Shown here: positions 1 through 64,000 of the stretch, piece after piece
Layout of the letters: each line of letters starts with the position of its first letter
How positions within the stretch are numbered: the first letter of the stretch is position 1
DNA from: an uncultured virus (IMG/VR IMGVR_UViG_3300048817_000099)
Lineage: Duplodnaviria > Heunggongvirae > Uroviricota > Caudoviricetes
Virus record (IMG/VR): IMGVR_UViG_3300048817_000099
Reading direction: 5' to 3' (one strand)
Length of the DNA stretch: 64,000 nucleotides
The notes under the pieces: generated by a model
The model's input: the letters and a program-made list of their open reading frames with translations, nothing else
Told to the model about the DNA's origin: nothing
The model's database searches: none
Program-made: the position numbers and the translations under genes

Positions 1-86
1 CCCATCTTTAGATGTGGGGAGGAAGTCAACATCGAGTACGTGAATCCCTGCCGAGAGGATGGTTGCGATTGCCAATGGGGCCGGGG

Positions 87-1238
87 ATGAACAAGAAACA
101 CACCACCGTCCTGCTCGTGCTAGTCGTGCTTGTCGCAACGGCGGCGGCCTATCAGTTGAACGCTCCCGCGTCACAGGCCTCCTCGACGTACTGCGCCAAG
201 CACCCTGGTCACGGTAAGCGTTGCCCGCCGACCACCACAACCGTCCCGCCGACCACGACGACCATGGCAAAATCCCCGCCATTCGTGGTCGTGTGCGGCA
301 TCGGGCTTTGTCTCGACGGACAGTCGTTCGTCGTCAAGGGCGCCACGGCCTACGGCCAGTACGGCAATCCTGCCTCGGAGATAGCCCTGGCCAAGTCGGC
401 CGGGATCAACACCATCGAGCTGGTGGAGTTCGACAAGGACTACCACACGTTGTCGGACACCGAATCGGCGGACACGTGGGACCGGGTGGACGCCTTCGTA
501 GCGGCAGCGCAGGCCGCCAGCGAGCACGTCATCCTCAACCTGTCCGAGTACGGGCAGAGCTTGCAGGCAGCGGGCGACAACGCCGTCACCACCGACTGGG
601 GCCCCTATCTGAGCTTCGTCGCCCACCGCGTCAACACGGTCTCGGGCGAGACCTACGCCACCGACCCGACCATCGCCATGGTGGAACTGTGGGGAGAGAT
701 TCCGGCACCCGACGGCGACGGGGGCGGCTGTTCGTGCACCACAGCTCAGATGCAGTCGTTCTTCACCAACACGCTGGCCGAGTGGCATGCCCTCAGCCCC
801 GTCCTGGTCAGTAGCGGGGGGTTCAGCTACCTCAACGACTCGGGCAGCGGCATCCCGTGGCAAGCAGTGATGAGCGACCCCGACGACGCCACCTGTGACA
901 TGGAAATCAACTCCACTCCCGACCTGGACACCACCACACCCGCGGTCACGAGCTACTGCGGGGGGCTCGGCAAGCCCTGGTTTCTCTCGGCCTGGTCCAG
1001 TTGCCTCGGCTCCTCCCAGTTCTCGGGTGACCTCGACCACTTCCCCACCGACGCGGCGATGGCCACCCACGCCACGCAGATGTATTCGGTGGCCAGAGGG
1101 GGGCAGCCGGCGTCCTACCCGGCCATGGGGACCGACTTTTGGAACCTCCAGGCGGACAGCTCAGAGGCGTCCGGCAGCTGTGACATCGGGCCCCAGGTTC
1201 CGGACACGTGGGCAGCCGTGCAAGAGGCGGCAGCGTAA
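87..1238 (+). CDS. Secreted glycoside hydrolase family 5-like (cellulase/mannanase TIM-barrel) protein
   Basis: Signal peptide MNKKHTTVLLVLVVLV, P/T linker, then LDGQSFVVKGATAY...RVNTVSGETYATDPTIAMVELWGE resembling GH5 mannanases; ATG at 87 chosen over the ORF-track start at 12. Confidence 0.6.
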   Translation: MNKKHTTVLLVLVVLVATAAAYQLNAPASQASSTYCAKHPGHGKRCPPTTTTVPPTTTTMAKSPPFVVVCGIGLCLDGQSFVVKGATAYGQYGNPASEIALAKSAGINTIELVEFDKDYHTLSDTESADTWDRVDAFVAAAQAASEHVILNLSEYGQSLQAAGDNAVTTDWGPYLSFVAHRVNTVSGETYATDPTIAMVELWGEIPAPDGDGGGCSCTTAQMQSFFTNTLAEWHALSPVLVSSGGFSYLNDSGSGIPWQAVMSDPDDATCDMEINSTPDLDTTTPAVTSYCGGLGKPWFLSAWSSCLGSSQFSGDLDHFPTDAAMATHATQMYSVARGGQPASYPAMGTDFWNLQADSSEASGSCDIGPQVPDTWAAVQEAAA

Positions 1239-1300
1239 GCCACTGAGATAGCATCGCTGAGCGGTCACCGTGGCCGTAGGTAACGCTTGTCCCTGCGTGA

Positions 1301-1350
1301 CGAGAACGGCCCCTCTGGACTACCCGGTCCGAACTGAGGGGCCGTTTCTC
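1301..1350 (+). terminator. Hairpin, probable terminator
   Basis: gagaacggcccctc...gaggggccgtttctc inverted repeat downstream of the first ORF. Confidence 0.5.
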
Positions 1351-2160
1351 GTTCCCGACGCCAGGCGTGCCCAGGCACTAGCGTGGGCGTCAATGCAGAT
1401 AAGGCCCACCTGGACGCGACAAAGCCCCCGCAAAAAGCGAGGGCCGTCGCACGATCCATCCATCTGCAACAAATCAACCAGACAGCACAGAGGGGAAAGG
1501 AGTCGTCTGACGACACTGTAGCCGATTCCGTTCCGAACGTAAACGTTCGTCGAGCTAGCGGCAAAACTCCGGGCAGTGCCCGATGATAACGACAAGCGAT
1601 CACTCTCCAGTGAGGAGAGGTGCCCCACTACGAAAAGGGACCGATCCACCGTTCGGCCTGCAAGCAGGGTCGACGCTCTTAGACACGACAGGCGAACAGC
1701 CCCCTCAAGGCCAACGTCATCGGTCGGTAAAGCGAGGTTGAGACGGGCGATTGTCTGAACGTCACCAGCTGGAATACGCAGCGCCCCGTGGACCACGACC
1801 ATCGGCCACGAGAGCCTGCCAGCTTCGACGTACAGCGGTTCTGGGTGAAAGCCCGGCCCCTACGGCCAGAGGTCCGCCGGAGAAAGGACAGCAGGGGCCA
1901 CGGCGAAAAGCGTCAAAACCGACTGAGGGGTCGGGGCAGCGACGTAGCCGTGTGGTGAGGGGAGTGATTCGCCGGGACCGATGTCCCACTTGTTGGACCC
2001 CGTATAGAGCGGCGTTCACAGGTTCCCGCTACAGACAGGCTTGGAAAGACCCAACCGACTAGAGAGACCTATCTCTTTCCAGCCCCCTGCGAGGGGAATC
2101 TTGAGCGAAGCGCGGACTGAGACACGCCTGGTGGTCTGTCACACCCGGGTCGTAGGATTG

Positions 2161-2173
2161 CGCTAACGTTTAC
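2161..2173 (+). promoter_or_regulatory. CGCTAACGTTTAC motif copy upstream of the recombination operon
   Basis: Exact 13-mer recurring about 10 times in the window near gene starts. Confidence 0.75.
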
Positions 2174-2200
2174 GTTTATCAACCAGACAGGAGAGTGACC

Positions 2201-3400
2201 ATGAAAATCGTCAGGTTCACCGCGGAGAACGTCAAGAGGCTGAAGGCGGTCGAGATAGAGCCTTCGGGCGATGTCGTCGTCATCGCTGGTCGTAACGCTC
2301 AAGGCAAGAGCTCCATCCTCGATGCCATTTGGTTAGCCCTTGGCGGCGGCGCTGCGGCAAAAGAGACCACCCGTCCCATCCGTGACGGCGAGGACCACGC
2401 CAGCGTCGAACTGGACCTCGGCGACCTGGTGGTCACCCGGACGTGGAAGGACGGGAGCACATCCCTCCGAGTCTCCAACCACGACGGGGCCTCCTACAAC
2501 TCGCCGCAGAAGATGCTGGACAAGCTGGTCGGCGGTCTGTCCTTCGACCCGCTGGAGTTCGCCCACCAGGCAGCCAAGGACCAGGTGACCACCCTGCTCG
2601 ACCTGGTGGAGTTACCCTTCGACCCCGACGAACTGGCTGCCCGGCGCCGGGGTATCTTCGATGACCGCACCGACATCGGTCGCGAGGTCAAGGCCCTGGA
2701 GGGAGAACTGGCCGGCCTGCCGGAAGTCGACCCCGTACCTGAGCCGGTGGACACCGCCGAGGTCATGGCCCAGATGGAGAGGGCGTTGCTCGACAACCGG
2801 ACCCGTGAGGCGGCCGAGGACCAGTTGGCAACGTGCCGAGCCTCGGTGACCGAACTGGAGGACCGTCTGGCTCAGGCCAGGCTGGCTCTCACGACCGCGA
2901 TAGCCGACCTCGGCAGTCTGCCCGACATAGTCGACACCGAACCGCTACGGGAGACCCTGGCCAGTGCTGCTGAGGTCAACGCCGTGGTCGCCCAGCATGA
3001 GAAGCGGGAGACGGTCGTCTCCAAACTGGACCTCGCTCGGAAACACCGTGACGCCTTCACCGCCAAACTGGAGGCCCTCGACGCCGAGAAGGCCACCGCT
3101 CTGGCTGAGGCTGACATGCCAGTCGATGGACTGAGCTTCGACGAGGACGGTGTGCTCTACCAGGGAATCCCGTTCAAGCAGGCGTCGGCGGCTGAGCAGC
3201 TCCGGGTGTCGATGGCCATGGCGATGGCCGCCAACCCCGCCATCCGAGTCGTTCGTATCACTGACGGGTCGCTGCTTGATTCCGAGAACATGGCAGTTAT
3301 TGCCGAGATGGCGAAGGCCACCGACACTCAGGTGTGGATTGAGAGGGTCGACGACACCGCCGGTGTGGGCATCATCATCGAGGACGGAGAGATTGCGTGA
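2201..3400 (+). CDS. SbcC/RecF-like AAA ATPase with coiled coil
   Basis: ENVKRL start, Walker A GRNAQGKSS, long coiled coil, signature-like ASAAEQ, Walker B-like VVRITDG; RBS ggagag. Confidence 0.8.
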   Translation: MKIVRFTAENVKRLKAVEIEPSGDVVVIAGRNAQGKSSILDAIWLALGGGAAAKETTRPIRDGEDHASVELDLGDLVVTRTWKDGSTSLRVSNHDGASYNSPQKMLDKLVGGLSFDPLEFAHQAAKDQVTTLLDLVELPFDPDELAARRRGIFDDRTDIGREVKALEGELAGLPEVDPVPEPVDTAEVMAQMERALLDNRTREAAEDQLATCRASVTELEDRLAQARLALTTAIADLGSLPDIVDTEPLRETLASAAEVNAVVAQHEKRETVVSKLDLARKHRDAFTAKLEALDAEKATALAEADMPVDGLSFDEDGVLYQGIPFKQASAAEQLRVSMAMAMAANPAIRVVRITDGSLLDSENMAVIAEMAKATDTQVWIERVDDTAGVGIIIEDGEIA

Positions 3401-4194
3401 CTCCGGCCAAACAGAGTCTCGACGAAATCCTCGCTGAGCACTCCGGGCCCGGTCGTGGACGGTCATCGACGGTCAACATGTCGGACCGGGAGGCCGCGGA
3501 GAAGCGTCATATCTATTCGGACCCACGCACGGGGGAACGGGTTATCGGCGTGACCACCGTTGTCGGCTGCTACGACTCTGGGGACAAAATCGGCGCGGGT
3601 GCCGGGGCCGCGGCGAAGCTCATCCGCTCTGGCGTGGATTACCGAAAGCAGTGGAACGAGAAGAAGGACCTCGGCTCCCGTATCCACGAACATGTGGCTA
3701 GATGGGCCGAGGGGAAGACCGCCGACGTGCTCGAAGAGGACATGGGCCACATGGACGCCTTCGAGAACTTCTGCCGAGCCGAGAAGCCTGAATGGATTGC
3801 CACCGAGCGCGCCGTGGTGGGTGACGGCTTCGGGGGGAAGCTCGACCTCATCGGGTGGTTGCCGAAGCGCGAGTCCTATTGGCTACTGGACGCAAAGTCG
3901 GGCCGGCCTTACAAGGCCGAGCTGCTGCTCCAACTCGCAGGGTATGCCGGGTCCGACGGGTTCATCGTCTATGACGAATCGGGCAAGGCCGTCGGCATCG
4001 AACCACTACCTCACATCGAACGGTGGGGCGGTCTGTATCTGAGTGGGGACGGGACGTACTTCCTGGCCGAACCGGACCTGCCGAGAAAGGACGACCCCCG
4101 CACCATCGCTGAAATCCAAGAGGACGCCATGTCGGCGTTCCGCCATCTCCTCGCCGTGAAGGCGTGGAGCAAGACCGTAGGGAAGGACCAATGA
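3397..4194 (+). CDS. PD-(D/E)XK exonuclease (RecB/Cas4-like phage recombination nuclease)
   Basis: GVTTV, GSRIH, E..V, GKLDL, LLDAKSG, QLAGY motifs. Confidence 0.8.
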   Translation: MTPAKQSLDEILAEHSGPGRGRSSTVNMSDREAAEKRHIYSDPRTGERVIGVTTVVGCYDSGDKIGAGAGAAAKLIRSGVDYRKQWNEKKDLGSRIHEHVARWAEGKTADVLEEDMGHMDAFENFCRAEKPEWIATERAVVGDGFGGKLDLIGWLPKRESYWLLDAKSGRPYKAELLLQLAGYAGSDGFIVYDESGKAVGIEPLPHIERWGGLYLSGDGTYFLAEPDLPRKDDPRTIAEIQEDAMSAFRHLLAVKAWSKTVGKDQ

Positions 4195-5027
4195 CCACCA
4201 CCGACCAGCCAGAAGAGGCACCGCCCCAACTGTGGACGCCGCCCGAGACACTGCCCAAGACGCCGTACAAGGCCCCAGAGGGCGACGACGCCCAGACAGC
4301 CGAGGGGAGGATTGAGGGGCCGCTCAAGGCGCTCAGAGAACCGTTTGACGCCAAGGTGGTCGGTATCCTGCCCAAGCCGTATCGCAAGGACTCGGAGAAG
4401 AAGAACTGCCCGGAGTGCGGTGGGTTCCATGGGATGCCCGCCGCTCATCTCAATTACGTCGGCCACGCTGCCGTCACTGACCGGCTTCTGACCGTCGATG
4501 CCCTGTGGAACTGGGAGCCGTTGGCCTACAACGACGACGGACTTCCACTGCTCGACGGCGCCGGCGGCATGTGGATCAAACTCACCGTGGCGGGGGTCAC
4601 CCGGCTCGGCTACGGCGACGGTGGGGACCCGAAGGTGCGAATCGGGGATGCCATTCGGAACGCGGCCATGCGGTTCGGTGTAGCCCTCGAGTTGTGGACA
4701 AAGGACGAACTCGAGTCTCTCATCGGCAACAATAAGGTCGCCACTCGTCGTAAGCCTCCCAAGAGTTCCACGCCGACGACCAAATCACGTCGAACCGCGC
4801 CGGCCACCGACCCGGCCACCGACGGTCAGGTCGGCATGACCGCCCAGCACCGCAACCGGCTCATCTCCCACCTCGGCCACCTCGACCCGCCCATTCTGGG
4901 AGGGGACGCACAGATGCTCAAGGTGCAGTCTTTGCTCAACCTGGACGAGGCGAAGCCGTTGGTCAAGCTGACTCAGGAAGAGGGCGAGAAGTTGTTTGAG
5001 ATCCTCGGCATAAAGGCCACGACGTGA
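4191..5027 (+). CDS. Rad52/Sak-like single-strand annealing protein
   Basis: HLNYVGHAAVTDRL...DAIRNAAMRFGVAL; located next to the exonuclease. Confidence 0.7.
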   Translation: MTTTDQPEEAPPQLWTPPETLPKTPYKAPEGDDAQTAEGRIEGPLKALREPFDAKVVGILPKPYRKDSEKKNCPECGGFHGMPAAHLNYVGHAAVTDRLLTVDALWNWEPLAYNDDGLPLLDGAGGMWIKLTVAGVTRLGYGDGGDPKVRIGDAIRNAAMRFGVALELWTKDELESLIGNNKVATRRKPPKSSTPTTKSRRTAPATDPATDGQVGMTAQHRNRLISHLGHLDPPILGGDAQMLKVQSLLNLDEAKPLVKLTQEEGEKLFEILGIKATT

Positions 5028-5821
5028 GTCGTTGGGCCGATGGCCCTTTGCTCGGATTTGACCTCGAGTCGACTTCTGCCGAACCGATTACCGCTCGCCC
5101 AGTGAGTTTTGCTCTTTGTCATTTTGACGCCGGCCAAATGGTCAAGACCCGATATGCGCTCATTGACCCTGAGATGCCGATACCCGAAGAGTCCACTCGC
5201 ATCCATGGAATCACCGACGAGATGGTCAAAGAACGCGGTGGCAGTCTGGAAAACTCGGTGGTCGGTATCGCTGGCGAACTGGTCGCCGCCGACGCGGCCG
5301 GCACGCCGATAGTCGGGTGCAACATCACGTTCGACCTCACGATTATCGACGCGTGCCTGCGGCGTATTGAGGACGGGGTGGGACTCCGAGAAGTGGGGTT
5401 CCAGGGCAACTGCATCGACTGCCAGGTTGTGGACCGCCGCATGGACAAGTTCCGCCGCGGCTCCCGCACCCTACTCGCCCTCTGCGCCCACTACGGGGTC
5501 GACCTCGGGGGGGCACACAACGCCGCCGCCGATGCCACGGCCTCGGTCCGGGTGGCGTTGGCCCTGGCCGAGAAGTACCCCGAGGTCGGGGGGATCGAGC
5601 CGTATCTTTTGCACGCGCAACAGAAGGCTTGGAGAGCCGAATGGGCGGTCGACTTCGCCCGCTACCGGGCCGAGAAGGGCCAGGAGCCGCTGGAGGAGAG
5701 TGCGGGGGACTGGCCGCTGATTGGCGAACGCTCCGAGGTTGCCTCTGAGTCCGCACAGACGGCCCCAGGAGGCGACGAAAGCCCCGAGGGGGACGGAAGT
5801 ACCGGAGGGGGGGAATCGTGA
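5024..5821 (+). CDS. DnaQ-like DEDDh 3'-5' exonuclease
   Basis: FDLEST, IHGITDE, NITFD, HNAAAD motifs. Confidence 0.9.
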   Translation: MSRWADGPLLGFDLESTSAEPITARPVSFALCHFDAGQMVKTRYALIDPEMPIPEESTRIHGITDEMVKERGGSLENSVVGIAGELVAADAAGTPIVGCNITFDLTIIDACLRRIEDGVGLREVGFQGNCIDCQVVDRRMDKFRRGSRTLLALCAHYGVDLGGAHNAAADATASVRVALALAEKYPEVGGIEPYLLHAQQKAWRAEWAVDFARYRAEKGQEPLEESAGDWPLIGERSEVASESAQTAPGGDESPEGDGSTGGGES

Positions 5822-6140
5822 ACGAGCCGACGCTTGTCGGGGCGCCAGCGCCAAGGATTAGTCGTTGCACCCCCGTCACATTGGACGTACCATGAACAGG
5901 CCCTAGACGCGAAGAAACGAGCACCGATCCACCCAGATCCGGTGCCCGTTCCTTCTTGACGAACTATCGAGGAGTTCGACCGATGCCTACGCTACCCCAA
6001 GATGGTCACAACGTAAACGTTAGGCCCGAATCTGCCACCGAGGGTGACCGGCCCATACGCCTGTCCGAGTCCATCCGAGCGTGGCTGGAGAGGCTGCCCG
6101 AGGGGCCACGTAGGGCGGTATTGCGGGGGATGGCGGAGGG

Positions 6141-6785
6141 GTGAGCGATACCGAACGCGCTTGGGTGTGGGATCACTCCCCTTATTCCGGAAACGCAAAA
6201 CTGATCCACCTCAAGATGGCCGACTGGGCCAACGAAGGCCATGAATGGATGCTTTGGTGCGGTGACATCACCTTGGCTGAGAAAGCTTCGTGTACTCGTA
6301 GGAGCGTCGAACGGACCAAGGCCAAGATGGTCGAAGACGGGTACTTGGAGGATCTTCATGAGCGCCACGAAAACGGCAATCTCCTTTACAGATTCCTCAT
6401 GCCCGGTACCGACCAATGCGACATTTTGTCCAAAACCAATGCGACATTTTGTCCGACCAATGCGACATCTCGTCCCATCGCACCTATTACTAACCAAAGA
6501 GAACCAAAGAGTGCGCGCTCTCGTCGTAAACCCGAAACTTCCTTTCCGGTTGGCCAGTTCATCATCACGGACGAAATGCTGGCATGGGTGGCAGAGAAAG
6601 ACTTCGGCTATCTCGACCTACGCATGGAGACCGAGTTATTCAAAGACCACGCTCTAGCGAATGATCGACGAGTTCGAGATTGGGTAGCGGCATGGCGCAC
6701 ATGGATCAGGCGGGCGGCCAGATACAACCCGAAGCCGGATCCCACCACGGACCGAAGCCACATCCCGATTGAGTCATGGCGTTGA
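6141..6785 (+). CDS. Replication initiator (N-terminal HTH, lambda O-like layout)
   Basis: N-terminal HTH (LAEKASCTRRSVER), internal iterons, C-terminal DWVAAWRTWIRR. Confidence 0.7.
   Translation: MSDTERAWVWDHSPYSGNAKLIHLKMADWANEGHEWMLWCGDITLAEKASCTRRSVERTKAKMVEDGYLEDLHERHENGNLLYRFLMPGTDQCDILSKTNATFCPTNATSRPIAPITNQREPKSARSRRKPETSFPVGQFIITDEMLAWVAEKDFGYLDLRMETELFKDHALANDRRVRDWVAAWRTWIRRAARYNPKPDPTTDRSHIPIESWR
6412..6468 (+). repeat. Iterons, probable replication origin
   Basis: ACCAATGCGACATTTTGTCC at 6412 and 6435, partial third copy at 6456, followed by an A-rich tract. Confidence 0.75.
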
Positions 6786-6979
6786 TTCCCGAACCCCCCA
6801 CGCAACGCCTCAAAGCTCTACGCGGTCTCGAAGCCATGGTGGCCGAGGACGCCGAGACCACGATTCGGGAAATGGTCGACTCCGGCTGGGAGTGGGAGAC
6901 GGCCCGGGACGCCTACCGCGACTGGGTGGTCGAAATGTTCGGCGCTGCCGCCGACCGGGGCGCCGATCTGTGTCGATAG
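6776..6979 (+). CDS. Hypothetical protein
   Basis: 67-aa ORF overlapping both flanking genes. Confidence 0.55.
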   Translation: MALIPEPPTQRLKALRGLEAMVAEDAETTIREMVDSGWEWETARDAYRDWVVEMFGAAADRGADLCR

Positions 6980-8598
6980 AAGTCGTCCTCGCCGCCTTCA
7001 CCGAACACGGCTCCCCGCCGAAGGGGAATGGGCCGAAGTGGTCAGCGTGCTGTCCAGCTCACGACGACCACAACCCGAGCCTGTCCATCACCGAGAACTC
7101 TGACGGGCGCGTCCTCATCCATTGCCAGGCCGGGTGTGAACTCTCAGCGGTCCTGGTTGCCCTCGAACTGGACATGCTGGACCTGGCTCCCCCAAATACC
7201 CGTAGAGGGGCTGACAACGGACTGTGGACCCCACGCGGCGAAGCCCTGATGGCCTACGACTACGCCGACGAGGAAGGGACGTTGCTCTATCAGGTACTCC
7301 GGCTGCCGGACAAGAGTTTCATGCAGCGCCGGCCCGACCCGACCCGACCGGGAAAATGGGTGTGGCGCCTGGAGGACGTGCGGCTGGTCCCTTACCGGCT
7401 GAAAAAGGTGCTGGCCGCCATCCGTGACGGGCAAACATGCCTGATAGTTGAGGGCGAAAAGGACTGCCACTCGCTAGAAGGAATCGGTCTCACCGCCACC
7501 TGCAATTCGGGCGGGGCCGGGAAGTGGCGGGCTGAGTTCGGCCGGTTCTTCGACGGCGCCGATGTCATCGTGGTGGCCGACAAGGACACACCCGGCTATC
7601 GGCACGCCAGGTCGGTGGTGGAGAACCTGCGGGACAACGGGGCGACGGTCCGGCTCGCCGAGGCCGCGGTGGGCAAGGACGTGACTGACCACCTAGCAGC
7701 GGGATTCACCGTGGAAGAACTGGTCTCTCTGGACGACGCCGACATCGAACCCGACCTGGCACCGGACCTCCACGAGTTCCTGGCCGTCGACGACGAGTTC
7801 GACTGGTTGGTACCGGGCCTGATTGAGCGGGGCGACCGGCTGATGCTGACCGGCAGTGAAGGGACGGGCAAGTCCCATTTTCTGAGGCAGATCGCGGTGT
7901 GCCTGGCCGCTGGCATCAATCCGGTGGGGTTCGCCCGCATCGACCTACTCCGGATCCTGCTCATCGACTGCGAGAACGGGGCCCGCCACACCCGCCGGCA
8001 GCTGCGCCCGCTCCGGGACATCGCCAACGCCGCCGGCCGCCCGATCCCCGTCGGCTCCTTGCGGATCCTCATGCGGCCCTCAGGGTTGGACTTGACCGGA
8101 GAGGACGACTCGGCCTGGTTGCTCGAGCGGGTCATCGCCCACAAACCCGACGTGCTCATCATCGGCCCGCTCTACCGGCTCCACGCCCAGAACCCCAACG
8201 AGGAGATGCCCGCCCGCCAGACCATCGCCGCCCTCGACGCGGCTCGGATTGCGGCGTCCTGTGCTGTCATCCTGGAGGCCCACGCTGGCCACGCCCAGAA
8301 CGGCAAGCCCCGCGACTTGCGTCCTACCGGGTCGTCTCTGTGGCTCCGGTGGCCCGAGTTCGGCTACGGCCTGGCCGCCACCGAGGTCGACGACAAGGAC
8401 CGGGCCACTAAGGTAGACCTGAAGGCATGGCGCGGACCTCGGGACGAACGGGAGTGGCCCCGAGCGTTCACCCGCGGGAAGCCCTCAGAATGGCCCTGGT
8501 TGTCCACCAGCCGTCCTCAACCGACCCCGCTGCCCCTACCCGCACCAGCGGCTCAGCGGTCCTTCTCGGAGCCTCTAGAGAGAGACCAGGCGTTCTGA
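6970..8598 (+). CDS. Primase-helicase (Zn finger + TOPRIM + RepA/AAA_25-like helicase)
   Basis: CPAHDD...HCQAGC, VEGEKD, ADKD, Walker A GSEGTGKS; GTG at 6970. Confidence 0.85.
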   Translation: MSIEVVLAAFTEHGSPPKGNGPKWSACCPAHDDHNPSLSITENSDGRVLIHCQAGCELSAVLVALELDMLDLAPPNTRRGADNGLWTPRGEALMAYDYADEEGTLLYQVLRLPDKSFMQRRPDPTRPGKWVWRLEDVRLVPYRLKKVLAAIRDGQTCLIVEGEKDCHSLEGIGLTATCNSGGAGKWRAEFGRFFDGADVIVVADKDTPGYRHARSVVENLRDNGATVRLAEAAVGKDVTDHLAAGFTVEELVSLDDADIEPDLAPDLHEFLAVDDEFDWLVPGLIERGDRLMLTGSEGTGKSHFLRQIAVCLAAGINPVGFARIDLLRILLIDCENGARHTRRQLRPLRDIANAAGRPIPVGSLRILMRPSGLDLTGEDDSAWLLERVIAHKPDVLIIGPLYRLHAQNPNEEMPARQTIAALDAARIAASCAVILEAHAGHAQNGKPRDLRPTGSSLWLRWPEFGYGLAATEVDDKDRATKVDLKAWRGPRDEREWPRAFTRGKPSEWPWLSTSRPQPTPLPLPAPAAQRSFSEPLERDQAF

Positions 8599-8601
8599 GA
8601 G

Positions 8602-8781
8602 ATGAAGGTAGGTTCGTTGTTCTCAGGAATCGGCGGTATTGATTTGGGCCTAGAACGGGCCGGAATGGAAGTGGCTCATGGGGTTCCCGCTCGGGTGGAC
8701 CGACTTAGAGCTCTCGGAAACGCCGTAGTTCCACAGGTCGCAGAGTTCGTTGGGCATCGAATCATGGAAGCTGCGTCGTGA
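8602..8781 (+). pseudogene. Internally deleted C5 cytosine DNA methyltransferase (59 aa)
   Basis: Hand translation MKVGSLFSGIGGIDLGLERAGMEVAHGVPARVDRLRALGNAVVPQVAEFVGHRIMEAAS: motif I fused to motif X, no catalytic PC motif. Confidence 0.85.
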
Positions 8782-9161
8782 GCCGCCCCCACTGCCAGAC
8801 AGGCAAGAAATTGTTCCGCTCCGAAGAACAGGCCAAGCGCGCCCTGACCCTCATCCGCCAACACGAGGACGACGGCAAAGGAAAACCGACCCGGTGGTAC
8901 GAGTGCCCCTTCGGCCCCGGCCGCCACTACCACCTGACCAGCCAGACCCTCAAGGAGTACGGCGGCATTCCCCGCCACCCGAGAGAGCCCGAACCCCCGG
9001 TCGAGCTGACCCCGCTGGAGCGGGCCGAGCGGGACCGGGACACGCTGGAGCGAATCGTGCGACGCTGTATCGCCGAGGGGTGCCAGACCTGCATGCGCTC
9101 GCCGGACTGGGGACTGTTTCAAATCCAGCACATAACCACCACCACCGAAGGGACACCATGA
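8778..9161 (+). CDS. Hypothetical Cys/His-containing phage protein
   Basis: CQTGKK...YECPF...HYHLTS; GTGA/ATGA coupling with neighbours. Confidence 0.6.
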   Translation: MSRPHCQTGKKLFRSEEQAKRALTLIRQHEDDGKGKPTRWYECPFGPGRHYHLTSQTLKEYGGIPRHPREPEPPVELTPLERAERDRDTLERIVRRCIAEGCQTCMRSPDWGLFQIQHITTTTEGTP

Positions 9162-10075
9162 GCGGCAAAAGCGAAATCGAATGGACGGACTCCACTTGGA
9201 ACCCAGTGGTCGGCTGCAAGGCTGTCTCGCCGGGGTGTGACCACTGCTACGCAGCTCGGGAAGCGAGCGGTCGGCTCAAGGGAATCCCGGTCTACGCCGG
9301 ACTGGCTGCGGACGGTGTGTTCACCGGCGAGGTTCGCTGTCTGCCTGAACGACTCGACCAACCGCTCCACTGGCGGAAACCGCGGCGGGTCTTTGTCAAC
9401 TCCATGAGCGACTTGTTCCACCCGGCAGTGCCCGAGCGTTTCATCAGCTCGGTATTCGACGTGATGGGTGACGCCAACTGGCACACCTACCAAATCCTGA
9501 CCAAACGTCCGCAACGGATGGCCGCCGACCTCAAGGTCTGGCACTCCCGATGGGACGAGGCGGACTCAACGGACGCGATGAACGGGTGGTTTCCTGAGCC
9601 CCATGTCTGGTTGGGAACGTCAATTGAGTCTGACCGTTGGACTTGGCGGGCGGACTATCTCCGAAAGACCCCGGCCGCCGTCCGGTTCCTGTCATGCGAG
9701 CCGCTGATTGGTCCGTTACCATCGCTGGACCTCACCGACATCGACTGGGTCATCGTTGGAGGCGAGAGCGGGCCGAATGCCCGACCGATGCACCCGGACT
9801 GGGCGCGAGACATCAGGGACCGTTGCATCGAAGCGGGTATCCCGTTCCTGTTCAAACAATGGGGAGCATGGGCGCCCGATGACGAACTAGAACTCCAGAG
9901 TGCCGATGACCACAATCGGTTCACTATCGAACCGTTCTGGTACAAGACGTGGGAGGGAGTCGACATCACCCGATGGCGGGGCAAGGTGCCGTTCCGAACG
10001 CTCGACGGTCGTCTTTGGGACGAGTACCCCGACATGACAAACGCCCAAAAACTTTTAGCGGGGATGTCACAGTGA
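9158..10075 (+). CDS. DUF5131 / phage gp37-gp68 family radical-SAM-like protein
   Basis: IEWTDSTWNPVVGCKAVSPGCDHCYA, VNSMSDLFH, WVIVGGESG, FKQWG. Confidence 0.92.
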   Translation: MSGKSEIEWTDSTWNPVVGCKAVSPGCDHCYAAREASGRLKGIPVYAGLAADGVFTGEVRCLPERLDQPLHWRKPRRVFVNSMSDLFHPAVPERFISSVFDVMGDANWHTYQILTKRPQRMAADLKVWHSRWDEADSTDAMNGWFPEPHVWLGTSIESDRWTWRADYLRKTPAAVRFLSCEPLIGPLPSLDLTDIDWVIVGGESGPNARPMHPDWARDIRDRCIEAGIPFLFKQWGAWAPDDELELQSADDHNRFTIEPFWYKTWEGVDITRWRGKVPFRTLDGRLWDEYPDMTNAQKLLAGMSQ

Positions 10076-10305
10076 GCGGCGTCGGCGACGAACTCTTCGT
10101 CTACCTCTCCACCGACGACGAAGGCGACTCCGGCGTCATCTACATGGAAACCGCCGGCGCGGCCAAAATCCCCCTCGTCGCGGAGAACCGGCGCAAGGCC
10201 CAGGCACTCCAGCCGATAGCCGAGCACCTGGCCACCACCATGGGGCGGACGGTGACGCTGGTGAGGTTTTCTCGGCGTGATGACTTGGAGAGTTGGGAAC
10301 CGTGA
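10072..10305 (+). CDS. Hypothetical protein
   Basis: GTGA-coupled ORF filling the gap between flanking genes. Confidence 0.5.
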   Translation: MSGVGDELFVYLSTDDEGDSGVIYMETAGAAKIPLVAENRRKAQALQPIAEHLATTMGRTVTLVRFSRRDDLESWEP

Positions 10306-10928
10306 AACCGCCCGTGATGGCCGTGGCCCGGTGGAACAGCAACGCCGAGCTGTTGGTGAGCGTGGCCCGGCTCGGATACCTGCGCAAGGAGTGGCGAACC
10401 CTGGACCCGACATGGGGCGTAGGTACGTGGTGGAAGGCGTTCCGGCCCGACGACCTGGTGGCGTCTGATCTCGTCCTCGAGAAAAGTCCGTGCGGCGAGT
10501 CCGTCGATTTCCGCAAACTGCCCCATGAGGACGCCAGCTTCGACGCTGTGGCCTTCGACCCTCCCTATCGGCTCAACGGTCGACCTCACGAAGGAGATGC
10601 CCGCTACGGGACGGACGTAGTGGCCTCATGGCAAGACCGCATGGAACTGATTCGTGACGGGATGACCGAGTGCATCCGAGTCCTGCGCCCCGACGGGATT
10701 CTGTTGGTCAAGTGCATGGACCAGGTGTGCAGCGGCAAGGTCCGGTGGCAGACCATCGAGTTCGCCAATCACGCTGCCGAGCACGGGTGCGAACTGGTCG
10801 ACCAACTGCACCCCGTCGGTGGTCGGCCCCAACCCGAGCGGACTCGGAAGGACGGGAAGCCCAGTGTCCAGCATCACGCCCGGCGGAATATCTCAACGTT
10901 GCAGGTCTACCGGAAGGCAGCCAAATGA
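10302..10928 (+). CDS. Small SAM-dependent DNA (amino) methyltransferase
   Basis: LDPTWGVG motif I-like, FDAVAFDPPY, RVLRPDG. Confidence 0.8.
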   Translation: MKPPVMAVARWNSNAELLVSVARLGYLRKEWRTLDPTWGVGTWWKAFRPDDLVASDLVLEKSPCGESVDFRKLPHEDASFDAVAFDPPYRLNGRPHEGDARYGTDVVASWQDRMELIRDGMTECIRVLRPDGILLVKCMDQVCSGKVRWQTIEFANHAAEHGCELVDQLHPVGGRPQPERTRKDGKPSVQHHARRNISTLQVYRKAAK

Positions 10929-12208
10929 CTTACGCAGACTTTCTGGCTGAGAAACGCCAACATCGCATTGTCGAAGGGATACGAATAGACGGGTCAAGCC
11001 TTCACGATTCGCTGTTCCCATTCCAACGTGACGCCGTGACGTGGGCATTGGAAACCGGCCGAGCTGCCATCTTCTATGACACCGGACTCGGCAAGACCCG
11101 CATTCAACTCCAATGGGCTGAGTACGCCGCCGAACGGTCACTCATCCTGGCCCCGCTGTCCGTGGCCCGCCAGACGGTCAAAGAAGCCACAAAAGTCGGC
11201 ATGGAGATTCGCTACGTCCGGTCAGCCGATGAGGTCGAGGGGCCCGGCGTGTGGATTACCAACTATGAGATGGCCGATCGGTTTCCCGCTGCATCTTTCG
11301 GAGCGGTGGTGCTCGACGAGTCATCCATCCTCAAGAACGTGGCTGGTAAGACCCGTGAGAATCTGACCCGCCAGTTCGCTCAGACTCCGATGCGGCTGGC
11401 GTGTACGGCTACGCCAGCACCGAACGACGTGGCCGAGTTGACCAACCATTGCGAGTTCTTGGGCATCATGCCGCGGGCCGAAATGCTGGCTGCATTCTTC
11501 ATCCACGATGACGATGGGTGGCGAATGAAAGGCCATGCCTCCGAGGCCATGTATCAATTCATCGGACTGTGGGCATCGGCTATGCGGCGGCCGTCTGATC
11601 TCGGGTACTCCGACGAGGGGTATGACCTACCCCCGCTGATCATCATTCCCGAAGTCGTCATGGCCAACATCGAAGCCGATGGGCAGCTGTTCGCTACCGA
11701 GTTAGGTGGTGTCGGAGGACGGGCGAAGGTGCGTCGGCAGACTATGGATGCCCGCGTGCGTCGAGCCTGTGAACTGACCGACGGGAAGGACCAGTGGATC
11801 GTATGGTGTGGTCTCAACGGAGAGGCCACAGCCGTGGGTCAACAGGTCGATGGTGCTGTAAACGTCGAAGGCAATTGGTCACCCGAGGCGAAGGCCGATG
11901 CCCTTGAGTCTTTTCAAGACGGGGATATTCGAGTACTGGTGACCAAGCCCTCAATCGCCGGATTCGGGATGAACTTCCAGAACTGCCATCACATGGCGTT
12001 CGTCGGTATCTCTGACTCCTACGAGTCCTACTACCAATCCATCCGGCGGTGCTGGCGATTCGGCCAGACCGAGTCGGTCGACGCCCACGTCATCGTGAGC
12101 GAGATTGAGCAGCAGATCGTCTCCAACGTCAAAGCGAAGGAGGCCCAGGCGTCAGCGATGACCGAGGCTCTTGTTCGTCACATTGCTACCGAAAGGGCCT
12201 TGGTATGA
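10925..12208 (+). CDS. SNF2/DEAD-like helicase
   Basis: DTGLGKT, LDES, TATP, GMNFQ, QSIRRCWRFGQ. Confidence 0.9.
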   Translation: MTYADFLAEKRQHRIVEGIRIDGSSLHDSLFPFQRDAVTWALETGRAAIFYDTGLGKTRIQLQWAEYAAERSLILAPLSVARQTVKEATKVGMEIRYVRSADEVEGPGVWITNYEMADRFPAASFGAVVLDESSILKNVAGKTRENLTRQFAQTPMRLACTATPAPNDVAELTNHCEFLGIMPRAEMLAAFFIHDDDGWRMKGHASEAMYQFIGLWASAMRRPSDLGYSDEGYDLPPLIIIPEVVMANIEADGQLFATELGGVGGRAKVRRQTMDARVRRACELTDGKDQWIVWCGLNGEATAVGQQVDGAVNVEGNWSPEAKADALESFQDGDIRVLVTKPSIAGFGMNFQNCHHMAFVGISDSYESYYQSIRRCWRFGQTESVDAHVIVSEIEQQIVSNVKAKEAQASAMTEALVRHIATERALV

Positions 12209-13110
12209 CCGACTTCGATTATGTGACCGCCGATGAATCGGGGGAGGGCTGGAATCTCATGCTCGGCGATTCATGCGAGCGCCTGGCCGAGATTGAGACC
12301 GAGTCGGTCGATCTGTCGGTCTACTCGCCGCCCTTCGCCAGTCTGTACGTCTACAGCCCGAGCGACCGTGACCTCGGCAACAACGCAACTCGAGAACTGT
12401 TCATTGAGCATTATGGGTTCGTCCTGCGTGAGATGTTGCGGGTGACCAAGCCGGGGCGTCTGTCTTGCGTCCACGTCCAGCAAATCACCACGACCAAGGT
12501 CCAACACGGGATGATGAGTCTCACCGACTTCCGGGGTCAGGTCATCCAGGCCCATCAGGACGCTGGGTGGATATTCCACGGTGAGACGACCGTGGACAAG
12601 GACCCGCAGATGCAGGCCATCCGGACCAAGACGGCGAGTCTCTTGTTCGTCCAGCTCTACCGGGATTCGACCGTCTCACGTCCGGCTCTGACCGATTACG
12701 TGCTCATGTTCCGCAAGCCGGGAGAGAACGCAGTCCCGGTGATACCGGATATCGACCAAAAGACGTGGATTGAATGGGCGCACGGTGTTTGGTACGACAT
12801 CAGGGAGACGGCCACGCTCAATACTGTGGTGGCCAAAGAGGACGCCGATGAACGCCACATCGTTCCGTTGCAACTTCCGCTTATCGAACGGTGCGTGCGC
12901 CTGTGGTCTAATCCCGACGAACTGATCCTGTCCCCGTTCGCTGGCATCGGGTCTGAGGGATACGTCTCGTTACTGCAGGGTCGCCGGTTCATTGGGTGTG
13001 AATTGAAGCCGTCCTATTGGGCGACGGCCGTCGAGAATCTAAAACGGGCTGAAGCGGAAAAGGCACTTCCGTCTTTGTTCGATGAACCGGTAGCGGAATC
13101 GACGGCATGA
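12205..13110 (+). CDS. N4/N6 DNA methyltransferase (beta class)
   Basis: SPPF catalytic motif preceding the PFAGIGS SAM-binding motif. Confidence 0.9.
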   Translation: MTDFDYVTADESGEGWNLMLGDSCERLAEIETESVDLSVYSPPFASLYVYSPSDRDLGNNATRELFIEHYGFVLREMLRVTKPGRLSCVHVQQITTTKVQHGMMSLTDFRGQVIQAHQDAGWIFHGETTVDKDPQMQAIRTKTASLLFVQLYRDSTVSRPALTDYVLMFRKPGENAVPVIPDIDQKTWIEWAHGVWYDIRETATLNTVVAKEDADERHIVPLQLPLIERCVRLWSNPDELILSPFAGIGSEGYVSLLQGRRFIGCELKPSYWATAVENLKRAEAEKALPSLFDEPVAESTA

Positions 13111-13493
13111 AACGTGGCGCCCCCCTCAACCGCGGCAAACCCCTCGCCCGAGGGAAGGGACTGAAACGCGGCACGTCCCGGCTCAAGCGGACCCGGCTCA
13201 AGCCGATTTCGGACAAGAGGCGGGAGGAGATACCCGAGCGGCAGAAGACACTCGAAATCGTGTTCGCCCGAGACAACCGCCAGTGTCGAGCAGCGGCGTT
13301 CTTCCCCGACATGCCCTGCCAGGGCCCACTCGACGGCCATGAGCCTCTCAGCCGAGCCAGAGGGGGCAATCCGCTGGACCCTGACGAGGTGGTGACTGTC
13401 TGTCGTGGGCATCACGACCACATCCACGCCCACCCCGAGGAGTCGGCGGCGCTGGGGCTTTTAGAGCACAGTTGGGACGAGAGGGAAGACTGA
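13107..13493 (+). CDS. HNH-like endonuclease with basic N-terminus
   Basis: RDNRQC...DGHEPLSRARGG...VCRGHHDHIH. Confidence 0.7.
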   Translation: MKRGAPLNRGKPLARGKGLKRGTSRLKRTRLKPISDKRREEIPERQKTLEIVFARDNRQCRAAAFFPDMPCQGPLDGHEPLSRARGGNPLDPDEVVTVCRGHHDHIHAHPEESAALGLLEHSWDERED

Positions 13494-13675
13494 TGGCTGA
13501 CCGTAAGCCTCTCCATTTCACCCCCGACGAAATGGCCCGCATCAACGCGTGTCGTCAATCCCTCGGGACGAGCTTTGCGGATTTCATTCGTTTCGCCACA
13601 ATGCGCGCCGTCGATGAGTGTGAAGGCCTGGCGCAGGCTTACCGAGACGATGAGCGGCGGCAGTCGAGTGCCTGA
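13493..13675 (+). CDS. Small ribbon-helix-helix-like protein
   Basis: RKPLHFTPDE...SFADFIRFA pattern. Confidence 0.45.
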   Translation: MADRKPLHFTPDEMARINACRQSLGTSFADFIRFATMRAVDECEGLAQAYRDDERRQSSA

Positions 13676-14111
13676 CCGCCTGTTCCCCGTGGCCCCAGTC
13701 CTGACAGAGAGAATGTGGCAGTCGATACTTCAGGACGGGTTGACCCGCGAGGGGTGGGTCTATCAGCACATCTTCCGGATGAGGTCACCCAAAGGACGAT
13801 GGATGACGTCGACCACGGCGATTGGTTGGCCGGATTTGGTGGCGCTAAAAGGCGAGTACGTCCTGGCGATTGAGGTCAAGGCAACCAAAGGCGTCGTCGG
13901 CCCCCAGCAAATCGAATGGCTGGAGCGGTTCGCGGCCATCCCTACCGGACTGGCGTGGCTTCTGTCGCCAAAGGCCGATTGGCAGTCCGTCATCAATTGG
14001 ATGCACGACCCGTCCAAGGCCCCGAAGATTCACGGATTTGTGCCCTCAAGTCCGCTAACGTTTACCGAATCACCACCAGCGACGAAAGGTAGCCACCACC
14101 ATGGCGAGTAA
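13668..14111 (+). CDS. VRR-NUC / Holliday junction resolvase-like nuclease
   Basis: GWPDL...AIEVK...QIEW. Confidence 0.8.
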   Translation: MPDRLFPVAPVLTERMWQSILQDGLTREGWVYQHIFRMRSPKGRWMTSTTAIGWPDLVALKGEYVLAIEVKATKGVVGPQQIEWLERFAAIPTGLAWLLSPKADWQSVINWMHDPSKAPKIHGFVPSSPLTFTESPPATKGSHHHGE

Positions 14112-14565
14112 GGCACGCACATCCAAGAGCGGGTTCCTCCGCCCGAGCACCCTGGCAGGCATCCCCCTCGGGGACCACGACGGATTGCCCATCACCACCA
14201 GCAGCGGGAGCATCGCTGGTCTGAACGGCGGCTACTCGGAGACGGCAGCCCTTGACAAAATTCACATCCCGGTCGGCTCTATGTGCATTGGCCTAATCGT
14301 GATGAAGGCCGAGTCGCACGAGTACGACCGGGTCAAGGAAGGGCGAGGCCAGAAGGCCACCATCTTGGAGGAGTTCGTGGAGAACACGGTGTTCAAGGGC
14401 CAGTCGGTTTTGCTCATCGACCCCGACGACGTGGAGGAGTTGGTGACCAAGCACGAGGCCCGTATTGCCGAGGCCCGGGCCGAAGCCGAGGCGAAGGCGA
14501 AGGAAGCCAAGGGCGAGTTCAGCCTGCCCTTCGCTGAGGGCGACGAAGACGGAGCGGGCGAATGA
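14101..14565 (+). CDS. Hypothetical protein
   Basis: 154-aa ORF with RBS, preceded by a motif copy at 14053. Confidence 0.65.
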   Translation: MASKARTSKSGFLRPSTLAGIPLGDHDGLPITTSSGSIAGLNGGYSETAALDKIHIPVGSMCIGLIVMKAESHEYDRVKEGRGQKATILEEFVENTVFKGQSVLLIDPDDVEELVTKHEARIAEARAEAEAKAKEAKGEFSLPFAEGDEDGAGE

Positions 14566-14868
14566 GCGAGAACAAGTGGATCTACTACGAAGCGGGCGCC
14601 AGGGCTATCGCCCGTCAGCGTCGGGGTCCGGATCGGGAACCCACGGCCACCGAGAGACTGCTTGCTCGCGTCGCCATCGACGAGGCGCTGCCGTTCATCG
14701 AGTTGGAGCAGGGTCAGAGTCAGGACAAACGCCCCGAGTGACCGAATTGCGACCGCTCTCCGATTTCGACGACCTCGCTCCGGTCAATCTGGACCTAGAG
14801 CCATTCGTGCTGCCCGAGCTGGTCGATGTGGACCTGGAACTGCCGGAGATTGAACCCGGAACTAAAGG

Positions 14869-14897
14869 TTGACATTATCCGGCCCAGGGTGTTTAAT
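14869..14897 (+). promoter_or_regulatory. SigA-type promoter TTGACA-N17-TTTAAT, leaderless start at 14904
   Basis: Near-consensus boxes with an ATG immediately downstream. Confidence 0.65.
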
Positions 14898-14903
14898 GTC
14901 TAC

Positions 14904-15209
14904 ATGAGCACAACGCAGACCACCACCACAGTCCGGGTAGTCACCAAGTGCGCCGGTTGTAAAACCGCTCAGGCTGAAGACATCGCCTCTCGCGAGTTGC
15001 AGGACTTCCACTACCAGACTTCGATTCGTGGCGGAGGGGTGACTCCCTATCGTTCATGCAGGGTTTGCGGCCGGGGACTTCATCGCTGGAACATGGTGAA
15101 CGGAACGGTACGCGGTGCGGTCAAATGCACCAGCCGTTGCACATCGGCCACCGGGTCTGATTGCGAGTGCGAGTGCGGTGGCGACAATCACGGAGCCGAC
15201 AACCTGTGA
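14904..15209 (+). CDS. Cys-rich hypothetical protein
   Basis: CAGC, CRVC, CTSRCTSATGSDCECECGG. Confidence 0.65.
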   Translation: MSTTQTTTTVRVVTKCAGCKTAQAEDIASRELQDFHYQTSIRGGGVTPYRSCRVCGRGLHRWNMVNGTVRGAVKCTSRCTSATGSDCECECGGDNHGADNL

Positions 15210-15403
15210 CCGACCAGCTCACCATCTCCGAGGTCGCCCATCTGGTCGGCGTGACCAACCAAAGCATTCGCGCCTACCGAGTTCGGGGCACCATCCCCGA
15301 GCCAGACGGCTACCTCGGCCGGACCCCATGGTGGGAGCGCAGCACCATCGAAACATGGCTGGCGGAACGACCGAAGCGCGGTCGACCAGCCCGCACGAAG
15401 TAA
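15206..15403 (+). CDS. AlpA/excisionase-like HTH protein
   Basis: LTISEVAHLVGVTNQSIRAY...PEPD...PWW. Confidence 0.75.
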   Translation: MTDQLTISEVAHLVGVTNQSIRAYRVRGTIPEPDGYLGRTPWWERSTIETWLAERPKRGRPARTK

Positions 15404-15430
15404 CCAATCAACCAAGACAGAGGAGAACCC

Positions 15431-15868
15431 ATGACACACTCACCCACCGCAGGGACTATCCGAGAAGGCGACCACGTTCAGGTCTGGGGCAACGACGAGG
15501 TCGGCAACGCTGTCGGCGTCGTGACCGCAGACAACGGGACCGGAGCCGTCGTCGTCCACTTCGACAAACTGGACGACGAGCGGCGCATCCCAGTCGACCG
15601 CATCCACTCCGTCCACCAGTCCTACGCCTACCGGCCAACCCGGTCCGGCACGGCCTACCTGCCGAAGGACGACCCTCGGGTCGACATGAGCATGGAGACC
15701 TTCGCCCAGTTGTACCCACGGACGAGTGACTGGCCCTGTTGCGATGACCCTGACCCCGAAGTCTCGGGCGTAGAGTCAACGCCCAGCGAAACCATCACCT
15801 GTGCCAACTGCGGGGCCGATTGGGACGGCGAGCAGCTGGCGGCCTTCCAAGATTTGAGCCGAGCATGA
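15431..15868 (+). CDS. Hypothetical protein
   Basis: Strong RBS aggaga; 145 aa. Confidence 0.65.
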   Translation: MTHSPTAGTIREGDHVQVWGNDEVGNAVGVVTADNGTGAVVVHFDKLDDERRIPVDRIHSVHQSYAYRPTRSGTAYLPKDDPRVDMSMETFAQLYPRTSDWPCCDDPDPEVSGVESTPSETITCANCGADWDGEQLAAFQDLSRA

Positions 15869-16625
15869 GCACTCGCCGACAGAGACGAAACGACTGGCCC
15901 GTGGTCCGCTTCGCGCTACTGGTGACCGTACTGTGGTCCACGGTCTACACCGACCGGTTGTGGCCGACCGTGATGGCATTGGTCATCATCGGGACATGGG
16001 CAACGTTCAAAGCCCTGGTGCGTGACATCGTGCAGGCCCACGAAGAACGAGTGGCGAGGACGGTGCGTCATGGGTCTTGACACAATCAGAGTGATTGGCC
16101 CCGTGGTGATTCGCGGCAACGCTGGCGAGTGCATAGCGGGCGACGGGTGCGAACGTCATTTCCTCGCCGCCGACCCGGACAGTGCCGAGACCCTAGCCCG
16201 GCGTCACTGGCTCATCGCCCACCCCGATTACGAGGCGGTGACGGCGTGACAGTGACCCCGCTGCACCGGCTCGCCAACTGGGACTTCCGCAATGGACGAG
16301 GACCGTTTGTCCTGTTCCTGCTCAACTGGGCCGTGGTCGGTCTGTTCTCCTTCTTCGGAGCCGTATTTCGATTGACGACAGCCTGGCAGCCGGTCAGTCC
16401 GTGGGTCGTCTTCGCCATCATTCTCTTTCCGGTAGCCCTGATTCAGTCCGGCGTTCGGCTGTGGAACTGGGAGGAACGCCGTCAAGTCGCTGAGACGGCA
16501 ACGCAGGACCGCATCGCCGAGCTCGAGCGCGAACTGGGGATCGGCTCATGACCCCCCGACAACCTCATGCACCAGCTCGGCACCCCGCTCATCGGCATCA
16601 TCGTGGCGTCGGCCGTGGTGGGACG

Positions 16626-17321
16626 GTGAAGCGCCTCGCCGCAGTAGCCGCCATCGGTGTCGCCCTGGCCCTGTCGGCGTGCAACGTCGTGGTCACGCCG
16701 GACGGCAGCCCGTACACCTATGCCGACACGGCGCCCGGCGTCGTCACCGTCACCGCGTCCCCGACCAGTGGAGGTAACGAGCGAGAGTTCTTCTACAGCT
16801 CGGGTAGCCCCTACGAGGCCGACTCGACGGTATGCGCCACGTTCGCCAGTGGTCAGGACGTCGACCAGCAGGGGATCGTGCTGCGCCTGAACGACACGGT
16901 CATGGCCGGTGGAGTGCAGGACGTGACGGCCATCACCGTGACTCGGAACGTGTGGGCGGATATGTTCGACGCGTTCAACTTCCACGTCTGGGACACGGTC
17001 GCTGACCCGACCACGCCCTACACTCAGTTCGGCCAGACCGTCATCCCGGGCCTACCCATCGGACCGGGGATGGACTACTACCCGCTGAACATCTGCGCTC
17101 AGACTGTCACGGCCACCAACACTGTGCAGTTCGTCGTGTGGCTGGCCAGTCAACCTCAGCCGCCGTGGGGCAGCACGACGCAGGGTGGGTCGGCCACTAT
17201 TCCTGCCAGCGCGCCGGCCGCGGGTCGGGGCGGGTGGTTCGCTGGACATATGACGGCAGGCACTTCGATGACGTACGCGGGACTCAGCGTCGATGGTGAG
17301 ACTCCGGTGGACCCGGCATGA
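16626..17321 (+). CDS. Lipoprotein
   Basis: Signal peptide KRLAAVAAIGVALA with lipobox LSAC. Confidence 0.7.
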   Translation: MKRLAAVAAIGVALALSACNVVVTPDGSPYTYADTAPGVVTVTASPTSGGNEREFFYSSGSPYEADSTVCATFASGQDVDQQGIVLRLNDTVMAGGVQDVTAITVTRNVWADMFDAFNFHVWDTVADPTTPYTQFGQTVIPGLPIGPGMDYYPLNICAQTVTATNTVQFVVWLASQPQPPWGSTTQGGSATIPASAPAAGRGGWFAGHMTAGTSMTYAGLSVDGETPVDPA

Positions 17322-17460
17322 TCCGCCACCTAATCTGTCGCCTCACCTGTCACGACCGGTATGAACTTTCATATCCACCCGCTCGACGGTGGGAGTGTCG
17401 ACGGTGCGGCACGCTGGTCGAAGACCCACCGTCCAAGCCGTCGAAAGTAAAGGAGACACC

Positions 17461-18093
17461 ATGAAGAACTACCGCCGCATCCGAAGAGCAATCATCGCCG
17501 GGGTGGGTCTAGCAACCCTCACCCTCGGCACGGCCAGCCTCGCTGGCGCCGCCACACCGGTCCAGTGGGACCAGTCCACGAGCACCGTGACGGTGGTCAT
17601 CCCACCGGGGTCGGTCGGAACATATGAGCTGTACGTGAACGCCCCGGCCACCGGCACCGTGCTCGGCACGGACAGCGGCACGTCGGGAGTGCTCACGGTC
17701 GTCGTCCCGCCGTACTGTGGCGAGATCCAGGCCGACGTGCTGGTGAATGGTCAGTTCGCCCACGGGCGTCGGTTCTCCGACGACTCGTCGTGTACGACGC
17801 CGCCCACGACGACCACCACTACCACGTCGACGACTCAACCGACAACCACCACCTCGGCGGCACCGCCTGCCGTGGTGACCACGTCCTCGGTCCCCCCTGC
17901 CCCACCGGCTGGCCCGGTGACGGAGACCCTCACTGGCCCTGTGCCGATGCCGTCGACATCTGCCAGTGCGACCGGACCGCTCCTGCCGTACACGGGGGCC
18001 AACTACCCGCTGCTGGCGACGCTGGCGGGAGTCCTGATCCCCACCGGCCTGTTGCTCATGCGGCGCCGGGGCCTGAAATGGGGGAGGTCGTGA
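17461..18093 (+). CDS. Secreted LPXTG cell-wall-anchored protein
   Basis: Signal peptide, P/T stalk, LPYTG + hydrophobic helix + RRRGLK tail; RBS aaggaga. Confidence 0.8.
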   Translation: MKNYRRIRRAIIAGVGLATLTLGTASLAGAATPVQWDQSTSTVTVVIPPGSVGTYELYVNAPATGTVLGTDSGTSGVLTVVVPPYCGEIQADVLVNGQFAHGRRFSDDSSCTTPPTTTTTTTSTTQPTTTTSAAPPAVVTTSSVPPAPPAGPVTETLTGPVPMPSTSASATGPLLPYTGANYPLLATLAGVLIPTGLLLMRRRGLKWGRS

Positions 18094-20754
18094 GCGAGAC
18101 GTTCGCCGCCGCCCGACTGCGTGAAGGGGACGGCGGCGTGATCGTTGAGGAGGCGTACCGTGCCCTCTAGCTCCTCTACCGAAGCCCGACCCCTACCCAC
18201 TCCCGAGGAGATCCCATGAGCCGGTACACAGTGAAACAAACGCTTGAGGCCGTAGTCGAAGGGGAGACCGAAGGCGATGCCCTCAACACGTTCGTGGCCA
18301 AGCTAGAGAGCGGCGAGGATTTGGGGCCGAAGGTCACGCACCCGCTCTACAGCGTGTGCCCCGTCGACATCGAGACATTGTGACCACCCCAACCCCGATT
18401 GAACGTGACCGAGAACTGGTGGAGGCGCGGTTCAACAAACTCCAGCGTGAGGGCCGGATTGACCTCAACAGTGGGGCCTGGGACTTTGACTCCAATCTGC
18501 GTGCGGCGCTGTGTGGGCGCTGTAGATCACCGCTTACAGCGGGTCAGGGCATCCCGTACAACGAGTTCATGCGTGACACATACCGAGCCAGCACTCGATA
18601 TATGTGTCCGAACTGCAAGGAACGAGAGCAAGGACGAGACCAGGAGACTGACAATGGCTGACGAACGAAGAGACGGCGAGAGCGTGTGGGATGCATCGTG
18701 CGCCTACTGCTTCTACTTTGAGCCGCACTCACGCAACGAGGACGGGACTGTTCGCCACGAGTCCCTCTCTGCGATTCAGAGTCGGCGGCAGTCGTGATGC
18801 CTGACGAACGAAGAATCGAGTTGAAAGAGCAGCGGTGGTTCTATCACCCTCGGGGTTACTCTCAACCACTCGATTTCATCAGTGCTGACCGCATGGACGC
18901 AGGGCAACGCATCGTCGCCGTGATCGTGGCTGAGCATGAGTGCCGGATTGAAGTGATGTACGAGAACAGCGAACTTTGGGGACTGTGTGAGTCGCTCAGG
19001 CACGACGGCTCAGGCCCCCATCACTTCTACCCCAATGATTGCGCCGCCTGGCTATCCATCAAAGTCCCGGTCCGTCGCTGCATGGTCCCAGGTTGCACGA
19101 AGGAGTCTCGTGATGCCTGACGAAGGGATTGAGCGCGACCGAGAGCCACGCGTTCCAGCGTTCTGCTCAGAGTGCGGAGTGGGGGCCGTGAGAGCTGGCG
19201 ACGGAACCTACGTAATCCGCCACCTAGCTCTTTGCCCTGAGTTCGCCGCTCTCCACGCCATCGAAGGTGAGTCGTGATGGCTAACAGCTCTAGGGAAGGG
19301 GCGAAGTTGTGTTCGGCTGACGACGTGGGCATGGCGGATACGTGCTGTTGCTGCGGCGGCTCAGCCAGTCTCGGCGGCACTCAGCACCCGATACCTGGAT
19401 CAGTTCCGGCACTGCGCTACTGCTCCGATGAGTGCGCCGTCGAATGGGAGACGTTCCTGGCCGACCGTGATCGGGCTGCTTCCCGCCGCCGTGAGTTCGA
19501 GCAGTGGGAAAACGCCCTGTACGCCGAAGCATGGGACGGTAAATCGTGACCCCCCTAGAAGCAGACAAGCGAAAGGAAGATGAGATGCTGAGAGAACGTC
19601 CGCCGATCATGGTCGATTGCGAGTGCTCGGGTACGCGGCCGCACCTACTGCACCACGCCATCCTCTCGGGAGCGCCGACCGGGTATTTGTGCGCCGCCTG
19701 CGGGCAAGAGGTCGGGGTCGACGCATCAGGACTCTCGCTTCCTCATCAGCACCCGGATGTCGTCGCCATGCTTAAACGAGGAGATTTTGATGTCTGATTC
19801 TGCGCCCCTACCAGTAGGAGGGGACGAGAACCAGCGAACGAAGCGGTGGTGGCGGTTTGCCGTACTGCGTGGAACAGGTATTACCGCCGAGATGAACGGG
19901 CGTTGGTACGACCTCGATCGCCTTGCTGAGGAGGGACCGCTTATCGCTGACCCTTATGTCACGTTGGAAGCGACCGACCGCTGGGAGCAGCGCGAGGATG
20001 GCCAAGTGGCTGTCGTTTACGAATGGACTCGACGTGCCTTCTGACCCCTCATCCCCTCCCCCAGCAGAAGCAGCCGAACCGTCCGACGTGACCCCCTCAT
20101 CCCCTAGGGAAACAGAGTTTGAGTTACGAATCGCCGTGGTAGATGCGGACTGCGCCCGAATGGTGGCTGAGGACAAACTAGAACACCTACGTGCCGACCT
20201 CTCCGCTGCTCGCTCTGAACTGGAACTGGCTAACGGAATCTTGGTCGATAACGTCCACAGCTTGGCCGCTGCTCGCTCTCTAGCTGAGGACCTGGGACAC
20301 AACGCGGAATCGTGGCAGAACGCTTACCAACGGTCGGTGGTGTTCCGCGACGAGGCACTGGCTCTAGCTGATGAACGAGACAGAGAACTCGACCTCGTGC
20401 GCTCGTTCTTGCGCTACATCACCACCCACAACGACTACGCCCGATTCCGATTCCCCGAGATGGACGAATACCTCGCTGCTCTGGCTCCCTCTACCGAGAC
20501 ACGACAAGACGAAATGGACCGATTGGCGGGGAAGGGTGCCAGGGAGGTTGCGGAGTTTCGCTCACAGCACATCGGTGACCCGTTCGCCCCTGGACACATC
20601 TGCTTCAAATGTGCGGCTCCCTCTACCGACGCGACACCGGAGGGGTAGACCGACGTAAACTGATTTTCGCCAGTCCGGAACCGGGGCCGAACGGGCTTCG
20701 ACCACCGGAACCGGGGCCGGCCTGGCACCCACCACCACCGAAAAGGGAACTTGA

Positions 20755-21435
20755 GTGAACGAGCACCGCGTCGCCATCTGTATGCCCAGCGCTCGAACGA
20801 TTCCGTCGGAGGTCGTCGACTCGTTCGCTCGGCTCTATGGCCGGGGACTGGTCGAGGGCTACGTCACCGCCGAACTGATTCTCGGCGATACCTACATTGA
20901 CGCGGCGAGGAACTTGTTGACGACATATGCGATGGATCTCCCGACGAACCCCACCCACGCCTTCTGGTTCGATGACGACATGGTCATGCCATCGGACACC
21001 ATCGCCCGTCTCCTGGCCCACGACGTGCCCATCGTCGGCGGTCTCTACCACCAACGGGCCGCCCCGTTCATGCCAGTCGCCTACAACTTCACCGGCGAGG
21101 GCCACAGTGCCCAAATGATTGAGCTCCCGGACGAACCCACAGGCCTGGTCCAAGTTGACGGTCTCGGGCTCGGCTGCACGCTGGTGAGGATGGACGTGTA
21201 TCTGCAGATGGCCGAGCACTTCGGTGACCCTCGGTGGCACCAGGTGAACGAGGGGGTGGGCGAGGATTGCTTTTTTTTCCACCGGGTCAAGGAAATGGGG
21301 ATTCCGGTGTGGCTCGACTGCGACGTACGGGCCGGTCACGTCCGACGGGAGACGGTGACCACGACGCACTATCAGGCGTATCGAACGGCCCACCCACGGC
21401 CCGACCCAGAGGTATCCCAACCCGCTCCAGTCTGA
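20755..21435 (+). CDS. GT2-like glycosyltransferase
   Basis: ARN, FWFDDDM, GLGCTL, GEDCFF, AGH motifs. Confidence 0.8.
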   Translation: MNEHRVAICMPSARTIPSEVVDSFARLYGRGLVEGYVTAELILGDTYIDAARNLLTTYAMDLPTNPTHAFWFDDDMVMPSDTIARLLAHDVPIVGGLYHQRAAPFMPVAYNFTGEGHSAQMIELPDEPTGLVQVDGLGLGCTLVRMDVYLQMAEHFGDPRWHQVNEGVGEDCFFFHRVKEMGIPVWLDCDVRAGHVRRETVTTTHYQAYRTAHPRPDPEVSQPAPV

Positions 21436-21486
21436 GCAGATACGCTCGCGGGCGCTAGCCAGTCCCCACTTTGGAGGTCGCCCCAC

Positions 21487-21882
21487 ATGCCTGGAGCCGA
21501 AGATGCCGCCGCCGAACTTCTGGCGCTGTTCAACGCCAAGGGAGCCGTCAACGTACTCAACCAGCTCGGCACGATCACCTCTACCACGGTGACCAATGTG
21601 CTGCCGGACCCCACGGTGGCTGCCTACACCGAGTGCACGCTGTCCGGCGCCGGTATCCCCTTCCAACTTCCTGCACCGAGCCAGGGCAAGACCTTCCGTC
21701 TCCAGTTGGTACAGGACACGACGGGTAGCCGGACGGCAGTGTTCACGACCTCGGCGGGTGCCCTGACGTGGGTGGGTGGCACGCCGACTCTGACCACCAC
21801 GGGTGGTCGGTCCGACATTCTGAGCTTTGAGTCGTATGACGGGATCAATTTCGTGGGGTCGGCTTCGCTCAACGTCCACTGA
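21487..21882 (+). CDS. Tail-fibre-type small domain protein
   Basis: LQLVQDTTGSRT...PTLTTTGGRSDILSF pattern typical of tail-fibre C-terminal modules. Confidence 0.55.
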   Translation: MPGAEDAAAELLALFNAKGAVNVLNQLGTITSTTVTNVLPDPTVAAYTECTLSGAGIPFQLPAPSQGKTFRLQLVQDTTGSRTAVFTTSAGALTWVGGTPTLTTTGGRSDILSFESYDGINFVGSASLNVH

Positions 21883-21990
21883 GAATTCCACCCCGGCATC
21901 GAACCGGGACAGCTACAACACACAGAGAAGCTGGTCGGTTCTGAGGCAGGTACCCCTCGGGACCGGCCAGCGCCGCGTACGCTTTGGCCC

Positions 21991-24855
21991 GTGACCATCT
22001 TCTACCCGCCGCACCCCGCGTTCCCCGCTGAACGATGGGTCCGAGGCGGTGCCAGTCCCGACGAACTCGTCTACCTCGAGTCGGCCTACGACGACACGCT
22101 CCCTGCCTGGCCTTACCCAGGGTCTCAGTTCGACGATGTCGACATCCTCAGCTCGGTGTCGGACCAGGACATCGCCACTGCCTTGGCCTATATGCGGCAA
22201 ACCGGCGTCTATACCGTTTACCGACTCCCCCCGTGGTACAACCCTCCGCCTCCACCGCCGCCTTCGGTATCCGTCACCACAGCCACTATCCCCGGCGGTG
22301 TCGTGGGCGTCCCCTACTCCGTCCAGTTCACCGCTCAGGGAGGTACGACCCCCTACGTCTGGACGGTCAACGGCGGCAGCCTTCCGGCCGGTCTGACGCT
22401 CAGTTCCTCCGGTCTGCTTTCGGGGACCCCGACCACGGCTGGAGCTTCACTGTTCGGCATTCACGCCACCGACTCGTCCATGCCGCCACTGGTCGGGGTG
22501 GACCTGTTCGCCATCGTGGTGCAGGCGGCGGTACCCGTCATCACGATAACGACAGGCAGCACGCTCCCCGGCGGGACGGTAGGAGTCCACTACAGCGTGA
22601 CCTGCACGGCCACCGGCGGGACACCCCCGTACTCATGGACGGTCAGTGCCGGGTCGCTGCCTGCGGGCCTGACACTTCACCGGACCACCGGGGTGTTGAG
22701 CGGCACGCCGACTGCCACCGGCACATCGTCGTTCACCCTCATGGCCACTGACTCCACGTTGCCTACGGCTCTTACCGCTACCGCCTCGGTGTCCCTCACC
22801 ATCACCCCGGCGGCAACCCTGGTCATCACCACCGCCAGCCTGCCCACGGGCACAGTCGGGACGGCGTACAGCAAACAACTGGCGGCGACCGGGGGGACGA
22901 CGCCCTACACCTGGTCGGTGATATCCGGCACGTTGCCCGCCGGTCTCACGCTCAGTTCGTCCGGTCTGCTCTCAGGCACTCCGTCAGCCGTCTACTCGGC
23001 CTCTGTCACCATCCAGGCCACCGACAGTTCCGGCACGCCCCTGGTCACCTCTGCGGTGTTCCCCATGGTCATCCAGGCCGCCCTGGCGGTCACCACGGGC
23101 AACCTGCCAGTCGGTACGGTCGGGACGCCCTACACCTACCAGTTGCAGGCCACCGGGGGCAGCCCGCCCTACACCTGGGCCCTGACTATCGGAACACTTC
23201 CACCTGGCCTGACGGTCAGCACGTCCGGTCTCATCTCGGGTACACCCACGGCGGCGGCTTATCTCATCTTCACGGTCGAGGTCACCGACTCGGTGGGCGG
23301 CACCAACAGCGCCCCGTTCCTCATGGCCATCCATACGGGCAACACGCCACCGCCGAACACCGTCTACGGCATCAAGGGGACCGACCCAGCTGTCCAGATT
23401 GCCGCCATGGCCTCGGGCTGGACCTGGGACGGCCAGGGAGGGGACTACACCACCGCCGGCATCGTGGTCACCCAGCCGGCCACCATTCAGAACTTCGGCG
23501 ACATGCACCTCATCGGGTGGCGCATGTTGGCCACGCCCGCCTCGGTGACCCAACCCCAGTCGGGGAATCCGAACCCCACGGCCACCATGACCTTCACCAC
23601 CCTGCCGACCGACGCCAACGGCAACCCGGTCACGGTCGGGATGTCGGTGGACGGCCCGGGCCTCAACCCCGTGGTCACCGTCTCGGCCATCACTGGCAGC
23701 GGACCCTACGTGCTCACCCTGGTGCAGGGGCGCGCCGGCAACATCAACAGCCTCTCGGTGGCCCAGTACACGTTCTTCACCCAGATGGTGCCGATAATCG
23801 AACTGTTGACCACCAACGATGTCAACATCTTCGGAGGCAGTCTGTCGAGCACCTACCCCGACGACGGAAACTCTTACGTCGAGATGCAGGGGGGTCTCGG
23901 CATCAGCGTCAAGTCCTGTACCGACGTGACCATCGGCACGGCTGAGATCCCCATCACCACGTTCAGCACCTGGTCCGACGGGCTCGACGTCGGCTCTGCC
24001 GGTCAAGGCGGCACGTCCAGCGGCATCACTGCCTACATGAACATCACCAACACCGGGCGGGAGGGCCACTCGGTGTGGAACTGCACCGACTCGGAGTTCT
24101 ACATCACCGTGACCAATCCCGCCGAGGACTTCCTGTCCAACGAGTCCGACACCCCCGGCGTCGGCTGCGGGAACTGCACCTGGTACGAACCGACTGTGCT
24201 AGGTGTCAGCGAGTCGTTTATCAACTTCATCTCGGCGATAACCGGTCCGTGCCAGTTCATCAACCCGAACGGCCAGGGTCGGTGGAACTACGTCGACCCC
24301 ATCGGCGAGTTCACCACCACCATCACCGGAGGTGACATCCAACTACCGTCGCACCAAGGGTCCACCGCCGGCATCGACCAGAACGGGGGCACGCTCGTCT
24401 TCGACGATGTCATCATCGGCCGGTTCGGGACGCCGGTGAACCTCGACTGCTGGTCGGTCGATTCATTCAGCAAGGCGGTCAAGGTCTGCACGACCACGCA
24501 GGTCATCCCCGACATCACCGCCATCTCGGGCAATCTGTCGGTCAACAAAATCTCCAGCCCAGACCTGAGCGCGGCGGGGGGCCAGGTCAGCCTGGCCACA
24601 TCGCTCGGCACCGCCTATCTCAATTACACGGGCCTGGTCGGGCACAACCCGAGCACCTACGCCCTGGTCGGTGTCTCGTGGGTGACGACGGTGGAGAATC
24701 CCGACTCGGTGGGCGGCTCGGTCAACGTGCAAGGCACCGTGACCTCCATCTACGTGACCAATGCCCCGGCGGGTGCCAGCCTGACGCTGCACGGCTGCAC
24801 CATCACCGACCCAGGTGGTACTCACGACTCGCTGAGCACGGTGACCATCTCCTAG
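21991..24855 (+). CDS. Large virion/surface protein with tandem putative Ig repeats and a possible beta-helix domain
   Basis: Four repeats of LP.GTVG.PY...ATGG.PPY.W...G.LPAGLTLS.SG.LSGTPT. Confidence 0.75.
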   Translation: MTIFYPPHPAFPAERWVRGGASPDELVYLESAYDDTLPAWPYPGSQFDDVDILSSVSDQDIATALAYMRQTGVYTVYRLPPWYNPPPPPPPSVSVTTATIPGGVVGVPYSVQFTAQGGTTPYVWTVNGGSLPAGLTLSSSGLLSGTPTTAGASLFGIHATDSSMPPLVGVDLFAIVVQAAVPVITITTGSTLPGGTVGVHYSVTCTATGGTPPYSWTVSAGSLPAGLTLHRTTGVLSGTPTATGTSSFTLMATDSTLPTALTATASVSLTITPAATLVITTASLPTGTVGTAYSKQLAATGGTTPYTWSVISGTLPAGLTLSSSGLLSGTPSAVYSASVTIQATDSSGTPLVTSAVFPMVIQAALAVTTGNLPVGTVGTPYTYQLQATGGSPPYTWALTIGTLPPGLTVSTSGLISGTPTAAAYLIFTVEVTDSVGGTNSAPFLMAIHTGNTPPPNTVYGIKGTDPAVQIAAMASGWTWDGQGGDYTTAGIVVTQPATIQNFGDMHLIGWRMLATPASVTQPQSGNPNPTATMTFTTLPTDANGNPVTVGMSVDGPGLNPVVTVSAITGSGPYVLTLVQGRAGNINSLSVAQYTFFTQMVPIIELLTTNDVNIFGGSLSSTYPDDGNSYVEMQGGLGISVKSCTDVTIGTAEIPITTFSTWSDGLDVGSAGQGGTSSGITAYMNITNTGREGHSVWNCTDSEFYITVTNPAEDFLSNESDTPGVGCGNCTWYEPTVLGVSESFINFISAITGPCQFINPNGQGRWNYVDPIGEFTTTITGGDIQLPSHQGSTAGIDQNGGTLVFDDVIIGRFGTPVNLDCWSVDSFSKAVKVCTTTQVIPDITAISGNLSVNKISSPDLSAAGGQVSLATSLGTAYLNYTGLVGHNPSTYALVGVSWVTTVENPDSVGGSVNVQGTVTSIYVTNAPAGASLTLHGCTITDPGGTHDSLSTVTIS

Positions 24856-24880
24856 TTGCGGTCGCGCTAACGTTTGCCGA

Positions 24881-25198
24881 ATGGAACCCACCACCGCCCC
24901 ATCCGAACAAGGCGTCGCCGACTACGACGGGCCTCAACTGGTCCGCGAGACCCGCGGCATCCGAGAGCAGGCCGACCGGCTCCTAAACCTGACCGGTCGC
25001 ATACGCGAGCAGCTCGACCAGCTGGCCAAGTCTCTGGACCCCGTGCTTTCCCCGATGGACGTGCCGGGGCTCAAAGCCGAAGATAGCCCACGCGGGCGGC
25101 CCTTCTCGGCGGTCGCTGCCGAGGCATCTGACCGATGCGATGAACTCGACCTCATCAGTGCCCGCATCGGCAATCTGGTCGCTCAGGTGGACGTATGA
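24881..25198 (+). CDS. Hypothetical protein (leaderless)
   Basis: ATG 7 nt after the TAACGT of the motif copy at 24865. Confidence 0.6.
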   Translation: MEPTTAPSEQGVADYDGPQLVRETRGIREQADRLLNLTGRIREQLDQLAKSLDPVLSPMDVPGLKAEDSPRGRPFSAVAAEASDRCDELDLISARIGNLVAQVDV

Positions 25199-25605
25199 CC
25201 GCCCAACACATCACGCTCGACGAGGTCAGCGACGCTCAGTGGATTGACATGGGCAACTTCGAGGTCCAGGTGACCAAGGAGAGTTCCAACGGCCAATCCC
25301 GTGTCATCTGGGAGGGCTGGGCCATGGGCTGGCAGGAGACGCCGACCAAGTCCCTCGTCGTCCAGGGCCGCTACGTTGCCGACCCCGAGCACGCCTTCGC
25401 CTTCATCGCCGCCCAGTTCGCTGAGGGATGCTGGGACAACGTCGTCCAGCTGGCGGTGTGCTTCGACATCGAAGCCATGGAGCGGGCCCAGGAACAGGCC
25501 GCCGAACAGGCTGCCGCCGAAGAGGCCCGGGCCGCCCTGCTCGGCAACCCGAACGGCGCCGGTCCCAACCGTGCCCAACGCCGGGCGATGCCTCCGCCCC
25601 GATAA
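25195..25605 (+). CDS. Hypothetical protein
   Basis: ATGA-coupled ORF, 136 aa. Confidence 0.6.
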   Translation: MTAQHITLDEVSDAQWIDMGNFEVQVTKESSNGQSRVIWEGWAMGWQETPTKSLVVQGRYVADPEHAFAFIAAQFAEGCWDNVVQLAVCFDIEAMERAQEQAAEQAAAEEARAALLGNPNGAGPNRAQRRAMPPPR

Positions 25606-25616
25606 CCTTCCTGGTC

Positions 25617-26393
25617 ATGGCTCTGTCTCCGCCGCTCCCCGACTTCTCGTCCATCCCCCCTCGGAAGCCCAAACTGGAGAACCTGAGCAAGCGGGAGCGG
25701 GACAACCGGAAACAGGCGGCGCTCAAGACTCGGCTCACCCAGCGCCTCGTAGACGACCTGTGTGCCGCCATACGGTCCGGAGCGCCCCTGGAGCTCTGCT
25801 ACGCCCACGCCGGCATCTCACGGCAGCAGGTGGCCTTCTGGAGCCGTCTGGCGGCAGAGGCCGAAGGGAAGAAGTGGAACGACCGGAGCCAGCTCGAGCG
25901 CCGCTGTGTGGCCATGAAACGGGCCGTGCGCCAGGCTGAGGGCGAAGCCGGCCTCCGCATCCACGGCACCATCGCCCAGGCCGCCGGGCTGACCAGGGAG
26001 CGGCCCAAGCAGACCGAGACCAAGGTCAAAATCATCGGCGGCACGGTCAAGCCCGACGGGACGATTGAGGGCGGCCGGGTGGTCGAGTCCCATATCACCA
26101 CGAAGGAACTGGCCCCCGACTGGCACGCGGCCCAGACCTTGGGCAAGAACCGATTCCCCGACGCCTTCGGCGCCCCAGTCATCGAACTGGTGGACGAGTC
26201 CCCCGGCGGCCCAGAAATCACCGGGCAATTCGTCTACGATCTTCTGCAGCGGACCAAGCAGGCCCGAGCCGCAGCGGGGGTGGACGATTCGGACGTGTTG
26301 GGGCCTGGGGTAATTGAGGCCACGGCCACGTCGGAACTGCAGGTAGAGACGCCTGTCGTGGAGAACGAAGACACGGACGACGACTCGCGCTAA
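25617..26393 (+). CDS. Terminase small subunit-like protein
   Basis: AAIRSGAPLELCYAHAGIS HTH...AVRQAE...DWHAA...RFP pattern; TAACCT 7 nt upstream of ATG. Confidence 0.55.
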   Translation: MALSPPLPDFSSIPPRKPKLENLSKRERDNRKQAALKTRLTQRLVDDLCAAIRSGAPLELCYAHAGISRQQVAFWSRLAAEAEGKKWNDRSQLERRCVAMKRAVRQAEGEAGLRIHGTIAQAAGLTRERPKQTETKVKIIGGTVKPDGTIEGGRVVESHITTKELAPDWHAAQTLGKNRFPDAFGAPVIELVDESPGGPEITGQFVYDLLQRTKQARAAAGVDDSDVLGPGVIEATATSELQVETPVVENEDTDDDSR

Positions 26394-26404
26394 CGTTTAC
26401 GAAC

Positions 26405-26557
26405 GTGACTCCTGAGGACCAGCTACGTAAACGAATGTCGAGAGAATGCGACTTTTGTGGCAACATCCCGGCCCCGTTGGAATATCACGTATCGAATCGC
26501 AAGGTCCCGATTCATCTGTGTCGAGTGTGCGCCGCGTGGGCTGAGGCCCAGCGATGA
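26405..26557 (+). CDS. Small zinc-finger protein (not in ORF track)
   Basis: Hand translation VTPEDQLRKRMSRECDFCG...LCRVCAAW; GTG 8 nt after the motif TAACGT. Confidence 0.55.
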   Translation: MTPEDQLRKRMSRECDFCGNIPAPLEYHVSNRKVPIHLCRVCAAWAEAQR

Positions 26558-27147
26558 CCAAGGGTCGCGTCGGCGGATCAATGGGCGGAAGCATTGAGCA
26601 CATTCGTCGTCGGAAGTGTCGACACAAGTGGTCGGAGTGGGCGAAGGCGGGAATTCTCGACTCCACGTTGAGACGAAAGTGCAGCGCTTGCGGTCGAATC
26701 CAAACTCGTAAGCCGACCCCTAAAGCTTTACCTACTGACTGACCGCGCTCTCGTCGTTCGCCCTGTCTCTCCCCCCTTCGCTTTGGTGAAGGCTCAGAGG
26801 CAGAGTCCTTCCCCTGACTGCGGGAAAGGGGATTTCGCTTCGGCGTTAGGACGTCAACGTCACCCTCACGGTCGGGAAGTGTGGCCGGGAATGCCAAAAT
26901 CTGCTCCTCCGCCCGGACGCGCCTTGACCGGAGGATTCCCGATGCCACTCGGGGCGGGGTTTTTGCTCCCTGGTGCCGTTGGCTTTGAAGGGCTCCAACG
27001 TTCCCTTGTGGATCCGTCTCGGGGATCAGGCGACTGTGGGCTACAGTGGCTATAGGTCGTTTTGGCAATGACCAACTTAGTGAACCCGGCTGGTCCCTTC
27101 GGGGATAGGCCGGGTTTGCTATGTCCGAATGCGCTAACGTTTACGAC

Positions 27148-27366
27148 ATGGCAGAGGACGGCGACACTCGCTACGGCTTTCAATGGGGACCAGTGGCAGT
27201 GGAACGGCTGGCGTCGATAAAGGATGGACGAGGCGAACGGCGTCGAGTGCTCGGCATTTACATAGGAGACAGTGACAATCCTCATCGGAAGCAGGCGCTC
27301 GAAATCTACGTGTCGCCGTCTGGACGCTCGGTGCGGGTGTGGCGGGATGGGAAGGAACTGAAGTGA
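27148..27366 (+). CDS. Hypothetical protein (leaderless)
   Basis: ATG 7 nt after the motif TAACGT. Confidence 0.6.
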   Translation: MAEDGDTRYGFQWGPVAVERLASIKDGRGERRRVLGIYIGDSDNPHRKQALEIYVSPSGRSVRVWRDGKELK

Positions 27367-27576
27367 CCGTCGACAAGTCGCTGTGGGTCCACCTGGCCGA
27401 GGACCACGACCTCCCGCAGCGCTGGCTCGACGGGAAGCGCTTCCCCGAAGCCCTCATCCGCCACGACGCCGACCATGCCACCGGAGAGGCCGGACACACC
27501 CACGAAGAGGCACCCTTCACACCGGATCCCGAGACGCGCTAACGTTTACGAAGTCAACCAGCGACAGGAGAGAGCG

Positions 27577-28053
27577 ATGACTGTTCAAATGCAGACTTGG
27601 GAGAACGATGTCGGGCAGAGGGTGCGCACCGAGCACCCCGGCGAATGGTCGACCGAACCCGACAAAGGTCATTGGATTGACGAGACCACCGACCTGGATT
27701 GTCTGATTGTCCGTAATCGGATGGGGGCGCTGTGCGGGTATGTGGGAGTGCCGACCGGCCATCCGTGGCACGGCATCGACTATAACAACATCGAGCCGTA
27801 TCCGGACGTGAACGGGGGACTCACCTTCTCTGACTTTTGCTTCAAGGACCAACCGGAGAACAAGGGCGTCTGTCATGTTCCGGCATCTGGTCGTGACCCG
27901 GATGTGTGGTGGCTTGGCTTCGGTTGTGCCCACGCGCACGATGTCGTTCCGAGCATGGATGAGGTGGAGTGGTTCGACGCCAGCTATAAGAACTGGGCAT
28001 TCGTTACTCGGGAGTGCGAGCGATTGGCTGAAGAGATCAAGGCGGCGGTGTGA
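27577..28053 (+). CDS. Conserved phage hypothetical protein
   Basis: LCGYVGVP..HPWHG, VNGGLTF, WWLGF; RBS aggaga. Confidence 0.7.
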   Translation: MTVQMQTWENDVGQRVRTEHPGEWSTEPDKGHWIDETTDLDCLIVRNRMGALCGYVGVPTGHPWHGIDYNNIEPYPDVNGGLTFSDFCFKDQPENKGVCHVPASGRDPDVWWLGFGCAHAHDVVPSMDEVEWFDASYKNWAFVTRECERLAEEIKAAV

Positions 28054-28407
28054 GCAGGGCCACCCTCGTCCTCATCGGCGCCCTACTGGGCTACACCACG
28101 GCCTCCCTCTTCGAGCACTACGGGCTGGCCAAGTTCCTCCTCGGCATCATCCTGTTGGTCCTCGTCGTCCCGTTGGCGGCGTTCGTGTCCGCGCTGTACG
28201 TGGGCGTGTCGAAGACGGTTCGGGAGTCTCGGGCAGCGAAGGAACCGAAGACGTGAGGCCTCCGTTCATGGCTCGTCTGCGCCAGGCCTGGTGCGTCCTC
28301 TTTGAGCACAAGATGCGTTGGACGCCGCTCGCCGGGTCTCCCGGCTCCGAGCAGTTGAGTTGTAAACGATGCGGCGAGTTGGTCCGGTTCCGGCGGATCG
28401 GGGACGA

Positions 28408-28728
28408 GTGAGTCCGAAACGCATCCAACTCAAGCGCACGAAGGGCTGGCGGAAGCCCGAAGGTGCAATCTCGGTGGCACGTCCCACTCGGTGGGGTAAC
28501 CCGTTCAAGGTGGGCGAACGGCATCCGGTGTTCGGTTGGAAGATGAACGCCGAGGAGTGCGTGTACTACTACCGGGCGTTGGTCGACCGTCACCCGTTGC
28601 TCATGCAGGTGATGGACGGCAGTCTCACGGGCCACGACCTCGCCTGTTGGTGCCCACTTTCACAGCCGTGCCACGCCGATTTGTTGCTTGAGCTTTGTAA
28701 CCCTCCGTCGACGGAGCCGAAGGTCTAA
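28408..28728 (+). CDS. DUF4326 family protein
   Basis: RIQLKRTKGW, RPTRWGNPF, LACWCP...CHADLL. Confidence 0.88.
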   Translation: MSPKRIQLKRTKGWRKPEGAISVARPTRWGNPFKVGERHPVFGWKMNAEECVYYYRALVDRHPLLMQVMDGSLTGHDLACWCPLSQPCHADLLLELCNPPSTEPKV

Positions 28729-28920
28729 CGTGTACGCCGACCCCCGAGGAGCTGCCTGACGAAGCACTCACCATTTAGGGACTGCAACATCACCCCACAG
28801 CGTACGGACCTAAACCCCCAGGGTCGTTAAGCCTTCCCGCTGACGATTCGGCGCCTTGAATGGGCCAGGTGATGCCCAACCAGAACTAGGCGAAAGCCGA
28901 ATCACGGAAGGCCATCACCC

Positions 28921-29580
28921 ATGAGAGCCAGACTTGCTGTTACCGCCGTATTCACCCTTGTCACCATCGGAGCGCTATGCCAGACCTCACCATCACAGTC
29001 AGCGAAGAGCTCGCCACCCGCATCCAGGACTACTCGGCTGAGTTCCCTCACGCTGACCGCATCATCCACGACCTGGCGACAACCATTCGACTTGCTCGCA
29101 TGGCGACCCCTTCGCCCCTCTACTGCACGGCCTGCGGTCACCGGAACCCCGGTCACTACCCCAACTGCCCCGCCGACTACGACGACAACGCCGCCATCCT
29201 CCACCGCGACAACGACGCCATCGTCGCCCCCGGAAACGGCACCGGTCACCACGTCCACGGTCCCACCTGCGACGCCCCCTGTTTCGTCCCCACCCAGTGA
29301 GGGCGTCACTGCCGAGGAGTACGCCGAGTGGCTTGCTATACAAAATTGCGAGGAAGGTCCCGGCACGACAGGTTGGGCCACTGCAGGTAGCGAGTATGAA
29401 GGCGGACTCGGTTTTCTCTATCAGACGTGGGACCAGTACAACGTCTACGGGTACCCGGCCGACGCCGCTGACGCCACTCCAGCCGAGCAGATTCAGGTGG
29501 CTCAGAACGTGGCCGACCATCTGCTCGGTGGCGAGGTTCCCTACGCGGCTCCGGACTGCGTTGGCTATCGGGGTTGGTAG
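28921..29580 (+). CDS. Secreted Rpf-like transglycosylase
   Basis: Signal peptide, P/T linker, WLAIQNCE...GGLGF...TW...ATPAEQIQVA. Confidence 0.8.
   Translation: MRARLAVTAVFTLVTIGALCQTSPSQSAKSSPPASRTTRLSSLTLTASSTTWRQPFDLLAWRPLRPSTARPAVTGTPVTTPTAPPTTTTTPPSSTATTTPSSPPETAPVTTSTVPPATPPVSSPPSEGVTAEEYAEWLAIQNCEEGPGTTGWATAGSEYEGGLGFLYQTWDQYNVYGYPADAADATPAEQIQVAQNVADHLLGGEVPYAAPDCVGYRGW
28977..29300 (+). CDS. Candidate overprinted ORF inside the Rpf gene
   Basis: GGAG upstream of ATG; globular-looking sequence with CTACGH...H..C. Confidence 0.45.
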   Translation: MPDLTITVSEELATRIQDYSAEFPHADRIIHDLATTIRLARMATPSPLYCTACGHRNPGHYPNCPADYDDNAAILHRDNDAIVAPGNGTGHHVHGPTCDAPCFVPTQ

Positions 29581-29648
29581 TAGGATTGGGCGAAGGGCCG
29601 GGCGGTGTGGCAACACCCCCGGCATGGCCAGACCCCAGGAGGTCCGAC

Positions 29649-30359
29649 ATGCCAAAGGGTACTTGTTCTGAGCGTCGTTGTTTGAACCGTGTTTATGCTC
29701 GGACTTGGTGCGCAAAGCACTATCGGAAGCGATGGGCCGACAAGGCGACCTGGACCACGGTGCTCATCAAGGGTGACGATGAACGTCGTTTCTGGTCGAA
29801 GGTTGAAAAGTCCAAGGGTTGTTGGCTCTGGACCGGGACAATCAGTGTCTACGGCTATAGAAGGTTTTCCTTTACGGTAGATGGGAAACGGCGCGAGACG
29901 TCGGCCCATCGATGGTCATATGAGCACCTAGTGGGTCCCATTCCTGATGGCCTGCACATCGATCATCTATGCCGCGTCCGTAACTGCGTTCGTCCAACTC
30001 ATCTAGAAGCAGTTACATGCCGGACCAATGTTCTCCGAGGCGTGGCTCCGCCAGCTCAAAACTACCTTGCCACTCACTGCAAGCACGGCCATCCGTTTGA
30101 CGATAAAAACACGTATATCCGGCCCAATGGGAATAGAGGATGCGTTACTTGTCGGAGATTGGCCAGCGAACGCCACCAACGTAAAATCGGAGTAAAGCCA
30201 ATGACCAGATTGACGTTTGCCAGCTGTCCTGTTTGTGGCGAGCGATTCAAGGTGAGATTGATATCCAATGGGGTCGGTCCTCAACGGACATGTTCTCGAA
30301 CGTGTGGCCAGAGACTTCGATTCGCCAAAACCATGCACGAACCTCTGCCGGTGCGCTAA
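29649..30359 (+). CDS. Free-standing HNH homing endonuclease
   Basis: RFWSKV, CWLWTG, AHRWSY, DHLCRVRNCVRPTHL, THCKHGH; more AT-rich than flanks. Confidence 0.9.
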   Translation: MPKGTCSERRCLNRVYARTWCAKHYRKRWADKATWTTVLIKGDDERRFWSKVEKSKGCWLWTGTISVYGYRRFSFTVDGKRRETSAHRWSYEHLVGPIPDGLHIDHLCRVRNCVRPTHLEAVTCRTNVLRGVAPPAQNYLATHCKHGHPFDDKNTYIRPNGNRGCVTCRRLASERHQRKIGVKPMTRLTFASCPVCGERFKVRLISNGVGPQRTCSRTCGQRLRFAKTMHEPLPVR

Positions 30360-30369
30360 CGTTTACGGC

Positions 30370-30624
30370 ATGCCGACTACGTCACCCTTCGAGACCATGA
30401 CCGCTCGAGTCCCAGCCGAGCAGGCCCAGCAAGCTCGCAAGGACGCCAAGCGCCTCCGCATGACCCCCTCCGAGTACGTCCGGGCCGCCATTCTGCGCCA
30501 GGTGGCGAACCCACTGACCCCGGCCGAGGCCGAGTCGTTCAAGGGGATGCGGCAGTCGAAACTCGACAACGGAGCGAACGGGAAAGCGGCGGACACGGGG
30601 AGGGCGAAGGTGAAGCGGCGGTGA
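30370..30624 (+). CDS. Ribbon-helix-helix-like regulator (leaderless)
   Basis: TMTARVP...MTPSEYVRAAI; ATG 7 nt after the motif TAACGT. Confidence 0.6.
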   Translation: MPTTSPFETMTARVPAEQAQQARKDAKRLRMTPSEYVRAAILRQVANPLTPAEAESFKGMRQSKLDNGANGKAADTGRAKVKRR

Positions 30625-30747
30625 GCGATGAGTCGGAGCTTGAGTTCTGGGAAGACGTAGTTATTCCTGCCCGAGTTGACGCAGTACTCGCTGATCTGAA
30701 CGCCAGTCCGCTTCTGCCAGAGGGATGCCGATTTGAGTACGCCGAAG

Positions 30748-31143
30748 TTACGGAGTCGGACGTTGACTGACGACGGACTGAGTCGCGCCAGCAGCATCAA
30801 AGTGGACGACATAGAGCCAAGGGGGCAAGTTGCCCGCCACCAGTTGCTCTGTGACCTGATAGGCGGTACCCACGGGCACCGTGGTCGGGTCGTTATTCGC
30901 CAGCAGAACCAACGGTGTGTACGGGCCGCCACCGACCGGGTTGGCCAGGAGCTGCCCGTTGTTCACCGCCCCCACGATGGGGAGCGGGACGGCGGTCTCG
31001 CCGGTCACCGAGTCTTCGATGGAGACGGGCTGGCCGTCCAACATCAGGACGAAGGTCAAAGCTCCGGTGGCGACCGAGCCATCCGGGTTGACTACGGGGG
31101 AGTCGTTCTCGCCCCACGTAATAGTAATTGGGGTCAGTGCCAC
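30748..31143 (-). CDS. Inverted virion-type protein, paralogous to the N-terminus of the 44714 protein
   Basis: LLANNDPTTVPVGTAYQVTEQL vs LYANNDTGTTPQNQGYLVQEYL. Confidence 0.65.
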   Translation of the reverse strand: MALTPITITWGENDSPVVNPDGSVATGALTFVLMLDGQPVSIEDSVTGETAVPLPIVGAVNNGQLLANPVGGGPYTPLVLLANNDPTTVPVGTAYQVTEQLVAGNLPPWLYVVHFDAAGATQSVVSQRPTP

Positions 31144-31174
31144 GGGGGAATCGTACAGTGAGGCGGACTCACGA

Positions 31175-31654
31175 GTGAGATACCGCAAGACCGAACCCCC
31201 CGTCGACGCCCGTCAGTGGCAAGGCCCCCACGGCGACCTGACCGTCTCCGAGCTGCTCGACTGGGGCGCCCCCATCATCCAAGACCCGACCGGCGACGGT
31301 ATGGGACTGACACTCACCGCGGGCGGCTACTCGTTCCACGTGCGCAAGGGGGACTGGGTCGTCCGGCACGAATCGGGAGGGTGGGAGACGTTCACCGATG
31401 TCGAGTTCCGCCGCCTGTACGCCGAGGCCCCCGAGGACGGGGAGACCGACTCCGACCCGTTACCCGGTTTTGAGCAGTTTCTCGGCCAACGCGTCGGCTT
31501 CCGCCGTCAGGTCGCAGGCGAGTGGCAGTGGCGCTCGGGCCGGCTGACGAGGGCAGAGGCGCGGGAGTCCGGCTGGTCCGCCTTGTACGAACTGCAGGTG
31601 CCGGAAGCCGAACAGATTGTCGACAGGTGCCGAGCCGACCGGGACGAGCCGTGA
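31175..31654 (+). CDS. Phage protein (YRK..VDA.QW / GDWVV family)
   Basis: RYRK...ARQW...VRKGDWVV...F...Y. Confidence 0.6.
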   Translation: MRYRKTEPPVDARQWQGPHGDLTVSELLDWGAPIIQDPTGDGMGLTLTAGGYSFHVRKGDWVVRHESGGWETFTDVEFRRLYAEAPEDGETDSDPLPGFEQFLGQRVGFRRQVAGEWQWRSGRLTRAEARESGWSALYELQVPEAEQIVDRCRADRDEP

Positions 31655-32208
31655 CCGCCGTCCGCCAAGCCACCGCCCACCCCACCGCCGTCTTCCATGC
31701 CACCCGGCTTGAGGACGGCGAAGAGGCGCTGATACTGACGACGCCTATCGACCTCAAAGAGAACCCGTCGATGATTGCGTTGGCGTTCCCGTGGCGAGTT
31801 GAGGGACCGGGGAGTCGTCCGAAGTTCGAACCTCACGTAGAGACCGCCTTTGACCAGTGGAAGAAAGGGCGGCGACAGTGGTGAAACAGCCCTGGGCCTT
31901 TGACCCCCCGACCATCCGCTGCCGCCTCGGCTTCCACGACTGGGAGCAGAGCCGCAACGGGTCGAAACGGTGCAAACGACCGAACTGCGTGGCCGACCGG
32001 CTGGCCAACGTGCCCGAGTTGGAGCCGTTCATCCCGCCAGTGGCCGAGGGATGCGACTACTGGGTGACCTGCACCCGCCACGATGGCAAGATTCTGTACG
32101 AGGGCCCGGTCCCCATCCCCGAGGGGCTGGACACGCTGAGCACGGACGACCTGCGGAACCAACGGTGGAACACGTATGAATTCACGCCGGTCGAGCTGGA
32201 GGACGCAG

Positions 32209-32973
32209 ATGGCCAGTGACCGATACCGGAAGAAGCCGGTCGTTATCGAAGCTCGCCGATTCATTTGCGGGCGTGACGAGGACGGCGATGTCGATAACAG
32301 CGGCAATGGGGTCGCCTTGGCGGACTGGTGCGGCGGCAAAGTCGTCGGTCATCTCACGGCGGCAGCAGACGGAGATTCGGACGCGGCCTACACCGTCGAG
32401 ATCGGAACGCTGGAAGGTACGATGGAGGCGACGGACGGCGATTGGATCATCAAAGGTGTCCAGAATGAGTTCTACCCCTGCAAACCGTCGATTTTCGAGG
32501 AGACGTACGAAGGGTTCGAGGACCTCACGGAACCCGACGACAGCATCACCGAACACTGCGCGACGTGCGGCCGTGGCTACATGTTGTGGCACTCTCCCGA
32601 CCCGTTGTGGCAGGAGCTAATCGGGCACTACGGAGGCACCCGCTGCCCCCGATGCTTCGATGAGCTGGCCACCGAGCGGGGCATCACGTTGGTCTGGACT
32701 CCTGTCGTTATGGCCCGCGGCCACTTCAGTGAGCCGACGACGAACTGGTGGGGAGACCCGATTCGGGACCGCCTGCTCATGGGCGAACCGGACCCGCACT
32801 ATCACGACAACAAACGAGCGCAAGTCCCACAAGGCCACTGGGGCGAAATCGCCCAGGCCCTCGGCTGGCCCTACGAAACGCCCTACCCCGACGAAAATCG
32901 CGAGGACACGATGCCGGGTGTTGTCTACCGGGACAGCGGAGTCAACGCAGAGGCCAAAGCCGCCCGTGGCTGA
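32209..32973 (+). CDS. Phage protein (YRKKPVVIEA / GDWIIKG family) with C-terminal extension
   Basis: YRKKPVVIEA, TLEG.M.A..GDWIIKGVQNEFYPCKP. Confidence 0.75.
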   Translation: MASDRYRKKPVVIEARRFICGRDEDGDVDNSGNGVALADWCGGKVVGHLTAAADGDSDAAYTVEIGTLEGTMEATDGDWIIKGVQNEFYPCKPSIFEETYEGFEDLTEPDDSITEHCATCGRGYMLWHSPDPLWQELIGHYGGTRCPRCFDELATERGITLVWTPVVMARGHFSEPTTNWWGDPIRDRLLMGEPDPHYHDNKRAQVPQGHWGEIAQALGWPYETPYPDENREDTMPGVVYRDSGVNAEAKAARG

Positions 32974-33450
32974 CGGTCGCTTCGAGGACTGGCCCGCGGC
33001 CGACCGCATCACTTGGCTGGTCGAAGAGATGGACCGGGCCGTCCTCGAAGGTTGGAACATGGGCGATGACATCGCCCTCCCCGCCTACGTGCTCAACGCC
33101 TGGTCCGACCAGCTCGCCACCCTGGCCGACGACCTGCAGGCCGCCGCTGACTGGCCCACAGAGCCCGCTGTGGTCCTCTGTGCCGTTCGGGGGCACGGAA
33201 GGACAGCATCGCCCTGTGACCGCCCCTCCGGCCATTCTGGCGGGCACTCGTGGGAGGTCGAGCGCTATCGCCGGATGGCCCTTGAGATGGAGCAGACGGC
33301 CGGTCTCGTCCCCGGACTGCGCCGGAAGGTCGCCCAGGAGCGGACGAGGCGTATGACGGCTCAGGGGGAACTACAGCGGCTCAAGGAAGGACCGCAGGCC
33401 CACTACGGCAAGCAGAGGCCGACGCCGGACCGGGGCTAGCGTCTAACGAC

Positions 33451-35925
33451 GTGACCGCCACAATCGACCCATCCTCGGACGACCTCCGGTGGCTCATGAC
33501 TCTCGGCCGCGAGGAACTGTTCGACCTGCTGGCGGCGATGGAACCCCTGCGTCGGGTAGCACTGGTCGAGGCGATTGAGAGGTTGGCGCCGCCGCCGAAG
33601 CCGTGGGAACCGCTTCCTCACCAGGTTCCGCCGGATCCGGATGAGACATGGTCTGGCTGGCTCGCGCTAGCTGGCAGAGGGTCGGGCAAAACAAGCGGTG
33701 TCACCCACTGGCTCAACGACCACGCCAACGGCCCGGCATGTCTCGACGGCCCGATTCCGCATCGCATGGGCATCATCGCCCCGACCCTCGGTGACGCCTC
33801 GGCTTCTATCGTCCACGGTGACGACGGACTCAAGGTCATCAACCCGGAGGTCCGAGAGGTAACCCGCAAGGGTGGCACGGTGGTGCTCTGGCCGAACGGA
33901 GCCGAGGCGATGCTGTTCGGTGTTTACACTCGCAGTGATGTCGAGCGACTAAGGGCAAAAACAAATCGCTGTCTATCGGCAGGGACGCTCGTTGCTACCG
34001 AACGAGGACCGGTTCCGATTGAGAAAGTGACCACGTCCGATCGCGTTTGGACTCGGAATGGTCTGCGGCGAGTGTTGGCTGCTGGACCCACCGGTGTCAA
34101 GGAATGCATCGTGCTCACGGCAGAGGACGGCCGCCAGATTCGACTTACCCCCGACCACCTCATAAACGCAGGTCAGGAATGGAAACAAGCTGGACTTGCG
34201 AGTAGAGTTTGGGTATGCCACGACCTGTCATCGAATACAACGGACGGCGTTACTACCAACGCGAGGACGGCTACTACGGGAACAACAAAGGTGGCCTCTT
34301 GCATCGGGCCATCTACACCGATAACTACGGTCCGATTCCCCCAGGGAAGAACGTCCATCACATCGACCACGACAAGGAAAACAACGACCCGGCGAACCTC
34401 ACGCTCCTTACGCCGAAAGAGCACTGGCATGAGCATGGTGACGACCGACCAGCTGATTGGCACTCGCTCGGTGGTCGGAAAATGTGGGCCACCCGTCCGG
34501 TCGTCACGGTGGAATGCACAATTTGCGGGACGCCGTTTGACCAACGGAAGATACAACCAGCGCTTTATTGCTCCAAACCCTGTGCCAGAATCGGGCAGCA
34601 CAATCAATCCAGAGCCGAGGCAACTTGCGAGGTCTGCGGCACCGTGTTCGTCACCATCAAGTACACCCCGGCTCGCACTTGCTCCCCTCACTGTCGTGCA
34701 ATCTTCGCCTACCGGACTCGTCGAGCCAGTGTTCGACCTGACGGTGGAGACTGACCACGAGTTCTTCGCCAACGGGGTTCTCGTCCACAATTGCGCCGAT
34801 CTCAGGGAGGAAATTGCAGCCTGGCGCTACCTGCGGGATGGGATGGACCAAGCGGACTTCGGTCTACGCAAGGGCACTCACCGCTGGGTAGGAGCGACTA
34901 CCCCGAAGCCTAGACCAACCATCCGGAAATTGGTCAAGGACCCGCGGGTCGTACTGATCACTGCCACCACGGACGACAACCCGCACCTGGCCGCCGACAA
35001 GCGGGAGGAGCTCTACGAGAAGTTCGGCAATACGCGGCTCGGGAAGCAGGAGTTGGAAGCGAAAATCCTTGAGGACCAGGCCGGCGCTCTGTGGACCCAG
35101 GAACTGATTGAGCAGTATCGAGTGACCGAGGCAGACGTACCTCGCCTGATCCGGGTGCGGACCTACGTCGACCCCTCATGGGGCACGACCCACGATGAAT
35201 GCGGAATCGTCGTCTGTGGCCTTGGCGTCAATCGCCATCTCTATGTTCTGGCCGACCTGAGCAAACGAACCACACCGAGCGAGTGGGGAATGCTGGCCGC
35301 CATCGGTCGTATCCCTCCGCAACGGAAGGACGGTTCCTGGGTTTTAGAGCCTGATTGGGAGCCACGGGACTACTGCGGCAAGGTGAGTGAGTGCGTGGTG
35401 GCCGAAAAAAACTTCCAGGGTGAGCAGGTCCGCCTGGTCATGAAGCTGACTAGTCGGGATATCGGACAGCGCATTCGATTCGGGTGGGTCAATTCAAGCC
35501 AAGGCAAGCGGCTCCGAGCCGAACCGGTGGTGCAATTGTTCGAGCGAGGTAAGGTCCACATGGTCGGCTCGCATGAGCATCTCGAATGGCAACTCACGAA
35601 CTGGGTCCCACCAGAAGCCAGTGACGGAGAGACGGACCAGGGTGACCCCGTCGAGCACGAAGGCGGAGCCGAAGATGGACAAGACCCGTCGAAGTGGAGT
35701 CCCGACAGACTGGACGCGATGGTTTTTGGGTGCTCAGACCTGCTTATCGGCCCCAACTCCGGCACCGGCAAACTCGAAATCGCCGACGGCCGCGTCCCCC
35801 GTCCCTCCCTCGAACGCTCGGCCGGCCCGCAGTCGAAAGGGCCGCAGATTGGGGCGATTCCGATGAGCACGCGGCAGGGCAGAATTATTCGTGAGCAACA
35901 GGCGGAACGGAGACCTGCCGAGTAG
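33451..35925 (+). CDS. terL: Terminase large subunit with intein
   Basis: Walker A AGRGSGKT, ATTP motif, nuclease residues VDPS, EKN, SPDRLDA; intein at aa 174-447. Confidence 0.92.
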   Translation: MTATIDPSSDDLRWLMTLGREELFDLLAAMEPLRRVALVEAIERLAPPPKPWEPLPHQVPPDPDETWSGWLALAGRGSGKTSGVTHWLNDHANGPACLDGPIPHRMGIIAPTLGDASASIVHGDDGLKVINPEVREVTRKGGTVVLWPNGAEAMLFGVYTRSDVERLRAKTNRCLSAGTLVATERGPVPIEKVTTSDRVWTRNGLRRVLAAGPTGVKECIVLTAEDGRQIRLTPDHLINAGQEWKQAGLASRVWVCHDLSSNTTDGVTTNARTATTGTTKVASCIGPSTPITTVRFPQGRTSITSTTTRKTTTRRTSRSLRRKSTGMSMVTTDQLIGTRSVVGKCGPPVRSSRWNAQFAGRRLTNGRYNQRFIAPNPVPESGSTINPEPRQLARSAAPCSSPSSTPRLALAPLTVVQSSPTGLVEPVFDLTVETDHEFFANGVLVHNCADLREEIAAWRYLRDGMDQADFGLRKGTHRWVGATTPKPRPTIRKLVKDPRVVLITATTDDNPHLAADKREELYEKFGNTRLGKQELEAKILEDQAGALWTQELIEQYRVTEADVPRLIRVRTYVDPSWGTTHDECGIVVCGLGVNRHLYVLADLSKRTTPSEWGMLAAIGRIPPQRKDGSWVLEPDWEPRDYCGKVSECVVAEKNFQGEQVRLVMKLTSRDIGQRIRFGWVNSSQGKRLRAEPVVQLFERGKVHMVGSHEHLEWQLTNWVPPEASDGETDQGDPVEHEGGAEDGQDPSKWSPDRLDAMVFGCSDLLIGPNSGTGKLEIADGRVPRPSLERSAGPQSKGPQIGAIPMSTRQGRIIREQQAERRPAE
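33970..34791 (+). mobile_element. Class 1 intein (274 aa) in terminase
   Basis: CLSAGTLV block A, LTPDH block B, VFDLTV...FFANGVLVHN|C blocks F/G. Confidence 0.92.
34215..34754 (+). CDS. HNH endonuclease nested out of frame inside the terminase intein
   Basis: LHRAIY...GPIP...VHHIDHDKENNDPANL...EH..EH plus CxxC pairs; different frame from the intein. Confidence 0.85.
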   Translation: MPRPVIEYNGRRYYQREDGYYGNNKGGLLHRAIYTDNYGPIPPGKNVHHIDHDKENNDPANLTLLTPKEHWHEHGDDRPADWHSLGGRKMWATRPVVTVECTICGTPFDQRKIQPALYCSKPCARIGQHNQSRAEATCEVCGTVFVTIKYTPARTCSPHCRAIFAYRTRRASVRPDGGD

Positions 35926-35934
35926 TATCTCGGC

Positions 35935-36023
35935 GTCGGGCCGGAGGGTCGATCGGTTACCAACCTTGTAAGTTGGCCGAGGTGCTGCACACCTCAGCTT
36001 CCGGTCCCCGTGACACGCCCGAC
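35935..36023 (+). ncRNA. Y RNA-like element 1
   Basis: GTCGGGC(C)GGAGG...ACACGCCCGAC terminal stem with bulged C; internal GGTTACC. Confidence 0.7.
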
Positions 36024-36046
36024 ACTTCGTGCTAACGTTTACGTCG

Positions 36047-36117
36047 CTGGGCCGGAGGACAGTTCGGTTACCTTGCATGGACGCCTTCGGGCACTCCGGA
36101 CTCCATCACATGCCCAG
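36047..36117 (+). ncRNA. Y RNA-like element 2
   Basis: CTGGGC(C)GGAGG...GGTTACC...ACATGCCCAG. Confidence 0.7.
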
Positions 36118-36130
36118 TTCTTTCTCCGGT

Positions 36131-36262
36131 GCGAGCCGGAGGCAGTCGCTTATCGGAGCTGGAGGTCGCAGGGTTCGAATCCCTGCTCTGACGACCGAGT
36201 CGTCGGGTAGCGCAGTTTGGTAGCGCGCCAGCATTAAACAGCGGTCGCCACAACATGCTCGC
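36131..36262 (+). ncRNA. yrlA: YrlA-type Y RNA with permuted tRNA-like domain
   Basis: GCGAGC(C)GGAGG...ACATGCTCGC Ro stem; T arm GCAGGGTTCGAATCCCTGC precedes a loop-closed acceptor-like stem and D arm TAGCGCAGTTTGGTAGCGC. Confidence 0.88.
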
Positions 36263-36308
36263 CCCAAACGTTTGCGTTCCGAATCTCGGGGCGCTATGGT
36301 CGAAATCG

Positions 36309-36370
36309 CTGGGCCGAAGGCCGTGGGTTACCTTCATAAACGTATATCCCGCAGCCACCAACACGCCCAG
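36309..36370 (+). ncRNA. Y RNA-like element 4
   Basis: CTGGGC(C)GAAGG...GGTTACC...ACACGCCCAG. Confidence 0.7.
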
Positions 36371-36413
36371 TTCCTCGACCACCGCAGGGTGGTCCCAAGT
36401 GCAGGAGGACCAG

Positions 36414-38027
36414 ATGCGAGACCCCCTTTCCACCGTAGGCACCCGTGTGACCCCTCAGTCCGAGCGTGCCCACCCCGATCAGATCGCCAACTCGGCTGGC
36501 GGCTATTCGTTTCCCGTCGATGACTGGGGTCGCGCCCTGAGATTCCTCGTTCTGGGGACTGACGGCGGCACCTTCTACATCTCCGAGAAGGACCTGACCA
36601 TGCAGAACGCCGAGGTCGTCATCCGACTGGCCAACGGTGCCGAGGGGCGCAAGTTGGTCGACCTCATCGTCGACGTGTCCAAGAACGGTCGCGCTCCTCG
36701 CCAGAACCCCACTCTGTACGCCCTGGCCGCCTGCACGGCATCGCCGGACGTGAACACCCGCCGCGCCGCTCTGGCTGCCATCCCTGTCGTGTGCCGGACC
36801 GGCACCCACCTGTTCATCTTCGCCCGCTACGTCGAGCAGTTCCGTGGTTGGGGCCGGGGGCTCAAGCGGGCCATCGGCCAGTGGTACACGGAGAAGCCGG
36901 TCGGCGACGTGGCTTTCCAGGCCGTCAAGTACCGAAATCGTGAGGGCTGGTCTCATCGGGACATGCTCCGTCTGTCGCACCCGAAGACATCCGATCCCCA
37001 GCGCAAGGCGCTGTTCGACTGGGTCGTCCGTGGAGCCACCCTGCCGGAATCGCTTGAGCGGGACCTAGACGAGTGGGGCCTGCCGGGTACCGTGGTCGGG
37101 TACGAGGAGGCGCAGGTCGCCACCACGCCGTCGGAGTGGGCCCGGCTCGTCACCCAGTACAGCCTGCCCTGGGAGACACTGCCCGACGCCGCCCTCAACT
37201 CGCCAGAGGTCTGGGAGGCATTGCTGCCCCACATGGGCTACACGGCGCTCATCCGCCAGCTCGGCCGGCTATCTCGCATCGGCTTGGTCGCGCCCATGAG
37301 CTCGGCGACGAAGCTGGTGGCCGACCGTCTGGCCGATGGCGACGCACTCCGTAAGGCTCGAGTCCACCCGCTGTCCGTGCTGGTCGCTCTGGCTACCTAC
37401 GCGCAGGGTCACGGGTTCCGTGGGGCGTCGGCGTGGACTCCGGTGCCTCAGGTGGTCGCCGCGCTGGACGAGGCGTTCTACCTGGCTTTCGGAGCCATCG
37501 AGCCTGCTGGCAAGCGCACGCTGGTGGCTCTGGACGTGTCCGGCTCCATGACCATGGGCCAGGTGGCCAACTCGCCGTTGGCCCCGTTCCAGGCCGAAGG
37601 CGCCATGGCCATGACCGTGGTCAGAACCGAGCCGGAGTACTTCACCATGGCTTTCTCGGGCGGGTTCGTCTCGCTCCCTCTGACGCCCAAGCAGCGCCTG
37701 GACGACGTGCTCCGGACCATGGCCAACATGCCCTTCGACCGGACCGACTGTGCCGTGCCCATGGTGTGGGCCGAGCACAATCGAGTACCGGTGGATACGT
37801 TCCTGATTTACACGGACTCCGAGACGTGGGCCGGGACGATTCACCCCCACCAGGCGCTGGAGCGCTACCGGCAGAAGATGGGCATTCCGGCCCGTCTGGC
37901 CGTCATCGGCATGACCTCCAACGGGTTCAGCATCGCCAATTCGAATGATGCGGGCGAGCTGGACTGTGTCGGGTTCGACACGTCCACCCCCCAGCTACTG
38001 ACCGAGTTCTCCGCTGGGCGTTTGTAG
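36414..38027 (+). CDS. rsr: Ro60/Rsr (TROVE + vWA) RNA-binding protein
   Basis: NSAGGY.F, RFLVLGTDGGTFY, KYRNREGWSHRD, DVSGSM MIDAS, TDSETW; RBS aggagg. Confidence 0.95.
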   Translation: MRDPLSTVGTRVTPQSERAHPDQIANSAGGYSFPVDDWGRALRFLVLGTDGGTFYISEKDLTMQNAEVVIRLANGAEGRKLVDLIVDVSKNGRAPRQNPTLYALAACTASPDVNTRRAALAAIPVVCRTGTHLFIFARYVEQFRGWGRGLKRAIGQWYTEKPVGDVAFQAVKYRNREGWSHRDMLRLSHPKTSDPQRKALFDWVVRGATLPESLERDLDEWGLPGTVVGYEEAQVATTPSEWARLVTQYSLPWETLPDAALNSPEVWEALLPHMGYTALIRQLGRLSRIGLVAPMSSATKLVADRLADGDALRKARVHPLSVLVALATYAQGHGFRGASAWTPVPQVVAALDEAFYLAFGAIEPAGKRTLVALDVSGSMTMGQVANSPLAPFQAEGAMAMTVVRTEPEYFTMAFSGGFVSLPLTPKQRLDDVLRTMANMPFDRTDCAVPMVWAEHNRVPVDTFLIYTDSETWAGTIHPHQALERYRQKMGIPARLAVIGMTSNGFSIANSNDAGELDCVGFDTSTPQLLTEFSAGRL

Positions 38028-38098
38028 TAGCCTTGGGCGGTCACCACGAATAGGGAAACCTCCCCATTCGTGTTACGGGCACGAACAAGGAGGCTTCA

Positions 38099-38731
38099 GT
38101 GGTTCAACCTAGCAAAGCGACCGCCATCGGCGGCGAGAGTCCGACCAACGGTGCAGCCGAGGAAATCGGATTCGAGGAACCGTATTTCGTAACGGTCACC
38201 GTACGCGGCACGTCGGCCATCATCTTCCATGCTTGGAACAACGAAGCGGTAGCCGAGAAGTCGGCAGCTCGCAAGAACTCCAAGGCGAAGAAAACCGACA
38301 ACGTCGAGAGTTTCGTATACCGGACTCCCGAAGGCGAAATCGCCATCCCCGGCACCTACCTGAAAGGCTCGCTCTGCGACCCGCAGAAGGGGGCGGCGAA
38401 GTTTCTGCAGGATCCGAGGTCACCTCGGAAGTCGGCACTCGACCTGTTCAAGGCTGGCGTCATCGTCACGACTGAATATGCGTCGCTCGGGAAGACCGAG
38501 TGGGACTACGTAGACCAACGCCGGGTCGTCATTCAGCGGTCGGCCATCACCCGCTCGCGCCCTGCCTTCCTGGCCGGGTGGGAGGCGACCTTCGAGGTAA
38601 TGGTCCAGACACCGGAGTACATCGACCGGGACATGCTCCACGCGGTGATTGCTAACGCCGGTCGGCTGGTTGGGCTCGGCGATTTTCGGCCGACATACGG
38701 CCGGTTTCAGGTGATAAAGTTCGAGGGATAG
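38099..38731 (+). CDS. Solo Cas7/RAMP-like protein (210 aa)
   Basis: VTVRGTSAIIFH first strand, IAIPGTYLKGSL (RAMP IPG..LKG motif), C-terminal G-rich loop VGLGDFRPTYGRF; RBS aaggagg. Confidence 0.75.
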   Translation: MVQPSKATAIGGESPTNGAAEEIGFEEPYFVTVTVRGTSAIIFHAWNNEAVAEKSAARKNSKAKKTDNVESFVYRTPEGEIAIPGTYLKGSLCDPQKGAAKFLQDPRSPRKSALDLFKAGVIVTTEYASLGKTEWDYVDQRRVVIQRSAITRSRPAFLAGWEATFEVMVQTPEYIDRDMLHAVIANAGRLVGLGDFRPTYGRFQVIKFEG

Positions 38732-38737
38732 GGTAAG

Positions 38738-38867
38738 GCTGGGGTGCGCCGGGGTGCGCTTTGATACGCTTCGGTCCGGTTTGGTTCGCTTCGGTATGTC
38801 AAGGTTCGATAGGCCGTGGTGAGGTATGGGTACGGTCGGTCGGTTCTAAAAGGGATCGGCCGACCGT
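38738..38867 (+). ncRNA. GNY-NN pentamer array (18 units) with 3' hairpin; candidate guide RNA
   Basis: Strict 5-nt register from 38738 to 38827 with G at position 1 and a pyrimidine at position 3 in all 18 units; hairpin with G:U pairs at 38832-38867. Confidence 0.8.
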
Positions 38868-38887
38868 CGCGTGGTAACCTCATTTCC

Positions 38888-39430
38888 GTGCCAGATGAGG
38901 AAGCGGACAAACCGGAACCCGAACGCAGGATTCGCTTGGATGTTTTCCATCATTTCGATGGTCCGATTGAGATCGATCTGGACATCGGTGGGGATCTCAC
39001 ACTGGCCGGAGCGATTGGTATTACGCTGTTGCCGTTACCGGCTGTTCGGGCAGTCCTCGTTATCACCCCAACCCAAGGAGTAAATCAGGTGCCAGGACAA
39101 ATTTCGGTCGACACGGTCGGCGAAAGCGCAACAATTGAGTGGGTTGATGATCGCGGCGACACGAACGCGCCGGCTCCTGCCGGGGCAGTCGTCACCTTCA
39201 CCAGCGACAATCCCGCCGTGGCCACCGTCGCCACCGACGCCACCAACCCCCTCCAGGGTGACGTGACCCCGGTAGCCGAGGGCACGGCCAACATCGGCGC
39301 CACCATCGCGGATGCCTCGGGCAACCCGATTCTGGAGCCGGACGGCGTGACCCCCTTCACCGTGGCCTCGGTCGCCGTGACGGTGGGCCCGGGCGCTGCC
39401 GACAGCGCCACGCTCGTCCTCAGCGTCTAG
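38888..39430 (+). CDS. Ig-like (Big-2 type) domain protein; alternative start GTG 39089 with RBS
   Basis: VTFTSDNPAVATV...VTPVAEGTANI; TAACCT upstream of 38888; AAGGAG upstream of 39089. Confidence 0.7.
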   Translation: MPDEEADKPEPERRIRLDVFHHFDGPIEIDLDIGGDLTLAGAIGITLLPLPAVRAVLVITPTQGVNQVPGQISVDTVGESATIEWVDDRGDTNAPAPAGAVVTFTSDNPAVATVATDATNPLQGDVTPVAEGTANIGATIADASGNPILEPDGVTPFTVASVAVTVGPGAADSATLVLSV

Positions 39431-39555
39431 ACAGGTCTCGCCTCTCCTCCTCCGCTGTGGGAAGCGAGCAAGGCACCAGCCCCGGTTGACTCTTCCGCCA
39501 AGGGTCGCCGGGGTTGGTGCGCGAGTGGAGATAGATTGCGCTAACGTTTACGAAC

Positions 39556-39819
39556 ATGAGCCATCGCGCCGCCCGCAAGATACGCCAGGACACGATTCCG
39601 GTCCCGCCGTCCCCCGGCCCCGGCCCGAACAAGCACTTGGCCATCCACCTCGGTCATCGGTTCCGGTTCGCCACCACACGCCGCCTGAGCCGCCGCAAGC
39701 ACCCCCTGAGGCGCCGAGGGCGGGGATACGACCGCCCAGGCACTACGAAGCCCTGGAGCCGGCCTGAGGCCCGTCTGAGGGGTAAGCGACAGAAGCTGGC
39801 GCGGAGGGGGAACCGGTGA
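39556..39819 (+). CDS. Small basic protein (leaderless)
   Basis: ATG 8 nt after the motif TAACGT; GTGA-coupled to the next ORF. Confidence 0.5.
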   Translation: MSHRAARKIRQDTIPVPPSPGPGPNKHLAIHLGHRFRFATTRRLSRRKHPLRRRGRGYDRPGTTKPWSRPEARLRGKRQKLARRGNR

Positions 39820-40015
39820 GCGCCGAGACGGACGTGGAGCGGTCGGACCTCCGAGCCAACCTCCTCGCCATCCGAGCCGTAGTCGACCGCCAGGCTGAGG
39901 ACGAAGGACTCTGGACGCTCCCGCTCAGTGGCTCCCAGCCCATCATGGAGGCCTACCTCCAGCAAGAGCTCCGCCATCTGCACAAGGTGAGTGAGGACTA
40001 CACGAAGGGGCTGTC

Positions 40016-40756
40016 GTGAGCGATTTCGATCCCACCCGTTTCAGCGAACAGGGATGGAAGAACCGCCAAGCTCGCAATCGGGCACGGCAGAGGGCTCGCC
40101 ATCGAACCGGCATGCACTTCCACGACGAGTATCTCCGGGCGGCGAAGAAGGCATCTGAGGCCGGCCAGATTCCGACCTCGGCCAAAGCGACGGGCTACCG
40201 GTACGTCAGCGAGAGACACCCGAGGACCTACCAGCGCTACTACCAGGAAGAACTGGCGAAGGAGACGCTCATCGACTTGCCAATGGGAACGAAGCCCATC
40301 TACCCCTGTGGCACCGAACAGGCGTGGAAACGACATGTTCGTTACGGCGAGGACCCCATGGAATGCGAGGTCTGCCGAGCGTGGTTCGAGACCGACCCCG
40401 TCTTCTCCCGAACGTGCAAGACCTGCGAGCGTGTTTTCCCCAGTCGGTACCCTCGGTCCTTCTGCGACAAGCGCTGCAAGACCATCTGGATGTCCTGCCT
40501 ACGGCACTGGGCGGATCCGGTCTATTCGAGGCTCTGCCAGGCCAGAGCAGACCTCCGGTCGTCGCTGACCACTCCGAGCCAGAAGCGCCGGGCCCGAGAG
40601 AACCTGGTCGAGTACAAGCGCACGGGGACAATCTCCCGCCGCTACGCGAACACCGGTGCCCATGCCGACTCCATCGTGCGACAGCTGGCGGCCGAGATAG
40701 GTCTTGACCTGGACGAGGCCATCGCTCGGGTGTCCGGTGGGCTGGTGGCGTCGTGA
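40016..40756 (+). CDS. Hypothetical Zn-finger-containing protein
   Basis: PCGT..AWKRH...CEVC, CKTC, FCDKRC. Confidence 0.6.
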   Translation: MSDFDPTRFSEQGWKNRQARNRARQRARHRTGMHFHDEYLRAAKKASEAGQIPTSAKATGYRYVSERHPRTYQRYYQEELAKETLIDLPMGTKPIYPCGTEQAWKRHVRYGEDPMECEVCRAWFETDPVFSRTCKTCERVFPSRYPRSFCDKRCKTIWMSCLRHWADPVYSRLCQARADLRSSLTTPSQKRRARENLVEYKRTGTISRRYANTGAHADSIVRQLAAEIGLDLDEAIARVSGGLVAS

Positions 40757-41196
40757 GCCTGCTCAACTACTCGACCACAGTGCCGGTGCATCGGACGCTG
40801 GGCCAGGTGACCGAACTGCTGGTCAAGGCCGGCGCCCGACAGATGATGACCGACTACGGCGAGGACGGCGCTCCGTCTGGCATCACATTCTCGGTCGAGA
40901 CCGCGCTTGGACTGCGGGCATTCATGCTCCCGGTGAAGGTCGATGCCGTCTGCCAGGTCCTCCAGAAGGACCGCAAGATTCCACCGAGGCTCCGTACTCC
41001 TGAACAGGGACAACGGGTGGCTTGGCGCATCATGAAGGACTGGCTCGAGGCCCAGCTCGCCATCATCGACACGGAGATGGTCACGCTTGACCAGGTGATG
41101 CTGCCGTACATGCGGTCGGCTGACGGCGAGACCTTCTACGACGCCTACCTCAACGGACACGGGACGCAGCCCGCACTCGGGGCGGGTGAATCGTGA
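40753..41196 (+). CDS. Conserved phage hypothetical protein
   Basis: NYSTTVP...F.LP...QRVAWRIMKDWLEAQLA...LPY. Confidence 0.7.
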   Translation: MSLLNYSTTVPVHRTLGQVTELLVKAGARQMMTDYGEDGAPSGITFSVETALGLRAFMLPVKVDAVCQVLQKDRKIPPRLRTPEQGQRVAWRIMKDWLEAQLAIIDTEMVTLDQVMLPYMRSADGETFYDAYLNGHGTQPALGAGES

Positions 41197-42729
41197 GAAG
41201 TCGCCCATTCCGAGAGCCACCGGTGAACACCAGCGACGCGCTGTCCCGTCCGCGGCCCATCTGGCGGCTGCGTACCCGGCTCAGTCCCTACTTCAGCCGA
41301 TGCGGCCGGTGTGGATTCTCCTGGAACGTCGTAGCGGGCCATGACACTCCGTACAGCACCCACTCGGCCTGCTTCCCCCTCTGCGAAGGGTGCTGGCGTG
41401 CACTGATGCCCGAGGAGCGGCTGCCGTTCTACCTGGCGCTGATGGACCAGTGGGAGGCCGGGGGCGAACCTGATCACAACGGCACGTCCTGGCCTCAACT
41501 CCGACGAGACGTGGCACTGGCGGTGTGGGATGGGAAGTGAGTTTGGGCTGGTCGCGAGCCTGAGCGAATCATTCGACCGCATCGCTCCGTGTCCAATCTG
41601 CGGCGATAAGCCCATGGCCATGACCCCACGTATCGAAGCGGGGCAGGAAGTCCCGTTGGGTCCGGTAGTCACGTTCAAGGCTGGCGATCGCCTCGTCGGC
41701 TTCACACTTCAGCCCTGCGGTCACAACGTCGAGCTGGTGGAATGGAGCGTTGAGCACGGGTATCGGTTTGAGGCGGTGGAGGCGTGACTCGCCGATTCCG
41801 ATTCTGGCTGGCTGATCAGCTTCTTAAACTGGTGCACCTACTTATCGCCAAGTACAGCGATTGCATTTTCGATGGGTGACGACGAACGGGTGTGCGGCGC
41901 GCTCCACGCTGTCCGGTCGATGTTCCTCGCCGGCGACGTGTTCGTGGTGGCCTGCAACAAACTGGCCCACGGTGCCGAGGTCGAACACGCCCACGAGTGG
42001 GGCGACCACCGTGTGACCTGGACCGCGACCACGACGAACGCTCCTCCTCGGCCCGAGCCGCCCCGGCCGGATCCAGGCGACCCCTACGGTGACCCCATGT
42101 GGGGCGAGACCATGCGGTCGTTCGACGCCTGGTGGGAACGACGGTTCGGTCGACGGCGCAGGGGTGACTATCGAGGGCCGGTATGACTGCCACCCTCGCT
42201 GAAGTTCCGCCATTACCTCCAGCGCCCCCAGGCGACGACGGATGGGGCGGAGGGTGGGAACCTGACGGCTACCGACAACTCGGCGGCTGCATCCATTGCC
42301 AGCACGCCTACGCCGACCACTACATAACCGGTCGCCCTGGGTGCTCGCTGAGCGGTTGCCGGTGTCCTGACTACGCCCCAGGGGCCTGGTGATGGGCAGG
42401 TACAGCTCGACCACGATGCAGATGCGCTGCGCCTACTGCAATCGAGACCTGCCGTGGGACACCGACCACTTCCCGAGCCGGACCTACGCCCAGTGCTGGG
42501 ACTGTGTCCGAGCCGACCGCAACGCGCGCCTGACCCGCCGCCAGCGCCGGATGATCCGCAAGGGCCGTTGTCCCGACTGCGAGCGCCCGCTGAGCAACCC
42601 CGAGTTCCGATGCCTTCGCAGACCGGCCAAGGGTATGGTCTGGGGTCACGGCCCAGCTCCCACGAAAGCGCCTCCGAAGCGTCCTGTCCCAAAGGGCGGC
42701 TCTCAGGAGTCCGACACGGAGAGTTGACA

Positions 42730-43239
42730 GTGGACGCCGAGCCGCTGTCCGACGACACGTCAACCGATGGCGCACTGACCGAGCGCTGGACTTTTCGGCA
42801 CACGGTGGAATTCAGAGACCGATGCCAGGCCGCTGCGCTCGATTGCGAGATGAAACCAGCCGACTGGCTCCGGGCCGTCGTCTATGGCGCTTTGACCATG
42901 CATGAGCAGCGAGAACAGCAGTTCATCGACCCCGATCCCGAGTGGCCCGACCCTGAAGAACCCCAGGTCACAACCGATGTCGCGCCCCAACCCGTCGACG
43001 ACGACTACGCCGAACGAGTCAGAGCCGAGGGCGCCCGCATCCGAGAAGCGCGGATTGAGTCGCGAACCGCGGATGAATCGCGGATTGCTGAAACAGACCC
43101 GGTGACCAGGGAGAAGCTCAACCCCCGCGAGTGCCCCCACCTGCCCAGCGACCGCCGGGGCTCACGCTGCCACGCCTGCGGAGCCACGATTGGCAGCGGG
43201 CGTCGATTGGGCGGGCGGTATGTGCCGCCGATGCGGTGA
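42730..43239 (+). CDS. Hypothetical protein with RHH-like N-terminus
   Basis: RWTFRHT...MKPADWLRAVV. Confidence 0.5.
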   Translation: MDAEPLSDDTSTDGALTERWTFRHTVEFRDRCQAAALDCEMKPADWLRAVVYGALTMHEQREQQFIDPDPEWPDPEEPQVTTDVAPQPVDDDYAERVRAEGARIREARIESRTADESRIAETDPVTREKLNPRECPHLPSDRRGSRCHACGATIGSGRRLGGRYVPPMR

Positions 43240-43243
43240 GAAA

Positions 43244-43282
43244 GTGTTAACACAGCGCCAGTCAGCGGAGTAGTGTTAACAC
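43244..43282. promoter_or_regulatory. Two perfect GTGTTAACAC palindromes, probable operator
   Basis: Copies at 43244-43253 and 43273-43282 directly before the GTG at 43285. Confidence 0.7.
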
Positions 43283-43284
43283 CC

Positions 43285-43641
43285 GTGACCAAGACCACCG
43301 TGTTGGGAATCCGTCTCACCGATGAAGAGCGGGCCATCTGCGACCGTGAGGCTGGCTACAAGAACATGACGACAGCTCAGTGGGCCAAGAACCGTTTGCT
43401 TGCTGGGCTTGGCGGTGTCAACCGAGGCACGCTCAAGAAGGGCGCCGCTGTTGGTCGCGGCCGGGCCGAGGCCCCACCGCTGGCCGGCAACCTGTGGGCA
43501 CGCAAGGTCGACCGGGCAGCCCCGAGACCGCCACGGTCGCAAGATGTCGATGTCAAGCCCAGCGAGTGCAAGCACCCGCTCACTCGTCGGACCAAGGATG
43601 GTCAGTGTTACGAATGTGGCGCGGCGGTGGGCAAGAAATGA
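43285..43641 (+). CDS. RHH/MobC-like DNA-binding protein
   Basis: KTTVLGIRLTDEE...MTTAQWAK. Confidence 0.6.
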   Translation: MTKTTVLGIRLTDEERAICDREAGYKNMTTAQWAKNRLLAGLGGVNRGTLKKGAAVGRGRAEAPPLAGNLWARKVDRAAPRPPRSQDVDVKPSECKHPLTRRTKDGQCYECGAAVGKK

Positions 43642-44279
43642 CTCCACCAACCCCACCAATCACCGTCGAAGTCGAATGGGTCTATGAAGGTGGCGGCGTG
43701 TGGTCTTGCACACTTCTCACTCTCCATGGCGGGGGCGACTACGTGTTCGCTGGCCCTCCGATCGACGGCCCCGACGAGGGCGACGGCATGCTCCTCTCCG
43801 ACCTGCTGGACCAGTCCACGCTCGACTACGTGGCCAAGGTGAAGGCGAGGGGCAAGTGAAGCGTCGAGGACCGCCTAATATCATCGGTAGTCGCCCGTAC
43901 GAGATAGGCGCACGCAGATGGGGCAAACCACCAACCGAAGGAGAACCGATGGAGAACATGGGCGCACGAAAGGTCAATGGGCCGCAGTTCGTCTTCACCG
44001 GCGATAGCCCACAGGCAATCATCGACGCCATGATGAAACAGGGGTTATTGATCCGTGGTGATAGTGGCTGGGTTCATTCGAAAGAGGTTCACAAGCACGG
44101 GCCGTTGGGTATTCCTACCGACGGCGGACCGTATCGAATCACCGTCCAGTGGGCCTGCATGTCGTGTTTGGACGACCTTGGCGTGCCGACCCATCAGTGG
44201 GTGACGGCCGTGGCGCTCGGCTCGGAATGGCCACCGACCGTCAGCCCACCCGACTGACCCGAGGTCTACACTCGGCGGC

Positions 44280-44711
44280 GTGAACCTCTCGGGCCTCACC
44301 AAGTCGCTCCTGTTCTCCCTCGTCGTCCTCGCCGGCCTCGGCGCTGTGGCCATCATGGCGGTCTACGGCCCGCTCAACGGCCTCGAGGCCTACGGCATGC
44401 TCATGGCGGTCACCACGGCCACCGCGGTCTCCGGCGGCGGTATCCTGTCCGGCCCGACCTCCAACACCAACCTGTTGCCCCATCTATTGCTCATCCTCGG
44501 CATCCTGGCCATGACCACTGCGCTCGGTCTCCAGCATGTGTTCACCGACGGCGAGGTCACCGGAGTGTTCGCCGGTCTGTTCGGTGGGGGCATCTTCGGC
44601 TCCGGGGTGACCGTGGTGCCCGCGACCTCGGCAGTGATTCAGGAGGCGGTGCTGGACGAGGCGGTCGACCATCTGCCCGTTGTGGCCGTCCAGACCCCGC
44701 CCGGGCCGTAG
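44280..44711 (+). CDS. Multi-pass membrane protein
   Basis: About four hydrophobic segments; leaderless start after GGTCTACACT. Confidence 0.65.
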   Translation: MNLSGLTKSLLFSLVVLAGLGAVAIMAVYGPLNGLEAYGMLMAVTTATAVSGGGILSGPTSNTNLLPHLLLILGILAMTTALGLQHVFTDGEVTGVFAGLFGGGIFGSGVTVVPATSAVIQEAVLDEAVDHLPVVAVQTPPGP

Positions 44712-44713
44712 CA

Positions 44714-45670
44714 GTGTTCACCCAGGTTCTACTGACCGGCACCTACGTCCAGGGCGACGGCGAGGCGGCCCAGGGCTACGTGGAGTTCACCCCCACGGCC
44801 GACCTGGTGAACCCCATCGGCGGCGCGCCGACGGTCGTGCCCGCCCAGCCCATCGCCAGCGCCCTCAACGCCGAGGGGCAGCTCACCGGTCCCACCGGCT
44901 CGCCCGGCCTCCCGCTGTACGCCAACAACGACACCGGGACCACACCGCAGAACCAGGGGTACCTGGTCCAGGAGTACCTCGGCCCCGAGCCGTCGGTGCC
45001 CTACGTCATCATCGTGCCGTCGGGCACCCCGACGAACACTGTCGACATCAGCCAGCTCATACCGGTCCCGACGATTCCCGACTACTACGATTACTTTATG
45101 ATCTACGACAGCACGTTCGAGTCGGCGGTTCGTGCTGCGGTTCGCATCGACCAGGCGGGGACTCCGCTGAACAGCTGGAGCAACGGCGGCTGGGCCATCC
45201 TGCAGAACGGCTCGCCCTTCGCCTGCCTGGCCGAGACGATCGTCGACACGGCGACCGCTGTGTACACGGCAACGACCAGCCCGACGGCACTGAACTCGGG
45301 ACTGTTGAACGTGTCTTTCGTGGTCCCGCAGAGCGGGAACGTCGTCGTGGAACTAGAAGGATTCATCACCGGTGGCGGCCAGGGGTACTACGGCTGGGGC
45401 ATCGCCACACACGGCACGACCACCGCCCTCGGGTACTGGAACACCCTCAAGGCGGGTGCCACGTCGACGAGTGCTTTCGGTGAGCGAGCCAGGGCCCAGG
45501 TCCGGCTCACGAGCCTCACGCCCGGGGCGACGATCGAGGTCGACTGGATCCACGAGATCTACAACGCGGCGAGCTTCACCGCCGAGACGGCGACCTCGCC
45601 GGGCACGACCTTCGCCCCCGAGTTCGGCGAGGGCTACGGTCCGCTGTTCATGCGCGCCCTGGCGGCGTAG
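44714..45670 (+). CDS. Minor tail / virion protein
   Basis: LTGTY..G.VEFTP N-terminus; C-terminal module shared with the 47891 protein. Confidence 0.65.
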   Translation: MFTQVLLTGTYVQGDGEAAQGYVEFTPTADLVNPIGGAPTVVPAQPIASALNAEGQLTGPTGSPGLPLYANNDTGTTPQNQGYLVQEYLGPEPSVPYVIIVPSGTPTNTVDISQLIPVPTIPDYYDYFMIYDSTFESAVRAAVRIDQAGTPLNSWSNGGWAILQNGSPFACLAETIVDTATAVYTATTSPTALNSGLLNVSFVVPQSGNVVVELEGFITGGGQGYYGWGIATHGTTTALGYWNTLKAGATSTSAFGERARAQVRLTSLTPGATIEVDWIHEIYNAASFTAETATSPGTTFAPEFGEGYGPLFMRALAA

Positions 45671-47055
45671 TGCCGTCGGCACTCCTGCACGACGGGCCAC
45701 CGCCCACCTCCCAGATCCCGATACCTGTACCGCAACTAGCTGCTGACAACTTCACGATGACGGACTCGACCGCTACCGGGGTCGGCGGCAAAACACGGCG
45801 AGGACGGATCATTGCTCTGCCAGGTCTCGGCGGGTCCTCGGCGACCTTCCCGTGGCTAACTCCGACAGGACTTCCAGCGGCCCTGGCGGCGCAGGGATGG
45901 CAGGTGGTGCAGACCCCGAACATATTGCAGGGGACCACGGCAACGCCTCCGGTCGGCGGTTTGCAATGGGGTCTCTCGGACTTCTTGGTCGGCGGCATCC
46001 CGCAACCGTTCGCGGGTAAACGCCTGCTCGACGACTGCAACACGGACCCGGGTAACGGCAACCGCTTCCGTGTCACGAACGAGAAGTACTTCGACCACCT
46101 CGTCGACTTCTGCAACTTCAACTACCCCCCGAGCACGGGCAGTTGGCCGACCACGGTCACCTTGATGCCGACGTTCATCATCGGAATGTCGTGGGGGGCA
46201 TGGTGGGGACTGAACCTGGCCATGCACCGCGGCGGCAACGGGCCGTGCGGCACGCCGCAGAACTTCACCAACGAGGTCGGTGGAGGCGGCGGAGGGCTGG
46301 GCGGTGGCAGCAACTACAAGATCTGCGGGGCCTACGTCCACTGCCCGGTCAACCGGTGGAACAATCTGAACACCGCCAACACCGGGTTCTACGGGTGGAA
46401 CCAACTGACCACCCAGTTCTTCCAGGGCATGAACCACGGGCCGACCGACCTCAACAACGTCACCATCCCGGTGCGGGCCACCTGGTCGGTCGTGGACGGC
46501 TTCATCACCCAGGTGGACCCGCCGATCGACGCGATCACCATGGTGCAGAACGGGGCAGTCGCTTTGGGTGGGGCAGCCGTCAACGGCACCGTGGCTATCC
46601 CGAGTGGGCAAAGCCTGGGTGTGGGCACGGCGTTCGCCTCGGGGACTGGCGTGCTCAACTTGGGCACCATTGGCGGGACACTGCCACCGGCCAGTGCCCT
46701 CGGTTCGTCGCCCGGGCCACAAGCGCTGTTCCTGAACAACATCAACGGTGCTGGCGGTTTCGGCCCGGTCACCTACGTCGCCCTCCAGTACACCGGCATC
46801 AGCGGGACCACGCTGACCGGGTGCTACGTGGCGGCTATCGGCGGATCCGGCACCATCTTCACCACGGCGAGCTCCTACGGCACGGCGGCCTCGGCCACGG
46901 GCACCTGGGCTGGCATCGGCCACGGGTCGGTCACCGGCCAGGGCCAGGCCGAGAACCACACCTGGGACGGGAACGGCACGCTCAACCCCGACAGCGACGA
47001 CTGCCTCCAGTGGTTCGAGAACGTCATCCAGCCCGCCTACCCGTTCGCGTATTGA
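45670..47055 (+). CDS. Virion-associated alpha/beta hydrolase-like protein
   Basis: LPGLGG oxyanion-like motif, GMSWG nucleophile elbow, late His; located in the tail module. Confidence 0.55.
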   Translation: MPSALLHDGPPPTSQIPIPVPQLAADNFTMTDSTATGVGGKTRRGRIIALPGLGGSSATFPWLTPTGLPAALAAQGWQVVQTPNILQGTTATPPVGGLQWGLSDFLVGGIPQPFAGKRLLDDCNTDPGNGNRFRVTNEKYFDHLVDFCNFNYPPSTGSWPTTVTLMPTFIIGMSWGAWWGLNLAMHRGGNGPCGTPQNFTNEVGGGGGGLGGGSNYKICGAYVHCPVNRWNNLNTANTGFYGWNQLTTQFFQGMNHGPTDLNNVTIPVRATWSVVDGFITQVDPPIDAITMVQNGAVALGGAAVNGTVAIPSGQSLGVGTAFASGTGVLNLGTIGGTLPPASALGSSPGPQALFLNNINGAGGFGPVTYVALQYTGISGTTLTGCYVAAIGGSGTIFTTASSYGTAASATGTWAGIGHGSVTGQGQAENHTWDGNGTLNPDSDDCLQWFENVIQPAYPFAY

Positions 47056-47213
47056 GCGGACGAACGGTCTACACTCAATCCGACATGGCAACCCGAGGCG
47101 ACGTGGTCGAACACGAACCGATGACGCTGGTGGCCAGCGCTGGCCCCGACGAGTCGACCCCGCTGGTCGGGTCGGTCTATCCCGACGAGCTGCTTGACGA
47201 GGACGAAGAGTAG

Positions 47214-47585
47214 ATGTCCCGCTTGCCCACCGCCCAAGAGAACACCATGATCGCGGCCGGGTTCGTCCCGAGCACGACGTACTACTTCGCCCTGTTTACC
47301 ACCGACCCGGGCACGACGGGGGCGTCCGGCGAGGTCAGCGGCGGTGCCGGGCCCTACGCCCGACAGGCGCTGGTCTTCGGCGCGGCCTCCGGTGGGGTGG
47401 AGGCTTCGACCGACGCCCAGAACTTCACCGGGATGCCGGCGGCCACCGTGCCGTACGCGGGCATCTTCTCGCTCCTCAGCGGGGGCACCTACGAGGGCGG
47501 CATGGCGCTGGGCGCATCCCTGACGGTTCCTGCGGGTGCGACGGTGGCTTGTGCAATTGGTGCGGTTACGGTGTCTCAATCGTGA
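47214..47585 (+). CDS. Minor tail protein
   Basis: YFALFTTDPG...EVSGG..YARQ pattern. Confidence 0.65.
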   Translation: MSRLPTAQENTMIAAGFVPSTTYYFALFTTDPGTTGASGEVSGGAGPYARQALVFGAASGGVEASTDAQNFTGMPAATVPYAGIFSLLSGGTYEGGMALGASLTVPAGATVACAIGAVTVSQS

Positions 47586-47595
47586 GGAGCGACCG

Positions 47596-47889
47596 ATGAT
47601 CAAGCACCCCGATGGCGTCAACACCGACCGCGACGGCAACGAGACGCCCCGGTTCCGTTACGAACTGACCCAACAGGAGCACGACGACGGGTTCGCCCTG
47701 TTCGTGACCGGGCCCATCGCCGGCACCTTCGTGGTCGACGGCACGTCCTACGATGTGACCGAGTACGCCATTCCGGTGAAGGCCGAACACGTCGGGCCGT
47801 TGCACATCGCCATCCATCGCGCACACCAAGCAGCGGGCCGCTTCCTCGACAGCCCGGTACCGGAGCTTGCTGACGTCTCGGTGACCTGA
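47596..47889 (+). CDS. Hypothetical protein
   Basis: RBS gagga; lies in the structural operon. Confidence 0.55.
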   Translation: MIKHPDGVNTDRDGNETPRFRYELTQQEHDDGFALFVTGPIAGTFVVDGTSYDVTEYAIPVKAEHVGPLHIAIHRAHQAAGRFLDSPVPELADVSVT

Positions 47890-47890
47890 C

Positions 47891-50800
47891 ATGGCGGTCG
47901 TGATGCCGAGCTTGCCGGACCTGCCTTCCTTCGAGGGCATGTGCGAAGAGGACGGCGTCGACCTGTGGGCGCTGATGTGCGCTGGTCACGGCACGGGCAT
48001 CGTCGCAGGAGGACTGGTGACTCCGGGCGTCGGCATGTCGGTAAACGTCTCCGCCGCCGTGGTCAAGATTCAGGGCGCACGGTATCTGTTCGCCGGGGTG
48101 TCCAACCTGGCGGTGAACGCGGCGAACACCGGTGACAGACGAGATACCGTGATCCTGCGGCTGGCCTCCGGCGTGGTGACCGCCGTGGTGGTCGCAGGGA
48201 CGCCGAGCACGTACACAGGAGGCAACTGGACGGTAGGTCTCGACCCGGCTGTCTGGCAGGCACCGCAGAAGGCCCACGTCAACTGGCAGTCGGCCAACGA
48301 CTCGGCCGGGTTCGTGAACGTGGACACCGACTGCCCGCTCGAGGAGGTCTACGTCGCCTCGTCCAACGGGAGTAACACCACCAGCATCTCCTCGACGACG
48401 CCGACCGGCACGCCCGCCGGCAACCTGGTCGAGAAGCGCAGCGTCATCTCCAACTTCCAGCCCATCCTCCAGAGCCTCGCCGAGGGCCAGGACGCCACCG
48501 GGCACAGCGGGAATCTTGGAGCGGCATCGGTGCTCAACTCACTGCCTATCGTCGGGCAGGTCGGGGCGGCGAGTATCGGGGTCGCTGTCTCAGGCCTAAC
48601 CACGATCACCCTGGCACCCGGTCCCAACCAGTTCCCCAGCACGAACGGTCCCGTCTTCGGCGGAGGGGTAGGGGGCATCACGGTCCCGACGACCACCGGC
48701 ACGGCAATCTTCTTCACCGGCGGAAACGCTGGCAACGTGTTGACCGGGTTGACGCTGTTCGGCGGGACGGGGAACATCGTCGCCGGCAACGTGACGACCT
48801 TCCAGTCGTTCGCCATGCCGGCGATCGACGTGGTGGCAGGTGACTGGATCGCCATGGGCGTGGGCGGAAAGTTCGGGTCGACGGACTGGTCGAGCGTCCT
48901 GTGCCAGATGGAGAACCTTGAGGCCGGCCTCACCGCGCCGGGCCAGGGATTCATCATGCCCTACGGCGGCACCGGCAACCCCTTCTACGGGAACTTCGGG
49001 TGGAGCGGTAACGATTACGTGCAGTCGTCGGCCAACACGGGAGCGTCCAGTCCTAGCGGGGGCCCGTATACCCTGACCTACACCACCACGCTGCCCAGCG
49101 GCGTGGTGACGGGTATGACCTGCCAGGGACCGGGCATCACGGGGACGGCAACCGTGTCGGTCAGCGGCCTGGTGGTCACGCTCACCGGCACAATTGCTAC
49201 CGGCGGGCTGATCGTTGGTGGCACCTACACCTACGGGTACCAGGCCACGACGGGTAGCCCGACGCCGAGCGCGACTACCAGCGCCACCATTCCCAGCGGT
49301 ATCAGCCTCTCCGACACGAGTCAGACCTTCCGACGAGCCATCGTGTACTGGCTGGTCCAGCCCAACGGGCAGAAGATCGCCATCGCCACCACCGGCACGG
49401 TCAAGACGCTGGCGGCGATCGACACCCACGTCCAGACGGCGTCGGTGACCCTCGGCACCACCAACCAGGTCACCGTGGCCTCGGGCGGGTTCCCCGGTTC
49501 GGCGGTAGGCGACACCGTGACCGTGTACTCGGGCACCGGCACCATCCCGGCGAACACCACCATCCTCTCGATCAGCGGCAACACCATGACCTTGTCGGCG
49601 GTCACCACGGCGGGCACGGCGACCATCGCCTACCAGGGCTACCGGTCGTGGGATTCGGGCGATCTCGGCGGCATCACTGGCACGGGTGTGACCGTGACGG
49701 CTTCGGCCCATAGCGTCGGGACGGGTGCGGCCAACCTGACCATCGTCGGGCTGACCTACATGAACGGATCGATGACCGGCGGCGGTTCGATCATGAATGT
49801 CCTGGCTCAGTCAGGATCGTCCTCGTCCCAATGGGCACCGAGCGGATCCACCGGCCTCTACAACTGGGTCCAGATGCTCACCAACAACGGGAGTCCGCCC
49901 CGGCGGGTGATCCTGTGCTTCGGAGCGGTCGACGCCTTTACCAGCCAAGGCGGGACGCCGACCACGTTGGCGGCCAATCTCACGGCTTGCGTGCAGGCGA
50001 TCCAGGCCATCAGCGGTCTCATCGAGATAGTGCTGGTGGCCGAGTACGCCGTGGGAGGGGCGGTCATCGGAGATACCACCGTGGCCGCAGCTGTGTGGGG
50101 CGGTTCATGGGTGCCGGCCATCCGCCAGGTGGCAGCAGCGAACGGTTGCACGTTCGTGGACATGTGGGCCAGGTACGGGAACTGCACGAGCCACCGGCAG
50201 GTGACCGACCTAGTGACGACGGCCGGTAGCCCGACCGTGACCAGCGCCACCGCCTCGTTCACCGCCGAGGACAACGGGAACTTCATCAGTTGCCCCGGAC
50301 TACTCCCGTTCGGCACCACTCTCACCTACGTCAACAGCACGACCGCGACAGCGTCGACCAACGCCGCCTTCAGTGCCACCGCCGTGCAGGCGACGATCGG
50401 TGGCGACCCCTACGGGATGACCATCGACAACGGGCTGCACTTCGGTGTCCCGAGCGGCGTGGCCACCAGCGCCACGAGCAACTCGGCCAGCAACCGGAAC
50501 GGCCAACGGGCGCATGCCGAACTGTTCTGGAAGAAGCTCGGCTACAGCCAGGCACAAGGCGCGGGTGGGGCGAGTAGTCCGACATTTCAGAACCTGACCC
50601 TCGCCGGGAACGAGACTGTCGCAGGCACGCTCGGTGTGACTGGGTTGGCCCTCTTCGGCCCGTTCGGCCTTCCGATTACGGCCATCTCGGTACCGGGAGC
50701 TACGCCGACCATCAACGCCAGCATTTCGTCGCACATCGCACTCACCGGTATCGCCACGGCGATCACGAACATGTCGACCAACCTCACCACTCCAGCGTCG

Positions 50801-51454
50801 ACGTTCAACGGTCAACTCCTCATCTTGGATATGAACGATAACGGCACGTCCTACCCGATCACTTGGGGATCGTCGTTCGCCGCCGGTACAGGCATCGGGC
50901 AAGCGTTGCCGACCTGCACAGCGGGTGTGGCTGGAGTCAGTTCAGCGTTGTTCATTTGGACCGGGGCCGTGTTCCGTTGCATCTTCTCCTGGGCCACTCC
51001 AAAGGGCACGCTCCTGGCCGAGGCCGACAACACCGGCAGCCACACCTACTCCATCGCTTCTTCCACCATGGCGGCGATCGACACCACGAACATGACCACC
51101 GGCTCGTTCGTGGCCACCAGCACACAGGTCGTCGTCGAGCTCACAGCGTCCAACGTGTTCAACGGCGCTGGTACGGGCAACCAGGTGTGGTGCCTGGTCA
51201 CCCACAGCACGCTCACCCAGGTCGGCTACCACGTCTTCGCCCACAGCGCCACCACGGTGGCGATCAATGACATCGGCGCGCCTGTCACGCAGAAAATCCT
51301 GGTGACTGGCCTGACGCCTGGTACGGCGTACAACTTCGACTGGGCGTGGGGAGCGACAGCCGGGACGGCGAACATCAACACCGGAGGGGCAACGTCGGGT
51401 GTGGCGGCGACTACCGACTACGGCTCGGCCCACATGCGCGTGTATGCGGCGTGA
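47891..51454 (+). CDS. Tail fibre / receptor-binding protein with SGNH-like domain
   Basis: 1187 aa, G/T/S-rich; VILCFGAVD, FVDMW, DNGLHF SGNH-like blocks. Confidence 0.7.
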   Translation: MAVVMPSLPDLPSFEGMCEEDGVDLWALMCAGHGTGIVAGGLVTPGVGMSVNVSAAVVKIQGARYLFAGVSNLAVNAANTGDRRDTVILRLASGVVTAVVVAGTPSTYTGGNWTVGLDPAVWQAPQKAHVNWQSANDSAGFVNVDTDCPLEEVYVASSNGSNTTSISSTTPTGTPAGNLVEKRSVISNFQPILQSLAEGQDATGHSGNLGAASVLNSLPIVGQVGAASIGVAVSGLTTITLAPGPNQFPSTNGPVFGGGVGGITVPTTTGTAIFFTGGNAGNVLTGLTLFGGTGNIVAGNVTTFQSFAMPAIDVVAGDWIAMGVGGKFGSTDWSSVLCQMENLEAGLTAPGQGFIMPYGGTGNPFYGNFGWSGNDYVQSSANTGASSPSGGPYTLTYTTTLPSGVVTGMTCQGPGITGTATVSVSGLVVTLTGTIATGGLIVGGTYTYGYQATTGSPTPSATTSATIPSGISLSDTSQTFRRAIVYWLVQPNGQKIAIATTGTVKTLAAIDTHVQTASVTLGTTNQVTVASGGFPGSAVGDTVTVYSGTGTIPANTTILSISGNTMTLSAVTTAGTATIAYQGYRSWDSGDLGGITGTGVTVTASAHSVGTGAANLTIVGLTYMNGSMTGGGSIMNVLAQSGSSSSQWAPSGSTGLYNWVQMLTNNGSPPRRVILCFGAVDAFTSQGGTPTTLAANLTACVQAIQAISGLIEIVLVAEYAVGGAVIGDTTVAAAVWGGSWVPAIRQVAAANGCTFVDMWARYGNCTSHRQVTDLVTTAGSPTVTSATASFTAEDNGNFISCPGLLPFGTTLTYVNSTTATASTNAAFSATAVQATIGGDPYGMTIDNGLHFGVPSGVATSATSNSASNRNGQRAHAELFWKKLGYSQAQGAGGASSPTFQNLTLAGNETVAGTLGVTGLALFGPFGLPITAISVPGATPTINASISSHIALTGIATAITNMSTNLTTPASTFNGQLLILDMNDNGTSYPITWGSSFAAGTGIGQALPTCTAGVAGVSSALFIWTGAVFRCIFSWATPKGTLLAEADNTGSHTYSIASSTMAAIDTTNMTTGSFVATSTQVVVELTASNVFNGAGTGNQVWCLVTHSTLTQVGYHVFAHSATTVAINDIGAPVTQKILVTGLTPGTAYNFDWAWGATAGTANINTGGATSGVAATTDYGSAHMRVYAA

Positions 51455-52371
51455 CGACCGGGGCGCGGTATTCAGGAGTCCGGGGGGCCAAGGCCCGGGG
51501 GCTGATCGTCCGCGGGTACGGCCTGGGCGAGGCGTTCATCGAGACGAGTGGCGGTCTGGTGGCGTCGTTCGGTGCCGCCGCCCTTCCTGTAACCGTGGTG
51601 GGCGGATCCGGCGGGGCGGCGTTCCAGTTCACGGCGGCGAGCTCACCCCTGGTCGACATACCCGCTTCCGGTGGTCTCACGGCGGACTATGAGGGTGCTG
51701 CGGCTGGCGTGGTCGACGTACCGGCCTCCGGAGGCGTCCAGGCGTCCTTCCTGGCCTCTGGGACCGGTCTGGTGGTCGTACCGGCCACGGGCGGTCTGAC
51801 GGCGGACTACGAGGGCCTTGTGACCGGTGGCGTGGTGGTCGGCACGTCCGGCGGTGTGGTCGCCGACTTCGAGGGTGCCACAGCGCCGACGGTGATCGTG
51901 CCAACGTCCGGCGGGCTGCTGGCCGATTTCGAGGCCTCTGCTGGTGGGACCGTACTTGTCCCGGCCAGTGGCACGGTGTTCGCTGACTTCGAGGCAGCGG
52001 CCTCGCCGGAGGTCAACGGGGTCATTCCGACCGATGGCGGCGTTGTGGCCACCTTCCAGGGAGCAGCGGGTCCGGTGGTCGACGTCCCCTCGTCGGGGGG
52101 TTTCCTGGCCTCGTTCAGCGGGTCCGCCTCGGCCGTGTTGGTGGAACCGTCATCGGCAGCGGGAACGGCCACGTTCCTGGCCCAGGCGGCTGGGGTCACC
52201 ACGCAGGCCGCGTCGGGGGGACTGGTGGCCACGTACCTCGGTGGAGGCACCTTCACCGTGGTCATCCCGCCACCGGCTCAACCCGGCACCGTCACCGCCT
52301 CGGACTCGGCTGCCTATAGCGTGACGGCCATGGACTTCGCCGCCGACAGCGTGACCGCGGAGGACTCGTGA
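51451..52371 (+). CDS. Repetitive virion protein
   Basis: About 22-aa repeats VP.SGG..ADFEG. Confidence 0.65.
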   Translation: MTTGARYSGVRGAKARGLIVRGYGLGEAFIETSGGLVASFGAAALPVTVVGGSGGAAFQFTAASSPLVDIPASGGLTADYEGAAAGVVDVPASGGVQASFLASGTGLVVVPATGGLTADYEGLVTGGVVVGTSGGVVADFEGATAPTVIVPTSGGLLADFEASAGGTVLVPASGTVFADFEAAASPEVNGVIPTDGGVVATFQGAAGPVVDVPSSGGFLASFSGSASAVLVEPSSAAGTATFLAQAAGVTTQAASGGLVATYLGGGTFTVVIPPPAQPGTVTASDSAAYSVTAMDFAADSVTAEDS

Positions 52372-52697
52372 ACACCTACCTCAACGGCACCCTGGTCACC
52401 TTGTCCAACGGGCCGGCCGGGTTCGTGGTCACCGCTACAGGCGACCCCATCAACCCAACGGTGGTCGAGCTGGTCATCTGGGTAAACACCAACGCTGACG
52501 AGGCCTACCCGACCGATACGTTCGTGTTCGGGACCGACCCGGGAATCACCAACCCCGCCGAAGGGTTCTTCCAGCGCAACTTCGACACCACAGGCATGGC
52601 CGGGTCGGTCATCACCTACGAATGGAGCGGTGACCCCGATGGCACGGTGGGCCCGGTGTGCCAGGCCGTGGTCCGGAATCAGTTCCTGGTCACCTGA
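52368..52697 (+). CDS. Virion structural protein (hypothetical)
   Basis: GTGA-coupled, beta-rich composition. Confidence 0.55.
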   Translation: MNTYLNGTLVTLSNGPAGFVVTATGDPINPTVVELVIWVNTNADEAYPTDTFVFGTDPGITNPAEGFFQRNFDTTGMAGSVITYEWSGDPDGTVGPVCQAVVRNQFLVT

Positions 52698-52716
52698 GCC
52701 GGTCTACACTGACGCC

Positions 52717-53037
52717 GTGACCGTCACTACCGATGAGCGACTGCACCGGGATATCTACCCAGCGGAAGTCCTGGCGCCCGGCCAGCTTGAGCACCCTCGG
52801 AAAGCTCGGGTCTTCATCACCGACTCCCGCCTCCTGGTCTGGTCGTCCACGGCCTCGGGGACGCCCGATGTCCTGATAGACGAGGCCATCACCGGCGATG
52901 TGCCTCAGCGGACCCGGGCCACATTGCAGGGCGAGATGCGGGTGGAGACGGCCAAGGGCACGGTGTTCGTGACTCGCGGCGAGGGGTGCGGGTGCAAGGA
53001 CCGATTGCGGAGCGTCGACCCGCCGGTGCCGTGGTGA
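52717..53037 (+). CDS. Hypothetical protein (leaderless)
   Basis: GTG 6 nt after GGTCTACACT; C-terminal GCGC. Confidence 0.55.
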   Translation: MTVTTDERLHRDIYPAEVLAPGQLEHPRKARVFITDSRLLVWSSTASGTPDVLIDEAITGDVPQRTRATLQGEMRVETAKGTVFVTRGEGCGCKDRLRSVDPPVPW

Positions 53038-53125
53038 GCCGGTCCTCCCGGTCGACCCGCTCGAGCGGTGCCAAGGGGTCGAAGCCGGCCAAGGCAGCCA
53101 AACCGGTCAAGGCGAAGAAGACCAG

Positions 53126-53848
53126 ATGACCTTCTGGCAGGAAGCGCTTCCTTACGCCCAGCAGTGCCATGCGGGTACCGGAGTCCTGACCTCGGTCCTG
53201 CTTGCCCAGGCAGCCGTCGAGACCGGCTACGGGGGATACGACTGGTCGGTTGCGCACAATCCCGGGAACGTCGGTTCGTTCGACGGTCAGCCGGTCAACG
53301 AGTTCCCATCTCTCGAAGCGGGGACGCTGGCGTGGATCCAGACCTTCAACAACGGCTACTACCAGGCCGTCAAGTCTGCGGTGGGTTGGCAGTCACAGTG
53401 CTACGCCCTCGGCAATTCTCCGTGGGCTTCAGGGCACTACATCGCCAATGGGGTCAAGGGACAGATCCTCGTCGAGATCATCCAGACCAACAACCTCACC
53501 CAGTACGACGGCCCCCAACCGAGTCCCGCTCCGCCACCTATCCCAGCCGTACCAATCCCGGAGGGAAATATGCAAGTCACCGACCCCGACACCGGGGGGA
53601 TATGGGTCCTCGACCCTACAAACGGCGCCGTGTTCGCCGAAGCCGTCGAAGGCTCGGGGATACCGCCCTATCTCGGTGGGTTCAACATCCACCCAGACTG
53701 GGGAGTGAATCTCACCCAGATCCTCGGCATCAGCGCCTTCGGAGCAGCAACAGATCACGGTTACGTAGTGAGCGTGCGAGGGGCCAACGGAATACCAGCG
53801 CAGTACGCGTTCACCCGGAACGGTCAGTACGCAACCCCCACGTCGTAA
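53126..53848 (+). CDS. Endolysin, GH73/glucosaminidase-like
   Basis: LLAQAAVETGYG, HNPG, NNLTQYD; Pro linker; C-terminal binding-type domain. Confidence 0.8.
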   Translation: MTFWQEALPYAQQCHAGTGVLTSVLLAQAAVETGYGGYDWSVAHNPGNVGSFDGQPVNEFPSLEAGTLAWIQTFNNGYYQAVKSAVGWQSQCYALGNSPWASGHYIANGVKGQILVEIIQTNNLTQYDGPQPSPAPPPIPAVPIPEGNMQVTDPDTGGIWVLDPTNGAVFAEAVEGSGIPPYLGGFNIHPDWGVNLTQILGISAFGAATDHGYVVSVRGANGIPAQYAFTRNGQYATPTS

Positions 53849-53885
53849 GGGACACTCCCCGCCGTAGGCAGGTGCGGTGGGTACC

Positions 53886-54200
53886 ATGAGTGCCACCATG
53901 ACCGCCACTGTCGTCGCGTTCCGGCTGACCCCTGCCCTTTGGCTTGTACTGGACGTTTTCGCCGTCTTCAGGCTGACTCGCTTGGTCACTCGGGACACAA
54001 TCACCGAGAAGCCCCGCCAGTGGGTCAAGCGGAACCTGGGGACAGCGGCGTTTGATTTCTGTGAGTGCCCTTGGTGTACCTCGATTTGGCTGGCCATCGG
54101 CGTCGTCCTGCTGACGGTGTTCGCCCCGCACCAGTGGCAGTACGCGGCCTATGTCCTGGTCTGCTCGGCCGTCGCTGGCGTCCTCGCTGAGCGGTCCTGA
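53886..54200 (+). CDS. DUF1360-like membrane protein (holin-like)
   Basis: FRLTRLVTRDTI...CPWCTSIW; exact start uncertain. Confidence 0.8.
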   Translation: MSATMTATVVAFRLTPALWLVLDVFAVFRLTRLVTRDTITEKPRQWVKRNLGTAAFDFCECPWCTSIWLAIGVVLLTVFAPHQWQYAAYVLVCSAVAGVLAERS

Positions 54201-57200
54201 TGGCGGGCAAAGAGCTCAGTACCCGCAACCGCCGGTTCCTACAGAGACTCCAGAGGCAGGAGAAGCCGGTCGCTCACCGGGCGTTGACGGCGGCGGCCAT
54301 GCCCATCAACCTGGCCAGCAAGACAGAGGCGCGGCGGATGCGGGTGTTGCGTCAGGGCTGGCAGAATGACGCGGCCGCCTACGCGGATTCCATACCTGAG
54401 CTGAGTTTTGCTTATGAGTTCCTTGGTAACGCGTCGAGTCGAATGCGGTACTTCCCCGCCTGTGTCAATCCCGAGGAGCCGGACGGACCGCCCATTCCCA
54501 TCGCCGAGGTCCCCGGTATCCCCCAAGGCGTTGTTGACGTGGCCCACCAGGCCATGAGTGCTCTTGGTATCGGTCGCCAGGCGGTGGCTCCGCTGCAGAA
54601 GTCATTGAGTTGGCAACTGGGCGTTCCCGGAGAAGCGTTCCTAGTGGGGATGAACGACCCGCAGGACGGCGACGAGCAATGGTCCATCCGCTCCATCGAC
54701 GAGTTCATGATCTTCGATGACACTTACAAGTTGCGCGAGGTCCCGCTCGACCCGCAGGGCACGCTTGGGTGGATACCACTTGACCCGGCGACCACCTATG
54801 CGGCGCGGCTTTGGAATCCGTGGCATCGCTTCAACAAACTGGCCACCAGTCCGATGCGCGCTCTGCTCGACGTGAGCGAGGAACTGTTACTCCTGAGCCG
54901 TGATGTCCGTTCGGTAGCTCGTAGCCGTCTGACCGGCGGCGGCATCCTCAAGATTCCCGAGGGCCTGCGCATGGCCCCCATCAACGAGGACGACGATGAC
55001 CCCGAGTCCGAGGCGTGGTTCGGTCGGTTCGCTGAGGCGATGATGACCCCCATCTCCGACGATGGCGTGGCCTCTGCCGTGGTGCCCATCGGCATCAGCG
55101 GCGACCCCGAGTCGCTGGCCCAGCTCGACCACCTCATCATCGACCGGCCCTACTCGCCGTTGGCCATCGAACTGCGAGCCGAAGCTATTGGGAGAATCGC
55201 CACTGGACTCGATTTCCCCCGGGAGATTCTCGAGGGAATTGGTGACGTTAACCACTGGCAACAGGATGAATTGACCGAAGTGTTCATTCAGGGGAAGGGA
55301 TGGTGTCGCCATCAGCAGGTGGAGGTTGGAGATCAGGTTCTAGCGTTCCATGTTGAGGGTGGCACTACTAGTTATGAGACGGTTGCCGAAGTGCTGCGGG
55401 AAGAGGTGGTCGACCGGGACGTGGTTTCGATGGAGGGCCGCTATCATTCATCACTGACCTCGTACGAGCACCGTTGGCCCGTATGGCACGGCGACCGATT
55501 CGTGTTCTGCCAGAGCAAGGATCTGATTAACAACCCACAATCAGGTCCGAACAAGGCATATATGGTGCTTGGCGCTCCATACCAGTCGCCCGTGACGCCA
55601 GAATTCACCGACGCTGAAGTGGCCGTGATGGCGTGGTTGAGCACAGATGCTGATGTGTACCGGCCGTGGGGCGGGCGAGAGCGCCTGCGGATTCGCCAGC
55701 GAAATGCCGAGAACGTCGCAGCTCTCCGAGGCATAGTCGCCGGGTTCGACCATGTCGAGCGCCATGATGAGTCGGCGGAAGTGACCGTTTTCGAGTTGAC
55801 AGCCGATGAGACGGAACGGTGGCTAAGTCTCGGCGAGCGCTTAGCAACTCGGTGGGTACCGACATTGTCCGTCATCCAACGGTTCACCCGGTCGCAACTG
55901 GAGTTGTTCCTGGTGACGTGTGAGCGGGCGAACGGCGGCACAAAAGCGAAGCGAACCGTATTTGCCATTGACCCGGCCCGGCTGGCTCCGGTTGAGCACG
56001 CCGCGGTTCTAGCTGGTTATCGGACGACGATTCGCCAGCGCAACCAGCAACACGGCTTCGGTACCGAGCCGGTGTGGCGGATCACATGGGGTACCCGAAC
56101 CCTGTTCGCACCCAACCGTGAGCATCACATCACGGAGACCACTTACACGGGGACGCTGTGGTGTCTGAGCGTTCCGGTGGGCAAGTCGTTCCTAGCTCGG
56201 CGCAATGGTCATACGTTCTTCACTGGCAACTCTGGGATGCTCGTCAGCGACGAAACGTTCCGCCATCACATCGAACCGCAGGTAATCAAGCAGGTCGACT
56301 GCATGAGCGCGGGCTATCTCCGAGTCTGGTTGACGGCGGCGGGCATCCCGAAGTACTGGGTCGACCGTATCTGCGTTTGGTACGACCCGGTCGACCTCAT
56401 CTCCAAGCCTGACCCGATGGCCAACGCCGTGCTCCTACACGACCGGTTCGCCATCAGCAACGAGGCGCTCCGCGATGCCGGTGGGTTCAAGGAAAGCGAC
56501 CAGCCCGGTGCACTCGAAATCGAGTTCCGGATGCTGCAGAAGACCCGCACGTTCCCCCCCAACATGGTGGAGGCCATCTTCCACAAGGTCGACCCCGAGC
56601 TGGCCTTCCCGCCCATCAATACCAGCGGCACTATCCCCGGCATCGGGCCGCAGGGCGAGATTCCAGCCGAGGCCCCGCAACCGGCTGCGCCAGCCGCCCC
56701 AGCGTTGCCACCCAGCGCCCCTCTACCTGCTTCCCCGGCCCCGGCACTGCCACCCGAGGCCAGCGCCACACCCCCGATGACCGCGCCGACAGAAGCCTTC
56801 GCCACCCCACCGAACCCGACCCACGTCCGCCTGTCCCGCAAACTCACCGAAATCGACAGCCAGCTCCGGGCCCGTATCCAGGTGGCCGCTTGTGCGGCTA
56901 TGACCCGGCTGTTGGACAAGGCCGGCGCCAAGCTCCGGACCCGGGCCGCCGACCGGAAGTTCAAGGACAGCGAAGTCAAGACCTTGGTGGCGGGACAGCC
57001 CGACAACCGCCTGGTGGCCTCCACCATCGGCCCGGCCCTGGTGGCTTCCCTCGGCTTCACAACCGCTCCTGAGCTACTGAGTGCGGACTGGAGCGAACTG
57101 AAGGCCCAGTTCATGGCCTGGACCGAGGCGGCCCAGAAACAGGCGCTCCGGGTGGCCATGCAACTGGCCGGCATCACCACCGAGGACGAGTCGTACCAGG

Positions 57201-57829
57201 CGGCCGATCTTGCCTTGTCCTCCAGCGTGGCCCCGGCCTGGGAGGTCATGGAGGCCGCGCTCAATGCCCTGGCCGAGAAGGTGCTCTACACGCCGGATGG
57301 CGACCTGGACCCAGGGGCGGCGTTCGACCCGAACAGCGTGGTGCCGATGGGGGTCGTGCGGAACGCCCTGACCATTGCCGGGGGGACACCGCCGCCGGAC
57401 AACGTGGTCGACGTGAGCCAGCCAGTCGATGTAGGTACAGACCCGGCGGGAGCCATGGTGTCGGTGAACGTGCCCGGCCAGATTGGGAACGGGGACGCCA
57501 TCTCGACTCTGTTGGATGACTCGGGGATGCAGGTTGTCACCTATGAATGGATTCACGGGTCGGGTGGTCAGCATTCATTTGAACCGCATGAGGACCTGGA
57601 CGGGGTGCCGTTCGCCAACTTCGATGACGATGTATTGTTGAACCCAGGCGACTGGCCCGACGTGTCACATTTCAGTCCTGGCGATCATTTTTCGTGCACG
57701 TGCGATGCGGCCTCCATCTACGGTCCAGGTGACAGCGGCCCCGACATCCGGCCCGACCAAGGTCCGCAACTTTCCGACGACGAGGGCGGCTCCGAACCCG
57801 TCAGCCCCGATGCGGGAGGCGACGAGTGA
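54200..57829 (+). CDS. Portal protein fused to a MuF-like minor capsid domain, with intein
   Basis: Actinophage-type portal motifs (SRLTGGGIL.IP, SAVVP, NHW|S); C-terminal WIHG...PH..LDG...PGDHFSCTC. Confidence 0.85.
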   Translation: MAGKELSTRNRRFLQRLQRQEKPVAHRALTAAAMPINLASKTEARRMRVLRQGWQNDAAAYADSIPELSFAYEFLGNASSRMRYFPACVNPEEPDGPPIPIAEVPGIPQGVVDVAHQAMSALGIGRQAVAPLQKSLSWQLGVPGEAFLVGMNDPQDGDEQWSIRSIDEFMIFDDTYKLREVPLDPQGTLGWIPLDPATTYAARLWNPWHRFNKLATSPMRALLDVSEELLLLSRDVRSVARSRLTGGGILKIPEGLRMAPINEDDDDPESEAWFGRFAEAMMTPISDDGVASAVVPIGISGDPESLAQLDHLIIDRPYSPLAIELRAEAIGRIATGLDFPREILEGIGDVNHWQQDELTEVFIQGKGWCRHQQVEVGDQVLAFHVEGGTTSYETVAEVLREEVVDRDVVSMEGRYHSSLTSYEHRWPVWHGDRFVFCQSKDLINNPQSGPNKAYMVLGAPYQSPVTPEFTDAEVAVMAWLSTDADVYRPWGGRERLRIRQRNAENVAALRGIVAGFDHVERHDESAEVTVFELTADETERWLSLGERLATRWVPTLSVIQRFTRSQLELFLVTCERANGGTKAKRTVFAIDPARLAPVEHAAVLAGYRTTIRQRNQQHGFGTEPVWRITWGTRTLFAPNREHHITETTYTGTLWCLSVPVGKSFLARRNGHTFFTGNSGMLVSDETFRHHIEPQVIKQVDCMSAGYLRVWLTAAGIPKYWVDRICVWYDPVDLISKPDPMANAVLLHDRFAISNEALRDAGGFKESDQPGALEIEFRMLQKTRTFPPNMVEAIFHKVDPELAFPPINTSGTIPGIGPQGEIPAEAPQPAAPAAPALPPSAPLPASPAPALPPEASATPPMTAPTEAFATPPNPTHVRLSRKLTEIDSQLRARIQVAACAAMTRLLDKAGAKLRTRAADRKFKDSEVKTLVAGQPDNRLVASTIGPALVASLGFTTAPELLSADWSELKAQFMAWTEAAQKQALRVAMQLAGITTEDESYQAADLALSSSVAPAWEVMEAALNALAEKVLYTPDGDLDPGAAFDPNSVVPMGVVRNALTIAGGTPPPDNVVDVSQPVDVGTDPAGAMVSVNVPGQIGNGDAISTLLDDSGMQVVTYEWIHGSGGQHSFEPHEDLDGVPFANFDDDVLLNPGDWPDVSHFSPGDHFSCTCDAASIYGPGDSGPDIRPDQGPQLSDDEGGSEPVSPDAGGDE
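55259..56230 (+). mobile_element. Class 3 intein (324 aa, Gln1) with degenerate LAGLIDADG domain
   Basis: QQDELTEV start; HRW, LWCL and FTGN|S give the W-C-T triad; MAWLSTDAD. Confidence 0.85.
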
Positions 57830-58122
57830 CCAAAGACGACGACGTGGCAAACGACGACGGTCGGGACTGGCGAACAATCGATATCGTCAACGACGGCGTG
57901 CTGTGGCTGGTGAACCGCACGGTGTTCCACCCACGGGGATATGCCCTCGCATTCGACCCCGAGTCCGGCGAGTTCGGCATATACGGCGACGGGTCGGAGC
58001 CATGGCGATTTGAGATTGACGACGATGTAGAGCAGACACGGTTCGATGCCGTGCGTCGACTGATGGGTGGTCCGGTCCATGACACCGGACCCGAACTAAG
58101 GGAGAATGCACCCGATGACTGA
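57826..58122 (+). CDS. Hypothetical phage protein
   Basis: GVLWLVNRTVFHPRGYALA. Confidence 0.65.
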   Translation: MTKDDDVANDDGRDWRTIDIVNDGVLWLVNRTVFHPRGYALAFDPESGEFGIYGDGSEPWRFEIDDDVEQTRFDAVRRLMGGPVHDTGPELRENAPDD

Positions 58123-60928
58123 TCTATTGACCCGCGATGCCATCATCGCCAGCTTCAACGCCGAACAGGAACCGCTGACAGCCGCCGCGTTGAGCGTCAG
58201 TTACGAGACAATCACCCAGGAAGTCCGGGCGTACCTGGGCGCCGAGCCCTATTGGGCGCTCATCTCCAAGGCCGACCGGGATAAGGCGGCATCGTCGGGC
58301 GCCGCGATGCCAGATGGTGGATTTCCGGTCCTTTCGTGCTCAGGTGAGAACTCGGTCGACTCGGCCATCCATGCCGTGGGGCGGGGCAGCGCCGGGCACA
58401 ACGCAATCCGAAAGCACATCATGAAGCGGGCCTCGTCCCTCGGCTGTGCCTCGAAAATTCCCGACACCTGGGGGGAAGACGGCAGCATCAAGTCCGACTC
58501 GGCCGCCGAAGCCATCACGGCCGCAACGCCTCCACCGCCCCCACCGGCGGCTCCGGTGGCAAAGGCTCCGCCAGCACCGGGAGCGCCACCCGAGAAGCCC
58601 GCGCCCGATGCCAAGACCCCACCCAAGGCCGGCGAGGGTTCGGTAGCCGACGCCGAGGTCGACGCAGGTATGTCCGTCCACGTCGACACGGTGAACAAGG
58701 ACATCGCCGCGGCCATCGCCCTGCAGAAGACCGACCCGGGCACGGACAGCGAGGCGGCCGACACCAAGGTCATGACGATTCTGGAGCAGATGCAGGCGCT
58801 GGGGAAGCAGCTCGCCGCCGCCCAGGACGCCGATGCCAGCGAGAACCCGCCGTCGAAGTCTGCGCCAGCTCCGCCCAAGACGCCACCTGCCGCCGACGCC
58901 CCACCTGCCAACGGGCCACCTGCTTCTGACCCGCCGCCGGTCATGGCCGAGGGCGCTCTTGGGGCCAGTTGTGACTGTGGGGCCGTGGGATGCACCAGCC
59001 AGCCTGGGTGCCCGGCCTGCGCCGACCACGTCTGCGCCTGCAGCACCATGACCGCCGCTGGACCTCCGACGAGCTCGGAGACCCCAGGGAACGCCGTGGG
59101 CATTCCCAACGACGCCGACGACAACGGCCCTGGACCCGGCGACATCGAGGCCGACGTCATCTGCGAGAACCCCGACTGCGGGCACATGGCCGGCGTGCAC
59201 CAGGACGACGCCGACCTGGGCGGCAACTCCGGAGCCTGCCAGACCCCGGGCTGCACCTGCCCGGGCATGATTCCCCCTGGCGACCAGGTGAACGGGCCGA
59301 GCGACGACACCCCAGTGGGCCAGGACGACGGTGGAGGCCCGAACAACGCCGGAGGGGACGACGACGCACCCGGCGTTCCCAAGATGGCCGCCGACTTCGC
59401 TCCGGGCGACATGCCGCCCATCGGTGGGGACGGACCGACCGCTCCCGCCCCCGACGCTCCCGAGATTGAGGGCGCACCGGCTCCCGAGCTACCCCCGTTG
59501 GACCCGAACCCGTCTATCACCGTGGGGCCAGCCTTCGCCATTCCCGTGGCCTGGATTGAGGGTGTGGAGACCGGGGACGGCCGGATGATCCAGCCCGGTG
59601 CCCTGACCTGGCGGACACCGCCGCTGCCCCTCATGGCCATGGTCACCAGTTCGCACGACCCGAGCGGCATGTCCCCCAACGACCCTGCTGTCTTGGTCGG
59701 GCGTATCGAGCAGATCAGCGTGGAAGGTACAAACGGGACGGCCAGCGGTCATCTGTTGACCACCAAGCACGGCATGGACTTCGCCCAGGTTCTCGAGCAG
59801 ATGGGCCGCTATGGGGTGTCCATCGACGTGGGCGACGCCGAAATCCAGCAAACCGGAGTGCCGGACATCACGCTCCCGCCCGGCGCCAGCCAGTTCGACG
59901 CCCCCATCCTCGACGTGCTGGTCAAGGGCGTCGTGATGGCTATGACCGCCTGCCCGATGGCCGCGTTCCAGGGGGCCTACATGGTCCTGGGTGACGGGTC
60001 CAACATCCCCGACGCCAAGGTGCCTCCTGCTCCCGAAGGCTCGAACATGGCCATCCACTACGTGGACGAGATCCCCTGTGTGCCCTGCGGCGATGACTCG
60101 CTGGTGGCCGCGGCCGTCGACAAGCCCTCGCTCCTACGCCCGCCCGGCGCCTGGTTCGGCAACCCCAACTTCGGCAAGGACGCCGATGGCAAGGAAATCG
60201 CCCCTCACCTCGACGACCGGCTGAGCGAGACCATCGACCCCAAGTCAGGCCGACTGTCGGGCAAGTTCGCCTGCCCCATCACCATCACCGACGACGGCGA
60301 GGTCTTCGGTCACATCGCCCAGCACGGCGTGTGTCACCAGTCCCCGCAGTTCCTCAACAACGGCCAGTGCGTGCTGGCCCCGAGGAGCCTGGTCGACTAC
60401 GCCGCCTTCCACGGCACGGGCAAGGTCATCACCGCCGAGGGGGAGATGATTGGGGTGGGCCGGATGACGGCCGACACCGGGCACGCTTCGGACTCCCCGG
60501 CCGTCGACTTCCGCCGGGCCCTCGCCCATTACGACAACTCGGGCCTGACCGCGGCCACGGTGCGAGCTGGCGAGGACGAGTTCGGTATCTGGGTCCACGG
60601 CTCGCTCCATCCGAGCACCAGTCCCGAGCAGGTCCACACCATGCGGGTCAACCCGCCGTCGGGCGACTGGCGACCCTTCGGGGCCGGGCGTGAGCTCTGC
60701 CAGGTCCTGTTCGTCAACCACCCCGGGTTCCCGATGGTGGTGGCCGACAAGCGGCCCGCTACCGGCGAAATCACCCGACTGGTGGCCGCTGGCGTGCCCT
60801 GCTTCTCCCTGCCCGAGCCGGTGGCGCTGTCGCTGGAGGAGCGGGTGGCCATGATGGAGCGGGCCAACAAGCCGCTGCTGGGCCTGGCCAAGGAGCAACT
60901 GCGCCACCGCAGGGCAGCCATCTCCTGA
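58106..60928 (+). CDS. Capsid maturation protease/scaffold-like protein
   Basis: EGVETGDGR...PLPLM...VGRI, GHIA..GVCH, GEDEFGIWV.G, SGDWR; between portal and capsid; start may be 58115. Confidence 0.75.
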   Translation: MHPMTDLLTRDAIIASFNAEQEPLTAAALSVSYETITQEVRAYLGAEPYWALISKADRDKAASSGAAMPDGGFPVLSCSGENSVDSAIHAVGRGSAGHNAIRKHIMKRASSLGCASKIPDTWGEDGSIKSDSAAEAITAATPPPPPPAAPVAKAPPAPGAPPEKPAPDAKTPPKAGEGSVADAEVDAGMSVHVDTVNKDIAAAIALQKTDPGTDSEAADTKVMTILEQMQALGKQLAAAQDADASENPPSKSAPAPPKTPPAADAPPANGPPASDPPPVMAEGALGASCDCGAVGCTSQPGCPACADHVCACSTMTAAGPPTSSETPGNAVGIPNDADDNGPGPGDIEADVICENPDCGHMAGVHQDDADLGGNSGACQTPGCTCPGMIPPGDQVNGPSDDTPVGQDDGGGPNNAGGDDDAPGVPKMAADFAPGDMPPIGGDGPTAPAPDAPEIEGAPAPELPPLDPNPSITVGPAFAIPVAWIEGVETGDGRMIQPGALTWRTPPLPLMAMVTSSHDPSGMSPNDPAVLVGRIEQISVEGTNGTASGHLLTTKHGMDFAQVLEQMGRYGVSIDVGDAEIQQTGVPDITLPPGASQFDAPILDVLVKGVVMAMTACPMAAFQGAYMVLGDGSNIPDAKVPPAPEGSNMAIHYVDEIPCVPCGDDSLVAAAVDKPSLLRPPGAWFGNPNFGKDADGKEIAPHLDDRLSETIDPKSGRLSGKFACPITITDDGEVFGHIAQHGVCHQSPQFLNNGQCVLAPRSLVDYAAFHGTGKVITAEGEMIGVGRMTADTGHASDSPAVDFRRALAHYDNSGLTAATVRAGEDEFGIWVHGSLHPSTSPEQVHTMRVNPPSGDWRPFGAGRELCQVLFVNHPGFPMVVADKRPATGEITRLVAAGVPCFSLPEPVALSLEERVAMMERANKPLLGLAKEQLRHRRAAIS

Positions 60929-61354
60929 TGGAGGAGTGGAAGCACCCCGACCCCGGATGGTGGAAACGGGCGCCGATGTCCAAGTCAGCTTCGCCCTTCG
61001 ACCTCTGCGACGAGTGCGGACATGTTCGGTTCCTGCACGGGAAGGGTTGCATGTCAACCAGCGCTTCTCTCGACGCTCCCCGTGGGTACGGCTGCATCTG
61101 CTCGAACACCGCCACGTCGAACCGATGGCACCAGCCCGTATCCGTGATGACTGGCTGACAGCGGTGGGACGGCGCCGGTTGCCCGTCCCTCTCTGCGGTT
61201 GGTCAACGGCTGGTGAGCCTCCCGACATGCGACCCTGGTGGGTAGGGGCCGAACAACCGCCGTCAGCGCCTCCGATGCCCAAGCGATGTCCGGTGTGCGG
61301 TGGCCGGATGATTGACGACTTCTGCTCGGCGTGCGATGCCGCGGCTAGGGGGTC

Positions 61355-61747
61355 CTAGAAATTGCAGTTGCACCACTGGTGAGCGCCGCACTTCGGGCAT
61401 GGGTAACAGGCAGCGCAGAGACCGAGCATGAACGGGTGCTCCGGTTTGTGATGTAGCCACAGCCGCCATCCCTGGGCCTTGTGGCACTGCCACCACCAGT
61501 CGGGCTTCCAGAGGAAGTAGGGCCGCATGTGATAGCCGAACTTGAACAGACCCATGCGCTTCAGGTCCCACCGCAGGCGGTAGGGCAAGACATCACGCCA
61601 CCGCGGGAGTTTGTAGACCGCCGGCCCGCCGCCGCTCCAACTGACCGAGCCACCGCAGCTGGTGATGCCCGATACGTACAGGAACGAGGCGACGTGGCCT
61701 GTCAGACTCCACCGTGAGTAGTGCCAGCGGGGCGGCGGGTCAGTCAT
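61355..61747 (-). CDS. Hypothetical protein (inverted insert)
   Basis: ATG at 61747 with RBS-like gagg; W-rich with Cys-rich end. Confidence 0.5.
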   Translation of the reverse strand: MTDPPPRWHYSRWSLTGHVASFLYVSGITSCGGSVSWSGGGPAVYKLPRWRDVLPYRLRWDLKRMGLFKFGYHMRPYFLWKPDWWWQCHKAQGWRLWLHHKPEHPFMLGLCAACYPCPKCGAHQWCNCNF

Positions 61748-61763
61748 CGGGCCTCTTCGGGGA

Positions 61764-61907
61764 TCAATCCCACGTCGCTTCCTCCGCCGCCATGAAGTTC
61801 CATAGTCCGCAATGGCGGGATGGCCGCTCGGTGCAATCTTCGGGCGTCGTTTCACCGCATTCACAACGTTCCGGTTCGTCCTCGTAGGCCTCCATATCCT
61901 CACCCAT
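61764..61907 (-). CDS. Small acidic Cys-containing protein (not in ORF track)
   Basis: Hand translation MGEDMEAYEDEPERCECG...; ATG 8 nt after the minus-strand motif TAACGT. Confidence 0.5.
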   Translation of the reverse strand: MGEDMEAYEDEPERCECGETTPEDCTERPSRHCGLWNFMAAEEATWD

Positions 61908-62076
61908 AATCGTAAACGTTAGCGCTGTTTGGTCAAGGGTGCTTGATTTCCCAGTTTGGGCAGGTCACACTTCTGCCAGGTGAGTTCTGGCCTTGGAGCC
62001 AAGCCCACCGATGATTTCAGGTCTTAGCGCCTGGTCGCCCTAACAGGTACCCCACGCGCTAAGGAGCCGAAATCAA

Positions 62077-63972
62077 ATGGACCGTATCCAGGAACTGCTC
62101 GAGCGTCTGTCCGACCTCTCCGACGAGGAACTGACCGAGCTGAACGGTCTTCTCGCTGAGGCCTACACGGCCATCGACTCGTCCGACGAGCCGGCCACGG
62201 CAGAGCAAATCTCCCAGATGAACACCCTCGTCGAGGGTCTGGAGACCGTGGCCGCCGAGAACACCCGGCGCACCGAACTGGCGACCCAGCGGGAGCAGCA
62301 GAGGGCCGAACTGAAGACCCGGGCCGATGCGCTGCTCAACCCACCTGAAGAGGGCGAGACGCCGCCCGAGGATGCCCCGACCGACGAGGCCCCGGCGGAG
62401 GACGAGGAACTGGACGAGGACGGCAAGCCGAAGAAGAAGGTGACCGCCGAGACCCCTCCGGCCGCTGACGAGACCCCGACCGAGGCTCCGGCAGACAGCC
62501 CGCTCATCCCGGTGAACGCCAGCACGGAACCCCCACGGGGCGACCCCGCTGCCGGTGATGGCATGGTCGAGCGCATGGCGGCCGTGGGCGGCCCGGCCAA
62601 GCCGAGTCCGACCCAGAATCAGACCGAGACGTTCGGGACCACGCTGGTTGCCGCCGGCGGTCTGCGGGGCATCGGCATCAACACCCCGTTCGAGGACCGT
62701 TTGCAACTCGGTCAGGTCATGGCCGATCAGATCGACGCCTTGGGCCAGCCTCACGGTGAGTATCACCACCCAGCGCTGATTGCCACCGCTCGGTGGGAGT
62801 ACCCCGAGGATCGGCGCCTTACCGGCGACGCCAACGCCAACTCGGAGAAATTCAACGCCATCTGCGCCATCGAAGCGCAGCGAGTGGACCCCAAGGACAC
62901 CACGGCGCTTGTTGCAACCGGAGGCGTGTGCTTGCCGGTCAATGTGGATTACGCCGTGCCTACGTGGTCGACGGCCGTTCGTCCGTTGCGCGACGGACTC
63001 CCTGCTTTCCAGGCCGACCGCGGTGGTCTCCGTTACGTGACCCCGCCGGACATCGGCGTCCCCCCGTTGCAGGGCACGGCCAGTGGTGCCGGTCTCTCCA
63101 CCAACACCTGGACCGAGGCCACCGACGCCAACCCCGCAGGAGCGACCAAGCCGGTCTGGGAAGTGACCTGCGGCACGGAGAACCTGGTCTACGTGAACGC
63201 CATCACCACGAGGGTCCAGTTCGGCAACATGCAGAGCCGGTTCGCCCCTGAGCAGGTGGCCGCAAACACGCAGCAGGCCATTGCCGTCAGCGCTCGCCAG
63301 GCCGAGCTCGAACTGCTCACCCTCATGCTGAGCGTCAGCTTCTGCAAGGAGGTCAGCATCGGCACCCAGTACCTCGGCGCACTCCGCGATGTCCTGTCGG
63401 CCGTCGACCTACTCAAGTCCCAGTACTGCGACTCGCACCGGATTCCCGAGTCGGCATCGTTCACGGCCATCTTCCCGCAATGGGCCAAGAACATGTTCAA
63501 GGCCGACCTCCTGCGTGAGACCGCCCACGACAACGCCGGCCCCCGAGACGTGCTGGCCGTGACCGACGCCCAGATCGAGGCGCTCTTCAGCGTCCGCGGG
63601 GTGAACGTCATCTGGACTTTGGAGGGTGTCAAGAGTGGCACCTACGGCAACGTGACCGTGGGGACCAGCCAGCAGTTCTCCGTGTTCACCACGGGCAACA
63701 CGCCCCAGTGGCCTGGTCAGGCATCCAGCGCCGCGTTCGAGTTGCTCTGGCTGCTCTACGTGGAGGGGACCTACCAGTTCCTCGACTCCGGCCGGCTCGA
63801 CCTCGGCGTGGTGCGGGACAGCATCCTGGACAGCACTAACGATTACGAGACCTTCGTGGAGACCTTCGAGGGAGTAGCCGGTCGAGGCATCGACGCCTAC
63901 GGCGTGGTCCAGACCCTGCTCCCGAACGGTGGTTCGGCAGGAACCGTCGCCGTCGGCTCCTACAAGGAGTAG
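62077..63972 (+). CDS. Major capsid protein with N-terminal scaffold-like region
   Basis: Coiled-coil and acidic N-terminus, ALVATGG.C.P, RGG..Y, FLDSGRLDLGVVRDS.L..TND; RBS aaggag. Confidence 0.85.
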   Translation: MDRIQELLERLSDLSDEELTELNGLLAEAYTAIDSSDEPATAEQISQMNTLVEGLETVAAENTRRTELATQREQQRAELKTRADALLNPPEEGETPPEDAPTDEAPAEDEELDEDGKPKKKVTAETPPAADETPTEAPADSPLIPVNASTEPPRGDPAAGDGMVERMAAVGGPAKPSPTQNQTETFGTTLVAAGGLRGIGINTPFEDRLQLGQVMADQIDALGQPHGEYHHPALIATARWEYPEDRRLTGDANANSEKFNAICAIEAQRVDPKDTTALVATGGVCLPVNVDYAVPTWSTAVRPLRDGLPAFQADRGGLRYVTPPDIGVPPLQGTASGAGLSTNTWTEATDANPAGATKPVWEVTCGTENLVYVNAITTRVQFGNMQSRFAPEQVAANTQQAIAVSARQAELELLTLMLSVSFCKEVSIGTQYLGALRDVLSAVDLLKSQYCDSHRIPESASFTAIFPQWAKNMFKADLLRETAHDNAGPRDVLAVTDAQIEALFSVRGVNVIWTLEGVKSGTYGNVTVGTSQQFSVFTTGNTPQWPGQASSAAFELLWLLYVEGTYQFLDSGRLDLGVVRDSILDSTNDYETFVETFEGVAGRGIDAYGVVQTLLPNGGSAGTVAVGSYKE

Positions 63973-64000
63973 TCGGTCGTTCATGCGCACTACGTTCCTG

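Follow-up and report, generated by a model that had tools for sequence, protein, structure and literature searches.

A putative homing endonuclease gene nested out of frame within the terminase intein of an uncultured Caudoviricetes phage

Nucleases encoded out of frame within inteins are already in print, in the terminase large subunit gene (terL) of brucellaphages (2015) and in reports from the Gogarten laboratory (2025-26), and the novelty that the initial annotation attached to this arrangement was therefore overrated. In brucellaphages Tb, Pr, and their relatives, an HNH gene lies nested and out of frame in the terL intein (Virol J 2015, PMC4422536) and is annotated as a separate CDS in GenBank NC_019446. 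A hidden out-of-frame HNH insertion, the ShiLan domain, has been described for DNA methylases of mycobacteriophages (Arsenault et al., Genes 2025, PMC11855218), where the nuclease occupies frame 3 of the host gene, the host frame is free of stops, and leaderless initiation is proposed by the authors. Given that the ShiLan insert has no intein splicing domains, it is assumed to remain part of the methylase (PMC11855218). A cyanobacterial dnaX intein carries a LAGLIDADG nuclease in the +2 ORF (Phillips, DeSimone and Gogarten, bioRxiv 10.64898/2026.09.14.751524). Its in-frame linker is disordered, the +2 ORF yields a confident fold for the nuclease, purifying selection acts on that frame, and Shine-Dalgarno motifs are reported; the authors propose secondary invasion of a mini-intein and credit the first proposal to Gorbalenya (1998). 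Further intein nucleases in frame 3, with terL among the hosts, were described in a 2025 preprint, where the in-frame linker shows no discernible structure, the nuclease is folded when read in its own frame, and a free-standing nuclease gene is proposed to have invaded an intein. Finally, in the published split-intein, or fractured-gene, layout, the 3′ end of the nuclease overlaps the C-terminal intein part, and the nucleases are GIY-YIG and Vsr-like, HNH being merely predicted.

The locus analyzed here lies in a 64,000-nt stretch (the window) of the uncultured Caudoviricetes virus IMGVR_UViG_3300048817_000099. It comprises the following features (positions are those of the window):

33451..35925, + strand: precursor ORF of the large terminase subunit (TerL) with intein, 824 aa, matching Terminase_6N, Hint_2, and Intein_splicing
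33451..33969, + strand: N-extein, 173 aa, last residues RLRAKTNR, from which the intein-less relatives P0001-P0003 run on directly
33970..34791, + strand: contiguous class-1 intein, 274 aa, from Cys1 (TGT, 33970) to His-Asn
33970..34224, + strand: N-terminal splicing region of the intein, residues 1-85, with block A (CLSAGT) and block B (TPDH, 34147-34158)
34203..34208, + strand: TAGAGT, a -10-like TANNNT hexamer 6 nt upstream of the HNH ATG (leaderless layout)
34215..34754, + strand: putative HNH homing endonuclease gene, 179 aa and a TGA stop, read in frame 3 (+2 against terL)
34219..34709, strand not known: span of the metatranscriptome contigs 34219-34449, 34221-34365, and 34572-34709 (runs X17 and X18)
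34225..34674, + strand: linker of the intein frame, residues about 86-235, S/T/R-rich and predicted disordered, a shifted reading of the HNH gene
34356..34436, + strand: HNH catalytic core, HHIDHDKENNDPANLTLLTPKEHWHEH, with H48, H49, D51, N56, N57, N61, H70, and H74 identical in all 34 aligned sequences
34515..34694, + strand: two CxxC...CxxxC zinc-ribbon units (C101/C104/C119/C123 and C138/C141/C156/C160)
34675..34791, + strand: C-terminal splicing region of the intein, residues 236-274, with blocks F and G and ending VLVHN (Intein_splicing profile positions 132-155)
34678..34754, + strand: about 25 codons for which structure is predicted in both products, from structure models with derived coordinates
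34792..35925, + strand: C-extein, with the +1 Cys as first residue (CADLREEIAAW...); C448 is invariant in nine aligned TerL sequences

The layout read from the letters by the initial annotation stands. The intein frame is open for 274 aa with an S/T/R-rich middle, the HNH ORF is clean and has its own ATG (with an alternative TTG start at 34209), and both the position of the TAGAGT hexamer and the stop inside block F hold in the sequence, the TGA (34752-34754) overlapping the Thr-Asp codons of that block (VFDLTVETDHEFF). About 180 codons had been given as open in both frames, and we counted about 181. The overlap at 34678..34754 sets the C-terminal helix and tail of the HNH protein against the β-strands and block F of the intein.

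The insert bears the class-1 intein signature, comprising CLSAGT at 33970 and TPDH, with C1, T60, and H63 unchanged in all 34 aligned sequences, and closes with VLVHN followed by the +1 Cys (34777-34794), N274 being invariant in the same 34-sequence alignment. Pfam places Hint_2 at residues 174-239 of the TerL ORF and the C-terminal part of Intein_splicing at residues 424-447. In a structure model of the intein frame, pLDDT was 96-98 for residues 1-85, 95-97 for residues 236-274, and 41-55 between them, where about 150 residues are modelled as disordered and with no secondary structure. The folded part matched the gp41-1 mini-intein (TM 0.86 by target, rmsd 2.0, probability 1.00), and also the Mtu RecA and Ssp DnaB mini-inteins (probability 1.00). 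Residues 1-85 and 236-274 are thus predicted to form a mini-intein with the Hint fold. The linker showed no family match, so that there is no canonical in-frame endonuclease domain; what lies between the splicing blocks is a complete ORF on the same strand, within a host frame free of stops. Neither is the intein split, as the window has no separate half-ORFs but a single ORF from 33451 to 35925.

Relatives of the exteins are up to 74% identical, and a blastn search of terL against the phage collection gave no DNA match. The empty site is seen in the intein-less TerL proteins P0001-P0003, where NR is joined straight to C(A/C/L)D(L/V)REEIAAW. Among the 120 TerL relatives listed, 112 are intein-less in size (453-568 aa) and eight are at least 665 aa with Hint labels. 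TerL relatives whose intein occupies this site share the S/T/R linker, which is shortened in two of them (P0023 and P0025).

The HNH ORF matches Pfam HNH_3 (E 5.6e-14) and phrog_15471 (1.7e-29), and its model is confident (pLDDT 92.0). The cysteines of the two zinc ribbons are invariant or at least 90% conserved in the 34-sequence alignment, and the ribbon of the model is YacG-like (Z 4.3). The best solved match by Foldseek was I-HmuI (probability 1.00, E 9.9e-3), the intron-encoded HNH homing and nicking endonuclease of phage SPO1 (PDB 1U3E), which corresponds to residues 6-127 of the model and likewise belongs to HNH_3. VIA-align agreed (Z 8.1, rmsd 5.6, 115 aligned residues), with the next match at Z 4.4. 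The two enzymes differ in their carriers, a group I intron for I-HmuI and an intein here. They also differ at the C-terminal end, a helix-turn-helix in I-HmuI, unlike the two zinc ribbons that make up the C-terminal half of the window protein. A second HNH_3 gene of this phage (29574-30356), considered as a donor copy, was rejected, being only distant kin (26% identity, E 3e-4).

Set beside the described systems, the brucellaphage terL is alike in having a contiguous intein (Intein_splicing at 218-506) and a complete HNH ORF on the same strand in another frame. Its nuclease, however, belongs to Pfam HNH (PF01844), with the zinc ribbons ahead of the catalytic core, where the window protein is HNH_3 with C-terminal ribbons; only the core aligns between the two (36% over 56 aa). 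Moreover, given a start offset of 823 nt, the brucellaphage gene lies in frame +1 of terL, whereas that of the window lies in +2. The ShiLan system, with the same frame relation, carries a homologous nuclease, the gp65 region being 30.8% identical to the window HNH over residues 14-125 (E 2e-5), but the window insert, unlike that of ShiLan, is flanked by a complete Hint domain. The dnaX intein shares with our locus the disordered linker, the confident +2 nuclease fold, and the selection on the nuclease frame, and differs in its nuclease family, in its host, a cellular replication gene, and in its Shine-Dalgarno motifs, as opposed to the leaderless layout of the window. In the 2025 preprint, which covers phages Sedona, Affeca, Keitabear, and Angelicase and matches the window in frame, host, and linker, the nuclease is endonuclease VII-like (1E7D, Z 6.5, residues 1-67), while the window protein matches Pfam HNH_3 alone; T4 endonuclease VII was outside the 35 chains with Z of at least 2, an absence that excludes nothing. 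The PhagesDB terL genes of that preprint did not occur among the matches listed (best 30 of 131 and best 60 of 132 records).

We then placed the nuclease within its family by a census of the best 80 of 396 confirmed IMG/VR matches, using a query alignment of three nested genes and one split gene. A nested layout, with a second frame on the same strand open over the whole HNH domain, was seen in 57/84 related sources, which is not an unbiased frequency given the best-match census and a query built mostly from nested genes. This is the dual coding suggested by the initial annotation, with a nuclease that is not an in-frame domain, and it constitutes the majority layout among the sampled HNH relatives, in contrast to the 2025 preprint, which terms it rare. 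All 57 nested sources have the host frame at +1 to the HNH frame, across a GC content of the HNH region from 0.32 to 0.70. The inteins with off-frame HNH ORFs that the initial annotation had thought worth looking for thus exist, as all 40 host ORFs submitted had Hint or Intein_splicing matches bracketing the HNH gene (26 terminases and one portal). The portal case, L049, has the same nested HNH gene in a portal intein. Seven more nested cases lie in MAG contigs of several phyla, and a scan of bacterial and archaeal genomes gave 26 HNH loci, of which only nine extend beyond the catalytic core. One further source (L093), where the other frame is open and the match weak (score 38.4), was left out of the nested count. 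In no source searched were Hint parts found in the HNH frame, and in-frame relatives may still exist. In the records of Tetrasphaera phage TJE1 and Acinetobacter phage Highwayman, the nuclease is unannotated.

Two other layouts occur among the relatives. Twelve distinct relatives are arranged exactly as in the published split-intein layout (TerL-IntN / HNH / IntC-TerL), with the HNH gene as a plain separate ORF whose 3′ end overlaps the C-terminal intein part as that paper describes; the intein of the window is contiguous. In four distinct relatives (L046, L058, L069, and L076), a free HNH gene directly follows an intact, intein-less terL. The nuclease has its own start codon just before the HNH domain in 42/44 relatives (32 ATG, nine GTG, one TTG), and its stop lies 12-30 codons ahead of the intein end in 41/42.

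The 44 distinct nested genes contain no stops in the frame equivalent to that of the host, compared to a median of 5.5 (range 2-13) in the split-intein genes (n = 12) and 4.5 (range 2-11) in the other genes (n = 10). This zero count is partly circular, since 'nested' is defined by the absence of stops, and independent support for nesting comes from the sequence of the Hint halves and exteins, which continue in the host frame. Across 946 pairs, the median pairwise alignment score was 301.5 in the HNH frame versus 34 in the linker frame. Substitutions concentrate at the third codon positions of the HNH frame, with nucleotide differences by codon position of 36/20/77 (L010/L038), 1/1/9 (L071/L080), and 72/73/105 (window/L004). 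The conserved HNH frame anticipated by the initial annotation is thereby borne out at the family level, where codon positions and alignment scores alike indicate purifying selection on the HNH frame and an intein-frame linker that is only held open, free of stops. This selection is that of the family and not of the window copy, as the best HNH identity of any relative to the window is 47%. Synonymous-codon shuffles of the window HNH gene left the terL frame stop-free in 15.6% of cases (P 0.156, not significant); we have therefore placed no weight on the openness of the single sequence and rely on the comparative data.

Regarding expression, the initial annotation proposed an independent, leaderless nuclease mRNA, which our data support but do not prove. 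A TANNNT hexamer with a 6-nt gap to the HNH start is present in 11/42 relatives, with every other offset at six or fewer, and these 11 cases are not fully independent, as part of the hexamer sequence coincides with a conserved strand of the Hint fold (e.g., RYGD-I/M). In the two peat metatranscriptome runs covered here (X17 and X18, of four RNA runs), contigs lie solely within the HNH ORF, with 5′ edges 4-6 nt past the ATG and no cover at 33600-34211 or beyond 34722 in those runs. These are assembled contigs with a depth of about 5-10, for which DNA carry-over is possible, and they are a weak hint of separate, leaderless expression. No -35/-10 site was returned by a sigma-70 promoter scan of 33400-36300, which needs a -35 and is unsuited to actinobacterial promoters consisting of a -10 alone. 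Upstream of the window ATG there is a weak Shine-Dalgarno-like motif only, and several low-GC relatives have AGGAG upstream of the HNH start. Tentatively, and at slightly below an even chance, we propose that the intein carries its own transcription unit. The TANNNT, which falls in the last strand of the intein N-terminal domain and exactly 6 nt ahead of the nuclease start codon, would serve as its -10 box and yield a leaderless mRNA for the nuclease while terL is silent (e.g., in early infection or in a lysogen). High-GC members throughout this large, phage-wide family would share the arrangement. Neither an Rfam nor a tRNA scan gave a hit anywhere in the window.

Several alternative explanations were weighed against these data. 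It is improbable that the insert serves solely as a mini-intein, its long linker being junk and the HNH frame of the window copy a silent relic whose nuclease has ceased to be produced or to be active: relatives do show decay, in the shortened linkers of P0023 and P0025 and in the truncated HNH matches of L023, L036, L042, and L048, selection on the window copy is not measurable with the nearest HNH relative this distant, and the Shine-Dalgarno-like motif is weak, but the window ORF is of full length, has lost none of the catalytic and zinc-binding residues that are invariant among the 34 aligned sequences, is modelled with confidence, keeps the -10-like layout, and is where the RNA contigs map, the flanks being bare. 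HNH genes adjoining terminase genes are common (PMC3592412), and the four relatives with the family directly after an intact terL would fit a helper in packaging or cos cleavage in place of a homing enzyme. We consider this rather less likely still, as most close TerL relatives have neither intein nor nuclease, making the nuclease dispensable, while its fold is nearest to that of a homing enzyme, the portal intein of L049 carries the same nested gene, and its homologue is the mobile ShiLan insertion in a methylase (PMC11855218).

Programmed ribosomal frameshifting, which would join the nuclease to the intein as an effectively in-frame domain, is very unlikely, even though all nested nucleases occupy the host's -1 frame. 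The stop-to-stop HNH ORF opens at 34206, three codons before the ATG at 34215, and many relatives are alike, such that the ribosome would have to change frame inside some 9 nt and then return to the terL frame ahead of the TGA. Near the HNH start, no heptamer of the type X XXY YYZ is apparent in the terL frame, and both the start codons of the relatives and the plain separate ORFs of the split-intein relatives argue for a gene in its own right. As for two compensating sequencing or assembly indels that displaced an in-frame HNH domain, we found no supporting evidence and regard them as exceedingly improbable: an independent metagenome contig (X4) spans 33745-34825 without a single difference or gap, X5 concurs over 33600-34939, 13 runs contain at least half of the words of the stretch, and 44 distinct sequences share the frame relation. 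The initial annotation was thus right to set aside a single sequencing frameshift.

The locus is very probably a non-canonical intein, namely a mini-intein with a nested, separately expressed homing endonuclease gene. Under this reading, terL would be translated straight through the insert, with about 150 S/T/R-rich disordered residues looping out of the Hint fold, and protein splicing would join KTNR to CADLREE to give a terminase of about 550 aa, as the motifs, the model, and the intein-less relatives suggest. As comparison with its relatives shows, the DNA of the loop encodes in frame 3 a complete, I-HmuI-like HNH nuclease of 179 aa with two zinc ribbons. The nuclease would be expressed alone, probably from an internal promoter (-10 TAGAGT) giving a leaderless mRNA, a step with partial support. 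The nuclease would cut intein-less terL near the NR/C junction, and repair would copy the intein together with the nuclease gene, a homing step that the behavior of the family and the patchy distribution among close terL relatives point to. As to origin, a free-standing, terL-associated HNH gene may have invaded a mini-intein in the single stop-poor reading frame, as was proposed in kind by the 2025 preprint and for the dnaX intein. The fixed frame is readily explained, the frame one base ahead of HNH having about 2-5 stops, versus about 15 in the other.

This locus provides a well-documented case, with a census, of a class of mobile element recognised only recently. The census shows an HNH family residing mostly inside inteins and in one fixed reading frame, and its nested, split-flanked, and free forms beside terL make up a visible series for the acquisition of nucleases and the origin of split inteins. 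When terminases are annotated, a 'low-complexity' intein core rich in S/T/R should prompt a look at frame 3. The -10 spacing and the RNA contigs offer a concrete and testable answer on the expression of hidden nucleases. If true, an intein-borne -10 would explain how out-of-frame homing nucleases come to be expressed, and a few codons would be constrained at three levels: the intein fold, the promoter, and the spacing.

The window's large terminase gene (terL) is interrupted by an intein, within which a gene for an HNH endonuclease is encoded in a different reading frame. The relevant features are as follows:

33451-35925, + strand: large terminase ORF, 824 aa (Pfam Terminase_6N)
from 33970, + strand: N-terminus of the intein, a Cys (CLSAGT...; from sequence)
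residues 174-239 of the terL ORF: Hint_2 (Pfam)
34147-34158, + strand: intein block B, TPDH (from sequence)
34203-34208, + strand: TAGAGT, 6 nt 5′ of the HNH ATG
34209 (TTG) or 34215 (ATG) to 34754, + strand: HNH ORF in frame +2 relative to terL (Pfam HNH_3, 5.6e-14; PHROG 15471 'HNH endonuclease', 1.7e-29)
ends at 34791, + strand: C-terminus of the intein, ...VLVHN, then Cys (from sequence)
residues 424-447 of the terL ORF: C-terminal part of Intein_splicing (Pfam)

The coordinates, motifs, frames, TAGAGT hexamer and stop codon within intein block F described in the initial annotation were all correct on checking; the TGA of the HNH gene overlaps the Thr-Asp codons of this block. The S/T/R-rich middle of the intein had no family match in a Pfam search of the terL ORF, and the conserved linker 'TSITSTTTRKTTTRRTS' is HHIDHDKENNDPANL read in the shifted frame. 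GC content is ~0.66 in the flanks and 0.55-0.59 in the insert, the lower value being expected for a foreign element.

Two trivial explanations for this arrangement are a sequencing error and chance. At least half of the window's sampled words were present in each of 13 peat/permafrost metagenome runs, with small shares in four metatranscriptome runs, and contigs from some of these runs were compared over window positions 33600-35100. The contig from one DNA run (X4) covers 33745-34825 unbroken, and those of X4 and a second DNA run (X5) agree with the window with 0 differences and 0 gaps, bearing out the earlier view that the double frame is not a frameshift error. Chance fares better when the window sequence is considered alone: the terL frame was still stop-free in 15.6% of 2000 synonymous-codon permutations of the HNH gene, a frequency at which the double open frame is explicable by chance, and the case thus rests on relatives.

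Using tblastn with the HNH protein against cultured phages, we identified homologues beneath terL in Tetrasphaera phage TJE1, Acinetobacter phage Highwayman (HNH region GC of merely 39%) and Vibrio phage 1.245.O. In the TJE1 and Highwayman phages, terL reads through a contiguous intein, and the HNH ORF has its own start and occupies the same relative frame as in the window. The public records of both (TJE1, L001 2477-3124; Highwayman, L003 2426-3073) annotate terL alone, without the nested HNH gene. The Vibrio phage instead carries a split intein, comprising TerL-IntN ending in a stop, a free HNH gene, and a small ORF with ...VVVHNC and the TerL tail. An alignment of these four HNH proteins (A1) served as the query for a scan of IMG/VR, where 593 or more pattern matches yielded 396 confirmed loci, the top 80 of which were retained, giving 84 sources with the three phages and the window; this sample is skewed to the query alignment, and its counts are not population frequencies. 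A second same-strand frame was open across the complete HNH domain in 57/84 sources (HNH-region GC across the census, 0.32-0.70), and in 57/57 this host frame was the HNH frame +1 (other frame, 0/57). This same-frame nesting, together with the conserved HNH frame, supports the dual-coding mobile element proposed initially. In 40 spanning ORFs, one from each group of identical or near-identical loci, Pfam matches to Hint_2 and/or Intein_splicing flanked the HNH region in 40/40, and the host families were terminase (26) and portal (1), with 13 lacking a match at the threshold used. The portal case (L049, 619-3126) has its nested frame-3 HNH gene in the intein of a portal protein (Phage_portal_3, 1.2e-78) rather than a terminase. 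Seven further nested cases came from scanning bacterial and archaeal genome contigs, all of them on MAG contigs (with the labels Aquiluna, Sediminibacterium, Burkholderiales, Planctomycetales, Gammaproteobacteria, Proteobacteria and Smithella).

In 44 distinct nested genes the host-equivalent frame contained 0 stops, compared to medians of 5.5 (range 2-13) for the 12 split-intein genes and 4.5 (2-11) for 10 others; as the nested class is defined by absent stops, the informative features are the bimodality and the continuation of Hint halves and exteins in the host frame. Third-frame stops were alike in all three classes (medians of 14-15.5). BLOSUM62 alignment of 946 pairs gave a median score of 301.5 for the HNH frame versus 34 for the linker frame. 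Nucleotide differences at HNH codon positions 1/2/3 were 36/20/77 (L010/L038), 1/1/9 (L071/L080) and 72/73/105 (window/L004), with an excess at third positions in the closer pairs, where altered codons were either mostly synonymous or equally divided for the HNH but mostly non-synonymous in the host frame (e.g., 20 synonymous versus 88 non-synonymous).

The fixed register can be explained by stop codons. Synonymous shuffles gave a median of 1.7 expected stops in the host frame versus 15.9 in the other frame, and unconstrained relatives contained 2-13 versus 1-38, such that a nuclease gene entering an intein can persist in essentially one register only. The same register appears in three reports, namely the ShiLan nuclease in the 'third frame' of its host gene (Arsenault et al. 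2025, PMC11855218), actinophage endonuclease VII-like genes in 'frame 3' (Gosselin et al. 2025 preprint) and a dnaX nuclease in a '+2 ORF' (Phillips et al. 2026, bioRxiv 10.64898/2026.09.14.751524). In contrast, the nested gene of Brucella phage Tb (L110; terL 2347-4893, HNH gene in the terL intein 3170-3856), whose record annotates both CDSs, lies in the other register (terL +1) and encodes a different HNH family (PF01844) with the zinc ribbons first, indicating that the one-frame rule is not universal.

Structure models were built for both products from 34 sequences each (intein frame, A4; HNH frame, A3). The intein-frame model is beta-rich at residues 1-85 (pLDDT 96-98) and 236-274 (95-97), and residues ~88-232 lack secondary structure (41-55). 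Matches to its folded part include the gp41-1 mini-intein (TM by target 0.86, rmsd 2.0, probability 1.00), as well as the Mtu RecA, Ssp DnaB and Npu DnaB mini-inteins (probability 1.00). The HNH-frame model (mean pLDDT 92.0) has I-HmuI (1U3E) as its best solved match (Foldseek, E 9.9e-3, probability 1.00; VIA-align, Z 8.1, rmsd 5.6, 115 aligned residues, model residues 6-127), with I-PpoI as the VIA-align runner-up (Z 4.4) and similarity of its C-terminal part to the YacG zinc ribbon (Z 4.3, VIA-align). The DNA encoding HNH residues 155-179 also encodes intein residues 237-261, and both segments are structured in the predictions, so about 25 codons are likely truly dual-coding. In 41/42 relatives, the HNH gene terminates 12-30 codons (median 20) 5′ of the intein's final residue, frequently at a stop formed from the Y/F-D codons of block F. 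The window element very probably functions as a mini-intein within which an I-HmuI-like homing nuclease is nested and expressed on its own.

In 42/44 distinct nested genes, a start codon (32 ATG, 9 GTG, 1 TTG) lies only a few codons from the conserved N-terminus, usually as the sole candidate downstream of an in-frame stop, and several low-GC members have AGGAG at a suitable distance. TANNNT lies exactly 6 nt from the start codon in 11/42, including the window, compared to at most 6 at every other offset (-45 to +64). Mycobacterial promoters carry a TANNNT -10 box at positions -12 to -7, and leaderless mRNAs begin at the start codon. The 11 carriers are mostly high-GC, with dissimilar host-frame peptides at this place, and their hexamers consist of T-ending codons and AGA (Arg), which are rare in high-GC actinobacteria; this suggests selection at the nucleotide level, though some of the 11 have a common conserved Hint strand and are not fully independent. 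Leaderless initiation has also been proposed for ShiLan (Arsenault et al. 2025, PMC11855218). RNA contigs from two of the four metatranscriptome runs, belonging to separate studies (X17, X18), were confined to 34221-34365, 34572-34709 and 34219-34449, with none on the N-extein, intein N domain or C-extein within 33600-35100. Two, one per study, start 4-6 nt 3′ of the HNH ATG, which weakly suggests a 5′ end there; the contigs are not strand-resolved and may include DNA carry-over. The proposal of independent, leaderless nuclease expression gains support from the TANNNT spacing and, weakly, from the RNA contigs.

Among 120 TerL relatives listed in a search with the C-extein as query region, 112 were 453-568 aa and eight were 665-831 aa with Hint labels. 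The closest of those listed (P0001-P0003, 72-60% identity) lack an intein, their uninterrupted site reading ...RLRA..NR|C.D.REEIAAW. The intein occupies the window's site with the same shadow linker in P0008, P0015, P0024, P0036, P0106 and L004, and with a shortened linker, that of a decaying nuclease, in P0023 and P0025. In P0094 (665 aa), a second terL site (...EHQM|C...HN|C HWVPP) holds a short intein whose linker is S/T-rich; L015, L036 and L042 also carry an intein at this site (EHQM|C). The intein-nuclease unit occurs at several terL sites and in one portal gene across the census, and this patchy distribution would fit homing followed by decay.

The window itself is a phage genome from peat/permafrost metagenomes, with replication, methylase, terminase, portal and major head protein genes. 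A second, free-standing HNH_3 gene (29574-30356, + strand, 261 aa; phrog_826, 2.3e-49), of low GC3 for this genome (0.54) and distant kinship to the intein HNH (26% identity, E 3e-4), is probably another homing nuclease gene. Directly 3′ of terL lies a Ro60/TROVE and vWA protein (36255-38027, + strand, 590 aa); Rfam and tRNA scans of the whole window returned no Y RNA, other Rfam family or tRNA. The portal ORF (54200-57829, + strand, 1209 aa) is ~2x the PHROG profile length, with its portal match in two stretches. Its middle (about residues 360-700) had no Pfam family; by eye, this segment could be an insert of in-frame intein or LAGLIDADG type, with ...GN|S at its end.

Out-of-frame intein nucleases are already known. 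Earlier reports describe a Brucella phage large terminase intein containing a nested out-of-frame HNH gene (Virol J 2015, PMC4422536), inteins whose nucleases occupy another frame or the opposite strand, proposed to originate from invading free-standing genes (Gosselin et al. 2025 preprint), the hidden HNH of ShiLan, homologous to that of the window (Arsenault et al. 2025, PMC11855218), a dnaX intein with an out-of-frame nuclease (Phillips et al. 2026, bioRxiv 10.64898/2026.09.14.751524), and split inteins with free nuclease genes (Dassa et al. 2009). No paper in the literature searched, preprint supplements being outside that search, presented the HNH_3/zinc-ribbon family as a common passenger of inteins in frame 3. 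The census of this family, the promoter-spacing and RNA hints, and the stop-codon account of the fixed frame are beyond the literature examined.

A spanning frame was absent from 27 sources, and for these Pfam was run on 17 upstream and 12 downstream ORFs. TerL with the N part of Intein_splicing at its end accounted for 12/17 upstream ORFs, and 11/12 downstream ORFs begin with the C part, indicating split inteins whose halves flank the HNH gene. Four upstream ORFs (L046, L058, L069, L076) are complete TerL without an intein, with the HNH gene directly 3′. The terL of L002 (Vibrio phage 1.245.O, 3-2624) and of L044 (2-3718) each apparently have two inteins, one LAGLIDADG-type (LAGLIDADG_3, Hom_end) and one HNH-associated; L002 has the latter in split form and L044 in nested form. 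In six split cases (L002, L020, L047, L051, L053, L082), both intein halves are still in one frame, the HNH frame +1. These look like nested inteins broken by linker stop codons. If so, linker stops in nested inteins would provide a direct route from a contiguous to a split intein.

Follow-up and report, generated by a model that had tools for sequence, protein, structure and literature searches.

VIPR is a CRISPR-like DNA silencer that was first described in 2026 from enterobacterial and Pseudomonas phages (bioRxiv 10.64898/2026.04.26.720920). Vipr is built from an RRM core, a glycine-rich loop and a thumb. According to that preprint, it is a stand-alone RAMP of roughly 20 kDa, and its vrRNAs hold 9-16 GGY/NN pentamers ahead of a structured 3' tail. 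Also allowed were a "related consensus" and internal degeneracy (10.64898/2026.04.26.720920). The NN dinucleotides pair with double-stranded DNA by a "1 nt skip rule", and the skip is usually at the wobble position. A vap gene is typical but not obligatory, and systems with a single vrRNA are mentioned in the same text. Rival phages and satellites are the natural targets reported, with an NN match of at least 80% as the calling cut-off, and as reported there no guide matched its own contig at that level (10.64898/2026.04.26.720920). In the structures described, each GGY is sequestered by a Vipr protomer, which presents the NN, and the third base of the target is flipped into a pocket (10.64898/2026.04.26.720927). 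A further preprint describes guides that target the VIPR loci of relatives and match their own locus less well, as well as a clean deletion of vipr-vap1, 1,114 bp long, that sets relatives apart (10.64898/2026.10.15.759431). Lower self than non-self match scores are described in the published VIPR surveys as autoimmunity avoidance.

The DNA analyzed here, referred to as the window, is a 64-kb (64,000 nt) stretch of an uncultured phage genome with a GC content of 64%. Genes for a primase, helicase, methyltransferase, large terminase, portal, protease-like protein and major head protein were found, nearly all on the plus strand. The cassette of interest lies between a Ro60 gene and an Ig-like gene, 3' of the large terminase gene. 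The features are as follows.

33451-35925: large terminase gene.
36255-38027: Ro60 gene (TROVE + Ro60 vWA), directly upstream of the cassette.
38032-38885 (no strand assigned): predicted VIPR cassette of 854 bp with the vipr gene and one vrRNA, present in the window and absent from the sibling contig L084.
38099-38731, plus strand: predicted vipr gene, encoding a 210-aa stand-alone RAMP (Cas7-like) protein.
38738-38832, plus strand: predicted vrRNA repeat tract of 18 G-N-Y/NN pentamers (38738-38827) and then a degenerate 19th unit.
38832-38867, plus strand: predicted 3' tail hairpin of the vrRNA, with a 16-bp stem and an AAAA loop (RNA fold).
38888-39430, plus strand: Ig-like (Big_2-type) gene with the near-cognate site inside it (Pfam, homologues and L084 alignment).
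39125-39178, plus strand: near-cognate, sub-threshold site for the vrRNA in the resident Ig-like gene (27/36 NN bases, wobble skip).

The cassette contains vipr and the vrRNA only, with no further ORF and no vap gene. The Ro60 and Ig-like genes are not vap genes, because in the sibling L084, which lacks the cassette, they lie side by side. No Rfam family (at gathering thresholds), Y-RNA or tRNA was predicted by Rfam and ARAGORN in the whole 64-kb window. A scan of 37900-39000 for consensus promoters and terminators gave nothing useful. A period-5 stretch of 10 units with 8 G-N-Y matches was seen within a 1209-aa portal-like gene (55970-56019). It is probably a chance occurrence, as comparable weak calls were made far from vipr in several other loci.

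The 210-aa protein matched no Pfam family, and its only match was the unannotated phrog_4652. At E ≤ 1e-3 it had 5885 homologues, among them relatives of 80-87% identity. An AlphaFold (AF2) model built on 40 homologues had a pLDDT of 85.1 and a pTM of 0.77. When this model was searched against the PDB with Foldseek, 108 matches were found at E ≤ 1e-3, the top ones being type VII Cas7 and Csm3 chains (E 5e-7). A C-terminal glycine-rich motif was invariant in the 40 aligned homologues. By its modeled fold the protein is a Cas7-like RAMP. The family profile was compared by hhalign to a gene of the Escherichia phage SUSP1, in which VIPR was studied by experiment (NC_028808.2, 28474-29061(-)), with a probability of 97.7% and an E value of 1.3e-12 over 154 columns. 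The SUSP1 gene encodes 195 aa, shares the C-terminal glycine-rich motif and is labeled "hypothetical" in its record. G-N-Y/NN arrays are present on both sides of it. Its size and these arrays suggest that it is the SUSP1 vipr gene. A locus search with the single Vipr protein found no loci in viral_contigs and one weak, irrelevant match in genome_contigs.

The array begins at 38738 on the plus strand, 7 nt past the vipr stop codon and on the same strand as vipr, and ends about 60 nt upstream of the Ig-like start GTG 38888. It is comprised of 18 consecutive 5-nt units, each a G-N-Y triplet followed by a variable dinucleotide. The triplets were GGT (nine), GCT (four), GCC (two), GAT (two) and GTC (one). 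Strict GGY is found in 9/18 units and G-N-Y in 18/18, and the degenerate 19th unit is GGGTA. The 18 dinucleotides and their reverse complements were identical to those listed in an earlier interpretation of this DNA made without database searches (the sequence-only reading). The region 38732-38890 had a predicted minimum free energy of -68.1 kcal/mol (z -3.1) and none of 200 shuffles folded as well. By analogy with the published architecture of a repeat tract plus tail, the hairpin at 38832-38867 would be the vrRNA tail. Judged on their sequences, the array and the 210-aa gene belong to the published VIPR kind. The mechanism proposed by the sequence-only reading is essentially the published VIPR mechanism, and the kind of system is already known.

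Two other classes were considered for the array. Class 1 CRISPR-Cas was ruled out, as no CRISPR-size repeats were found around the vipr gene and the cassette has no further ORF. TRAP is a ring protein which binds (G/U)AG triplets at a spacing of 2-3 nt. A TRAP-type RNA-binding attenuation leader was ruled out because the triplets here are G-N-Y rather than (G/U)AG and the adjoining protein is a predicted RAMP rather than TRAP.

The central claim of the sequence-only reading was that the guide, with one base skipped after each pair, matches 39125-39178 of the neighboring Ig-like gene. The same match was obtained here, at 27/36 bases with 11/18 pairs perfect. The site lies about 295 nt past the last array unit (300 bp had been given). 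Approximately 128,000 positions were scored for the guide in the 64-kb window. The match at 39125 had the top score on both strands and the runner-up scored 22. Best scores at skips of 0, 2 and 3 were 21, 21 and 20, respectively, with the array self-match at skip 3 left out. The own-sequence maximum for the guide is thus 27/36 (75%) within the 64 kb scanned of the ~74-kb contig. Shuffling of the NN order, which the sequence-only reading had put forward as a null, was carried out at skip 1 over the whole window. None of 2000 shuffled guides reached 27, and the highest score, 26, was reached once. With skips of 0-3 all allowed, none of 500 NN-order shuffles reached 27. The skipped base is always codon position 3, as had been claimed, because 39125 is 237 nt (79 codons) into the frame from GTG 38888. 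Recognition with a 1-nt skip at the wobble position is thereby supported statistically. The conservative amino-acid substitutions to which the earlier interpretation also pointed are irrelevant to a code that is read in nucleic acid.

The match is far beyond chance. A chance likeness between an unrelated repeat and a compositionally similar Asp/Glu/Gly/Ala/Pro coding stretch might be favored by the guide ending in GC CC GC CC and containing several GA pairs, which are common codon starts at 64% GC. The shuffled guides had this same composition and still fell short of 27, the second-best score in the window was well below at 22, and the signal occurred only at skip 1 and in the adjacent gene. 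This explanation is considered highly improbable.

Alleles of the Ig-like gene were compared to the guide. The resident gene matched the Pfam Big-like/Big_2 families just below and around the cut-offs, and its protein had 99 homologues. These were screened by the first two bases that their codons could have. Six of the 99 were above the upper bound of 28 for the resident protein, the highest being 30. Allele DNA was taken from metagenome and viral contigs. The expectation that some homologues would match the guide better than the resident 27/36 was borne out, with four distinct alleles doing so at the homologous site and in frame.

L084 allele, 2593-2646: NN match 30/36 (83%).
L089 allele, the same as that of L113: NN match 29/36 (81%).
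L085 allele, the same as that of L111: NN match 28/36.
L090 allele: NN match 28/36.

The first two of these are distinct natural alleles above the 80% cut-off. Over the 5'-most 14 units of the guide, the L084 allele matched 27/28 bases. It had six mismatches in all, five of which fell within the last four units before the tail. The near-perfect target that had also been expected did not turn up in the contig collections searched. The exact gapped pattern of all 18 pairs had no matches in viral_contigs, nor did that of the 12 tail-side pairs. The exact pattern of 13 of the 14 pairs at the guide 5' end had no matches in viral_contigs and genome_contigs. The best target in the collections searched was the 83% match in L084.

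Contig L084 (3 kb) is also informative on the boundaries of the cassette. By blastn, L084 13-2337 aligned to window 35683-38031 at 93.9% identity and L084 2345-3027 aligned to window 38886-39558 at 81.6%. These blocks are 7 nt apart in L084, and no vipr match or array was found in that contig. Vipr and the vrRNA thus form one indel of 854 bp (38032-38885). With 3 kb of the sibling covered by L084, its phage may carry a VIPR elsewhere. The breakpoint in homology also supports the start of the Ig-like gene at GTG 38888. Exactly at the cassette, identity to L084 falls to 81.6% for the right flank (Ig-like gene), compared to 93.9% for the left flank (Ro60). This mosaic boundary could reflect recombination at the insertion point.

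At bases where the resident and L084 alleles differ, the guide follows L084. Of the nine guide-read bases mismatched in the resident allele, seven differ in L084 and five of these agree with the guide. Only two of the 27 guide-matched resident bases differ in L084 (Fisher p 1.4e-4). Differences between the two Ig-like proteins (window 38888-39430 and L084 2347-2898) run through the first ~96 residues, and a single one is left from "APAPAG" onward. The guide site spans the border at which this variable half ends. Across the whole gene 51/181 third codon positions differ. Divergence at codon positions 1 and 2 was 9/36 in the target window compared to 37/326 in the rest of the gene (Fisher p 0.03). 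Other 18-codon windows of the gene had up to 17/36 such differences. As divergence peaks outside the target window, no claim of selected escape is made for the resident allele.

The guide most likely silences the Ig-like gene of co-infecting sibling phages while sparing its own genome, with the array serving as the vrRNA of a minimal VIPR system; we hold this reading with good though not full confidence. The proposal that the guide is aimed at a related phage's allele of the neighboring gene is supported by the sibling L084 score of 30/36 compared to 27/36 for the resident. From the published VIPR mechanism, Vipr protomers would polymerize along the vrRNA, each sequestering one G-N-Y triplet and presenting the next two bases. 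The presented dinucleotides would pair with double-stranded DNA, with every third target base flipped out. Together the 18 dinucleotides would define a gapped site of 53 nt within the Ig-like gene. Among known alleles, those of related phages come closest to the guide (L084 at 83%, L089/L113 at 81%), with the resident allele at 75%, just under the 80% cut-off. The bound complex would silence transcription of the sibling Ig-like gene and, by roadblock, of the same-strand genes downstream. The vrRNA would be expressed in this phage and would act on the rival, and binding would occur at 30/36 and not at 27/36. With L084 ahead of the resident allele by just 3 bases, and with the available text of the VIPR preprints yielding nothing on mismatch tolerance, binding of the rival with sparing of the carrier genome stays a proposal.

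The lack of any target above 83% in the collections searched could also be explained by a relic guide, a vrRNA that used to fit an ancestral or rival allele but has drifted since. The similarity would then be historical, with no target today. Half of the triplets deviate from GGY, in keeping with such decay. The vipr ORF is nevertheless intact and strongly conserved, G-N-Y is kept in all 18 units and the predicted tail hairpin is intact. The cassette, array included, was unchanged in contigs of independent DNA runs (two DNA runs), and the two distinct alleles above the cut-off also argue against a relic. We regard this explanation as quite unlikely. Among contigs from four sequencing runs none joined across the cassette, giving no evidence of its absence. 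RNA-library contigs covered part of the Ig-like gene (38948-39454) and not vipr or the vrRNA, and are uninformative on expression either way. Exactly this part was covered by one contig of 549 nt from a metatranscriptome library, with adapters at both ends, which could derive from a transcript or from DNA carried over into the library.

The arrangement was compared across relatives of Vipr. Eighty IMG/VR viral loci were gathered with the Vipr family alignment. An array was called where G-N-Y recurred at period 5 over 8 or more units, with 80% or more of them conforming. An array was present on the strand of the vipr homologue and within 1.5 kb of it in 74/80 loci. Across the 80 loci 199 plus-strand arrays of 8 to 114 units were called, along with 40 minus-strand calls, 38 of which were the same arrays read from the other strand. 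When the 74 related loci are compared, the triplet is kept and the NN differs. The G-N-Y detector found no array in six of the 80 loci (L005, L011, L029, L047, L063 and L073). By eye, L005 had degenerate pentamers of GGN type downstream of the gene, and variant repeat consensuses therefore exist in the clade.

Phage DSL-LC04 (L001, OR003939.1) had the same arrangement, with more than 30 GGY/NN units at 4650-4850 upstream of its Vipr homologue (4965-5582). This homologue is labeled "helix-turn-helix transcriptional regulator" in GenBank and the VIPR locus is unannotated. DSL-LC04 is a cultured phage, and a 147-aa gene which overlaps the end of its Vipr homologue is a possible vap. Weaker Vipr matches were seen in Pseudomonas phages LESphi2 and Medea1. 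Very long arrays were observed in L051 (4540-7458, arrays of 83 + 114 + 98 + 51 units round one vipr gene), L038 (7136-7630, 99 units) and L041 (3119-3615). A single vrRNA has 9-16 units, and arrays so far above that size presumably hold several guides. Well-formed arrays were also seen 1.7 to 7.4 kb from vipr in L053 (2561-2630, 14/14 units), L052 (3606-3906) and L061 (4-73). These are candidate solo or distal vrRNAs.

Guides across the family were searched against their own loci. The arrays found in the window, in DSL-LC04 and in the 80 viral loci were divided into 286 guide segments. Each was scored against its own locus with arrays masked and with 200 shuffles per guide. At skip 1, six of the 286 guides had a best match which was reached by 0/200 shuffles, and 6/6 of these matches were no more than 1.5 kb from vipr. 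Skips of 0, 2 and 3 gave zero, one and three such guides, respectively, none of them near vipr. In a run with 100 shuffles per guide, 8/9 significant matches were near vipr compared to 59/256 for unremarkable guides (Fisher p 8.6e-5). For nearly all of the near-vipr matches the skipped base was codon position 3 of a long plus-strand ORF. Codon composition may contribute to this phase preference. Two of the near-vipr matches fall inside vipr itself. The DSL-LC04 guides gave no outlier against their own 61.5-kb genome at skips 0-4. When the 286 segments were scored against all loci (1.48 Mb), short guides reached 0.75-0.9 by chance at every skip, and this set therefore cannot discriminate.

In locus L022 an 18-unit guide (3803-3892) matched the first 18 codons from the ATG of the adjoining convergent gene (3958-4011(-)) at 25/36 in wobble-skip register. 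Similar sub-threshold matches in neighboring genes were seen in L037 and L031. By statistics alone, the 1-nt-skip rule is recovered independently in this Vipr clade. The family results suggest that guides aiming at the neighborhood of their own cassette in relatives are common. This pattern is in agreement with bioRxiv 10.64898/2026.10.15.759431.

Matches near the cassette could also be read as self-regulation. The Vipr-vrRNA complex would then bind its own Ig-like gene through the 27/36 match and tune or time the downstream genes, with no rival involved. In the window the best match is in cis, 295 nt from the guide, and five other loci have significant sub-threshold own-locus matches next to vipr. 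Nothing on mismatch tolerance in the VIPR texts available speaks against binding at 75%. Against this, alleles of other phages match the guide better than the resident allele, and at the resident mismatches the guide follows the sibling. The published surveys, as far as their available text goes, found no self matches of at least 80% and describe autoimmunity avoidance. Self-regulation is thus considered unlikely, and silencing of the Ig-like gene in sibling phages remains the preferred reading.

Free-standing phage homing endonucleases, in marker exclusion, provide a precedent for such an arrangement. A small cassette recognizes a site near its own insertion point in cassette-free relatives, and the linked resident site is diverged. 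An extension of the preferred reading is that minimal VIPR cassettes are selfish linkage units, in which the guide is aimed at a flank gene of cassette-free or differently armed siblings and a diverged, sub-threshold allele travels along with the cassette. This is offered tentatively, as a possibility more doubtful than not. It is supported by the existence of an empty-site sibling, by the drop in identity from 94% to 82% exactly at the cassette and by the location within 1.5 kb of vipr of all six significant skip-1 own-locus matches among the 286 guide segments. If true, mixed infections would favor the cassette together with its flank, as a silencing analogue of homing-endonuclease marker exclusion.

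This locus, in an uncultured high-GC phage of peat/permafrost, is a clean natural case of VIPR. One protein, one guide and no accessory gene make up the smallest layout that VIPR could have. The empty-site sibling gives the cassette boundaries to the base and the sibling allele indicates the aim of the guide. The 1-nt-skip rule has been recovered statistically, and independently, in a distant Vipr clade, and the family matches point to a possibly general habit in which guides aim at the flank of their own cassette in relatives. A large protein family can now be recognized as VIPR, having 5885 matches, no Pfam family and an unannotated PHROG.

The locus resembles class 1 CRISPR Cas7 backbone filaments (Csm3, type VII Cas7) in the predicted fold and in a guide-target pairing which is periodically interrupted. 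Unlike class 1 CRISPR there is no repeat-spacer array and there are no other cas genes in the cassette. The guide period is 5 nt with 2 informative bases here compared to 6 nt with 5 in class 1 CRISPR. As in homing-endonuclease marker exclusion, the guide site is beside the insertion point and the resident site is diverged. Unlike homing endonucleases, no nuclease is present, and published Vipr of the minimal kind binds and silences rather than cuts.

Closest are the VIPR systems themselves. As in the type II exemplar SUSP1, a small stand-alone RAMP is encoded, and it is homologous to the array-flanked SUSP1 gene. The same-strand pentamer array, in which the triplet is fixed and the NN varies, is shared with VIPR, as is a structured 3' tail (predicted here) behind it. 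Also shared are the 1-nt-skip match in codon register, the best natural match in another phage and a self match below 80%. Unlike SUSP1-type VIPR, the cassette has no vap gene and only one vrRNA, and the tail is predicted as a plain hairpin, where that of SUSP1 is a pseudoknot. The 18 units exceed the 9-16 of published vrRNAs, and the triplet is G-N-Y, with GGY in 9/18 units, rather than the GGY consensus. Unlike published VIPR carriers, the carrier here is a high-GC phage of peat/permafrost.

Compared to the relative-targeting vrRNAs described in 10.64898/2026.10.15.759431, the match to the carrier's own genome is again lower than the match to relatives. A clean indel of the vipr module is likewise present, of 1,114 bp there and 854 bp here. 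The targets described in that preprint are vipr, vrRNAs or satellites, whereas here the target is a flanking structural-type Ig-like gene. Also unlike that description, the better-matching allele here belongs to a carrier without the module (10.64898/2026.10.15.759431).
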